From: Octopus vulgaris
Lineage: Eukaryota
DNA length: 64,000 nucleotides
Direction: 5' to 3'
Assembly: GCA_951406725.2 (NCBI GenBank)
Contig: OX597821.1
Span: 54,994,001 to 55,058,000 of the forward strand
The stretch's first letter is position 1. Every line of letters begins with the position of its first letter. Made by a program: the position numbers and the translations under genes. The notes below the pieces were generated by a model. The model was not told the origin of the DNA, did not search any database, and saw only the letters and a program-made list of their open reading frames with translations. Shown one piece after another: positions 1 to 64,000 of the stretch.

Positions 1-110
1 AAGTACTAGGCTTACAAAGAATAAGTCCCGGGGTTGATTTGCTCGACTAAAGACAGTGCTCCAGCATGGCTGCAGTCAAATGACTGAAACAAGTAAAAGA
101 GAGAGTAAAG
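1..110 (+). mobile_element. SINE family A, 3' end (truncated by window start)
   Basis: AAGTACTAGGCTTACAAAGAATAAGTCCCGGGG...CCAGCATGGCTGCAGTCAAATGACTGAAACAAGTAAAAGA matches the 3' part of full copies at 14836, 21569 and 61431. Confidence 0.9.
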
Positions 111-220
111 AGTATAGAAAGGTGGCAGTGGCTGGTGTAGGCTCTGTGTATCTGAGGTGTTCCATACTAAAAAATTAAATCAAATATTTTTAATTAGTGT
201 GATGAATTGATTGTAAGTTG

Positions 221-1935
221 TCAACACCTTAGATATAAATTATTCCTGCATGCTAACAATACCAAACCTTTCTCTTAATTATTACAACTATTCTATCAAT
301 TCTATTATACAATTCAGTAAATTAATTATAATTTGGTCTTACATTAGTAATAGATAATATAGTAGACCATATCAAGACATTCTACATCCTTGATCAATAT
401 AATTGAATAATTCCCTACATTGATAGCCATAAATTCTCGCCTTCATGATAGATAATGTATTAGACCATATTCAGTTATTCTGCTATTTGTGAAAAAGCAT
501 ATTATTCATTGATGCTAACACCTTAAATACAAATCATTCCTATATGCTAATTATGCATATAGGAAAGCTAGGAGTAGGAGGAAAAGTTGGTACATGGATA
601 CATGAGTTCCTTACAAATAGAACTCAAACAGTCACTGTGAATGGAACCCATTCAACACCATCACCTGTGACCAGCAGTGTTCCTCAGGGTACAGTACTCG
701 GCCCAATCCTGTTTCTCATCCTCATCTCTGACATAGATGAAGATACAACCAGCAACGTCTCATCCTTTGCTGATGACACCAGGGTCATGAGACAAATCAA
801 AGACGAGGTGGATACAGAGGCCTTACAAAAGGACCTGACCAGCATATATAAATGGCAGGAAACAAACAACATGTTCAATGATAAGAAGTTTGAACTAATT
901 CGCTACGGAACAGATCAAGATCTGAAAAATACAACAAACTACAGAAACCCATCAGGACAACAAATAATGGAAAAACAGTATGTGAAAGATTTAGGCATCC
1001 ACATGGGAACCAGCCTAAAATTCAGAGAACACCTTGACTCAGTCTGTCTTACTGCAAGAAAGTACAGCGGGTGGATCTTGCGCACCTTCAAATCAAGAGA
1101 TACCTCAACAATGAAAACCCTCTGGAACAGTATGATACTTCCGAGGAATGACTACTGTTCTCAGTTGTGGTCACCAACAACAAAGGGCCAACTATCTAAG
1201 ATGGAATCGCTCCAAAGAAATTTTACCTCATACTTCTCAGAAACGAGGGACCTGGACTATTGGCAAAGACTCAAAACCTTGAAGATGTACTCAATAGAAA
1301 GAAGATTTGAGCGATATCGAATTATATACATTTGGAAAATGATAGAGCAAAAGGTGCCAAACTTTGGTATCAAAACCTACCACTCACTGCGCCACGAAAG
1401 ACGCTGCCAGCTACCACCAAACAACAAAAAGGCTGGCCAGGCAGCAAAAACCCTGCGAGAGTCAAGTCTGTTGGTTCGAGGAGCACAACTATTCAACTCC
1501 ATTCCGGTACATGTCAGAAATCTATCAGGATGCAGTGTGGAATCATTCAAATTGCAGCTGGATAGATACTTATGCACCATTAGAGATGAACTCCATCTCC
1601 CAGGATATACACAACGAGCACAAACTGACTCAAACTTGCTCCTACACATGTCAAAATTAAACAGAGAATACAACCTGGCAACCACACCAGACTCTGAGGG
1701 TGGAGTCTTCGACTTGGCCTGAGAATGGACTCAAATGAAATGGAAATGAAATGAAATGCCTTACTTTACACTTAATTGTTAAACCTACACTGATAAACTT
1801 TATAACTAAGATCAATACAAATTAATAATTCCCAACAATAATTATGATTAACCATAATTTGGTCTCATAATTTGACCATAGTCAGTCATTCTATTATTTG
1901 TAAAAATACTTTTATCCATTGATGGATAACATTCC
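221..1935. repeat. Degenerate ~300-bp tandem repeat, second unit split by a LINE insertion
   Basis: AACACCTTAGATATAAATTATTCC (223) recurs as AACACCTTAAATACAAATCATTCC (518); ATAATTTGGTCT occurs at ~328 and ~1854; GACCATA...ATTTGT...CATTGATG occurs at ~463 and ~1874. Confidence 0.6.
544..1722 (+). mobile_element. 5'-truncated non-LTR retrotransposon (CR1/L2/Jockey group): reverse transcriptase C-terminal half and thumb
   Basis: Open frame with VPQGTVLGPILF, SFADDT (catalytic xADD), KDLGI, DYCSQLWSP, GAQLFNSIP, FKLQLDRYL; followed by a short 3' UTR and (GAAAT)n tail at ~1733-1757; no endonuclease domain, so truncated. Confidence 0.92.
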
Positions 1936-2622
1936 AGTCTATTATACCCATTTAATGCCTGAACTATTTTTAAATTGGTGGACTATTGAAATAGCACACC
2001 AACACAAGTTGGATTTTTTCCATTTTGACAGGAATTATTCAAAAATTCTGATCCCCACACCCTTCCAAATGATGCAGGGACACTTTTTACAAAAAAAAAA
2101 GTTTTGGAAAATTTATGAATCCTTCTTCTGGGCTGATTTTGTCTGATGTTTTTTTAATTATTTTTACACTTAAAATCAATGGGAGATACCATTATGGTAA
2201 AAAAAAAAGAAGTTTTGTACTTTCTCATGATGAATCCAAGTTTATGATTCACTTATTCCAGAAAAAGTTTAGAAAAATGTTACAGAGGTTTAAAGTTTGA
2301 TCGTTTTTACCTGCTCATTAAACATGATTTGAGTGTAATAGCTGCCATAAATTGAAAGCAACATTAGAAGATGAGGTTTTAAACAAAATGAAAGTAATGC
2401 ATGTGTTATAGCATATACACAGAGAGAAAGAAAGAGAATAAAAAAGAGTGTGGTAAATATATATAGAGAGATAGACTGGTGGTGATTGATAGAGAGTGGG
2501 ACAGTTGTTGATCTAAGGGTTGAGTTGTTTCTCATTTGTTATGAGTCATAACAAATTATATTTTCTAATTATCATTTTCACATGACCTTCTCTTTGGGAT
2601 GTAGGTTTTTAAAACAAAATTC

Positions 2623-3425
2623 GGATCTTTTCATTTTGAAGGCCAGATTTTCCTAGTTAACTAAAAAATTTGAAACTTCGTATATTGGTAGAATGTGTCA
2701 AAAGAAAACATTTTTGTAAACAAAATTGAAAACAAAATTGTTATTCGTAACTTAAACGTAGTTTAATTTTTACGAATTTTAACCAATGAAATCCCAACAT
2801 CTTCAAATTTTAACCAATGAAATCCCAGCATTGCCACTTGCCGCAACAAATTTGCACAAAAGGTAAATAAACCAGAAGTCAATGTTTCATCGTTTCGGGG
2901 TCGATAAATTAAGTACCAGTTACGCACTGGTGTCGAGGATTTTTTTCCCAATTTATATCACAGCTTCCGACAAGCTGGGGTCATACTTTTATGAAAAAAT
3001 ATTTCGCAAATTTTTACAATACTACTCACACTCCACGCGCAAACTCGAGACCTATTTAGGCATATTATTGTTTTGTTTTTGTTGTTTCTGGCCCTTCAAA
3101 ACCATGGGAGAAGCCTTTTCGGTAAAAAAAAATAAAGAAAATATTAAAAAAATATCGTTAATATTTTTATTGGGCGACGAAATTAATCGATTTAAGAGAT
3201 ATAGCTGTTATTTCTAGCACATGTAGAAGACAGAAGAAGAGGTAAATAATTTGAGCTCGAATGCTGCGATTTCATTGGTTAAAATTCTTAAAATTAAACT
3301 ACGTTTAAGTTACGAATTACAATTTTGTTTACAATAATGTTTTCTTTTGACACATTCTACCAGTATACGAAGTTTCAAATTGTTTAGTTAACTAGGAAAA
3401 TCTGGCCTTCAAAATAAAAAGATCC
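2623..3425. mobile_element. Non-autonomous DNA transposon (MITE), Merlin-like
   Basis: ~170-bp TIRs starting GGATCTTTT...GAAGGCCAGATTTTCCTAGTTAAC and ending GGCCTTCAAAATAAAAAGATCC; perfect 8-bp TSD CAAAATTC (2615-2622, 3426-3433); GG termini with 8-bp TSD fit Merlin. Confidence 0.85.
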
Positions 3426-3534
3426 CAAAATTCCCTTTTCTTGAGGATGCCCAATTTCAGAGCTTTCATAGTTAAACACTCATATGTAACCACTTGTTCT
3501 CAAGTTTTTATAGTAGATATTGAAAGGATAAAAA

Positions 3535-3650
3535 TCCCTTTTGGTCATGATCATGGGATTGCACCTAGAAAATTACCCTCCAAGCCACAAGTCTTGGCAA
3601 AGTTGTTTATGGGAGACCAGCAGTCACCCATGCAAACAAGCTTCCCCTGT
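3535..3650 (-). mobile_element. SINE family D, 3' fragment
   Basis: Reverse complement of ~33810-33915 (TTTGGTCATGA...GGGATTGCACCTAGAAAATTACCCTCC). Confidence 0.75.
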
Positions 3651-3849
3651 CTTCAGATACTGCCTTTTGTTCTCTCAGCCTTAGATATACAAGGATTTGA
3701 TAAACTAGTCTATAAATTAAAACTGACCCCATAAAAACAAAAAAATCAGTGACAGGCAGAATCTGTAACCATGTATATCTTCTTGATAACTTAGTAAATT
3801 CTATTCTGGAGTGGAGACAGCATGTTCTTTGTCTATCTCCTTAACTGCT

Positions 3850-4030
3850 TGGAGATTTTAGATATAATTATACTAATGTGTCCATCTGTTCTAATTTAAT
3901 TAAATTCTATGTCTTTCTGCTGCTGAAGATCGGTCTGCATTTTAAATTGATGTAAGGATTGCATTGTTCAATTAAATGGAGTTGCAGGAAAAGATCGTAC
4001 TGCATTACCTCTGGATATCCTTGTTGCTTA
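3850..4030 (+). mobile_element. PLE 3' terminal fragment with decayed hammerhead (3919-4003)
   Basis: CTGAAGA(3923)...GAAAA-GATC-GTA, then GGATATCCTTGTTGCTTATTTTGATT and (TA)n; homologous to 50345-50465, which lies downstream of a GIY-YIG relic. Confidence 0.7.
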
Positions 4031-4054
4031 TTTTGATTTTATATATATATATAT

Positions 4055-4435
4055 ATAAAATATGAATTAGAGATATAACCACTATTATGCAACTCAAACA
4101 GTGATAGACATAAACCAAAACATAAATAATAAATATAATATATTTTTATAAAACATATAACTAGATCTCAAAAGGTATAAAAATGATTAATCAATATATT
4201 ACTTATTACTTATTATATATTGATTATTCATTTTTATGCTTTTGAGATCTAGTCATATGTTTTATAAAAATATATTCTATTTGTTATTTATGTTTTGGTT
4301 TATGTCTATCACTGTTTGCGTTGCATAATAGTGGTTTTATCTCTAATTTATATTTTATAAATTTATATTGTGAAATTTGATTTAATACTAAATTGAATTT
4401 TCCCCTGTAAGTTTCGAGTTACACCCCCTAATATA
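4055..4435. mobile_element. Palindromic (inverted-duplicated) PLE-like terminal fragment in (TA)n
   Basis: Arms 4055-4200 and 4212-4360 are reverse complements (ACCACTATTATGCAAC / GTTGCATAATAGTGGT); the right arm continues to ...TACACCCCCTAATA-(TA)n, which resembles 37025-37080 in reverse. Confidence 0.7.
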
Positions 4436-5354
4436 TATATATATATATATTATTCATTGAAACTAGATTCAATTGTGTGATTTGAGTTTCATGTTACTGA
4501 TATGTTTATACTAGACTATGAAATGGCCTTCAACGGTAGAAACAATGCTGTAACTAGATCATTACAAGTGTGACTTCGTCCTTGACCCAGCTAAGAGGGC
4601 AGTAACTCTAAATAAGAACTGGTTGGAACCAGGTGACCCATCTAACCCATTTCAGCAGTGACAGTGGGTGCAGGTTAGTGATGATGATACACACAAACAT
4701 ACACACCCAAACACACATACATGTGTGTATTTACATGTAGTCTGGATGCAGTTTTATATAAGAAAGTGTCTTGTTTATAGTAAATGTAAACAGCGGTATG
4801 TAAATATCAAAATATAAAATATAAAATATGCACATATCTGGACTACGTCTTTTAGGTAATTCATATAGAAGTGGATTAAAAATAGACAGACATCATATTC
4901 TATAAATGTATTCTATAAAAACTGACAACTTTTGAGCAAGAAATAACTCAATCAAATAAAATAATCCTACACATATTGAGGTAAGAAATACAACTTTATA
5001 TTTCCATTATTTCATTATAATGCCAACATGATGTAATTATTAACTTACTTATACATATCAGCAATTCAATTAGCTCATCTTTGGGGAAGCTGTAGATTAG
5101 AATCTAGGCAGATAATTTTTTTGTAGAGATGATGATGAATCCTTCTTATTGTAGATAGATTTCAAAGAATATACATATATGCATACATATATATATACAT
5201 ACTTACATGCTTATACATAGATATACATGCATATGTATATATATTGTTTTATGCTGTCTGTCAATAATATATATTTTTGTTTGCTGGAAAGTTTTTACAC
5301 AATTACATTAATTTTCTCATCACACATTTATACTGTTAATACATACTGACACGC

Positions 5355-5391
<37 letters not shown>

Positions 5392-6319
5392 TGTCCAACC
5401 CATACCATCATGAGAAATGGATGTTAGATGATGATGATGCATATGTATACATACACACAAACACACTCTCACACATACAATATATGCATGTGTGAGTGTG
5501 TGTTCATGCAGAAATATTTATTTATTCATCACTCTTTTAGAAATATATATGTATGTCTGTACCTGGTTGCATGTAAGTCTGTACTGGAAGGCATGAAGGT
5601 AATGTGATGGATGCTCAACAAAACTGGAATAAAATTTATAAACAAGTGTTCAAATCATACTAAAGTAATCACTGCTTTTCCCATTTGAACACTATAATCG
5701 ATACCAGTAATATTTCAGAGAGAATTTTACCAACATTAGTAACTTATTCATTTTAATTCTTTATTTAAAATACATAATTATTAAACTGAAATTATAGTGA
5801 AATCTCTATGTAGACATTCTGTCTGTTAGAAAAACCAGGCAAAGGAACTTATAATGGCAACCTACCCACTTGAAAATTGAAGACACATTGAATAAGTTGG
5901 CCCTAAATACACAATACCTGAGAATAGGACATGACAGTCATGGATGGAACACCATTAATGATAAATGTGCTGGATCAGAGTTGTCGTGTGGCTAAACAAT
6001 AACAGAAGTGATGAACTCAGTATGTTAATCAATGTATAAATTTAAGATTGAGTAGTTTTAATTTTGTAATTGATTCAACTCATTTTTATTAGTTATCTAA
6101 ATGGGAGTATTGAACTGGCAGAATCACAAGAACTTAGGACAAAATACCTTGCAGTATTTCTTCTGGTTCATTATATTCTGAATTCAGTTCCCTTTCTGGT
6201 CAATTTTGCCTTTCATCCCTTTGGGATCAAGTAAATCAAGTTCTGAGGTCAATCATCATCATCATCATCATCATGATCATCATAATCATTATGATCATCA
6301 TTATTATTATGATGATCAT

Positions 6320-6600
6320 CATCATCCTATAATGTCCATTTTCCATGCAGGCATGTGTTGGACAGATTGACCAGAGATAGCAAACTGGTGACCTGCACCA
6401 GGTTCCAGTCTGATTTGGCTTGGTTTATATGACTGGTTACCCTTCCTAATGCCCCTAACACCAACTACTTTACAGAGTGTGTACTGCATGCTTTTAAAGT
6501 GACACCAACACAAGTGCCTTTACATGGAACTGGCACGAATGCTTTTACATGGAACTGGCACAAGTGCTTTTAACATGGCACCAATACAGGATCTTGCAGG
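6320..6600 (-). mobile_element. SINE family C (ATG/CAT tail), diverged
   Basis: (CAT)n followed by TCCATTTTCCATGCAGGCATG...CCCTTCCTAATGCC; internal TGCTTTTACATGG..CAC subrepeats. Confidence 0.75.
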
Positions 6601-7351
6601 CTGATACTCTTCATCAGGGAATGTGGGACCTTAATGCTTCCGCTGCAGAAACCCTCTACCCTCAAAATTGTTGACCTTGTGCATAAATTCGCTGTTATAC
6701 TCAGAAGATGATTGACAGAATCTTTAGTGAGTCGGACAAAATACATTTCAGCATTTCTGCCAGCTCGATACTTCCTGAATGAAATCTTAACTTTGCATCA
6801 CATTTTCCAGGGTCAATAAAATAAAACTCCAATCAAGTACTAAGGTTGATTTAGCTGGCTAACCCTTTCCAAGTTTGAGGCCTAGTGCCTATATTAGATG
6901 CAAAGACATATGGCCTAGCAGTTAAGATGTTGCATTCATGATGGTAAGATAGTGGTTTCAATTTCCTGACTGAACAGTGTATTGTGTTCCTGAGCAAAAT
7001 ACTTCATTTTACATTGTTCCAGTCTGCACAGGTGTAACTGAGTAACTTTTTGATGGACTGTCATCCCATTCAGGGAAATCTTATGATCTCAGTCATTTAT
7101 GAAGGCAAAGGCAGCTGTGGCTATTTGGTCACAGTGAGTGCTACCCTGAACTGAAAGCATCCAAATTAGTCTTGTGGAACCTCCTTCATGGTGATGTAAG
7201 AAGAGAAAAGTGTCATCACTCTTAGACTGACAATGTGATTGCAGACACTGACTTTCAATGTTTCTAGGACATTGAGGCAGTGGCGATGGACTGAGAAGTG
7301 TGGAAGGTAGACTTTGTTGCCACAGGCTGGGCTGGAACCTGATCGTAACAA

Positions 7352-7562
7352 TGAGCGGGTGCTGAAAAGTTCCTGGCTTTAAGGGTATTGTGAAAAGCCT
7401 TGTTGGAGATCCAACCTTCTGAGTTCTTTTACAGAGCTTAGAAAAACTGGAGGAATATTGCAATAAGTGTATGAATCTGAGAGGGGAATATGGTGAATAA
7501 AATCAAAATTAAGTGATCCTCCTGTATTTTCTTTCACCTAAAGCCAGGAACTTCTCCGCACT
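7352..7562 (+). mobile_element. Mariner-derived MITE
   Basis: TIRs GGGTGCTGAAAAGTTCCTGGCTTTA / TAAAGCCAGGAACTTCTCCGCAC; internal transposase C-terminus relic LEKLEEYCNKCMNLRGEYGE*. Confidence 0.8.
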
Positions 7563-8503
7563 TTGTTGTATGTTCTGGAAACAGTAACCAGCCTTATATA
7601 TCCTTGGAGGTGAGACAGTCAATGTTAATGTCTAGAAGATTGCCCAGGCCTATCTTAGAAGCAAATATTCATTATTATTTATTATACATCTGAGTACAGA
7701 CATGACAGTGTGATTACGAAGTTTATTTCACAACATTATAAAATAATCAAATCCACATTTTTTATTAAATTTCCAAATTTTATGTTCAGATAAAAACTGA
7801 TAGTGTATGACGAGATAATTACTATTCATTGAAACACACATTGCTTAGGCTGTTAATATTTTATTTATTGGACAAGCTGTCAACAAACCATTTTTTTATG
7901 AAAATAAGATTCTTCAATTAAGAGCTGTTCTCAGTTCTAATGGGTAATAAATATGTTTCTGTGAATATTTACAGACAGTTATCTGGTTCCTGAAAAGATC
8001 CCCCAAAGGATTTAAACCAGTTAGATACATTGCACTTCTCTCTCCACAAAGACAGTGTGTGTATGAGACAGCTATTTACAGTATTCCTGTGTGTTTAATT
8101 AAGTTTAATTGTACACACTGTTGGCTAAAACTTTGACTTATTCTAAAGTACCTCAGAGATTATTTCCAAACAATTATTGATGCTCAGTTTGTTCTATTTG
8201 ATTCACGCTTATCTTTCTGGGTTCAAATAAAATGATTTCAGTGGAAATCTATAAACATTTCCTGACTGTAATCTTTACGACAGTGGGCATTCTATCAAAT
8301 ACACCTGGCACACAGTCGTAAAGAAAATCAACTGGAAAATCCTTTTTACATTTCTATCAATTTTATTAAATAGAATATGAGTGTTTACACTGTAATCATC
8401 TCCCCCTCCACCAACATTTTATAAAAGAAAATTAGTCAAAATATACAGTGTAATATTAATTTAAGCATTTTTCGTGTGGGTAAGGTTCACTATATTATGT
8501 ATG

Positions 8504-8702
8504 CTTAGGTGGCGAGCTGGCAGAAACGTTAGCACGCCGGGCAAAATGCCTAGCGGTATTTCATCTGCAGTTACGTTCTGAGTTCAAATTCCGATTAAAT
8601 AAGTACCAGTCAATTACTGGGGTCGATATAATTGACTTAATCTGTTTGTCTGTCCTTGTTTGTCCCCTCTACGTTTAACCCCCTGTAGGCAATAAAGAAA
8701 TA
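8504..8702 (+). mobile_element. SINE family B with internal deletion
   Basis: GGTGGCGAGCTGGCAGAAACGTTAGCACGCCGGG...GAGTTCAAATTCC (box-B-like); TSD TATATTATGTATG at 8491-8503 and 8703-8715. Confidence 0.88.
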
Positions 8703-9124
8703 TATATTATGTATGTTACTCTCCACTTAGCTATCTAGTATTCATGCTCAACACATTCCTAGGATGTTTTCTTATGTGGTTATTTCATAACAACTTATTT
8801 CAGACAACATGGCAGATAAGCTAATGGCAGAAGATGCATATGGTTGCTTGAAAGGTTAAAAGACATTCGCCAATGGTCTCACACAGAGGCTTTGAACCTG
8901 ATACTATGAAGGTTCCTGCTCAAGGTGTCATGCCATAGAATTCAATACAGAAATACGTGGTTAAAAAGCAAACTTCTTACCACATGGTCACGCATGCTCT
9001 TACAAATCTGTTGCAGTACTTGGAAACAGGTAGTAGTTACTGGCATGATTAACATCTAGCCATAGGAAATCAGCCTCAATAATTCCTGTTAGTAGGTTGA
9101 TGATGATTATATATATATATATAT

Positions 9125-9320
9125 TGCCATGATTGACCACTAGATACTAAAGCTTTCTTTTTCTATTCTCTCTCTGTTTATTTTCTCATGTTCCTTTCTG
9201 TTGAAGAGCATAGGCTCGAAACATAAAAGACTTTCTCACATTCACAAGTGTTAAACTAATATACCTGTTTGTTTTTTACGCACCTGTCTTCATCTTTTGT
9301 TTTCTGTAAATTCCAACTAT
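9125..9320 (+). mobile_element. (TA)n-flanked PLE-like terminal fragment with minimal hammerhead-like motif (9193-9230)
   Basis: TTGAAGA-GC-ATAG-GC-TC-GAAAC-ATA-AAAG; compact HHR-like layout with mutated core; bounded by (TA)n. Confidence 0.55.
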
Positions 9321-9612
9321 ATATGAATATATATATATATAGATCATTTGTAGAAATACATAAATCCAGAGGAGAGGTACACTCTAAGATGTAGAGCAGT
9401 TAATATTATAATGGGGTAGGCCAGTTTATAGGGTTACTCTGAGTTTCTTGCTCATAAGGGGTTTAGTCTTATGGCATATCTTATCCCAAGCAATGCTGGC
9501 CTGAATCCTCTTTAAAACATTTTAAAGAGGTCTCAGGCTAGCAGTGTTTAGGGTTTTAAGATACGCCTACCCCACTATGATAGCATATATACATACACAC
9601 ACACACACACAT

Positions 9613-9658
<46 letters not shown>

Positions 9659-9757
9659 GCATATATATATATATAAACAAACATCATTTCATTATTTTAC
9701 ACACATGCACAAACACACACATGCACACACACACATACATACACACACACAGCTATA

Positions 9758-9900
9758 TATGATGGGATTCTTTCTACTTCCACCTACCAAATCCACCTAC
9801 AAGACTTTAGTCAGTTCAAAGTTATGATAGAAGGTATCTGTCAAAATGCCATGCAGTGGGACTGAACTTGGAACCATGTGGTTGTGAAGCAAATTTTTTG
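9758..9900 (-). mobile_element. SINE family A 5' portion, diverged
   Basis: GCCATGCAGTGGGACTGAACTTGGAACCATGTGGTTG is the reverse complement of the family A head. Confidence 0.75.
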
Positions 9901-11521
9901 CCGCTTCTATAATGAATATTCCTGTTGTTTCCTTGACCAAACTTTCTTACTGATTGTATTTGGAAGTAGCTGAGTATTTCACACACTCTTGCTCTCTTAA
10001 AGCAACCTCTTATAGTTTGAATGTGATGCAGTGTAAAACAGGGCTGGACCTTTGATTTGCAGGCACACTATCTAACAGGCTTCCACACAGTTTCTGTCTA
10101 ATTACAAAGCTTGGCCTGACTTTGGGTGGTAGTAAAAGACATTCATCTAAAATTCCACACTATGAGATTGAACCTGAGACTTCAGGATTAAAAAACGAAC
10201 TGATCTACTCAGAGAAGAAATATACCTAATCAAAGGATTTCAGCAACAAGCTATCAAATATCCTGTCGAAATATGTAAAAACATTCAAGAGGTTTAGTAC
10301 ATAATATGATGTATAAACTCAGTGACACCCAGGTCTGCACCCATGTAGACTATGTATTTTTACATGCATATGTACACACTTACATGTTTGCTTGCATACA
10401 TAAATGATTACTGTGGATGTTATTTAAATTACAGTGAAAGAGTTGTGTTTCTCAGCCAGTAACCAGTTCTTTCTCAATTAGTGAGAAATTCAGAAAATAT
10501 AACCAGGAAAAACATACACACACTATTCAGACATATTAATCAATTGTAAAACTTCTATTTTCACTATTCAATATTTCTTCTTTATAAATATATTTACTAT
10601 TTACCATCGTTATATTACTAATTCTGACCTTTTGACATTTACATTTTCTGAAAACCATGTTTACCATACTTATTTGTTGCAAATCATGGGGAAATAAAAT
10701 TGGGCTTGAAGAAATACCGATCTTTGAAATAATGTTAAATGACAGTAAATTTGAGTTAAATGTTATTGTCTTCTCTTACTTTTATTTTGCTAGTAAACTC
10801 AGAAATAGACACTTATCTGAAGGAGTCCTATAATTTGTTTCTTTGCCTTGAGCTTCTGTATCATTTCCCGGTTGTCCAACACTATTTCAGGCCTGGGTTT
10901 TTTTTTTCCTCACAAACAATGATATATATATATATATATATATGTGCAGACAAAAACACTGATGTTAATATGCACTTCTACTAGTCTGCTAGGCATAAAC
11001 TTTAATAAACTAATCTATTTGTTTACTTATATACATGTGTTACATGGCAATTTGCTGGAAAAAAAAATCAATGGTTTGCTTATGTGTGTATCTATTTATG
11101 TATCTATCTATATATCTAGAGGGATTCAGACATACCTACACTCATTTCTATATCTGCACATACATGCACTCTCTTTTGTGTGTCTGTGTGTAGAATGTGC
11201 AAAAAGTGGAAAGAAATGAAGTAAGTCTACTCTGCTGGATGTGTAATGTTAGCATACTTGAACAACAGAGGACAAATGATTTGAGAGAAGGCCTGGCATA
11301 TTCAACAAGGGAGAAAAGTTGCATTGACGCAAACATGTGATGTGTATGGAGGTTGATAGTTGGGTATATATAACCTTACTTGAAAACATATATATATATA
11401 TATATATAATCTTACTTGGAAAAAGTTGTAACATGGTGATAAGAAAAACATTTGGTTATAGAAAATCCACCTCAACAAATTTCATTCAACATAGGTGAGC
11501 ATAGAAACTAGACATTGACTG

Positions 11522-11635
<114 letters not shown>

Positions 11636-11828
11636 ACACATATATACATATATGTATACTCAAACAGGTGAGCACATAAAGGCAAAACAAAGTGGGAAAA
11701 ATAGTACTCCAATACTGAAAGTAGAGTAATATACTTTTATTAAAGCTGCAAAATCTTCACAAACTGTAGTTCCCACTCATCACTGTGTGGTGATCATAAC
11801 TGATCATATACATACATACATACATACA

Positions 11829-11864
<36 letters not shown>

Positions 11865-12350
11865 CATATATATATATATACATATATACATATATATATA
11901 TATACATACATAAATATTATTTTTTTTCTTTCGAAAATGATTTTTTTTACTCTATTGTTTGGAAGTGCTCAGGTTGAAACCAAGACGTTAGATATTATAT
12001 ATCTTGGATTAAGAAGAGACAAAAATTTAGATAATCATTCCATAGTTATGATTTACATCAACATAAAAAATACATATGACATAAAATTACATCAAGACAA
12101 GGAACATATCTATATATTATTTAGAATAGAAACAAGAGCTATATGAGGTAAAAATATACATGAAAAGGATAAATAAATGTTGATATATCGATTAAAAATC
12201 ATATTAGATTTAAGCTTAAAAAATGTTGAATTAAGGATTAAAATTTGTAAGATACATTGGCAGTTGTGAGAAATCAAAATGATGGATTTAAAAGTTTAGA
12301 AGAGTTCCGAAGAAATGTTTGTAGAGAGTTATAACATCATATATGAAGCA

Positions 12351-12435
12351 ATTCGACGGCTGTTTCTGGAATTCATTAGTCAACAAGGTATGAATCCTTT
12401 AGTTTCACACTGACAATGTCCCCTTCATCAGGAAC
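12351..12435 (-). ncRNA. Type I hammerhead ribozyme, extended stem II
   Basis: Minus strand: GTTC-CTGATGA-AGGGGACATTGTCAG...TTGACTAATGAATTCCA-GAAAC-AGCC-GTC-GAAT; all core nucleotides present; stem I GTTC/GAAT. Confidence 0.8.
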
Positions 12436-12596
12436 AAGTAAATAGATAATTAATTAAGTTTGAAGAAATGTAAGAGAAAAGAAAATTGTAGGTTACATTA
12501 TGTTATTCATTGGCTACTCTGTCTGATACTGACTACTTTTACAATGATTCACACTTATATACGAAAGGAAATTTCTAGTGTAGGATGATGGGAGAA

Positions 12597-13160
12597 TTAA
12601 AAAAAATTATAGCATCTATAAATAAGAACAAAATCAATTATCAAACTTTCAAAACCTTTAACACTGATAGGAAATCAAGTATAAATAATATAAGTATATC
12701 CAAAACACCTAATTTATATAATTCAGCATCAAATAGTAACTCTAATTTGTCAGTAGCCTTCAATGATGGAAATCCACCCACAAATATATAGATAATAGCA
12801 ACAATAAATTGGGAAAAACATGTAGGTATAGAAAAATCAATTTATGCTTGCTTGAAGGATTATGCCCCCGTAAAAATGTAGTATATAAATGTACAGTAGT
12901 ATCAGTTAAGTATCAGGCGAGAACTTACTTGGGTAGTACTGCTGAATTAAGAAAAAAAGATATAGAATACATTTAAATTCATTTACTAACATTAGATATA
13001 AAAATCCTACCACTCTGGCCTCATATATACGTAATTTAAGGAATAAGATCATTAATTATAAAATTTCTTGGTCTATACTAGCAAACGCCCTCCCTTATAA
13101 TGCTATAAGTAACAAATGTAATTTATGTATTAGAGAATCATACATTATTCTCAAATCATA
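12597..13160 (+). pseudogene. PLE linker and GIY-YIG endonuclease relic
   Basis: Read across frameshifts: LKKIIASINKNKI-(N-rich)-KTCRYRKINLCLLEGLC..NVVYKCTVVSVKYQARTYLGST..RYRIHLNSFTNIRYKNPTTLASYIRNLRNKIINYKISWSILANALPYNAISNKCNLCIRESYIIL. Confidence 0.85.
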
Positions 13161-13483
13161 AAATTCGGACACATTGAATAAATTCTCTGAATCATTCATG
13201 TACTCATAAATTTCACTCATCTTTCAAGGAACTCTATAAGAATGAAGAATTTTGCAGCCTTGATTCTTCCTCTATAAGTAATAAATTATTTCCTGAATTT
13301 ATTGAAAAATCATTTTTTTTTTTAAATTCTCCCCTCATCCTACACTAGAAATTTCCTTTTGTATATAAGCGTGAATCATTGTAAAAGTGGTCAGTATCTG
13401 AAAGAGTAGCCAATGAATAACATAATGTAACCTAAAATTTTCTTTTCTCTTACATATCTTCAAACTTAATTATCTATTTACTT

Positions 13484-13567
13484 GTTCCTGATGAAGGTGA
13501 ATTGTCAGTGTGAAACTAAAGAATTCATACCTTGTTGACTAATGAACTCCAGAAATAGCTGTCGAAT
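13484..13567 (+). ncRNA. Type I hammerhead ribozyme, extended stem II
   Basis: GTTC-CTGATGA(13488-94)-AGG...TCCA-GAAAT-AGCT-GTC(13561-63)-GAAT; inverted partner of 12351-12435. Confidence 0.78.
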
Positions 13568-13926
13568 TGCTTCATATATGATGTTATAACCCTCTATAAA
13601 CATTTCTTCGGAACTCTTCTAAACTTTTAAATCCATCACTAGGATTTCTCACAACTACCAATGTATCTTACAACTTTTAATCCTCAATTCAACGTTTTTA
13701 AGCTTAAATCTAATATGATTTTTAATCGATATATCAACCTTAATTTAGTTATCCTTTACACGTATATTTTTACTTCATATAACTCTTATTTCTATTCTAA
13801 ATAATATATAGATATGTTCCTTGTCTTGATGTAAATTTATGTTATATATATTTATTATGTTGATGTAAATCATAGCTATAGAATGATAATCTAAATTTTT
13901 GTCTCTTCTTTAACCAAGTTGTATAA

Positions 13927-14506
13927 TCATCATCATCATCGTTTAGCGTCCGCTTTCAATGCTAGCATGGGTTGGATAGTTCAACTGGGGTCTGGGAGGC
14001 CAGAAGGCTGCACCAGGCCCAGTCTAATCTTGCAATGTTTCTACAGCTGGATGCCCTTCCTAACGCCAACCACTCCGTGAGTGTAGTGGGTGCTTTTACG
14101 TGCCACCGGCACAGGTGCCAGATGAGCTGGCAAACGGCCATGATCGGATGGTGCTTTTAGCATGCCACCGGCACGGGGGCATGGCGAGGCTGGCAACAGC
14201 CACGATCAGATGGTGCTTTTTACGTGCCACCGGCATGAGGCCAGTCGGGGTGGCGCTGGCAATGGCCACATTCAGATGGTTCTCTTACGTACCACCGGCA
14301 CTGGTATCACAGCTGCAATCTCTATTGATGTTGATCGATTTCGATTTTGATTTTCACTTACCTCAACAGGTCTTCACAAGTAGAGTTTTGTGTCCCAAGA
14401 AGGAAAGGTATGCATAAGTGGACCGGCTACATCCCAGGTAGAGGCCATGGGTTATGGTCTCACTTGTCCTGCTGGGTCTTCTCACACACAGCATACTTCC
14501 AAAGGT
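13927..14506 (-). mobile_element. SINE family C, long copy with four internal ~60-bp subrepeats
   Basis: (CAT)n-CGTTTAGCGTCCGCTTTC...GGATGCCCTTCCTAACGCC; GGTGCTTTTACGTGCCACCGGCAC-like units at ~14088, 14150, 14212, 14278. Confidence 0.85.
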
Positions 14507-14549
14507 CTCATATATATATACATATATACATACATATATATATACATAT

Positions 14550-14612
<63 letters not shown>

Positions 14613-14622
14613 CATACATGCA

Positions 14623-14657
<35 letters not shown>

Positions 14658-14835
14658 GTATACTGTAACATCATTGTTGTGATATCTATGTGCACATGCA
14701 TACACATGAATGCTGGAATGAATATTATAACCTATGTAGATGTTACCATGTGCTAAACTTAACACAACCTTTTATCACTTGTAGCTATAATTTCTTGATT
14801 AAGTACATGCTATGAGAATTGATAGGAAACCGATT

Positions 14836-15233
14836 GGAGTGGCTGTGTGGTAAGTAGCTTGCTTATGAACACATGGTTCTGGGTTCAGTCCCACTGCGTG
14901 GTACCTTCGGCAAGTGTCTTCTACTATAGCTTCATGTCGATCAAATCCTTGTGAGTGGATTTGGTAGACGGAAACTGAAAAGAAGCCCATCCTATATATG
15001 TATATATGTGTGTGTGTGTGTGTGTTTGTGTGTCTGTGTTTGTCCTCCAACATCGCTTGACAACCGATGGCAGTGTGTTTACATCCCTGTAACTTAGTGG
15101 TTTGGCAAAAGAGACCAATAGAATAAGTACTAGGCTTACAAAGTATAAGTCCTGGGGTCGATTTGCTTGACTAAAGATGGTGCTCCAGCATGGTCACAGT
15201 CAAATAACTGAAACAAGTAAAAGAGTCAAAGAG
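14836..15233 (+). mobile_element. SINE family A (tRNA-like head), full length
   Basis: GGAGTGGCTGTGTGGTAAG (box A)...GGTTCAGTCCC (box B), central (TA/TG)n, tail CAGTCAAAT.ACTGAAACAAGTAAAAGAG. Confidence 0.92.
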
Positions 15234-15289
15234 CACTCTTCAAACTTTAGGTTTCACAGAGACAGTGACAAGTGACCAAGACCTTTGGC

Positions 15290-15530
15290 TTGAGAAGACC
15301 TGTGAAGCCAAGTTAGATCGTAGTCGTGGCTGAAGCTGTCGGTTCATAACTGGCACATAAAAATCACCTACTATACTCATGGAATGACTGGCATTAGGAA
15401 GGGTATCCTGCAGTAGAAACCATGCCAAATCAGATTGGAACCTGGTGCAGCTTACCAGTTTACAGCCAAACCACCCAACCCATGCCAGCATGAGAAACGG
15501 ATGTTAAATGATGATGGTGATGATGATTAT
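15290..15530 (+). mobile_element. SINE family C, diverged
   Basis: GGCATTAGGAAGGGTATCC...CCAACCCATGCCAGCATG...TTAAATGATGATG. Confidence 0.8.
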
Positions 15531-16010
15531 AATACTAAATGACTATCTCTGTAGTGTCTCTAGGACTCTAACTAGTGTAGATGACACAGTCTGCAAAACT
15601 TTAAATTACTCTGGTTTGAATCAGTGATAATATTGGTGACCTCACAGGTGCTAGTACCATGAACAAGACATGCAGTACACTTTACAAAGAGTTTGGCATT
15701 AGCATGAACCAAGCCAAGACAGACATCGGAGCTTGGTGCAGTCTTCTAACTCACCACCTCTTGTCAATTGATCCAACCCATGCTTGCATGGAAAACAGCT
15801 GTTAAATGGTTTTGGTGATAATATGTTCACCTATAATTAAACATCTAAATATTAACTTAGTAACATGTTATTTCACATAAAGTCATCTGCTTTACACATT
15901 GTATATATTTCTCCATTTGTTTAACTTCTACATAGTCAAATATTGTCTCCTGTTTGATATTTATTTACTAAATCTTACATCATTTAAAATAAAACATTAC
16001 ACAATGAAAA

Positions 16011-16193
16011 TCATCATCATCGTTTAACGTCCGCTTTCCATGCTAGCATGGGTTGGACGGTTCAACTGGGGTCTGAGAAACCAGAAGGTTGCACCAGGCC
16101 CAGTCTGATCTGGCAGTGTTTCTACAGATAGATGTCCTTCCTAACGCCAACCACTCCATGAGTGTAGTGGGTGCTTTTTACGTGCCACCGGCA
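16011..16193 (-). mobile_element. SINE family C 3' part
   Basis: Near-identical to 13927-14110. Confidence 0.9.
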
Positions 16194-17301
16194 AAATAAT
16201 ATTTATTAAATAAATAGTAGGAAAGTTTCAGTAAATGGATAAATGAAAATAATATAACTGGTGCTTGTCAACATTATTCAAAGTTTTGCTATATCTTTGC
16301 ATCTGTACTTTTATCTATTAAAATAAATATTAAGAATTGACATTCCTAGCTAGGTGCATTAAAGGGTGATTCAAGAACCTTTCCAAATGACAGGAAGTTG
16401 TGGCTGATATTTTATATAAACAGCAATGGCATCATACGGAGTAAGGTCAGTTACTTTATTAATTTCTTCATTGTCTTTGGATGAAGGCAAAACTTATGGC
16501 TAGCAACAAAATATTCTCTTGACGTGATATATAATCTAGCTATCAAAGTAGCCATTTCCATCTAATGCAAAACTAATTGACTGAAAGCAGATCAAGAGAT
16601 ATATTTGCACATCTTGTCCATGCTAGATTTTTCTCAGAGAGAATTTATAATGATCAGAAGTATGATAAAGCATGGATTAGCCAAGGACAGACAGAGACAC
16701 AAGGAATATATTTCATTGTTACAGTCTCTTAGATGCCATTTCAAACATGTCATTTCTATTGTGTAGCCTCCTCCTACTAGAATGTTGTTCTTCTGCTATA
16801 CTGATTAATGTAAGCAGAGACATTTAAATAAACTACTCTGTGCAGTGGAGAAGGTGCAGCAGTAGGACAAGGTTATATGCTGGCATTTTGTCCAGTAACT
16901 AAAGTTTCTCCTTACTAAGTCATCACATTACAATACATACACCAGAAATTATATAACAAGACTGTTTCCTGACCAGTCCATGTTAAAGAAGGTTTTGTAC
17001 AAGGCATTCTAAATAGAGTGTGAGAATAGGTGAGTGTGGCTATGTGAATGGATAGGTGTGGTTGTGTGCGTGTGCATGTGTGTAGATGGAGTGGGAATGT
17101 GTATATGTGTGTGTGCACATGTGTATGAGTGCATACATGTTTCTCTCTCTCTGACACTCTGTCTCTGTGTATATATATATTTATGCACACACACACACAT
17201 GTATATACATACATATACACCTATATTTACATTAATACGGACACATACTCACCAACATATCTATCTTTCTATCTATCTATCTATCTATCTATCTATATAT
17301 A

Positions 17302-17562
17302 TCATCATCATCATCATCATCGTTTAACGCCCGTTCTCCATGCTAGCATGGGTTGGACGGTTTGACCGGGGATCTGGGAAGCCAGAAGGCTGCACCAGGC
17401 TCCAGTCTTATCTGGCAATGTTTCTACAGCTGGATGCCCTTCCTAACGCCAACCACTCCGTGAGTGTAGTGGGTGCTTTTTACGTGCCACCTGCACAGGT
17501 GCCAGGCGGGGCTGGCAACGGCCACTGTCAGATTGGTGTATTTTATGTGCCACCGGCACGGA
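17302..17562 (-). mobile_element. SINE family C
   Basis: (CAT)n-CGTTTAACGCCCGTTCTCCATGCTAGCATGGGTTGGACGG. Confidence 0.9.
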
Positions 17563-17615
<53 letters not shown>

Positions 17616-17634
17616 TATATATCCACACTCACGC

Positions 17635-17726
<92 letters not shown>

Positions 17727-17730
<4 letters not shown>

Positions 17731-18277
17731 AGTGGAATGGTAAAATGCAGGCTATATATGTTTCCTAGCTAACTGATCCTCTGATGTAATTATTACATAA
17801 TTACTCAGTGAGAATTACTCAGCTAGCTACACATCATGCTGAAGATGCCTTAATCATATGAAGATTACATTGCCCTTTGGGAATTCCAAGCGACAATTTA
17901 ACCTTTATTTAATTAGACTGTTTTAGGCCCGACGATTAGCTAAGTTGACTACCTCTCATTGAGTAAGTATTACATCAGAGGATCAGCTAGCTAAAAAGCA
18001 TATGTATCTGCTATTTAACCTGCTCCATTCCCCCAATTTGTGTTTTTATTGCATTTTTAGCAACTCTAGTTGCTAACTATGGGCTATACAGTAACTTTCA
18101 CCCTATGGAATTTCTTTCTAACTTCGATTTGGGAGAAAGAGTGTGACTTTCAACACCAATAAATTGTTTTTGTTCCTGACTATATACTGCCTACTTTGTT
18201 TTCTATATCTGCATGGACTGCTTGAAGCTTGCTAACCTCCTACAGCTTGATCCCCAGATCTTACCTTTGTACATTCA
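17727..18277 (+). mobile_element. (TA)n-flanked PLE-like fragment with inverted 5' arm and decayed HHRs
   Basis: 17728-17830 is the reverse complement of ~17930-18033; plus copy AGGC-CCGACGA-TTAGCT...AGCTAA-AAAGC-ATAT-GTA; minus copy AGCTAG-GAAAC-ATAT-ATA-GCCT; 3' part homologous to 34990-35220. Confidence 0.72.
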
Positions 18278-18349
18278 TATATATATATATATATATACAC
18301 ATATAATTCTCAATGCAAATATATATATATATATATATACTTTTCCAGT

Positions 18350-18385
<36 letters not shown>

Positions 18386-18447
18386 ACTGGAAAAAGTATA
18401 TATATACTAGCATTGAGAATCATTTCCTATTGCCAACTGGTGGTTGT

Positions 18448-18492
18448 CACGTGCTGATGATGAGTCAATACCCAGAAACTCGGGTCCGTGTG
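18448..18492 (+). ncRNA. Compact type I hammerhead ribozyme with intact core
   Basis: CACGTG-CTGATGA-TGAGT-CAAT-ACCCA-GAAAC-TCGG-GTC-CGTGTG; stem I 6 bp (2 G-U), stem II 4 of 5 paired, stem III AC/GT; lies in a (TA)n-bounded segment (~18380-18660). Confidence 0.8.
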
Positions 18493-19027
18493 CATCATAT
18501 CAGGCTGGAGATGGGCATGATGACTTCCCTTTGCAAATACTGATAGGGCACAAATAGTGTGTCAATAGCCAGCTGGAGGAGAGGTTTTTGTGGGGGCACA
18601 AGCTACAGTATCATCAAGCCTTAAGGGTTAGCCACATTTAGGTGGCAAATATACTTCACGATATATATATGAATATTTGTATTTTTGTTTATTATATAGA
18701 CAGTGCTGTGAAGTGCTCAGGTAGACAACCTGAGAGGATAGACATATATATTACATTCAAAAGGAGAATTCAGGTATGTTCAACAATTTAGAATAATGAT
18801 ATGACATATACTCAGCCATAAAACCAATGTATGCAAATTATTAAAATATATCTAAAATATTTGAAAAATATTAAAAATTTACTGATACATAAATATATAA
18901 AATTATAATAGACATATATGGGTAGAAAAACTCTATTGATGTATAAAAATATATTAACATCTTAAAAGGTATACACTGAAGACAATCATCCTACTTACAA
19001 CAGATTAAGACCACTGTTAAAAAGATA

Positions 19028-19424
19028 TTTACTCTTTTACTTGTTTCAGTCATTTGACTGGGGCCATGCTGGAGCACCACCTTTAGTCGAGCAAATCGAC
19101 CCCTGGACTTATTCTTTGTAAGTCTAGTACTTATTCTATCGGACTCTTTTGCTGAACTGCTTAGTTACATGGACATAAACAGACTGCCACTGGTTGTCAA
19201 GCGAAGTTGGGGGGACAAACACAAACACATAAACACACACACACACACATACATATATACATATATACGACGGGCTTCTTTCGGTTTCTGTCTACCTAAT
19301 CCACTCACAAGGCTTTGGTCGGCTCAAGGCTATAGTAGAAGACACTTGCCCAAGATGCCACGCAGTGGGACTGAACCTGGGACCATGTGGTTGGTAAGCA
19401 AGCTACTTACCACACAGCCACTCC
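19028..19424 (-). mobile_element. SINE family A, full length, nested in PLE
   Basis: Reverse complement of 14836-15233. Confidence 0.92.
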
Positions 19425-19960
19425 AAACAATATTACAAAGTAGAAGAGTAAATCCTCATGATAAGGTGAATAAAGAAATGTTTTAGCATACAGATGGAAA
19501 GTAAAGTTTCCAATGATTAGATGGTGGTACACCAATTTCAAGAATTAAGTGTTGATACTGCAGTGGCTGTTTCAAGGGTACAGTAATCGATGCAAATAAA
19601 GGATATTCCTATCCAAATTTTAGACACTGCCTCCTTCATCGGGGAGAATGTGTTGGTTAAGAATTCACATTTCATATATTGCCATAAAAAATAAATGGGT
19701 CTTTGGTTTTATAAAGAGCTATATGTTAATACATATAGCAGGAAGTGGAAATATTACAGCAAGAATTGTGGGAAGTAAATTTAGAAAATATGGTAGATTA
19801 TTAGCAAGTAATTATTAATGAAGAACAAGGTGAGAGGGATGCGAATATAAATGTTAATCTAATAATAGAGGTTAATGATCAATTTATCCAGATTGATCAA
19901 AATGCTCAAATGTTGAATGGTATCCATGGTAACAAGAGTACATAGCATCAGAAAACTTAT

Positions 19961-20285
19961 TCAATAATGTAGAGTTATATTGACTGAGAATGTATTTAGG
20001 TTCTGTAATACATGGTTTACATAACACGTAATTGTATTATATGGAGGGGCTTCTGCTATTATAGACCAAAATAATGAATATTGTATATTCTTTAGCTTTA
20101 GTTCATGTATATATGTGGCTAGCGTTGTTGCGAATTTATATTTTAAGTTAGTAAAAGAATTCAAATAAGCCCTACAATGATGCTTAAAATCAATATTACT
20201 TCCTATGTAAACCCTATGTGTGGCAGGTATCTCTAGGATCCAGCAAGTGGGCATGAGTCTGGGATGCGACAATTACATGTTTTTC
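19961..20285 (-). pseudogene. PLE GIY-YIG endonuclease relic
   Basis: KTCNCRIPDSCPLAG / (deletion) / HRVYIGSNIDFKHHCRAYLNSFTNLKYKFATTLATYIHELKLKNIQYSLFWSIIAEAPPYN; aligns by eye with 12810-13160. Confidence 0.82.
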
Positions 20286-20691
20286 TTCATGTTTCAGCAA
20301 CAATCTTCCATTTAACTGAGGTCAGAGCATCCTATTCTTGGTGGATAATTATATATTCCAGTATAATTCCAGAATGATTAACTATTCCAGTATTTATATT
20401 TTAAGCATGGTACTTACTCTATCGATTGCTTTTGTTGAACCACTTAGTCACAGAGACATAAACAAACCAAGTGGTGGTGAGGACAAACACAGGCACAGAG
20501 ACACATACACATGGGTACGTACATGACAAACGCCTTTCAGTTTCCAGCTTTGGTCAGCCCAGGGTTATGGTGAGGGTCAGGAACAGCAGCAAACTTTCTA
20601 CTACACAGTTACACACAGATACACATGTATACATACACACATACACTCATACAAACACACACACACGTTATATATATATATATATATATAG

Positions 20692-20730
<39 letters not shown>

Positions 20731-20781
20731 GTATATATATATATGTATATATATATGTATGTATATATATATGTGTATATA

Positions 20782-20843
<62 letters not shown>

Positions 20844-20959
20844 TCGATGTGTGTGTGTGTGAATGTGTTATCTTTTAATTGGAAAAATAAACAATATCAG
20901 GAAAGGCAAGCTTGGAGAATAGACTTAAATGGAAGAGAAAAATTGAATATAATATTTAT

Positions 20960-21320
20960 ATAAAGTTATAAATCATGAGAGAAGTTGTATGATAAAATAT
21001 ATATAACCATTGGAAATCTTTATATTGCAACAATTGTTACATCAAGAGACTATTATTTATCATGGATTTTTCTCTCACCCGTTGAGCTAGCTTAATATCT
21101 GTATTGATTTAAAACGCTATTTATATTAATGTGGACAAGTAAATAATTCACTCATTATAAAATATAATAAAATAAATTATCTATGCATGCATGTTTTAAG
21201 TTGTGAAACAATTGTTGTGATATAAGAATTTCAAATGGTTAAATAAATCTTATCGTAGTATATTTTTCTCATCATTCATAACTTTATACATTCCTTGTTG
21301 TTTTCTCTTCTATCATACTA
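20960..21320. mobile_element. Old inverted-duplicated PLE-like fragment
   Basis: AACCATTGGAAATCTTTATATTGCAACAATTGTTAC (21006) versus GAAACAATTGTTGTGATATAAGAATTTCAAATGGTT (21205); retains GAAAC-AATT-GT, a stem III half-motif. Confidence 0.5.
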
Positions 21321-21568
21321 TATATTCTATACATTTTGTAGAATGATACATTAAGGAGTTTTTTTTTATGAGTACTACTGGATTAGTTGAAGCTATATAG
21401 TGCGACTTAAATATGTGTGTGTATGTATATTTACACACACATGCAGAGATATATGTATAGGTATATATCTACATATGTATATATATATACACATACATAA
21501 ATGTACGTATTTATATATGTATATATATGCATGTATATATAGATTCTCTAAGTTAGTCTTGCAACACA

Positions 21569-21958
21569 GGTGTAGGAGTGGCTGTGTGGTAAGTAGCTTG
21601 CTTCAGAACCACATGGTTCCGGGTTCAGTCCCACTGCATGGCACTTTGGGCAAGTGTCTTCTACTATAGCGTCAGGCCGACTAAATTCTTGTGAGTGGAT
21701 TTAGTAGACAGAAACTGAAAGAAGCCCGTCGTATATATGTATATATATATGTATGTATGTGTGTCTGTGTTTGACAACTGATGCTGGTGTGTTTACGTCC
21801 CCGTAACTTAGCTGTTCAGCAAAAGAGACCGATAGAATAAGTAATAGGCTTACAAAGAATAAGTCCTGGGGTCGATTTGCTCGACTAGATGCAGTGCTCC
21901 AGCATGGCCACAGTCACATGACTGAAATAAGTAAAAGAGTAAAAGAGAAAAGAGAGAG
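21569..21958 (+). mobile_element. SINE family A, full length
   Basis: Head and tail as at 14836. Confidence 0.92.
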
Positions 21959-22607
21959 TATTCCATCATTTGTTGTTGCTTAGTGCTAGGTCAGTTCCAA
22001 TCTTGTGAACTGTGATGACCACCCATGTCTTTTTACAAACCAGGATCAACATTATTCAATGCATCCTTCTTTATTCAGTACTCTAGTGTGTGATTTAAGG
22101 GACATCTTGTTGCTATGTCTACCAGATCAATCAAAGTACTGTCTACTAAATGACATGTAAGTAACTATTTTGACTTCAATAAAAGTTGACAATATCTGTG
22201 TTTTCTCACTAAACTCAGACTAATATCTATTATAAATATTTGCCACAATAATTAGAATATATTTATTTTTGTCATTATTTCTGATTAACTTTAATGTTCA
22301 CTGCATTAATCATGGTTAAACTCCAGCTTAAATATTGTTTCTCATTCAGATGACATCTTTGAATAATTTATTCTCTTAATTTCACTTTATAATTTATGCC
22401 TACTTCCATTCATTACTTTACTTCACTGATTCTCTCATTATTACTTCAGTGAAGTACAGTGCACTCTATATTTCATGGAGGAACTTTAATAAAACCAAAA
22501 CATGCATATTTTGATTCAAATGATATTTCTGATTCAGCTAATATGATCTTTTCCTCACCATATAAATATTTCTAATTAATATTTAATTTAATATGTTAAT
22601 ATTCTTT

Positions 22608-23050
22608 TCTATTCTAGGCACAAGGCCCGAAATTTTGGAGGAGAGAGCCAGTTGATTAGATCAACCTCAGTCACAACTGGTACCTAATTTATCAACCCCA
22701 AAAGAATGAAAAGCAAAGTCGACCTTGGCAGAATTTGAACTCAGAACGTAAAGACATGAAATACCGCTTAGCACTTTGCCCAGCAGGATAATGTTTCTGC
22801 CTGCTCGCTGCCTTATAAAATATTTTAGCTAAGAGTGGCAAGTGGGCAAAATTGTTAGTACATGAGGAAAAATACTTCACAGCATTCCTTCTGGCATGAT
22901 GTTCTGAGTTCAGATTCTGCTGAGGTCGACATTGCTTTTCACCCTTTCAGGGTTGATAAAATAAGTATCAGTTGAGTACTATGGTCGATCTAATCAACTA
23001 CAACCCCACCCCACTGAAATTGCTGTCCTTCTGCCAAAATTTGAAACCAA
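22608..23050. mobile_element. Two SINE family B copies head-to-head (22608-22814 minus, 22835-23050 plus)
   Basis: GAATTTGAACTCAGAACG versus GTTCTGAGTTCAGATTC. Confidence 0.85.
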
Positions 23051-24699
23051 CATTAACTTAACTATTGTTTATTAGATGTAGTCTAAGAAATATGTGAAAT
23101 ATTATTGACCTGTTAACTGTCACATACTACCAGTTTCCACTTCCTGTATATTTGATTTGGTCAATCTTAACACTAGCATCAACAATGCATAAATATATTC
23201 TCTACATTTAGATTTTCTTTACAATATTTGATGGTGTGTTTTGCCTGCTGCTTTATTTCTATTGACTTTGTTGTTGTTGTTAGTATACTATATCCTTTTT
23301 TTTCCCACTCTTTAGTCAAAGAATGAAGGGCACTGCTCTTGTTTCTGCCCCTGACCACTTATATTTTCAGATCCCCCAAAACTGGTAGGAGAAAGTTATT
23401 GCTAAACCAGAGACTTAGAATGAATGCTTACTACAAAAGCATGACCTCTGCTAAAGGTAGCTAACGAACAGGTTAGAAGTGTTAAACCAAATGAGAGATT
23501 ACCTAAGAATCATTCATCTAGTTAGATTATATACCCAAAACTAAGAATGCAAAAAAGACACCAGAACAAATACTCTAAGGTATCCCATCCAATGTGCAAA
23601 CAACGTCACCTGTCCACAACTGTGGAATGGTAAAGTGTGCAATTTTGATAATTTCCAAAATGACAAGAAGCAAAGTCAGTGTCTGTGGGATTTGAACTCA
23701 GATTGCAGAGAGGTAAAACAAAAACTACAAGACAGTTTGTCTTGTGCCCTGAAATTTCAGTTAATTTGCCATTCATATACAGCTAAGTTACAGATTTGAA
23801 AGTAGACATTTTAGATTTCAATGTGGCCTATCATAACAATAAACAGTATGCTATATTCTACATTAGCTTACTTCTGTATATTTGTTTTTCTAACGTATTT
23901 TATATAGTTAACCAACCAATGAGCTAAGATTAGACATATGTAAAGATGTTTTTTCAGCTTGTTTTATCCATTTGCAACATAGCAGAAAGGTTGTTAAATA
24001 ATGTTAGGAATATTGAATAAAGTTATCTAAATAACTTTCAGTTGACTTAACTAACTCTAGTATAAGTTTAGTGATATTTCCTTGAAACATTTCATACACA
24101 TATGTTCAGATCTTTCATCAGCTTCAGTAATTACTCAAACTTCAATTTTGGTTTTTTTCTTCTTTCAGGTGAGGAGAAATATACATTAACAGCTGTCTGT
24201 GCTGAAACAATCCTATCTATTCAATACTACAAATGTAACCACTTTATGCTGTCATTGGTATGATAGCTTTACATGTGAATTGATATAATATCAATTGTTT
24301 CATAGATGCCTGTTATAGAGTGTAACAATTGTATATGTCAGTATTGTTCGACTAGAAATGCCAACGAATATGGTTTGCAATATATTAGCTAGATTACATA
24401 TCTCAGCAAAAAAATCCAACTATCAACTGGGAAAATCTGTTCAGCAGTGATTTTCAATCACTTTAAAATATTAATAGATATTTTTTGGAAAGGTGTGAAA
24501 CTGTAATTAAATTTGTCGAAACAAATTGTTTTTGATTTGTGAGTGTATGTTTACAAGGTATCCTTTTATTTATTAGTCAGAATATCCTTGACATTTTATC
24601 AGGATCTTTGAAACTAGTAAGAGGAAAGAAGAAAGTTATCCTGCACTTAATGACCAGACCCTAAATGCTTCATAAACCTAACAATGGTGTTAAACAAGT

Positions 24700-25295
24700 G
24701 TTTAATGACAGAAAACCTGTAATTTGCAAAGTCAACCATAACAGGATTTGAACCCAGGAACACAAAAAGCTGGAAGAAATGCTAAGCATTTTGTCCAACG
24801 TGCCAGCTCACTAAATTATAATAAGCATGAGAGTTCACTAAGTTATAGTAAAAATAACAGTAATTTTTTCCTACTAAAAGCTTGAAACCTTTTGGTGAGA
24901 GAGGGTTGATCAGTTACATCACCCACCTTCCAATTTATGGTTAGCTCTTATTTCATCAACCCAAAAGGATGAAAGATAAAGTCAACTTTGGTAGAATTTG
25001 AACTTTGAATGTAAAGCTAAATGAAATTCCACTAAACATTTTGCCTGACATGCTAATGATTGTACTAGTTTGCCACCTTAATAATAACAATGATAATGGT
25101 TTCAAATTTCAGCACAAATCCAGCAATCTAATCGATTACAGTGACTGTAGTGCTCAACTGGTACTTATTTCATCAACCTCAAAAGGAGGAAAGGCAAAGA
25201 TGACCTTGGGGGAATTTGAACTCAGAACATAAAGACACAAAATACCGCTAAGCATTTTGCCTGGCATGCTCAGAATTCCGCCAGATGGCCACCTT
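24700..25295 (-). mobile_element. Tandem diverged SINE family B copies
   Basis: Repeated GGATGAAAG..AAAGTCAAC...GAATTTGAACT...GCTAAGCATTTTG. Confidence 0.75.
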
Positions 25296-25479
25296 CATAA
25301 TATTAATAATAACAATAACATCTCATTGTCTTGTTAAATCTTGTGCCCTCTACCTCTGCCCTTCTCTCACTTAATTTTGCCCAGCATTCTCTCTCCCCAT
25401 CACTTCTGCAGATATCTAACACTCCCTTTTTGCCAGCCATATATGACCATTACTTACTGAGAAATGGAGTGCTGAGAGA

Positions 25480-26700
25480 TTTAGTCAGCAATTATAAATC
25501 TATTTCATACTTAGTCTAGCCTCATAGCTGAAGAAGGAGAGTCTATTGTCTGAGCAACAGAAGAGATGCAGAAAGAAGTGAAGGTAAACAGCTCCTCTGC
25601 TCTATGTTGATAGTATTATATTAAATAAGATACAAATAAGGAGCTTAGCTGTAGGTGGGATAGACTACAAGAAGGCTTATGACAGTGTACCACACTTCTG
25701 GATCTTGGGGTGCCTGGAGGTGCTTAGAATCAATGAAAAAATAAGCAGCTTTTTATAGACAAAGTAAATGAAATTGCATGAAGTGGAAATGAATCATTAA
25801 GCAATATGAAAATCTACAGGAGTATAGTCCAAGATAACATTTTTCTATTACTTTCTATCATTGAGTTAAATCATCTGACAAGTATACTGTAAAAATTTAG
25901 GCCTACTTAGAAGTTTACCAAAAGGAAGGGGAAAATGTATCACCTATGACATATGGATGACCTCAGACAATAAACAAAATGTTTAAAAAACACCAGATTC
26001 ACTAATCCAAACAGTAAGAGTATATAGCAAGGAGATTGGGAAGTAGTTTGGGTAAATAAGTATACAATGTTAATTATGAAGAGAGACCAAAAGATAAGCT
26101 CTGATGGTGTAAAATTTTCACAAGATAATATCATTAGATTGCTGCTGATAAGTACCTAGTGTTACAAGTACCACTAGGTACTTATCCTAGTGAGAGGATA
26201 ATAGGAGTGATAATAATAGGATAATAGAAGTAATAATAATAGTGATAGGATAATATTATCCTAGTGATGGAGAAAACTTTCCAGAGAGTTCAAGTGAAGA
26301 TTTAAGAAGTGGCTCAAAACAAAATAAAATGGAGGGAATATCATCAAAGTAATAAATACACCAGCTATCCTAGTATCACAAAGACAGAACTCCAGGGATT
26401 AAATATAATTAGGTAGCTGCTCTCAATGCACACTACCCTAACTGTCATATCAACAGGCTCTACCAACAAAAAAGACATCATCAGTATTGTGATACTGAGT
26501 CTGAAAGTTTATCTTGTATGTAATGAAAAAAAAGAATACTATCAGCAGCTAAAAATATTGAAAAAGTTACTGAAGCAGTAGGAGAATTCAAGAACAGAAC
26601 GAAGAACATCAGAGTAATAAATGGAAATAAGAATTACATGGCAAATTCATGCAACAAACCTGATGATGTTGGAAGTAAAGAACACTGATTATAGTTGATG
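25480..26700 (+). mobile_element. Fossil Dong/R4-like non-LTR retrotransposon RT region
   Basis: IDYKKAYDSVPHFWIL (~25660-25707), HL*HMDDL (25941), GGNIIKVINT (~26331), ELHGKF (~26630); many stops and frameshifts. Confidence 0.75.
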
Positions 26701-26774
26701 ATAAAACCAGAAACCATCCTCAAAGAATTCAGCTCTAAGGTAACTTTTAGTCTGACAGACATTCATCCTGGTAC

Positions 26775-27003
26775 CTATTTCTTTACTACCCACAAGGGGC
26801 TAAACACAGAGGGGACAAACAAGGACAGACAGACGGATTAAGTCGATTATATCGACCCCAGTGCGTAACTGGTACTTATTTAATCGACCTCAAAAGGATG
26901 AAATGTAAAGTCGACCTCGGCGGAATTTAAACTTAGAACATAGCGACATACAAAATACTGCTAAGCATTTCACCCTGTGTGCTAACGTTTCTGCCAGCTC
27001 GTC
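26775..27003 (-). mobile_element. SINE family B
   Basis: Reverse complement of the 30004-30245 type. Confidence 0.9.
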
Positions 27004-27665
27004 ACTTTTACCATCAATCTCATGGTACCATCAATCTCATGCTCTTTGTCTTTGTATATTTTACTGAACTCAGTTCTCTGGTTTTTGAGTGTCATTAGGA
27101 CGTGCAAATCCATTTTGATATCTTTTGCTCTCACATACTATAACACAAAACTTGTTAGTAGACATTCGATCTCTGTCATGTTCATTGTCACTTATTGTGA
27201 CTACTGTACATCTTTAAGCTATGTACTGAGACACAATAAATAATCAGAAGCCTGTCTGATAATTCCAGCCTGTGTTTCAACAGTGTCATCAGTTGTTAGT
27301 GTACAGAAGACAGTGCCATAACTTTTTGCTTTTTACAATTGAGAGAACTTTTAATGATATTTCCTGAAGAGTCTGTCGAACTATTTGATATGAAGGAAGC
27401 TTCAGTCCACTTCAATCCTTTTGTAAGCAGAGGTGTATAATTCTCTTTGCCCCTCTCTGGGTTATCTCCTGGGGTTAAAAAATGTTTACTCAGAAGCAAC
27501 ATCATGATTTACAGGTATATATTTTAGTGATACTTAAGAAAGTAAATTGGTCCAGCAGGTGGATTGTATATAATAAAAACAAGGGTTCAAACTTCAAACA
27601 TGACATATCAGCAACACATATATTTGGATATATCTCTACCTACCAACAGCTATATTAAGACATGC

Positions 27666-27667
<2 letters not shown>

Positions 27668-27706
<39 letters not shown>

Positions 27707-27708
27707 CT

Positions 27709-27742
<34 letters not shown>

Positions 27743-27830
27743 CTAGATATATCTATATTTATATATATATATATATACATATTCCTAGATATATCTCTCT
27801 CTATATATATATATTCCTAGATATATCTAT
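27668..27830. repeat. Compound (TA)n with four ATTCCTAGATAT units
   Basis: Direct reading. Confidence 0.9.
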
Positions 27831-27842
27831 ACCTCAGTCAGT

Positions 27843-28148
27843 AGTTGTTTGTTCCTTCTTGAGCCATGCCTGGTTCATAAGGGCCAGTTTCCCAGGTTTT
27901 TGGCATATAGGTTCCCCACCTGGATGGGACGCCGGTCCGTCACAGGTGAGCTGCAAGATGCAGGAGGAAAGAGTGAGAGGAAGTTGTGGCGAAAGAGTCA
28001 GCAGAAGTTCGCCATTACCTTCTGTCAGAGCCGTGTGAAGCTTAGGTGTTTTTGCTCATAAACACACACATCGCTCAGTCTAAGATTCGAACCCACAATC
28101 CCTTGACCGTGAATCCACTGCTCTAACCACTGGGCCATGTGCTTCCAC
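27843..28148 (-). mobile_element. tRNA-derived SINE family E
   Basis: Minus strand: GGAAGCACATGGCCCAGTGGTTAGAGCAG...GGGTTCGAATC (boxes A and B); 3' GGCTCAAGAAGGAACAAACAAC. Confidence 0.85.
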
Positions 28149-30003
28149 ATATAATTAGTTATATCTCTACATATCACTACTCATGTTATATAATACTGGA
28201 TATATCTGCCACTATTCAATATATCTATATACCACTGGTTAACCTTTATACCACTAAATATGTCTCTACATACTACCTGTCACATATCTTTATACAATGA
28301 GATACTTCCCACAAGCAATATATATTTCTATACTTCCACCTTTCTAGAAGATAATACAAAATCAGATTTGCATAATTATCTTATAATTTGAGGTGAATAC
28401 TTAAAACAATTTAAACGGAGTGAAAATAAATATATAATAAATTACTTTTATTTTCTCATAAATAGAATAACAAAATATATATTTCATAATTTTGTCTTTT
28501 ATTTCCACAGATATTCAGGAAATACTTTGTTTGCTATTAAATGGAAATTTACTTTCAGTTTGGGATATTAATAGAAAGTAAACAATGAATTAATGATTGT
28601 TTTAAGCTATGATTGTTATACATTCTAAAAGAAAATTATATCCTAAGTCAATTTCCATGTAGAACTGTCTGGAAATTATCCATTTGCTTCCCAAATATAA
28701 AAATTTCAATGAAACTGTTGTTTAATGAAATATTTCACTATTTTAATTATTTCTGAACAATTGGTTTCAGTTAATCTTTATGGGCAAATGATGATAGCCA
28801 ATTGCAGGCCAGCACAGTTGTGTTTATCAACAATCAAAATGTTATTATTTCAGATTTCATTACATTTGTTTAAATATATTATTTTATGTTTTTTTTTTTT
28901 ACCAGTTTCAGTAACTAAACTGTAGTCTTGCTCAGCACAGTGGATAGAACAGGGCCTGGTTAGTGGACATGCAATAGGAGTAATAAAAGGATGACATAAA
29001 TGGAGTTGAAAGGAACTGAGTGGAGGTAACACTAGACCAACCAGCTCAAAGGAGAAATCACTGTTGTAGTGGTAGAATAGACAGAGGGAGCAGATCAGAG
29101 GATGTAGCTTGTTGACAAATAGCTTCGGGCAAAGTTTTGAATACAGTGTCAGAAGTTCGAATGCACGAAACTAGCCATGTCTCATATATGAGAATAATCT
29201 TACCTCAATGATAACAAGAGTATAAACAAGTTCAAATGTATAGAAACCATTCAAGTAGCAGCTGAGCCAGTGCTAGTAGAATAAAGTAATTCTTTAGCTA
29301 AATCACATACTGCTTTCAGTATCTGCATGTTGGAATTATCTATCATGTAAACTACTTACATGGACACACACACAAAAAAAAAAAAAATCCCAGCTAATAG
29401 CTTAGTTAAAAGGTCGATTATGAATTTGAGTCACTAGCTTTAAGATAGCCTGAAATGAAATGTCTTTAAATCCATGTCCAAAATTATTTTCTGTATGTCG
29501 ATCAAAATGTTTATGCTACCTCTTCTCTTCTGTTGTAATGTGTTCTTTAGCTCAATGAGGAGAAGAAAGTGTTTATTGACATTTTTCTATTTGGTAAAGA
29601 TAACCCAACCATAATCAAGTAGTTTTGCTAACATTTGTCAGCATCTCTATTGCTCTTGCTATTTTTAGCAGGTTACAGGCTGTTGCTGGCTTGGTAAGGA
29701 GGTAAACAAGATACCTTTTGGTATTATAGATATGACTCTTTCCTTTCAGGCTTCCATTCCTGTTGAGTTCAACTTTTCCTTTCATCTTTCCTGAAGTCAA
29801 TGAGATAAGCATCGGTCCAATACTGTGGTCAGTATAAACAATTCCTTTTCAGTCACATTCACCCTCTATAGAAAAATGTGGCCTTGAAGCTAGGGAGTTT
29901 CAGAAGAAATAGTGAACAGAGATATTCACTACATAATAGCCGCACTTTTGCATTTAGAAAATTTAGAAAACATGTATCGTGTTTATTATAACTTATGTAG
30001 AAG

Positions 30004-30440
30004 TTGGCGAGCTGGCAGAATCATGGCAGAAACGCTAGCACGCTGGGTGAAATGCTTAGCGGTATTTTGTCTACTGTTACGTTCTGAGATCATATTCCAC
30101 CGAGGTCGACTTTGCCTTTCATCCTTTCGGGGTCAATAAATTAAGTACCAGTTATGCACTGGAGTTGGTGTAATCGACTTAATCCCTTTGTCTGTGCTTG
30201 TTTGTCCCCTCTATGTTTAGCCCCTTGTGGGCAATAAAGAAATAAGCATCATAAGCACACCAGACGAATACTTAGCTGTATTTCGTCCATCGCTACATTC
30301 TGAGTTCAAATTCTGACAAGGTCGACATTACCTTTCATCCTTTCAGGGTCGATAAATTAAGAACCAATTGAGTACTGGGGTCAATGTAATTGACTATCCC
30401 CCTCCCCCAAATTTCAGGCCTTGTGCCTGTAATAGAAAGG
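30004..30440 (+). mobile_element. Two adjacent SINE family B copies with different 3' tails
   Basis: 30004-30245 ends TTTAGCCCCTTGTGGGCAATAAAGAAAT; 30255-30440 ends CCCCAAATTTCAGGCCTTGTGCC. Confidence 0.88.
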
Positions 30441-32742
30441 ATGATATAACTTATGTACTTTTCATTACAGTTGGTGAACAATAGAGTTATTAATTAAAGG
30501 TTACCAACAGATCAATCATTGATTCCCTACAAGTTTCTAATGGCTCAATCACTGGCTCTGTGTTTCTACCAGTGAGACTGACAAGGATGTCTGCAGCTTG
30601 ATACAAAATAAATAACTGTGATTTTGTTTCTAAAGCACTGGTTTCCAAGGGAATTTTTAATGACATACATCAGTGGAATACATACACACATACACGTTTA
30701 GATATTATATTGATGTGAAGTAGACCTTTTAACCACAGGGCCATGCCTGGATCCATTTATAAAAGGTGATAAAGTGTGAACTAATAACATATCAGAACCA
30801 ATTTCTCTTCAAACATCAATATAGACCTTAATCAAATATATATCGTATTTATACTTCTGATATCATATATCATGCCTATAACAGAGTGATTAAGACATCA
30901 GATTTTCTAATAATTTACATTGAATATCTGGATAGTATAAACTGGCTTAATCAATTGGGTGTTGAACTACCATTATAAAAGTCAATAATTTAGATTTTCT
31001 TAGCAGTATTTCTTAGTAAGACAATTTATTCTCAGTGCATTAGCTCATCTGTCTGTCCATGAATATCATAAGAAATATATTTCACCACAGTAAATAGTTG
31101 TTGTACTGCATCATAGTAAATGATCTATAAGTTTATAGTAGCTACTTTAAAACTTAAACAAGTCAACCTTTTTTGATTCTCCTCATCTTAAAGTTGTTTT
31201 TAAAGTCACATTTCAGACAGAAACTTACAGCATACAAAATAGATAAAAACTTAAAGCTAAGTTTTTAGAATTAAAACAAAACAATTAAGAACAAATTTCA
31301 AATGCTAATATCATTATGTTTCCTTGTTAGATTTTTCTTATTACAATTCAAATGTTAAAAATTCCATTCCAAACTTTAAACTTTATATTTGGTAATTTGG
31401 TATGCTCCATCTCATCTTAATTACTTGTTAATTCTAAAACAATGAGAGAACAGATAAGATACTTGACATCCTTCAATGGGGTTTAGTGCACCATGGCAGT
31501 TTCAATATTATAAAAGTAAAAGCCACAAAATATAAGAAAACTATATTGTATCTCATATCTCTAAAGCAAGAACAGCATGCAAGTAAATCCATCAAGGTGC
31601 TAAAAATGCTAGTTATTACCATTACAAATTATCTCTTTTAGGGGTCAAACATCATTAACATAGCCAAAGCTGCAACACGCACACACACAAAAAAAAGCCT
31701 TCTTCTTCAGAATGAGAAAAATACTTAAACCTCCAATAATTTGCATCTCTAAGTTCTACTGCTACTTAGAATTCCCTTTAACTATCATCATTACCACAAT
31801 TGATGACCACTAACAATCACCAGGCATTATTTGCTCACAGCCGGTTCAATACCATAGATCACCATCTTAGTCTTTTTTGTGTTATCCTTATATGTTCACC
31901 ATATTTTAAATGTGTCCAATCCTTGGTATAATCTACCCATTTTCTCCCTTCTGTATATTTATTCAACCAGTTTACACTAAAATGTCTATCTAATTGGAAT
32001 TATATCCTGTTGTAAATCACTGCCAACTCATTTCTTTCCAATTCCTAACATGTAATTTCACATGTCAGCATTAACTACACTAACACTGTCCACATATCCC
32101 TATCTATCCCAGTTAAAGTTATCCTTATCCACCCATTTATTCTGACCCACCCCTAGTCAGATCAAGAACATGATCAATACACCTCCAAAACTAACAAATC
32201 AATATTTCCACTGGTGGCTGTTCAGTATTAATAAATTTTAATAAATAACTTCAATTGTCACAAGATGAAGAAGCCTCTAGATGGTGGCTGAACTACAAGG
32301 AACAACAACTGAGTCTCTTTCAAATCAAACCACGTCATCTTTAAGAAAGCAAACATTTAATATTATTGCATTGTGAAAGATACGTGTTAGCCATTTGAGA
32401 GCACACATATAATGTTCGTTCCACTTAAACATTAGAATTTTCCTTTCTGATGTCATTCATGCTATGACAATTTTGACACCATATGACAAATAATAAATGT
32501 TTAAATGAAGTTAACAGTCTTTGTGCATTTCTGAGTAGCTATTATGTGTCTTCCGTGCAGCAATCATTTTAGCTTCAACTCAAGATCTCTGATCAAATAC
32601 ATTACCTTTGATATATTTGCTCGATATTGACTTAGGTCTAAATCATAACAATCAGATGATAAGGAGCTTGATTTAAAATAACAGAATAGATTTTTCTCAG
32701 TTAAGACTGCAAGGGCTAGAAGTTTTAAAATATCTACATTAT

Positions 32743-32861
32743 GTAGAAACATTGCCAGATCAGACTGGGCCTGGTGCAGCCTTCGGGCTTCCCAGATGCC
32801 AGTTGAACCGTCCAACCCATGCTAGCATGGAAAGCGGACGCTAAATGATGATGATGATGAT
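32743..32861 (+). mobile_element. SINE family C 3' fragment
   Basis: GTAGAAACATTGCCAGATCAGACTGG...GGAAAGCGGACGCTAAAT(GAT)n. Confidence 0.9.
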
Positions 32862-33235
32862 GTGAAACTTGACCAGAACTGCTAAAGCTAAATTTTAGAA
32901 CTCCCCTTCTTAATCTCCATCATCATTATTTTTACAACCCACTTTTTCCATATTGGTGCGTGTTGGACATGACTTGTCGAGGCAGTATTCTATTGTGTAA
33001 CCAGATACCCTTCTTGTGATCAGCTTTTACTTATTTTCTAGTAAGGTACTAGAATTGTCATAGTATTTCGGAACCAACAAGCTACATTAGAAATTGCTGA
33101 CAGGAGAGGCAAACATGATATCTCTGTTGTACAACTGTTCTCAATGTGAAGATATATTGGAAAGTAACCACTCATGAGCCTACAACTCTCTACCTCTCTC
33201 TCTTTTATTCTCTCTCTTTCTCTCTCTCTCTCTCG

Positions 33236-33272
<37 letters not shown>

Positions 33273-33299
33273 TTATTTATGTTACTGTTTCATTGTCTA

Positions 33300-33452
33300 T
33301 TGTTGGCATTAGGAAGGGCATCTAGCAGTAGAAACTATGCCAAATCAGATTGGAGTCTGGCATGGCCTTCCAGCTTACCAGCCCTGGTTAAACCATCTAA
33401 CCCATGCCAACATGGGCAACGGCTGTTAAATGATGATGATGTTGATGATGAT
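33300..33452 (+). mobile_element. SINE family C 3' fragment
   Basis: TTGGCATTAGGAAGGGCATC...CCCATGCCAACATGG...(GAT)n. Confidence 0.82.
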
Positions 33453-33519
33453 GTACTTTATGTAAACATCCACTGTCCTTTGTGTTTTGTATGCAGCCCT
33501 TTTGGCCAATAAAGAGAGA

Positions 33520-33579
<60 letters not shown>

Positions 33580-33582
33580 GTG

Positions 33583-33920
33583 AAGGTGCATGGCTCAGTG
33601 GTTAGAGTGTCGAGCTTACAATCATGAGGCTGTGAGTTTGATTCCCGGACCGGGCTGCATATTGTGTTCTTGAGTAAGACACTTTATTTCAAGTTGCTCC
33701 AGTTAACTCAGCTGTAGAAATGAGTTGCAACATCACTGATGCCAAACTGTATCGGCTTTTGTATTTCCCTTGGATAACATCAGTGGTGTGGAGAGGGGAG
33801 GCTGGTATGCATGGGTGACTGCTAGCCTTCCACAAAACAACCTTGCCTGGACTTGTGCCTCGGAGGGTAACTTTCTAGGTACAATCCCATAGTCATTCAT
33901 GACCAAAGGGGGTCTCCCCC
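33583..33920 (+). mobile_element. tRNA-derived SINE family D between (TTA)n tracts
   Basis: GGTGCATGGCTCAGTGGTTAGAGTGTCG...GAGTTTGATTCCCGG (boxes A and B). Confidence 0.85.
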
Positions 33921-33947
33921 TATTATTGTTATTATTATTATTATTAG

Positions 33948-34160
33948 AGAGGCAAAGTGGTAGAATTGTTACCATGCTAGTCAAAATGCTTAGCAGCTTT
34001 TCTGTGGCTTTTTACATTTTGAGTTCAAATTCCACCAAGGTCAGCTTTGCCTTTCATCTTTTCAGGGTTGATAAAATAAATTCCAGTTGAACATTGGGGT
34101 CGATGTAATCAACTTCACCCTCTCCTCAAAATTGCTGATGTGTACCTCATTCAAAAAGAA
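33948..34160 (+). mobile_element. SINE family B
   Basis: GAGTTCAAATTCCACCAAGGTCAGCTTTGCCTTTCATC. Confidence 0.82.
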
Positions 34161-34769
34161 ATGTTATAAGCCTTGTGAGTGTATTTGGTTGAGAGAAACT
34201 AAAAGAAGCCTGTCACATATGTATATATATGAGTGGGTGTTTGTGTGTAACTTATTCTTGGCATCATATGATGATTGCAAATGTGCATCATCATCATCCT
34301 CATCATCATAATACAAGCAACATTGTTCATTTCCATTGTGAAAAACTACCTTGCTTAGAAACAAGTGTGGACTGGCCAGTGGAAGGGTTTCTAAGCACAG
34401 AAAAAATGCCTCCACAAACTCTGTTCGATCGATACATGCAGGAAAAAATGAGCATTAAAATGATGATCATCATCGTATATATCATTTAATACACACACAC
34501 ATACATGTAACATATGCCTGTGTACTAACATGCAATCTTTCAGGCTCAAATTCTGAAAGATTGCATAAAAGTACACTGCATACTAATTAAGCTTGTTTGA
34601 CTATTGTACTATCTGAGCATGAAACTTATAGTTGCTTACATTTAAATGTTGTCTATATTAAATAATACTTATCTCTTGTTGGATGCTATACACTTTTTTA
34701 TTGATCCCACCAACAAAACAGAATTGTATACTATAAATGTATACACATACATACATACATATATTTATA

Positions 34770-35222
34770 TCCAAAATTAAGGAATGGAATAGATAAAATA
34801 CAGGTTACTCATTGGGCCAATGATACCTTAATCAAAAGAAGTTTATATTCTAAAAGAAGTTTACAAGGTAAACTTCTTTTGATTAAGGTAACTTTGGCCT
34901 GACAGGTAGCTAGCAGATTACTCCTCATTTGGATAATTACTACTTCCGAGGTTCTGCAAGCTATGAAACATAGACAGCTTGGATTTTATCAACTCCATTT
35001 CCTAAGTTTGGATTTTTATTCACATACACAGCAACCCCTGTTGCTAACTGTAAGTTATAAAATAAGATTTTCAGCTTATTGAAATTTGCTTTGGGAAAAA
35101 TTTACAACCATTTACATTAATAAACCAATATCGTTCCTGAAAGTTGCTTTTTATACCTTCTATAGACTGCTCGAAGCTTACTAACATCCTACACTTTGAT
35201 CCTTGGATCTTACTTTTACATG
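34770..35222 (+). mobile_element. PLE-like fragment (same family as 17727-18277) with central hairpin and decayed HHR
   Basis: Hairpin TACCTTAATCAAAAGAAGTTTA / TAAACTTCTTTTGATTAAGGTA; CTGACAG-GTAGCT...AGCTAT-GAAAC-ATAG; shared end GACTGCT.GAAGCTT.CTAAC.TCCTACA..TTGATCC..GATCTTAC. Confidence 0.68.
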
Positions 35223-35311
35223 CATACACACACACACGACAGGCTTCTTTCAGTTTCCGTCTACCAAATCCACTCCTCACAAAGCTTTATATATATATAT
35301 ATATATATATA

Positions 35312-36597
35312 CGAGTGGTGTTCAATAAGTAATGCCCCTGACCCACTTCCCATAGCAGTAGAGCAACGAAACTTGGCACAGTTATTAGTCTTTTTCTACA
35401 TAGGAACCACCCAGAGTTACGCATTTCTCCCATTGTTTCATGCAGCGCTGGAGACCGTTTTTGTAGAAGACCCCAGCTTGGTCCTCCAACCACGACGTGA
35501 CTTTAGAAATCAAGGCTGCATCATCTGTGAAATGCTTTCCTTTCAAAAACAACTTCATAGCTGGGAAGAGGTGAAAATAAGAGGGTGCAAGGTCAGGAGA
35601 GTAGGGAGATGGGGGAGGAGTTCATAGCAGCACGCCTGTGCTTCTGATCTGGCGAGTTGTGGACCGGAGCGTTGTCCTGCAGAAGGAGGATGCCTTTGCT
35701 GATCTTGCCCCGCCTCTTGATTTTGATAGCTTCCCTTAATTTCCTCAAAAGTGAAGCATAATAGGCTCCTGTAATTGTGGTACCCTTTGCCAGGAAATCT
35801 GCCATCACTACTCTGTCCTGGTCCCAGAAGACTGTGAGCATGACCTTGCCAGCGGAGGGCTGCACCCTTGCCTTCTTTGGAGGAGGTGAGTCACGGTGCT
35901 TCCACTGCATTGACTGGGCTTTGGTCTCTGAATCATAGTGATGGACCCAGGTTTCATCCTGTGTAATCAGTCTTTTGAAAAATTTTGACTCCTCTTCTTG
36001 GCACATCTCCAAATTCACCCTCGAGCAAGTCGACGCGTTCTTGCTTCTGGAAAGGCGTGAGCAACCTGGGAATCCATCTGGCAGACACCTTTTGCATATG
36101 CAAATGGTCATGAATGATAGTTTCCACAGACCCGGTACTAATCTTGACCTCATGGGCTATTTGGCGAATAATTATGCGTCGATCTTCCAAAATGGCAGCC
36201 TCAACTTGACGGACAGATGCCTCATCAATGGCAGAAGGGGGGGTGACCAGATCTGGGAGCTGTTTCCACAGAGTTCCGACAATGTTTGAATTCACGATGC
36301 CAGCGTTTTACAAGGTCATATGATGGGGCATCATCACCATAAGTTACTTTCATTTCATCAAAAGTCTCCTGTGGTGTGCGTCCTTTCAAATACAAAAACC
36401 GGATCACTGCTCGACACTCAACAGGCTCCATTTCACACTTGACTCGGTTCAAACACCTGTAAATCAGAAACCACAATTAGCTCAGAGCTGTAATTTGCCA
36501 CTTAATCTGTAGAGATATCAATAATTGCACATGCAAAATTGCAGCTAGATCAAATAACTGCAAGTGGGTCAGAGGCATTACTATTGAACGTCCCTCG
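35312..36597 (-). mobile_element. Full-length mariner (Tc1/mariner, DD34D type) transposon, inactive
   Basis: TIRs CGAGTGGTGTTCAATAAGTAATGCCCCTGACCCACTT / AAGTGGGTCAGAGGCATTACTATTGAACGTCCCTCG; TA flanks within (TA)n; ~1.29 kb. Confidence 0.95.
35385..36431 (-). pseudogene. Mariner transposase, frameshifted
   Basis: MEPVECRAVIRFL..., ARWIPRLL, ITQDETWVHHY, LLQDNAPVH, PYSPDLAPSYFHLF, WEKCVTLGGSYVEKD*; at least three frameshifts. Confidence 0.93.
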
Positions 36598-36624
<27 letters not shown>

Positions 36625-36629
<5 letters not shown>

Positions 36630-36969
36630 AGGTACTGACCAGATGTAAATGTAGATATAAACCACTCAACCTGAGTTCTTGGCTATCAGCACTGTTGGAT
36701 TTTAGACTAATACCGAAATTCTTCAGGTGCAAACCAAAAATAAAACAAAGAAATAAGCAAAGAATGACATCTGGAAGACACACAATGTGAGAGTGCACTT
36801 TCATTGCATGTTTGATGAAGTGCCACTCTAATGTCTAAAACTGCAAGTATTACGTGAATTTTCACTTAAAATTTTTACATAAACTGGTGTCACAAACAGA
36901 GTTGGTACAGAAACAATTGTAACTGATCGTTAAAGACATGTTAAAACATTTCTTTGTCCTATTATTTGG

Positions 36970-37026
<57 letters not shown>

Positions 37027-37260
37027 TATTAGGGAATATTACTTCCGAGTACACAGGGAAGACATTCAAATTAGATATACTAAAATGAACATCCCTCAAT
37101 GTTTAATTCGTATATATAAAAGTAATTTTAGAAACAGAAAGGAAAATACAGGATTCAGAATAGATATAAGATTTAAATTTTTAACATTTTATGAAGTGGT
37201 TGGGTATAAAACCTTCCAGTGTTGATTGAGTTGAAGGTGGTTCTGTCTCTAAAATTACTT
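36625..37260. mobile_element. (TA)n-embedded PLE-like fragments including an HHR at 36808-36924
   Basis: TTGATGA-AGTGCCACTCT...AGAGTTGGTACA-GAAAC-AATT-GTA; 37025-37080 resembles the terminus at 4380-4432 in reverse. Confidence 0.62.
36808..36924 (+). ncRNA. Type I hammerhead-like motif, ~90-nt stem II, one core mutation
   Basis: TTGATGA (C3>T) 36812-18; GTGCCACTCT pairs with AGAGTTGGTAC; GAAAC 36910-14, AATT loop, GTA. Confidence 0.65.
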
Positions 37261-39379
37261 TTATATATATTTATATATATATACACACACACATTTAATA
37301 AGCTTATGTATAGTCTCTAACTATCGATTTCATTCGTAAGGTATTGGTTAGCACTAGCTTAAGTAGAAGACTTTTGCTCATCATGTCATACAGAGGGATG
37401 GAACCTAAAGCCACAGGGTTATGAAACAAACTCTATAACCATACATTTAAGAATCACTTGTACGTTGAAATTTCATGTTCAATTTCAATTTTCTGTCATC
37501 CAAAATGAACAAAGAAAATCCACAGTTTGGTTAGAGTGTCTGACAAATTAAATATTTCTTGTAAACAGAATTTACAAAGAAGTCTCAACTGACCAACAAT
37601 CAATAAATGAAAATTATTATTTTGGAAAATATTGGTTTCTACCAATAAACACTTCATTAGAAAAATCTAAATCATTTGCTAATGAGACATATATAAAAGT
37701 ATAATATGGAGGCAACAGTAGTAAGGTGGTGGTGGTGGTGGTGGCAGTTGAGCTCCAAGAGATTGAGAAAACATTATCACAAACATTTATGTTTTTTCTT
37801 TTTTGACACAGTGTATGCAAAAAGTGGGTCACAAAATTCATCCTTTTTCTTTTTATACACAGTGTATCTAAGAATACATTATCCAATGTGACTTTTTTTT
37901 ACCGTCTCAGTGGCACGATTTGAGGGAGATTTAGCTGCTATATCAAACATGACAAGTGACCATGTAGATTTCCTGTTTTTGGCTCTGTATCAAAATTTCT
38001 AAACAAAGGACTAAGACTGAAGTTATATACCTTGACCGGGACATTGAGGGAGATAGCATCCTGAACAGCATTTGATGAATAATACCAAATAATTCCATTA
38101 TTTGGAATTGCATTCATGTGGATCAAATATTGAGAATCGGGGGTCAATAGATAAAGCATCACCAGCTTTTAATTTACTTTCAGAAAATCTTTGTTTCAGA
38201 CTTTTTCTTCCTTTCTTTTTTTGTTAGCCTTTTTTTAATGTTTTTTTAATGACTTTCTCTAGGGAGGAAGAGCAACAGTCATGACGTTGGGTAGGAGGAA
38301 CATAGTGATCTGCAGACAAGTAACTTGGTTTTAATACTTCCAATTAAGTGGACTCCATTAAAATTATGCAGATGTCAGGTAGTGATGATAAATAAAATCC
38401 ATGAGTTATGGATTAAATTTTCCTTCCATGAAACAATAAAAGCAAAGTTTCCCTCAGTTTCTGTCCTCAAAATTTCAGTCTTAAAATTAAAAGCTCACCA
38501 AAGTACTCAACAGTAGAGTGAAATCTCAAACTACTTGGTTACAAAGTGAAATTTTTTTTAACCACCTGACTATACCTGTATCCATATTATTGATCAAGTA
38601 GACAAACTATTAGTTATCTAAACTAGACACTAATGTGTTTTCTTTTTAATTCGACAAGAAATAAGTTTACTTCAATTCAATAAGAATATAACTAAATGAA
38701 TGTCAGGAAGGAAATGTCTTTCGTTTACTGGTAAATCAATAAACTGTTCAGTCTTGAAACTTTTGTTTCTTACTCAACAGTTAGAGATAGGAAAGACATC
38801 TACTATTTTACATAGAATAATACTATACAATAAACTTAATAAATGGCAGTCTAGAACATTAGAATTTGCTCAGTTGTCACTACAACTTTCAGATAAAGCA
38901 ATCCCTTCTTATTTATAAACATAATATAATTCCAATAAATAGCTAAGTCCAATGAGAATTTTCTGTTAACATCTATGTACAATAAGATAAGCACATTTGG
39001 AAGATTTACTAGTCTGGTACTTTGTTCTTTCACCACCAGAATGCTTGACAAGCAAAAATGACATCAGCTGGCTTTGGATTCAGGACATAGAGTGCCCTGA
39101 CTAAACTCCATAATATATTTTTTTCTAATGCTCTAACACTTCAAATGTGATATCAAAATTTCAAAATTACAACTAAGCTAAGGTATCTAGAGTTGCACGT
39201 GTGGTGCCAAATATGCTGAAACAATTCTAATTACATGGAACCAAAACTTATAGTTAGTTTTATGTAATTTCTTTTGTAAGTCAAATTATATTTACACAAA
39301 CACGCATACACTCACACATATGTATAGATCGCTCTACTCTCTATCAGCCAAGCTATCAGACATTCTTAAACATTGATGG

Positions 39380-39880
39380 TCAAATATGGTTCCATTCTTC
39401 CTTTGATTGTACAATTCTTTCATTTGGGTCTAAATGTTTTGACTATGTCATCTACCAATCCTTTTGGAGGTCTTCCAACTGGTTTATTTTATGGTCTACT
39501 ACTGACCTCTGGGTGTCCAGCTCTGTCCATATGGACTGCAGCTGATTCTGAAGTTTCTGCAATGTGCACAATATCAACTGAAAATTATAGGTGTGTTACT
39601 AACTCATTGTTGATGCTGGTGCCACCTTTCCAATCAATGGTTCTGGTGACCATTTTGTGACATGTAGTGAGGGGCTTTGGACAGATGGTATCTTCTAGTT
39701 TGATTCCCTTACTGAGTTATATTGTGTGGTATATCATGAGTTTTTGTCCATGAGAATTTGATGTATCATTCCTCAATTCCTTGCATATCCAGAGACTTCA
39801 ACACTGCATTCACCTTGACAGTATCAAAAACATTTTGCAATCAAAGAAAGCTGTGCTAAGAGACTGCTTATACTCTTTTA
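39380..39880 (-). mobile_element. Decayed RTE-like LINE 3' fragment
   Basis: Minus strand GRPPK motif (GGAAGACCTCCAAAAGG) and GHM-like motif near 39520-39540; heavily degraded. Confidence 0.5.
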
Positions 39881-40016
39881 TTCTTGAAGCTGTATTTCAG
39901 AGAATACATGCTCTCTCTGTCAGTCTGTTTGTTTGTCCGTCTGTCTGTCTCTCATTCTGTCCTTCCATCCTTTCGTCCGTCTCTCTCTCTCTCTCTCCCT
40001 CCATATATATACATGA

Positions 40017-40073
<57 letters not shown>

Positions 40074-40439
40074 ATCATGTATATATATATATGATATATA
40101 TATGTACATGTATGTGTGTGTGGAGGGGTGACTTTCTCTGGTTATGACTATTAATACAAGACTTTAGAATATTTGCATAAAGAATAGCTATACACCTGGG
40201 ACCTGTGGTAAGAGAGATCAAGAAAGACTTAGGATGAAATGGTGAAAAGGAATCTGGAGTTGTTGTAGTTCATAGGGGAGATGACAAGGGACAATGGAGA
40301 GTGGTAATACACTGTGTGGGCAAAGACTCCTCTGCTTGTCCAGGCAAGCTGAAATATGTTAAAATTTGTGCCCATACCATGGCAATGAATAATGCATTGA
40401 GGCATTCAAAAAGCTTAGAAAAGCCATTAGGATGAAGAG

Positions 40440-40800
40440 ATTAAAGAAAAATCTGAAAACGATCTACATTCATGACAATGTATGACCACACATATCTTTA
40501 AAAAAATACCAAGCAATTGGCAAATTGGGCTGGTCTCCCATACACTGAATAGCTCAGATTCAGCAGCCTGTGACTTCAGTCTTTGGACACAAGGATTTGA
40601 TGACACAGACAAGATGAAAGTGTCTGTGAAATAGATACAACTGCACACCTGAATTTTTTCAAAGGAGATTTATGAAATGGTTCAATGATGACACAAATTC
40701 ATTATTTGAGAAGGAGACTATGTCAAATAGTATTGTTTTTTATAGAGAAAGACTTAACGTATCAATTTGTGTAATTTGAATAACTTATGTCATACAATAA
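40440..40800 (+). mobile_element. Highly decayed mariner 3' fragment
   Basis: CATACACTGAATAGCTCAGATTCAGCAGCCTGTGACTTC (YSPDLAPCDF-like) and GAAGGAGACTATGTC (EGDYV). Confidence 0.6.
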
Positions 40801-41989
40801 AATAAATTATGCCCACTTTTACATCAAGTAATATCTGATCCACATACTAACATACCACCCCCTTCCTTTCTCACTTTTACTACCTAAGTTCTCTTGAACA
40901 ACTTGAGATATATAAGGGATCTCTTCAGATTTACATATACCCTATACACTCTGCCTATACTCCCCAATAACCATTTAGTGTCAACATTCTTCATTCATTC
41001 TCAAAATTATTCACATTTTGCTAGAAAGCACTCACTCACTTTATTTTCTTTACAACTGGTGCCATGATAAAGTGTAACTAATACACTGTAAAATGAATGG
41101 TGTTAAATGTACAGCAATTAAAGAGTAAATTGTTTTCTAGCTTCCAAGATATTTGAAACTGTGTGCTAACTTTTTGAACGTGATTTATATGTGATGAATT
41201 TATAGTATATAAATTCCAAAACTGTTATGTAAGAGAAATGAGCAAAAGAGTATGTGTACTGTGTGTCTCAGAGAAAGAAAGAGAGAGAGAGAGAGAGAGA
41301 GAAAGCATAAAATAAAGAAAGACAAGGAGAGTTAAAAAAGGAAAGAGATTAAAAGAAATTAATGAGAAAATGAAGGAGAAGGAAAAGTAGAGGGTTTGAT
41401 GTTAAGAACTGACAATGTTTCTGTACTTCACACAAATACTTTTATTCTAATACCACTCAATTGCAACAACTAGTCTTTTGATATCTTTTCTTAAATCCTC
41501 AATATTTTACCACCAAGGGGTTTTGAATCTAGGGGTTTTTCTTCATGTGTTATTCTAGGATGATTTTGGTGATTTGTGATCAAATTTTAGAAAAGATTTA
41601 TTGAGATAATTTATTGAGATAATTTAATGTTGTTTCAAAGACAGACAAACATCAACACCTGTTAATACATATCTATTATTAATGTTCTGAGAAGACATGA
41701 TATATTATTGGAACTGAAAATATTTTCACCAGAAATGTTGCTTCGTTAGTGGGTGATACTCATTTTACTAAAGCAATATTATATTTTCATTGAAAAAAAA
41801 AAAAACAAAAACAAAACAAAATCAGTTATATAAAGAAGAATTTTATTTGCATTAACTCAATTCTCTTTTAGATAATACATCTAAGAAAACAACCAATGAT
41901 CATAACTATATGCTTAGGCAGAAGTAGGATTAAAATGCTAATTTTGACAAAATTATAATTCATTATGGCTTTCTAATTTGCTCTCATAC

Positions 41990-42197
41990 TTTTTTACTCT
42001 TTTACTTGTTTCAGTCATTTGACTGTGGCCATGCTGGAGCACCACCTTTAGTCGAACGAATCGATCCCAGGACTTATTCTTTGTAAGCCTAGTAGTTATT
42101 CTATCGATCTCTTATGCTGAACCACTAGGTTATGGAGACGTAAACACACCAGCATCGGTTGTCAAGTGATGTTGGGGGGACAAACACAAACACACAA

Positions 42198-42284
<87 letters not shown>

Positions 42285-42439
42285 TACGACGGGCTTCTTT
42301 CAGCTTCCGTCAACCAAATCCACTCACAAGGCTTTGGTCGGCCTGAGGCTATAGTAGAAGACATGCCCAAGGTGCCATGCAGTGGGACTGAACCTGGAAC
42401 CATGTGGTTCGTAAGCAAGCTACGTACCACATAGCCACT
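41990..42439 (-). mobile_element. SINE family A, full length
   Basis: Reverse complement of the family A consensus. Confidence 0.92.
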
Positions 42440-42486
42440 TCATAGCTGAAAATGTTTTGATTTTAATATCACAAATAAGTAAAAAA

Positions 42487-43360
42487 TGGTGATGAACAGG
42501 CAGATTCATTAGCATGCCAGACAAAATGCTGCTAAGCATTTTGTCTGTCTTTATGTTCTGAGTTCAAATTCTGCTGAGGTCATCTTTGCCTTTTATCTTT
42601 CCAGGGTCGATAAAATAAGTACCAGTTGGATACTGGGGTTGATATAATTGACTCACCCTTTCCTCTGTAATTGCTGGTCTTGTGCCAAAATTTGAAATCA
42701 ATATTATAAATAAGTAAGGTGGTCAGCTGGTAGAATTATTGATGCACTGGGAAAAATTCTTAGCAGCATTTTCTCCATTTTTATGTTCTGAGTTTAAATG
42801 CCACCAGACTTGAATTACCATTCCTCCTTTTGGGGTCGATAAAATAAGTACCAGTTGAGCATTAGGATTGATGTAATAGACTTATCTCCCTCCCTGAAAT
42901 TGCTGGCCTTGTGCCAAAATTTGAAATCAGAAATAAGATGGTAAGCTGGTGGAACTGTTAGCATGCTGGACAAGATGTTTAGTGGCATTTCATCTGTCTT
43001 TACATTTTGAGTTCAAATTCTGTTGAGGTCCACTTTGCCTTTCATCCTTTCCAGATTGATAAAATAAGTACCAGCTGAACAGTGGGGGTCAATGTAATCG
43101 ACTTACCCCAACCACTGAAACTGCTAGCCTTGTACCAAAGTTTGAAACCAATATTACAAATTGCAACAAACTAGCAAAATTGTTAGCATTCCAAACAATG
43201 CTTAGCAGCATTTTTTCTGGCTTTATGTTTAGTATTTAAATTTCACTGAGATTTGACTTTGCCTTTTATCCTTTTGTGATAGATAAATTAAGTACTGAGA
43301 TCAATGTGATTGACTAGCCCTTTCCCCAAAAATTTCAGACCATGAGCTCATAGGGAAATG
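42487..43360 (+). mobile_element. Head-to-tail array of four SINE family B copies
   Basis: ~215-bp units starting ~42487, 42717, 42937, 43165; each has (G)TTCAAAT...GATAAAATAAGTAC; the first three end CCTTGTGCCAAAATTTGAAA-like. Confidence 0.85.
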
Positions 43361-45869
43361 ATTAAAGGAATATTAAAAATTGACAGATGCTGGATTAGCA
43401 GAATCACTACAACTGCAGGCAAAACAAGGGAACTTCAATATAGTTGTCAATTGACTTTCCAGGAAATAGTAACAGAAAATAGTAAATCTCCTTCAAGTTA
43501 CACCCAATCTTCTTATAAAATGAAGCTCACATTGAATGATGTGCTTCTAAATATATTGTACTGGAAGGCTTAATTTAAATAAGAATATTTTCAGACAGGC
43601 TTTTATTGGAAAATCAGAAATGGTTTAAGGCAAATTTGTGTTAAAAGGACAAACTACTTCAAACCAATTTCAGAATCTCTTTTGAAGTTATTATTGTGTA
43701 TTGTATCAATGATGAATACAGTGAGAGTAAACAATACATATATTCAATTCTGCAAGTTAGCAAAGCACATGTTAATCATACAATACTCCTACTGCTTACA
43801 CATGATACCTATATTGCCATTGACTGATGTTGAACTGATTTATTTCTTGACAGATTGATTTATTGAATCAATAAGTGATTTATTTCTTATCAATTCATTT
43901 ACTTCTCAGCTTCATTCATTGGAAATTGACCTTTGTGAGTTGATAAATGATTTAGCTACAGACCAAGCTTGCTGTGGTATAATTCACAGCTTGATAGTTT
44001 ACTTACATTGTCTCTGCAGAAGTTTGATGAATTAGCTGAACTACTAACATTATAGACTAAACTTACCAAAGACCTTTGTCTTTGGTGCTATTAGGAACTA
44101 TCAATTCGGTTTTGATGCTTATCCTCACCTGTGGTCATGACTGTTTGGTGCTGACAAAGAGTACAATTATGAATACAAGCAGATAAAATGGAGTTCCTTC
44201 AAAGGATTTACTGGACAGGATGTGAAGCTCAGAGATCAAGGAGTCTCTCCAGGTCACACTGATACTTCTCTGAATTTAGAGCTCACAGCTCTAGTACTAC
44301 TGACATGTGATAAGAATGCCCACAAGAAAAAAATTGCAAGATAGATTCTTCAAGCCAAGCAAACAAGCAGGCACCCTAAGAGTAGAGCAAGAAATGTCCA
44401 TAATCTCATCTGGTCAGGCTAAGGATTCCAGCCAGAAATACTAATGGTGGACGATTCTGATGGGACCTTGTAGAAGAGGTGCCTGAAAACTCTGTCCCCA
44501 TGACATTCCCACAAATAGTGGGCAGAGAAGCTGAATAAATGGACGAGTAGAAAAAAATATACAGAAATATGGTACTAATCTATGCCACAACCAACCTATA
44601 TCAAAGGAATTCTAGCCACGACCAACCTATATTTTTCCAACATAAAATGGATCTTGGTCAGAATTTCCAACCATGAGTTTTCAGTTTATTGAATTAATCT
44701 GTAAGTGACTGAGTATTCCATAGAAACATTACCTTTTGTGTAATTCCCAGAAATCAACATAAGGCTTGACTTTTGGATTGCTGGTGTATCTATTTGATGG
44801 ATTCTGACAGAATCCACATCTAACTAATTTCATTCAAAGTATAGGTTTACCCAAGGCAATAGAAATAAGACTCACCAAAGATGCTATGCAGGACCTTAAC
44901 CATTTGGCCTGACATTACTTAGAATACAATAGGTGCTATATAGCTGAGCGCTTATGCAGTCTTAGATATAATATTATTCACACATGTTACAACTGCTAAA
45001 ACAGATCTTGATTACAGGTCTTAATAGTGGTTGCTGGTCTTATTTAATCCTTTGCCAATCTTGGTAGCACTGACTTAGGCTCAAAGGCATTCTAACCATT
45101 TTCTTCCTATCTTTTGTATATTTAGGAATACATTGTCCACTGGGTCTTTTTCTCTCTTCTAAGCAAGCAAGAGGTGATTTTGAAAAGGTTTGGCTGCAAT
45201 GCCCAGCAGTCTAAATGACCATGTAGAGGTTCCCTCATTATCTCATATAGTTTAATTATATCAGTATGTGAAAATTGCTAATCTTTAGTACAGTGGGAGG
45301 TGAGTTAATTAGTGTACTTTGTGTATGTGTTTGAATGTATGTATGTATATGTGTGTGCATGTGTGTATGTGCTAGGGAAGAGGTTAATTAGCTTGCTTTG
45401 CTGGAAATATTCTATTAACTTTCACAAAGTAATCTACTATAACTATCATATATAATAAAGAAATATAAATAATTAATTGCAGAAATCAATTATTTCACAT
45501 GACCATCATTATAATTGTTTATAACCTGATATGCTTAATGTTTAAGTATATTGGAGAGATAAATAAACATATATGGGAAAATACTCAGAAACAGATGGCA
45601 GTTGAGGAGATGATAGCAAGAGTCAAAGACATAGAAAGAGAAAAAGAAAAGGAACAAAATGTAAGGAAAGAAAGTAAAATCAGAAAAAATCATCTATATG
45701 CGTGCACTTTCATACATATACACACACATGCACACACACTCTGTGCAAATAGATAGCCAGATGGACATGCAGGCAGGCAGGCCGACAGACACAGACAGAC
45801 AGACAGACAGAAAGAAAGAATATAATATGAGTAAGCAGTTGCAAAGCATCAGATTATTTATAACAGAAT

Positions 45870-46200
45870 ACAGAAAAGAGTACATAGACTTATAAGTATA
45901 GCAAACAACCAGGAGAAGAGTACATAGACTTATAAATATAGCAAACAACCAGGAGAATCCATCCAGAGAATGAAAGCTGAATGTTATTTTCAAAGACAGA
46001 TTCAAATCCACAAAATTCATTCAGCAATGTTGTTGATGAAATAAAGGAGAATTTGAGTGGGTCTTCATGTTGGTTCAGCCTAGATGGGGATGTAGAATCC
46101 ATAGGATCACTACTGGTAATCTTGCAAGTAATGGACAGGAAAATGATGGTAGTTCTTTACATCTGTTTCAGGAGTTGGTGTTCATTAGAAGCTTTTTTGT
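45870..46200 (+). pseudogene. Fossil hAT-related (CGGBP/DUF659-like) transposase fragment
   Basis: SNVVDEIKENLSGSSCWFSLD resembles the I..I...L....W.S.DE block of such transposases; includes a 40-bp tandem duplication at 45875-45955. Confidence 0.4.
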
Positions 46201-46250
46201 GCAACTTGTCAACATATACATGAGTTAGATTGGTGCTTGTTATTGTATAT

Positions 46251-46563
46251 CAGTGGTTACCAAAGAGGGCAGTATTGCAACCTCTGGGGGCAGTGGAAAG
46301 TTCCAAGGGGACGTTGAAGAAAAGTGGGGCGATAATGGGGTAGTGATTGATGTAAAAAGTGGGGTGATAGAGGGGTAGTGATTCATGTGAAAACAACAAA
46401 ATAATGGGTTCATTAGGTTAAGTTTTATCTGTGAAATACAGTTGCTTTGATTTTGCTTCAGAAAGGAGTCTATATGTTTGTGACGATTATTTGAGGTGGG
46501 GGCACTAGACATGTGGCCTGGGTGTCAAGGGGGCAGCAATCTCAAAAAGCTTGGGAACCACTG
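46251..46563. mobile_element. hAT (Charlie-like) MITE
   Basis: TIRs CAGTGGTTACCAAA / TTGGGAACCACTG; perfect 8-bp TSD TTGTATAT (46243-50, 46564-71). Confidence 0.88.
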
Positions 46564-47030
46564 TTGTATATGAAACAGCACAGGTGAAAGTTGTATGATC
46601 AACCTAGCCCATCAGAAGAATAACATAGATGAAACTATAGTTTATAAATCTGCTGAGCCATAGCAGGACCGATAACCAGTTGGTAGAACTCAATACACCT
46701 ATAATGCAGAATGTCAGTTTCAATTGAGAAGCAGTGTGGTTTATATGGCATCCTCACCTCTGGATTCTAGATAAACCAGAAGATAAGTACAGATCTCCAG
46801 AGGCTTGATGTCACCTTGGAGGATGCAGAGGGATGACACAGGACTGCCAGTGATGGAGAGCACTGGTGGACCTGGTCAGCTCTATACAGGATGATGCTTC
46901 TGAAACTACTAATTTGGAATGGCTCCAGCCCCATCAAGCAAGAGCAGAAAACCAAGAAGGTTAACCAAGCCTTACACATATAAACACATTTATTTAGAAA
47001 TACATAGATATAGACTATGCAATCATATAT

Positions 47031-47062
<32 letters not shown>

Positions 47063-47065
<3 letters not shown>

Positions 47066-47215
47066 GTGAAATAATTAGCAGTAGTTATTCAGAAATTACA
47101 GTAATCAGATTAAGAACAGGTTGGAAAAAGTTCAGGAAGCTATTAGCTCTACTAGTAACGAAATCTTTTCCCCCAGAGAAAAAGGTCAATTGCATGACAC
47201 TAGTGCTAGAACTAT
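47063..47215 (+). mobile_element. RTE-like LINE fragment
   Basis: RLRTGWKKFRKLL; homologous to 51130-51230. Confidence 0.65.
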
Positions 47216-47759
47216 TACCAATTATGCCTCTTTTGACTCTACCCTGAAATATCCCTGCCTTTCTCTTAATACTTTTGTTCCTTCCACTTTCCCACTGATT
47301 TTGGCCCTTCTGTTGTCACTGCTCCCTTTCCTATTTCCCTGTTCAGTCTACACACCTTAGATAACTGAATATATACGACATTTACTGAGGAAAAGACATA
47401 TCAATTGAAGTAAACACCTCCCCTGCTACGCTCCCACTTCAGGTGAATGATGAGTAAAACTACTCCCTAGAGCTGGTACTATGAAAAATACACCCAGTAC
47501 ACTTTGTAAGGCAGAAGCTTATAGGTAGTGTTTAGCATATAAATTCAACACTTAGTGATATGAAGATCCTCATCATTAAAGAAAAGTATATAGGAATAAT
47601 CAAGTAACTTCTACAAAGTGTCATACCGTAGAAATCAAGGCAGATGACAGGTACAAGCATCAGTCTATGGGAGCAGTGGCTCCTAATAGGATATTAAATG
47701 GATTGTGATGCCCTACCCATGTCAGCATGGTAAGCAAATATAAAATGATGATAGTGATA

Positions 47760-47796
<37 letters not shown>

Positions 47797-47845
47797 CATA
47801 TATATACATATATACATATATATATACATATATATACATATATAC

Positions 47846-47913
<68 letters not shown>

Positions 47914-48094
47914 ATAGTTTGATGACAGAAAGTAATGGGTTACTTTGATGCAAGTTCATTGCAGTCAAATGGTATTTGACAGATATGTGGTTTAAATCCT
48001 GTAGGCAAGTCTATCCACTTTATTCTGCTTTATTTCATATTTGTGAAGTTGCTTACATCTTAGTTAATCTTACTGTGTACAGGTATGTGTGTGG

Positions 48095-48125
<31 letters not shown>

Positions 48126-48660
48126 TGTATTTATGTATGTATGTGTGCATGTATGTGTGTATGTATGTGTGTGTTTGTATGCATGTATGTATATATGCAC
48201 AGAGAGAGAAGGAGGGAGAGAGTTAATGATGCAAATAAAGAAATAAACACACTCAGGCTTGATATATAAAATATACATATTGAGAGAGAGAAAGAGAGAG
48301 AGTGAGAGAGAGAGAGAGAGAGAAACTGAAAATATCCAAATGAACATTTGTATACAATTATGTAGATATTTATATATTTTCAAGAAAGTATTACATGGAG
48401 TACAAAAGATACAAAAAAATTGAGGTGAGGGCACGGTATATAAATATTACCATAAACCTAACCTCCACCGTGAAGGCAGAGGCTGGATTTATATATATAT
48501 ATATATATAAGTTTAGCAAAAACTTAGATTCAGATGAGTATGGTATTTAGGTTAAAGGCACCACAATTTGGTATGGTATTATTCATATAAATCAAATGGG
48601 TGATTATAAACAAAATAAGCAACAAGGATATTCATCCTTGCAACAAGAAATCATCCCCCC

Positions 48661-49020
48661 AGTTGTAATTGTAGAATTAGATCAAGGTGTCCGGTATCTG
48701 GTTGGTGTCTAGTCCAAAACCTAATTTATAAATGTGCAGTAATGACTTCAAATAATAGCTATTTTTATTTTGGATGTTCGATAGATCTGAAAAACGCTTA
48801 AACAATCATTTATGTAGTTTTAGACTTAAACATAAGGTGGGTTGCACAATGATGTCTAGTAAAATTTGGGAATTGAAAGGAAAAAATATCGAGTTTAACA
48901 TAAAATTGGATATAATAAGGAAGGCACAGCCTTATAAAAATAGTAGAGATGGATGTGAACTTTGTTCTATGGAGTATATGAAATTTTGAAACATCGGAAT
49001 AATATAAACTTCTTGAATAA
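48661..49020 (+). pseudogene. PLE GIY-YIG endonuclease relic
   Basis: SCNCRIRSRCPVSGWCLVQNLIYKCAVMTSNNSYFYFGCSIDL /fs/ KRLNNHLCSFRLKHKVGCTMMSSKIWELKGKNIEFNIKLDIIRKAQPYKNSRDGCELCSMEY. Confidence 0.88.
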
Positions 49021-49491
49021 CCGTTTTGATCTAGGCGTATCCTGCGCACATTGTGTCACCTGTACTTTTAAGTATTTTAAATAATAGCATTCTGACTATT
49101 CCTAAATTTTCAAATCTTAATGTTTTGTAACAAAATAAGGAAATAATATACTATTCTAGTTTTTATTTAACCTGCGTAGATTATTAAGAAATTTAATAAT
49201 ATAAATAAATTGAATAAGGTGAAATAAAATCTTTTTAAACTTTTCTATATAGGATTGCATAAATTCCATATATTTAGTGAAATTATTAAGTTCATCTTGA
49301 TTACCTCCCTTCCATTACACTTTAAAACATTTTAGAGGCTCTTGATATATGTGATAATTGCTAAGTTTTTTTTTTATGCAGGAAATAAAAAATATGTCTA
49401 GCATATTCCTTTAATTTAACTCATTAATACAAATAAATTACTATTTACTAACTAACTATAAATCTATATTAATAATAATCTGATATAAATC

Positions 49492-49838
49492 CTAAAATCT
49501 TAAAAATGTTTTAACCCGAAGGCCGCGGCCATGCTGGGGCACCACCACTGAATAAGCTACACTAATATGTGAATCCACCTCTGATACATGGCACTTGATC
49601 AACAAGGGAGTTCGATGCTGCTGCCCGCATCTGCGTCTCCTGTCGTGAGGTAGGTTCATCTGGGACTCCCGACAAGAAGAGATCCAGTTTAGTTTTAAAG
49701 AAAACCACATCCACACCATGTAAGTCTCTCAGGCATTTAGGGAGGATGTTAAAGAGCTGTGGTCCTCTGAAACCCAAGCTGTTGCAGTATCTGGATCTGT
49801 ATTTTGATGGTGATGTTGGAATCTTTGGCACCATGCAC
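49492..49838 (-). mobile_element. CR1-group LINE 3' end nested in PLE
   Basis: NSLGFRGPQLFNILPKCLRDL...FKTKLDLFLSGVPDEP...AASNSL parallels the C-terminus of the 544-1722 ORF; 3' UTR GGTGGTGCCCCAGCATGGCCGCGGCCTTCGGGTTAAAAC. Confidence 0.88.
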
Positions 49839-50344
49839 TTACAAATATATATATTTTTATAAATATGAAATGACTTCTATACTCCCCATCTCTATATAAG
49901 ATACTAAAATTTATTAGAATCCTTTGGAAGAAACAATCTAAAAGATATTTATTTAAAATCACAAGTAAGATTATGGCTGTTAAATAGTAAGGACATTAGA
50001 AGTCTCTATTCTCCCTACCACATTAGCTTCCGCCTACTATAGCTGAAATATAGTCAAATGTACCAGAGTTAAATTCCTCATAAAAGGGATGGATTTAAAC
50101 TGCCCCTTCTGCTATCTACAAATAGAAAAATTCTTGATTGTTTCCACTGAACTTAATAGAAAAGCCCTGCCCCATTGGTAAATCTAAATAACAAAGTGAA
50201 CTCATTGATAAAAAATCTGCCCATGAGTTAAGATCTCCTACTACCATGTTTTTATTGATGAAAGTCACCTCTCTGTCTATATACCTACCCTCTTTGTAAT
50301 GTTGGAAAATGGAATAGGTATAAAAATTTTTTAAATTCCATATC

Positions 50345-50428
50345 TGGCTGAAGAGTGCTCTACATTTTAAAACTGATGTAATACTTACATTGTTTAATTA
50401 AATGAAGTAGCATGAAACGATTGTACTA
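50345..50428 (+). ncRNA. Type I hammerhead ribozyme, extended stem II
   Basis: TGG-CTGAAGA-GTGCT...AGCAT-GAAAC-GATT-GTA-CTA; core intact, stem I only 3 bp. Confidence 0.72.
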
Positions 50429-50643
50429 CACTACCTTTGGATATCCTTGTTGCTTATTTTGATTATATATATATATATATGTGTATATATCAAGCCCAAG
50501 TGTGTTTGGTTGCATCATTATCTTCATACCAGTTTACTTGGATTCCACTTTATTCCATGGATTTAGTTCTTGATAAAGATTTCAGAATGTAAGTTCAAAT
50601 CATTTGAGCACTACTACGCATTTTTCTATATTGAGCATCTCTG

Positions 50644-50781
<138 letters not shown>

Positions 50782-50799
50782 AGGAGAGAGTGAGAGAGA

Positions 50800-51230
50800 T
50801 AAAATGAAAGTTATGGAAAGAGTTATGTCTTATTTAATTCTGAAAAGAATCAGATGAGATGAAATGAAGTTTGGCTTTGTGCTAGGAAGAAGTACTTCAG
50901 ACATTATCTTGGTATGTGAGAAAGGTGTAGGCAGGATTTCCATATTTTGTACTCAGTGCAAGGAATGGACACTCAAGAGAAGCAGTGGAATAATAGGAAA
51001 ATTATCAGAGAAAGTAGTGTTTGTATGTGGAAGATGTATAGGAGTCATAAAAACTACAGATTCTTGGGAAATTAATTTTCTCCAATGTCCTGGAGGCTCT
51101 TTAGAGATAGCAGATAATTTCTGTTATCTAGGGGACCTAATTAGGAGTGGAGGAGGGTGTACAGAAAATGTAATTGCAAGAATAGGATGGAGAAAATTTA
51201 GAGAGCTTTTACCTGTGATGGCATCCAAAG

Positions 51231-51263
<33 letters not shown>

Positions 51264-51680
51264 TCTCTGAGTGAAGGAAGATTGTATGATGCATGTATAC
51301 AAACTGCAATGCTACATGGTAGCGAGACATGGGCCCTGAATGCAGAAGGTATGCAAATGCTAGAGAGGAATGAAGCTAGTATGCTTCACCAGATGTGCAA
51401 TGTCAGTGTACATGTATGACAGAATGCTAGTGTATTGAGAGAGCAGTTAAGCATAAGAGGAATTAGATTCAGTGAGCAAAAGAGAAAACTGCACTGGTTT
51501 GGTCATATGATGTGTACGAAGGTAGACATTTGTGTATGAATGTTGACAATTGTATACAGAAGTGGAACTCATCGAAGGAGATTCAGGAAGACATGAAACA
51601 AAGTACTGAAGGCCAAACTGAAGACACTGAACATTACAAAGATGACAATGGACCAATATTTCTGGCAACTTGCTGTATTC
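50800..51680 (+). mobile_element. Decayed RTE-like LINE RT and 3' region
   Basis: MKVMERV, KFGF, CTQCKEW..CGRC, NFCYLGDLI, RIGWRKFRELLP, MLHGSETW, LHWFGH. Confidence 0.82.
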
Positions 51681-52585
51681 AGGAAGACTTATCAGTCACA
51701 GCAGAATTGGTACTGGTGCTGGTGTCATGTAAAAAGCACTGACAGGTCTGTCCCAGAGTAAGAAAGAAGTATGCAAATATATGCATGCACTTACAGCAAA
51801 ATGAAAATAAAATAAAATAAAACTTATGCAGACATACAGTCATGCATGCATGGCTATGTTTCTGCATAAGTTTTCTTTTATCTTATTTTTATTCTGTTGT
51901 AATTGCATGCATATATTTGCATAATTTTTTTAATACTTTATGACAAACATTTCCATAGGCATCAGTTCCCAAGCTGTCTGTTCTAAGTTTTTAAACTTTG
52001 TTTTATATTGCATTTAGTGAACAGTAGTGGTGTTGGTTATAGGTTTATAACCGACCAATCTCTGTTTTACTGCATTTCTTTTAATGAGGGGTGCATGTTT
52101 AACTCAAACTTGATGCAGTTACATGCATGTACATTATTGATAACAAGCATGTGAAAAGGTACTCAATACCAGGGGTAGAGTATAGATAATTCCATTACAT
52201 CAGCTGAAACCAACTGGCTGAAACTAAAAGTTTCCATAACCATCTGATTTATTATCAGCCATTTTGGATTATACATATATAAGATTATTTTTAACAGTTT
52301 TTATTTACTAAATTCCATTCACAAGCTATTGGTCAACTCTAAACAACTATAGGAGACTAGACTCTTGTCACCTACACCACATGTATGGTATGTGACACAT
52401 GGTGGTGAAGTGAACTTTCAAACAACACAATCGTACTTGGGCCATCCCCTCATAGACTTTTTTCCAACATTTACTTTTCCAGTATCAATAGCCTAAATTT
52501 GTATTTTACCTCATTTAACCCCTTTTCTAACAACTTCATTCCTTACATTTATAATATTGAGAAAAATATTTAAAGTTGGTAGATA

Positions 52586-52735
52586 TCTTAGCGGTTCGGC
52601 AAAAGAGACCGATAGAATAAGTACTGGGCTTACAAAGAATAAGTCCCGGGGTCGATTTGCTTGACTAAAGGCGGTGCTCCAGCATGGCCACAGTCAAATG
52701 ACTGAAACAAGTAAAAGAGTAAAGAGTAAAAGAGT
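52586..52735 (+). mobile_element. SINE family A 3' fragment (little diverged)
   Basis: CTTAGCGGTTCGGCAAAAGAGACCGATAG...GGCGGTGCTCCAGCATGGCCACAGTCAAATGACTGAAAC. Confidence 0.92.
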
Positions 52736-53479
52736 ATCTCAAAGACAACAGTTTTCAAACTAGTCATTAAGTTTAACATACTAAGTTTATTTCATCAATT
52801 TTTAAAAAATATTTATTAAAATAGACTGGAAAATATCATGTGATATAATAAGAGATAAAACCCCAAAGAAAAAAAAGATACAATCATATATAATAGTTAC
52901 TGGAAATAACTACTTTCTAAAATATAATTTATGACCAAAGCATGTACATATATACACACACAGAAATATATAGGATACATATATCTATATACCTATGTGC
53001 ATCTAAAATGTTTCCATCAACTTTGAAAGCTTTCAATGACACATTTTCTTTTCTTTGATGCAATAAATCATGGATGAAACCATTTTTATAATTAAAATAA
53101 GATAAAAGTATTGAGATTTTTATGACATGATGAATATAAAGAAATGTCTTTTTACAAAATATAACAGAACATTATAACACACAAAATGGAGAAAGAAAAT
53201 GAAAAATACAAAAAACATTGATAATTTTCCTTTTAATTTCTAATGAATAGTCACTAAGAATATTTACACAGTTAATTGAGTGCAGCAAGTAATTAATTAA
53301 AGTGTGGGATAACTGAGGAATAAACTACATGTGATCATATATTGCTCTGGATGCCAGATTGCTGTTTAGCTCTTGGTCAACTATAATCAGGTAAACCTGC
53401 AATCAAAAATATTCCAGTTATGGTTAACACAATTTATCATTTTTTTTTTTTTGCTGAAGGAAAGTGTTGTATGTATGAC

Positions 53480-54100
53480 CATCACAGTCTTCTTCAGACT
53501 GGTGAAATTGATGTTGTTAACGTTCCTCTTGGAAAGTTAACAGTAGACAGCTAAGTATGGAGGGAAACAATTTATGGTGTGTCCTTCTGGTGAGGAAGAA
53601 CTATGTGAAGTCTTTAGTGAGGGTCCTGGAGTGTAACACTATAGCAATAACGAGAGGTGGAAAATGAGAGAGCTGCCATTGAATGAGTAAAATTGGTTGA
53701 AGATCAGTCTGTTTCAAAGATCAGACCCCTTATAGTAGCAGTAAAAACAGACAGAGAGCAAACAGTGTATCTGAGCCAAATTTGAAGTGTACTGGTAACA
53801 ATTTTTTGCCAGTCAGTTGGTTGGCCTCCCTTAGGATGAGACACAGCGTATGTAGAAGAAGTAGTATTTCGGGTATGGGAACAGTATTCTACAGTCAGTT
53901 CAAATCTGAATCTTGTTGAGAGTTAGAAGTTGTTATGTGTTGAAGTATTTTCTGTCTGTGTAGATTAAGGCTAAGCTTTGTAATGTTCACCAGGATAGAT
54001 CCTCAGTGATGTTGAGGCAGAGCATTTAAAACAGTACTAAGGTGTCTTGTTAGGTGCTGTACTATGTTTTGAATGGGAAAGGTGGGTAATGGGCAATAAT
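53480..54100 (-). mobile_element. Possible highly decayed LINE RT fragment
   Basis: Higher GC than flanks; minus-strand PYPKY-like and DW-like remnants only. Confidence 0.3.
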
Positions 54101-54949
54101 TTTTTTAGGCTGTGACTGTCTTTTTGTTGTTTGAATGTCAGTGCTTCAAACATTCAATCATCCTTGCATTGTCTCTTAAGCATAATGCAACTTGCATGCA
54201 CCGAAACTTGAATGCATTATCAGAATCTATCTATATAGGTTATGAAAATGTTAACTACACAATCTTTCAAGACAGTATTGTTAAAGTGACAATAACACAA
54301 AATATTCAGAACAAGAAAAAATTGTTTTTAAATAATGCTATCTCTGAAGAAAACAGTTGGTTTTATTTCCCTGGATTATTGCTTCAAACTCTTCCCATCT
54401 GCAACCACATCTACAAATAACTAAAATAGATCCCATAATAATTCACTAAGAAGATTACATTTATAAATCAGCTGAACTTAGAGGATAGGTTGAAATGGGT
54501 CATAACTCCTCTCTCAATTATGTATTAAGGAAAGATATATAGAAACCTGCATGTGAAAAATCTTAAATATCTGTTGATATATTTACAGGTTGAAAACAAC
54601 ACAATCCTTCACACCAGCAGACATTGCACGCTAGCAAAACTGTTATAATTATATTTCCAGATAAAGATTAAATTCAACAACACTAGACCCATGAGACCTT
54701 ATATTTTCGGCATTCTTTCATTAAGTGCAAACATTAGGTCAATGTTGAATAGATTTTTCGCAAATTATGTAAGATCAAAGCTGAACTAACAACATCTCAG
54801 AAAATGCAGTTGTGGACAACAACTTCAAACAGCTCTATCTTATCAAATACACACATCCATCAAAGGAATATATCAAAATGGATGGCAGTGTTCCTACAAA
54901 GCTGTCACCAGAATAATGAAATCATTACATGCAAAAAATAAAATGAGAG

Positions 54950-55175
54950 AATTTACATATAGATATTTACATATAGATACATATAGAATTTACATATAGA
55001 TAGATAGAGATAGACAGATAGATATAGATAAATAGATATAGATAGATAGATAGATATAGATAGATAGATATAGATAGATATAGATAGAGATAGATAGATA
55101 GAGATAGATAGCTAGATATAGATAGATAGAGCTAGATAGCTAGATATAGGTAGATAGAGATAGATAGATAGATAG

Positions 55176-55236
<61 letters not shown>

Positions 55237-55420
55237 GATAGATAGATAGATTTAGATAGAGATAGATAGATAGATTTAGATAGAGATAGATAGATAGATA
55301 GATAGATAGAGATAGACAGAGATAGATAGATAGACAAAGATAGATAGATAGATAGAGATAGATAGAGATAGATAGATAGATAGATAGATAGATAGCTATA
55401 GATAGATAGATAGATGATAT
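54950..55420. repeat. (AGAT)n compound microsatellite
   Basis: Direct reading. Confidence 0.97.
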
Positions 55421-55502
55421 ACACATATATGCACACATATACATACGCACATATACACATGCATATGTGCACACACACATTCACACACACACCTATCTAT
55501 CA

Positions 55503-55841
55503 TTTTCTTGTTTCAGTCATTAGACTATAGTCATATTGGGGCACTGCCTAGAAGAATTTTTAGCTGAATGAATCAGAGCAAGTATTTTTTTAAGCCTAGT
55601 ACTTATTCTATTGATTTCTTTTGCTAGGCCACTAAGTTACAGGAATGTAAATACACCAACACCGTTTGTCAAGTATATATGTGTGTTTGATGGGCTTCTT
55701 TTAATTTCTGTCTACTAGATCAACTCACAATGCTTTGGTCAACCAGAGACTATAGTAGAAGATACTTGCACAAGGTGCCTCACAGTGGGACTGAACCCAG
55801 AACCATATGGTTGGGAAGCAAACTTCTTACCACATAGCCAC
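55503..55841 (-). mobile_element. SINE family A, diverged
   Basis: CTTGTTTCAGTCATT...CAGTGGGACTGAACCCAGAACCAT...TTACCACATAGCC. Confidence 0.85.
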
Positions 55842-56351
55842 AATCTTTTCTTTAATAAGTAATAGAAACAAAAGTAAAATTTTAAGAACCAAAATGTATA
55901 TCTGTTACATGCAATAAACAATATCTTCAAAATGATAATTTCATGCAGAATTACTATGATTCAAACTCATGTAACTTGCTAAAATCTAAATGTTTTTTTG
56001 TCAGGCAACATCAGATAGCCTTTTCAATATTCTACTGTGTGACACCTTGGGCAAGTGTCTTCTACTATAGCTATAGCTTCAGTTTCCAACTACCAAATCC
56101 ACTCACAAGGCTTTGGTCAGCCCAAGGTGTCACACAGTAGGACTGAACCGGGAACCATGTGGTTGGGAAGCAAGCTTTTTACCACACAGCCTTGCCTGCC
56201 TGTGTGTATATATGTGTGTTAGTCCCTCTATATATTTGTTTTACATTCATATTTCCATGCTGGCATGGGTTGCATGGAAACATATTGAGACATTGCTTTG
56301 TGTCCAGGAGCCCTTCTGTCACCAACCTTAACCAGTTTCTCAAGTTTTGAG

Positions 56352-56600
56352 ATTATTTTTATTTCACTCATCTTTAAAAGCAGAAAGCTACAAACTGTTT
56401 TGTTTACAGGTAATGTAAACATCACATCACTCTTTTGCTCATACAGTGTCATGTAAAGACATGGTATGTAAAGTCATGCAAAATGTTCTGTGTCTTTGCA
56501 TGACACTGTCTGAACAAAACAGTGACGTCATGTTTACATGTCCTTTAAACAATACATTTTGTAGCTCTTTGCTTTCAGTGATGAGTGGGATAAAAAACAA
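56352..56600. mobile_element. Foldback/MITE-like palindrome
   Basis: ~110-bp arms: TTTTTATTTCACTCATC...CAGTGTCATGTAAAGACA versus TGTCTTTGCATGACACTG...GATGAGTGGGATAAAAA; the ORF track shows homologous peptides on both strands. Confidence 0.8.
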
Positions 56601-56909
56601 AAACAAAAAAATCTTTCTTAATTCATAAACAGGCAAGGATCAGATCAATGACAAACGGGCTTCTGGCTACCAAACACTACTTTGATAAGTTCTCCATCCA
56701 TCCCATGCAAACACAGATGAATGGAAGTAAAATGAAGGAATGAACACACTCACATACACACACACACACACATAGACACACTTTCACACACATTATCATT
56801 TTGTCACCATGTTACTTGGTTTTGTATATTTCAGGACTAAATTATACAATATGCACATAGAAAATGAATGGTAGACTGATGATGATGATATGCATTCACA
56901 CACACACGC

Positions 56910-56990
<81 letters not shown>

Positions 56991-59343
56991 GGCACAATTT
57001 TCCTCTCAATCTTGTGTCTCTCGACTACAAGCTAAATTATTCAATTAATTATGTTATCTGGCATGTGAAACCTTGCTGAATGTAATATATAGTTGAAATA
57101 GCTATGTAGAAGTACCGAGACAATCAAATATAATTAAAACAAAGAAACAAATTCAATTATTTACTGCTAATGTGATTGAATATCTAATTTGTTGATTGAT
57201 TTATTTTATCATTAGTTAAAAAACAAAAATCCGGCATAATGGATAATTAAAATGCTTTAAAAGATTTTGATCGAAATAAAATATAATTTGGTATTGAACT
57301 GAATTCTTCAATTCATTATCATTGAATATTATGTGAGAATATTGTTAAACCCTGATGTGTTTTCTCCTTACACTTTTGTTATTATATATTTTGAATAGGA
57401 TTATATTTTTACTTCTGTTTTCATTCTTAGTGTTCATCCGAGGTATTCCTCCTTACACTAGAGTAATGATGTAATACAGTTTGTAGAAAATGACAGGCTA
57501 GATATTTTAATAAATCTGATTCATTACACCTCTAGTTTTGTTGATTTTTGATATCTAATGTTAGATGGTTTGGAGGAGTTCTATACACTGTTTTTCATTT
57601 GCTTATTCATAGATGAATTAAATTATTTCCTGCTAATTTAACTGCATGTCTAATTTATTGAATGACCATGCTGTTTTGAAACCCATATAAACTAGAGAAC
57701 ATGAACATTTTGTTAAAGCCAATACAGCTGGAATTCAGTTTAGAGTTCTTCAGTGTAATAGTTTGAAAGGAGCTTTCCTAAATAGACAATTTCCAGAATT
57801 GTGTTGTTCTGAGAATAAGGAAATGGCAAAGTGTTTAGTGTATAATTTGGATGATAATGGATTGCATGGATGATTTCTTCATCTCATTGATTCTTAACAT
57901 TACACTCAAAGTCTGAAATTAAAGGAGATAGCAGAGATGATTTGAATGCAGAAAATATAGATTCAACCAAAAATAAAACACAGAATAAATTAATACAGTG
58001 TTTTCTTTTAGAATAAACACCGACTGGGAATATATAATCTGTGTTTGCTGCTGGCTGGTTATTTTAGCAGTAACAAATAGCAAAACCGAAATTGTAGATA
58101 CAAAATGAGTTCAATTTTGGAATTAAGAAATGTTGACTAAAATACTGGGAAAGAATAGGGAACAAAAATAAACACAGTATGCTACAAGGAGTGTTGATAG
58201 CTTGTGTGCATGTATGTGCAAGTGTGTGTATGTGTGTGTGTATACGTGCATGCATGTGTGTGCATGTATGCATGCATGTGTGCATATGTGTGCATTTGTA
58301 CATGCAAGTGTGTGTCTGTGCTTGTGTATGTGTGTGTGCATACATGCATGAGAGTATGTGTATATATGATGAACTTGTTGACTTGCAAGTGGGTCTTCAA
58401 ATGGGTATGTGCATAAAGCATGTATATATGTGTGATGGTATGATGTATGATTCATTTAATACCTACTTTCAATAAAGCCAAACTAGAAATAATTTGAATT
58501 ACGGATCTCAAGAACAACCTGTTCTGCTATGACAGCATGTATAAAATGCCTTATTCTGTTGATGACAGTGTATAAGTGATCTGCATTTCAGATTTGGAGA
58601 TGAGCCATATTTTGCTGCAGTAACAAGTGCTCTGGATGAGTCTCTAGTGTCACTCACACTTGTTGATATACCAATATACTAATGATATTTTGTAAGCTAT
58701 GAAACTTTCAAAGAAATGAAATAAGTTGTAAATGAATTTGAGGTGACGATCATCCAGTGTCCATAAAAAAAAGATGTGTTAGAAATATGTTTGAGTAAAA
58801 TCATTCAACTATTTTCTTGTCATTTCAAAAACGTTTGCCAAATCAAAATAATCAACACCATTGTTGAAACTGAATTGGTTATTGTTGTAGTCGCTTGTTT
58901 GCTATAGGTCAAGCCAAAACAAGCAGACTTACGGTCAAATATATTCAAGCTATGATTTACTTTCCATTTTCACTAAAGTCATTGAAGGTACCAGTAATAT
59001 ACTGTTACTGACTTCATTTAGAAATGATTAAGAAAATTTGACAACATTCACTGTAGTCCTGTCACAAACACTGGCCTCAGACTTAGTGAAAGGAAATCAA
59101 AATCACCATCTTCCATTCCTCTCCCTCTTTTCCTACCCCTTACACTCCACATTACACTTCCATTCCCCCTCTCTCTCTCCACCCCAACCCATTCACTAAT
59201 ACTCTAAAAAGAGACAAATCCCTTCACACAATTTAAATCTGAAAAATCTATTAGAGTAGATGAAAATATGTGATTTGTAAAAACATGTCATGTTAATAAA
59301 TATTTGTATATGCACAATCATCCAGATTTCTGAATACCTTATT

Positions 59344-59410
<67 letters not shown>

Positions 59411-59984
59411 GTGTGTTTAGAAAGGTTTAAAATTTATTTAGAGAAAATAAGTTCAGATAATGTTGCTGCAGAGAAATAGCAACATATTTAATGATCTAGT
59501 AAAGAAAAACAAATTTTAAGACTGAGTTCTAATGCATTAACATATTTGATAATTTGACACTCCTAGATCCAAATCCTTCTGCATTATCAGAATTGTACAA
59601 TATATATAAGTATGATATGTCATCATCATCATTTTAGCATTCACTTTTCCACATCCACATGGTCAGATGGAATATGTTGTGATGAATTTTTTATGGCTGG
59701 ATGCCATTCCTATCCCCAACCCACAGCTGTTTCCAAGTGAAGTAATATTCCGTATGTCAAGACATGTTTCCATGGAAGATTAGAGATGAAGGATGCCTCT
59801 TTCAAAATGGTAGCATTCATTTCATTACTATCATGCAAAGTCAAGGCAAACATTCGTTTTATTACTATCATGCAAATTCACACAACAAGCTTCTTTCACC
59901 AGGACTGAACCTGAACCATGTGGTTGGGAGGCAAACTTATTATGACACTGCTACACTGGCGCACACAAACACATATATGTGTAC

Positions 59985-60440
59985 TACTTGTGCACGTGGC
60001 ACATAAAAAGCACTATTTGAGTGTGGCTGTTGCCTGACTGGCCCTCATGCTGATGGCACATAAAAGCACCCACTACACTCTCGGACTGGTTGGCATTAGG
60101 AAGAGAATCCAGCTGCAGAAACTCTGCCAGTTCAGATTGGAGTCTGGTGCAGCCATCTGGTTGGCCAGACCTCAGTTAAATCATCCAACCCATGCCAACA
60201 TGGAAAGCGGACATTAAACAATTATGATGATGATACATATATCATCATCATCATTTAACATCCACTTTCCATGCCAGCATGGGTTGGATGGTTTGACAGG
60301 ATCTGTTAAACTAGAGAACTGCCCCAGGCTCCAATTGTCTGTTTTAGCATAGTTTCTATGGCCAGATGCCATTCCTAATGCCAACCACTTTACAGAGTTT
60401 ACTGGGTGCTTTTTATGGGATTTCAGCATGGGTGCTTTTT
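59985..60440. mobile_element. Two SINE family C copies tail-to-tail
   Basis: Plus copy ends CCAACCCATGCCAACATGGAAAGCGGACATTAAA..(GAT)n; minus copy begins (CAT)n-TTAACATCCACTTTCCATGCCAGCATGGGTTGG. Confidence 0.88.
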
Positions 60441-60915
60441 TAAATTTGTGGGTGTACAAGTGCATGTTGTTCTTGGTGGTGGAGGGTCAATTTTCAGTAA
60501 GAAAACACACAGTGGTTGTATTCCAATTCATTTATTATTATCATTTAACGAATCAATGGTTTGATAAGTCAGGTGTTTCGTCAACTGATTGGTTAGTCAA
60601 ATGAGTGGTCAGGCAATAAGATTCATTAATTTGTTTATTATTATCTAAATATCTGATAATAGTCAACAAAGTTAAAATACCAACAGAGTATATGACTCCT
60701 TTTACTGAAATGAAATGGCCAACACACAATGTTACATGAAAAATCTTGCAAAACCATTACAAGAATAATCTCTCTCCTCTTTTATCTATTGGTTGTTTAT
60801 CTTACTTTCCTTCTCACTGTCTGTCTGTCTGTCTGTCTCTCTCTTTCTCTCTCTCACCATACACAGAAATAAATATATATGTATATTTAGCTTTTGTGTG
60901 TGTATCCATATACAT

Positions 60916-61229
60916 AGAGACATACATATGTATATATATACATATATATACATAGAGAGAGAGAGAGCAGTAGATAGTTAGATAGACAGATAAATAGATA
61001 AATAGATAAAGTAACCAATATTTCAATAAAAGTAGAGTTATCTCATTTAGTGTGAGTTATACCAATATATCTAAATACACAACGGTATTAATTTAAGTAT
61101 GATAGGTTGATATAGTTAGAGACATACATATGTATATATATACATATATATACATAGAGAGAGAGAGAGCAGTAGATAGTTAGATAGACAGATAAATAGA
61201 TAAATAGATAAAGTAACCAATATTTCAAT
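60916..61229. repeat. Apparently exact ~112-bp direct duplication with ~90-bp spacer
   Basis: 60916-61027 equals 61118-61229 (AGAGACATACATATG...GTAACCAATATTTCAAT). Confidence 0.9.
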
Positions 61230-61430
61230 GTTCTTTTCATTCTTACTTTTCATAAAGTTTATACACAATGAGTATTAATTTAAGTATGATATGGTTCTAA
61301 TTTAGGTATAGGTCCACCAGTACTGGGAGAGAAGGTGTTGATCATACTGGACTAATACTTAATTTTCTTGACTTTAGAGTGATGAAAAACAAATATTAAT
61401 CTCAGCAGTATATGAACTTTAAAGGTAAAC

Positions 61431-61598
61431 AGGCACAGGAGTGGCTGTGTGGTAAGTAGCTTGCTTACCAACCACATGGTTCCGGGTTCAGTCCCACTGC
61501 ATGGCATCTTGGGCAAGTGTCTTCTACTATAGCCTCGGGCCGACCAAAGGCTTGTGAGTGGATTTGGTAGATGGAAACTGAAAGAAGCCCGTTGTATT

Positions 61599-61651
<53 letters not shown>

Positions 61652-61892
61652 ATGTGTGTGTGTGTGTGTATGTATGTTTGTGTGTCTGTGTTTGTCCCCC
61701 TAGCATTGCTTGACAACTGATGCTGGTGTGCTTATGTCCCTGTTACTTAGCGGTTTGGCAAAAGAGACCAATAGAATGAAAACTAGGCTTACAAAGAATA
61801 AGTCCCGGGGTCGATTTGCTTGACTAAAGGTGGTGCTTCAGCATGGCCACAGTCAAATGACTGAAACAAGTAAAAGTGAGAGTAAAAGAGAG
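61431..61892 (+). mobile_element. SINE family A, full length
   Basis: GGCACAGGAGTGGCTGTGTGGTAAG...CAGTCAAATGACTGAAACAAGTAAAAG. Confidence 0.93.
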
Positions 61893-61947
61893 CCAAAGCA
61901 ATTACTGTAAGACATTTTATCTAATGATTTTGCTAATCCATTATCCC

Positions 61948-61993
61948 AATAATAATAATAATAATAATGATGATAATAATGATGATAATAATG

Positions 61994-62054
<61 letters not shown>

Positions 62055-62271
62055 ATTCTACTACAAATACAAGGCCTGCAATTCTTTTTTTGGTTGGGGG
62101 GTAGTTACAATTAAATCAATCCTAGTGTTTGTCTGGTACTTATTTTATCGACCTCTACAGGATGAAAGGCAAAGTCAACCTCAATGGAATCTGAACTGAG
62201 ATTGTAAAGCCAGAAAAAAATGCCACTAAGCATTTTGTCCCATGTGCTAATAACTGTCCCAGTTCAATGCC

Positions 62272-62318
<47 letters not shown>

Positions 62319-62370
62319 TGAGTCAGTTCAATGCCATAATGATAATAATAATAATAATAATAATAATAGT
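61948..62370 (-). mobile_element. SINE family B (62055-62272) embedded in (TAA)n tracts
   Basis: GGATGAAAGGCAAAGTCAACCTC...CTAAGCATTTTGTCC with (TAA)n on both sides. Confidence 0.82.
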
Positions 62371-63494
62371 AATTTCCAATTTAAGCACAAGGAGCAGGGT
62401 TAATCAATTACATCAACCTCAGTACCTGACTGAAAATTTATGTCAGGGAAAGCACTCAAAGTTGTATTGCTTCCAAAAAGTCTTTCTAGCTTGGATTCAA
62501 TCTAATTTGTTTGTATTTCTTTAAAATTTCCCTGAGGTGTACTTCTTCCGCCTTCTCTTCTTCCAATCCATTATCTTCCCCTGTACCAATTACAGCATTA
62601 CTGAAGTGAAATTATTGAATTCATTTAGGTTTGAAAGTAACATTTTTAACTTCAGTCATGTAAACAGGGAAAAATATCTTCTTTGTTAATTATTATTTTT
62701 CTATAAATATTTCTTTACCCATTTCACTTAGTTTCAAATCTATTGAGATTTTTGAGGTCTTGTATAGAATAATGTATTTTTATAAATATTCAAGGGATGA
62801 AAGTTCAATTCTCTGGAGGAATGCTAAAATTGCATTTTATTAACATGTATTTCGGAGTAGAGTCTTGTTTTAACGTTGATTTCTTAATTTTTTCAATTTT
62901 TTGTTTTACCTTTCAAAGATTTTAAGTTTTTTTCTTTCATCCTTTTGATTTTTTTAAAAGTTGAGGTAGTTAGTAATTGAGGGAAATTTAAATATCTAGT
63001 AAATTATTATTTTATTTCATTGAGCAAATGTTTTATAAGTGCCATTTCACACTTTAGATATTCAGTAATATTGTAGGAAATGTACATCATTCAAAATTCA
63101 CTTGGCTCATCAGAGTAAAAGAAACCTGCTTAAGGGAACAACAGTAATTTCAATAGTTGAATTTAAATTCATATTTATGCCAGAAGCTATGGATATTTGT
63201 AAACTACATTTGTTGACGTTTACAGTAAAATATCATATATTATAAAATTGGAACTTCTGTATTATGTGGTATGTGTATATATGCCTGTGTGTGTACATAT
63301 GAACATATTTATGAGTGTGTATATGTGTTTATGTATGCACATGCATATGTGTTCGGAAATTGAAAAGCAGGAAGAGTGAAAGGTCAGCAGCAATTGGGAA
63401 AGGAGAGAAATACAGCAAAAGAAAGTAAAGAGGACAGCTAGACATATGATGCTAAACGGAGAAATACAAAGAATGGTAAGACACTGTAAGTGAG

Positions 63495-63582
63495 AGAAGA
63501 AGAAGAAGGAAGAGGAGGAGGGGGAAGAAGAAGAAGAAGAAGAAGAAGAAGAAGAAGAAGAAGAAGAAGAAGAAGAGAGAGA
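63495..63582. repeat. (GAA)n microsatellite
   Basis: Direct reading. Confidence 0.95.
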
Positions 63583-63699
63583 AGCATAATGTAATGTAAG
63601 ATAGTATACTGCATCAGGTGAGTTGAGGGAAAGAGCAAATGATAAATCATATGACCAAGAAACTCTGCAAGAAATCCTAATATTATTTTGTCATTAATG

Positions 63700-63915
63700 A
63701 TGGTAAACTGGTAGAATTGCCAGCATGCTGGATAAAAATATGCTGCCATATTTATTCTGGGTCTTTACATTACAAGTTCAAATTCTGCTGAGCTCAACTT
63801 TTCTTTTCATCCTTACAGGGTTAGTAAAATAAGTACCAATTTAGTACTGAAATCAATGTAATTGACCAACCCTTCCCCTTAAAATCGTCAGTTTTGTACC
63901 AAAATTTAAAACAAA
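63700..63915 (+). mobile_element. SINE family B, diverged
   Basis: GGTAAACTGGTAGAATTG...AGTTCAAATTCTGCTGAG...AAAATAAGTACC. Confidence 0.82.
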
Positions 63916-64000
63916 AATTATTTTATCTTACTTTTGGTTTTATACTAAGCAAGCTTTCTAAGGAGTAACTTTTGATTTTTATGTCAAAGTTGCAATATGC

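What the first reader, a model, noticed from the sequence alone, without database searches (positions are those of the whole stretch)
11950..13926. Penelope-like insertion that mimics a TIR element: GIY-YIG core between ~600-bp inverted arms, one ribozyme per arm
Seen: 11960-12597 is the reverse complement of 13325-13926. The centre encodes a Cys-rich linker plus a decayed GIY-YIG (VVYKC...TYLG...CNLC), with no RT. The two HHRs face outward on opposite strands. Known: PLEs often integrate 5'-truncated with an inverted terminal-repeat copy. Inference: a transcript from either strand would carry one sense HHR and could fold into a ~600-bp hairpin. It is either a truncation product or a self-contained endonuclease-plus-ribozyme unit.
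Basis: partly seen in the sequence, partly recalled or inferred. Interest (0 to 1): 0.75.

Follow-up and report, generated by a model that had tools for sequence, protein, structure and literature searches.

The report
Dead Hydra-clade Penelope copy, inverted arms
This is a decayed, 5'-truncated Penelope-like retrotransposon of the known Hydra group whose ribozyme-bearing 3' end was duplicated in reverse orientation, an arrangement already described for these elements, so it is ordinary rather than a new kind of mobile unit.

Summary
The arms are 11994-12606 and 13317-13927, 91.9% identical. Each carries an outward-facing type I hammerhead motif; the stem II is long, and the working GAAA is at 13552 (+) and 12366 (-). 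The centre is a frameshifted GIY-YIG endonuclease with no RT.

Its relatives are ~705-aa RT-EN proteins with the motifs published for the Hydra clade. The forward copy seems to start mid-ORF, at the end of the RT thumb, on a shared A-run (weak signal). The left arm has ~76 extra bp that match the 3' end of a second, arm-less Hydra copy in the window, then an (AT)/(ATAC) microsatellite. So the arms are PLE 3' UTRs, not TIRs.

The same layout, including one hammerhead per strand, is listed for Penelope-13_HM. Damage to the endonuclease fits neutral decay. In read-through RNA from either strand the antisense arm comes first and is predicted to pair with the ribozyme, so hairpin and ribozyme exclude each other.

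Best reading: a dead one-off insertion product (0.80). An amplifying endonuclease-plus-ribozyme unit is not excluded (0.06), because the genome-wide junction test could not be run.

The parts
11808..11912 (.). (ATAC)n/(AT)n microsatellite at the outer end of the left arm; likely target site
   Evidence: TRF; Hydra families are listed with (TA)n preference (PMC8557442)
11918..11993 (-). Unpaired 3'-terminal extension of the inverted arm (~76 bp, outer limit approximate), with a decayed terminal hairpin ending in GAGCACT (11981-11964)
   Evidence: Aligns to the 3' end of the second Hydra copy (18742-18671, -): 49 of 72 columns, 0 of 1000 shuffles as high. No counterpart found in 13928-14720 (158 of 500 shuffles as high)
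11994..12606 (-). Left arm: inverted copy of the element's 3' UTR (pLTR)
   Evidence: 91.9% identical to 13317-13927; differences spread evenly, 7,8,6,8,10,7,4 per 100 columns, last bin partial
12351..12435 (-). Type I hammerhead motif: core 12431, GAAA 12366, cleavage base 12355; long stem II; core bases intact, one mismatch in stem III
12597..12606 (+). Inner junction: A-run that can be read as arm or as ORF (L-K-K); inferred microhomology
   Evidence: the best RT-thumb-end profile site in 12590-12815 starts at 12597
12607..12788 (+). Stop-free, Asn-rich frame (22% N); probably the end of the RT thumb plus an RT-EN linker
   Evidence: Position-specific test: 5 of 1000 shuffles as high, score 5.2 against 19-37 for true blocks. 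Whole-frame tests not significant: 114 of 500 and 10 of 100 shuffles
12791..12949 (+). Cys linker (C-x-C-x5-C with the second Cys changed to Tyr, 12821) and N-half of GIY-YIG (VVY 12878, TYLG 12923)
   Evidence: Profile positions 554-607, iE 6e-7; BLASTP E 7e-7 to relative P0220
12946..13206 (+). C-half of GIY-YIG in another frame: R..H 12958, CNLC 13117, E 13135, stop 13159, N near 13177; CxH end decayed
   Evidence: Profile positions 608-688, iE 6e-21; 1392 library hits at E<=0.001
13207..13316 (+). Proximal 3' UTR not copied into the left arm, ending in a T-run that overlaps the arm boundary
13317..13927 (+). Right arm: the forward copy's own 3' UTR (pLTR), lacking the last ~76 bp
13484..13567 (+). 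Type I hammerhead motif: core 13488, GAAA 13552, cleavage base 13563; C15.2 changed to U (U-G pair)
13926..14300 (.). Unrelated dispersed repeat starting with (TCA)n that abuts the right arm (right limit not defined)
   Evidence: Other copies in the window, e.g. 16010 (91%), 17307 (87%), 32861 (92%), 60234 (77%)

Best explanation
A dead, 5'-truncated insertion of a Hydra-clade Penelope-like retrotransposon. (1, inferred) An autonomous RT-EN element was reverse-transcribed from its 3' end at an AT microsatellite. (2, weakly shown) The forward cDNA stopped at the end of the RT thumb, keeping only linker, endonuclease and 3' UTR. (3, shown as structure, inferred as event) A second copy of the 3' ~690 bp was laid down in reverse and joined head-to-head on a shared A-run, so both 3' ends and both hammerheads face outward. 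The likelier route (about 0.6 of this case) is priming from nicks on both target strands; the other (about 0.4) is fold-back of the cDNA end onto its own A-run. (4, shown as damage, inferred as neutral) Afterwards the copy decayed, and a dispersed repeat came to abut the right end. Today it makes no nuclease. Any read-through RNA would form a long imperfect hairpin that sequesters the ribozyme.
For: Hydra motifs in 71 full-length relatives: DKT/S 70, RWK/R 64, YRDD 70, CxCx5CP 68, CxxC..E 71, CCHH Cys pair 0, matching the text and Fig. S7 of PMC8557442. A model of relative P0087 matches I-TevI at Z 9.9, rmsd 2.2, 89 residues aligned. The same layout is published: Penelope-13_HM has a 5'-truncated inverted copy at its 5' end and a hammerhead on each strand; general statements. 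The left arm's outer end matches the 3' end of an arm-less relative. The breakpoint scores best as the RT-thumb end. The arms differ by 4 indel events over 2 x ~610 bp (counted by eye), which predicts about 2 frameshifts in the ~600-bp centre; 2-3 are seen (my inference). A purified PLE protein cuts and extends both target strands (PMC11167929).
Against: No family consensus or sister copy above ~70% identity was available, so truncation point and microhomology are inferred. The thumb-end score is low and two broader tests were not significant. The linker would be ~65 aa against 13-49 aa in 98 of 120 relatives. All 3 Hydra remnants in the window are EN-only. No TSD was found. Pfam found no RT domain in 7 full-length relatives tested, so their RT label rests on motifs compared by eye with Fig. 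S7.
Confidence: 0.8

Rival explanations
1. The same parts, but not made in one event: a second copy of the family inserted head-to-head at the first, or a later inverted duplication copied the 3' end.
For: 7% arm divergence could predate joining; without a consensus the two arms cannot be dated apart. PMC11167929 proposes nicking within the element's own pLTR.
Against: The layout is reported as frequent for PLE insertions. Differences are even along the arms, and EN damage fits the arm divergence.
Confidence: 0.11
2. A non-autonomous, amplifying endonuclease-plus-two-ribozyme unit, moved in trans by a Hydra RT, with an EN-only ORF started from an ATG supplied by the inverted arm.
For: An ATG at 12585, also present at the matching place in the other arm, is in frame with the stop-free stretch to 12788. 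3 of 3 Hydra remnants in the window have EN but no RT. pLTR-flanked movement in trans is reported in rotifers (PMC3846280).
Against: The EN is frameshifted and has stops. The breakpoint looks mid-ORF. The ribozyme stems have probability <=0.03 alone and are predicted to be sequestered in context. The other two remnants have no inverted arm, and the junction occurs once in the window, though 64 kb is a weak test.
Confidence: 0.06
3. A DNA transposon or foldback element with long TIRs that captured a PLE endonuclease fragment.
For: Long inverted arms around a decayed core; other fold-back repeats occur in the window.
Against: The arms carry the hammerhead in the EN's own sense and end like the 3' end of an arm-less Hydra copy. 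The ends are asymmetric, no TSD was found, and no transposase-like frame was seen in the six-frame translation.
Confidence: 0.02
4. Assembly artefact (fold-back read or misjoin).
For: PMC8557442 notes that such structures trouble assemblies.
Against: The arms differ at 40 substitutions and 10 gap columns spread evenly; an artefact would give near-identical arms.
Confidence: 0.01

Closest known systems
Hydra clade of C-terminal EN+ PLEs (Craig et al. 2021, PMC8557442), especially Penelope-13_HM
   Same: CxCX5C-type linker, no CCHH, CxxC before the conserved E, hammerhead in the 3' UTR, AT microsatellite target. Penelope-13_HM is listed with a 5'-truncated inverted copy at its 5' end and hammerheads on strands 0 and 1.
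   Different: Here no RT is left, the EN is broken, and the hammerhead stem II region is ~55 nt, longer than in any Hydra row that I read in File S2 (part 2).
Hydra-1_Obim (Octopus bimaculoides, same paper)
   Same: Same clade motifs; mollusc example of the clade.
   Different: By eye, a different EN linker sequence, hammerhead and 3' end: not the same family. No computed comparison was made.
Penelope of Drosophila virilis and Adineta vaga Pen2/Pen5/Pen6
   Same: 5'-truncated copies flanked by inverted pLTRs, an optional 3' tail at one end, and Asn-rich inserts between RT and EN.
   Different: Other clades: Penelope/Poseidon lacks the Cys linker and has CCHH. No palindrome is seen at this junction. 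The extension here is ~76 bp, not 30-40 bp.
Non-LTR retrozymes (bioRxiv 10.64898/2026.07.22.740005)
   Same: Type I hammerheads derived from PLE pLTRs, non-autonomous.
   Different: Retrozymes are non-coding tandem arrays with same-strand ribozymes; here the two ribozymes are on opposite strands around an EN remnant.

Membership tests
PLE (EN+) | GIY-YIG endonuclease | tested here: met
   Family profile hits; a relative's model matches I-TevI Z 9.9 and T4 EndoII Z 8.6 (Foldseek only E 0.19); Pfam GIY-YIG weak, below cut-off, in 5 of 49 relatives scanned out of 150 and 0 of 4 window pieces; Atlas neighbours named GIY-YIG
PLE (EN+) | PLE-type RT in the same ORF | tested here: inconclusive
   No RT core in this copy, as expected after 5' truncation; weak thumb-end signal at the junction; RT motifs present in the full-length relatives
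PLE (EN+) | Hammerhead in the pLTR | tested here: met
   Descriptor calls in both arms, 1 of 5000 shuffles; no Rfam hit; cleavage activity untested
PLE (EN+) | Direct or inverted pLTR, optional 3' tail at one end | tested here: met
   Inverted arms; ~76-bp one-sided extension, which may partly reflect loss at the right end
Hydra clade | CxCX5C linker | tested here: met
   C-R-Y-x5-C spacing at 12821, second Cys changed to Tyr; 68 of 71 relatives
Hydra clade | No CCHH motif in the EN | tested here: met
   Only one Cys between VVY and TYLG in the window piece; Cys pair in 0 of 71 relatives
Hydra clade | CxxC before the conserved E | tested here: met
   CNLC..E at 13117-13137; 71 of 71 relatives
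Hydra clade | CxH after the conserved N | tested here: inconclusive
   A C-T-H lies in another frame, but alignment with the second copy reads those bases as M-Y-S; intact C-Y-H in the second copy; C 70 and H 71 of 71 relatives
Hydra clade | DKT and RWK motifs, RT phylogeny | not testable with these tools
   Region missing from this copy. DKT/S in 70 and RWK/R in 64 of 71 relatives. No tree with named clade references was built.
Hydra clade | (TA)n insertion preference | tested here: inconclusive
   Left end abuts (AT)/(ATAC)n and the second copy ends at a short AT run, but TRF finds 88 short tandem repeats in the window and the right end is obscured
Neptune / Nematis / Naiad / Penelope-Poseidon | CCHH motif (plus CX2-5CxxC linker, or N-terminal EN in Naiad) | tested here: not met
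   0 of 71 relatives for either pattern; EN is C-terminal in the relatives
TIR DNA transposon / MITE | Symmetric termini, TSD, transposase | tested here: not met
   Ends asymmetric, arms are PLE 3' UTR; no TSD of 7 bp or more other than microsatellite, with the right end obscured
Non-LTR retrozyme | Tandem non-coding units with same-strand hammerheads | tested here: not met
   Two inverted units around a coding remnant

The most novel reading that the evidence does not exclude
This copy belongs to a RT-less Hydra derivative that amplifies as a unit: inverted pLTRs supply the cis signals on both strands, the inverted arm donates an in-frame ATG (12585) to an endonuclease-only ORF of about 210 codons, and an RT in trans copies it. 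That would be an endonuclease-donating, ribozyme-flanked non-autonomous retroelement, a state between PLEs and retrozymes. The window's 3 of 3 EN-only Hydra remnants are the one hint in its favour.
Probability: 0.06. Interest if true: 0.65.

Novelty: new member of a known kind. Interest (0 to 1): 0.22.

Why it matters
As it stands, little: one more decayed Hydra-clade PLE, of a family that I did not recognise among the six new Hydra consensus sequences of PMC8557442 (compared by eye; Repbase sequences were not seen). Two small points are useful. First, a long-stem-II hammerhead is shared with a second family in the window and is missed by Rfam. Second, a 3'-terminal hairpin ending in GAGCACT is shared by both window families and visible at the ends of several published Hydra consensus sequences; it is a candidate for the RT-initiation stem-loop (inference by analogy with PMC11167929). 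A clean head-to-head junction with no palindrome is also a usable case for telling two-strand priming from fold-back. If the unit proved to amplify, it would be a new type of non-autonomous retroelement.

Tried and rejected
Rfam: no hammerhead. Pfam on window pieces: no GIY-YIG. Word-index search with the 71-aa piece among longer proteins: 0 of 8 candidates. PDB sequence search with the family profile: 0 hits. Foldseek: nothing at E<=0.001, although the top six rows are GIY-YIG nucleases.

The short hammerhead reading with the first GAAAC (13512) was dropped: it gives no stem II, stem III or cleavage triplet under the descriptor. The Asn-rich frame as RT homolog: not significant by whole-profile or pairwise tests; only the fixed-block test gave a signal, and it gave none for the other two copies (184 and 958 of 1000 shuffles). 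The missing right-hand 3' end was not found beyond the abutting repeat, and no TSD was found. The proximal 3' UTR of the second copy does not align better than shuffles (156 and 72 of 200). Stem II covariation: 26 of 26 cells pair and one pair is compensatory, but 164 of 500 shuffles do as well with only 3 sequences. No A-to-G bias between the arms. L1-style twin priming (recalled, no call) was set aside because it inverts a non-overlapping segment, whereas here the 3' end is duplicated.

Not run: the bacterial/archaeal genome, phage and plasmid collections, as irrelevant to an animal element. Metagenome and viral contigs stayed unchecked. The host genome was not available (only window.fa). 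The host species was not tested.

Full report
1. Observation. The window is AT-rich, microsatellite-rich eukaryotic DNA. It looks like an octopus-type genome to me, but that is recalled and was not tested. The inverted repeat is real: 11994-12606 against 13927-13317, 91.9% identity over 617 columns, with 22 transitions, 18 transversions and 10 gap columns, K2P 0.069. Differences are spread evenly, which argues against an assembly fold-back.

2. The centre. Stop-free pieces lie at 12579-12788, 12767-12973 and 12946-13158. Pfam sees no GIY-YIG in them (0 of 4 EN-region pieces of the window). The 71-aa piece finds 1392 proteins at E<=0.001, 20 of them at E<=1e-10; the best 150 were returned. An alignment of 21 of these plus three window pieces found 228 longer proteins, of which 120 were returned and 71 are at least 660 aa. 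These 71 carry DKT/S (70), RWK/R (64), YRDD (70), CxCx5CP (68) and CxxC..E (71), and none has the CCHH Cys pair; the terminal C and H are conserved in 70 and 71. This is the description of the Hydra clade in PMC8557442 (section 11; Fig. S7 read). Their profile matches the centre at positions 554-607 (12791-12949, iE 6e-7) and 608-688 (12949-13191, iE 6e-21), and nothing before position 509 matches anywhere in the window. A model of relative P0087, not of the window's own sequence (pLDDT 84.9, 118 sequences), aligns to I-TevI at Z 9.9, rmsd 2.2 over 89 residues, and to T4 EndoII at Z 8.6; Foldseek ranks the same proteins first but only at E 0.19. Pfam GIY-YIG appears weakly, below cut-off, in 5 of 49 short relatives scanned and 1 of 7 long ones, and Pfam finds no RT domain in those 7. 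The RT label of the relatives therefore rests on motifs. The window's EN keeps the two Tyr, Gly, Arg, His, Glu and Asn positions, but is frameshifted between TYLG and the Arg and has stops at 13159 and 13207. It cannot make a nuclease.

3. Where the forward copy begins. The frame 12597-12788 has no stop and is 22% Asn (chance about 0.006 for 60 codons in a given frame at this composition). Whole-frame tests for RT homology failed (114 of 500 and 10 of 100 shuffles as high). A 13-residue profile of the RT-thumb end, built from 67 distinct blocks found in 98 of 120 relatives, scores best exactly at 12597, with 5 of 1000 shuffles as high, but at 5.2 against 19-37 for true blocks. I read this as a mid-ORF breakpoint followed by a long Asn-rich linker (about 65 aa against 13-49 in relatives; Asn-rich inserts are reported in rotifer PLEs, PMC3846280 passages). 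It is suggestive, not shown. The first codons of that block fall in the A-run that also ends the arm, so a short microhomology is inferred.

4. The ribozymes. CUGAUGA lies at 13488 (+) and 12431 (-). The nearby GAAAC is a decoy. The motif closes at GAAA 13552/12366 after a stem II region of about 55 nt, followed by a short near-palindromic stem III, GUC, and a 4-bp stem I. My descriptor, written after seeing this, gives 3 calls on both strands of the window and 1 in 5000 shuffled arms (core only: 21 in 5000). The related copy at 19642-19573 (-) has a damaged motif with the same long stem II: 26 of 26 cells pair, with one compensatory change, which is not significant for three sequences (164 of 500). 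Rfam finds nothing. The hammerhead fold is not favoured even in isolation (stem probabilities at most 0.03). Metazoan PLE hammerheads are reported to be weak, dimer-dependent or protein-assisted (PMC4209133 passages; PMC11167929 part 2). On either strand the antisense arm is transcribed before the sense ribozyme, and in the MFE of 12300-13620, 73 of 76 and 73 of 77 ribozyme bases pair with the other arm. This is a folding prediction, not an assay.

5. The ends. The left arm runs about 76 bp beyond the paired region, to an (ATAC)/(AT) microsatellite at 11808-11912. That extension aligns with the 3' end of the second Hydra copy (0 of 1000 shuffles), and the distal left arm aligns with that copy's distal 3' UTR (0 of 200; mononucleotide shuffles). 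The proximal UTR does not align better than chance. The second copy has no inverted arm, so the arm is a PLE 3' end and not a TIR. The right arm stops at a dispersed (TCA)n-headed repeat. The missing 76 bp and a TSD were not found. Whether the one-sided extension is the known PLE tail or a later loss cannot be told.

6. How it arose. Shown: forward EN plus 3' UTR, an inverted second 3' UTR joined head-to-head, and decay. Inferred: formation in one insertion, either by priming from both nicked strands (a purified PLE protein cuts and extends both, PMC11167929 part 1) or by fold-back of the cDNA onto its own A-run (self-priming is proposed in PMC3846280, but with junction palindromes, which are not seen here). 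Four indel events between the arms (by eye) predict about two frameshifts in the centre; two to three are seen, so the EN was probably intact on arrival and has not been kept since.

7. What is known. PMC8557442 states that an inverted 5'-truncated copy often flanks PLEs and that a tail is often present at one end. Its File S1 and S2 list Penelope-13_HM, a Hydra member, with such a copy and a hammerhead on each strand, and Hydra-1_Obim from octopus. Inverted terminal repeats are the commonest form in D. virilis (PMC2377424 passages) and are mentioned in a curation guide (PMC8969392 passages). I saw no report of an amplifying EN-only PLE with inverted hammerhead arms in six searches (listings only, apart from the papers named here). 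The library lacks most subscription journals.

What I read: PMC8557442, passages, section 11, two supplement searches and supplement parts 2, 52, 53, 57, 58 and 59 of 59; PMC11167929, parts 1-2 of 4; bioRxiv 10.64898/2026.07.22.740005, part 1 of 5 and passages (its supplements were not seen and may list further families); PMC3846280, PMC4209133, PMC13282606, PMC2377424 and PMC8969392, passages only.

8. Verdict. A real feature and a known architecture: a new but dead member of the Hydra clade. Interest 0.22. The decisive test for the bolder reading, genome-wide recurrence of the junction, could not be run because only the window was available. In the window the junction occurs once, and the two other EN remnants are too distant (69.5% nucleotide identity for the closer one) to test it. 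That all three lack RT is the one observation that keeps the unit hypothesis alive (0.06).

Noticed in passing
window 18670-20400 (-): Second Hydra-type copy: EN at about 19900-20300, damaged long-stem-II hammerhead at 19642-19573, 3' end near 18670, interrupted by a ~400-bp dispersed repeat at 19028-19426; no inverted arm.
   Followed up: yes
window 48643-49050 (+): Third Hydra-type EN remnant with an intact CNC-x5-CP linker, frameshifted, starting ~130 bp after a (TA)n run; no hammerhead call after it.
   Followed up: partly
window 11981-11964 (-) and 18734-18712 (-): 3'-terminal hairpin ending in GAGCACT. [quoted passage not shown] 'Hairpin' and 'stem-loop' do not occur in that paper's main text. 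Candidate RT-initiation signal. The 7-mer alone occurs 10 times in the window.
   Followed up: partly
window 18446-18494 (+): A separate compact type I hammerhead (core 18454, cleavage base 18486, 6-bp stem I, 4-bp stem III) with no EN beside it, facing the 3' end of the second Hydra copy.
   Followed up: no
window 12585-12590 (+): ATG in the inverted arm in frame with the stop-free Asn-rich stretch; also present at the matching place of the right arm.
   Followed up: partly
window 493-1722 (+): 409-codon open frame with RVT_1 (E 1.3e-9), probably a LINE remnant.
   Followed up: no
window 35288-36621 (-): Mariner-type transposase remnant (Transposase_1, E 1.8e-23) between ~61-bp inverted repeats at 35288-35348 and 36562-36621.
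   Followed up: no
window 4045-4368, 17739-18020, 22592-23060, 51763-51930, 56356-56596, 60046-60430: Other fold-back or inverted repeats; 4045-4368 is a near-palindrome at 91%.
   Followed up: no
window 13926, 15524, 16010, 17307, 32861, 33446, 60234, 60241; and 14834, 19028, 21575, 41989, 52584, 55500, 61438: Two abundant SINE-like repeat families, one starting with (TCA)n; not classified.
   Followed up: no
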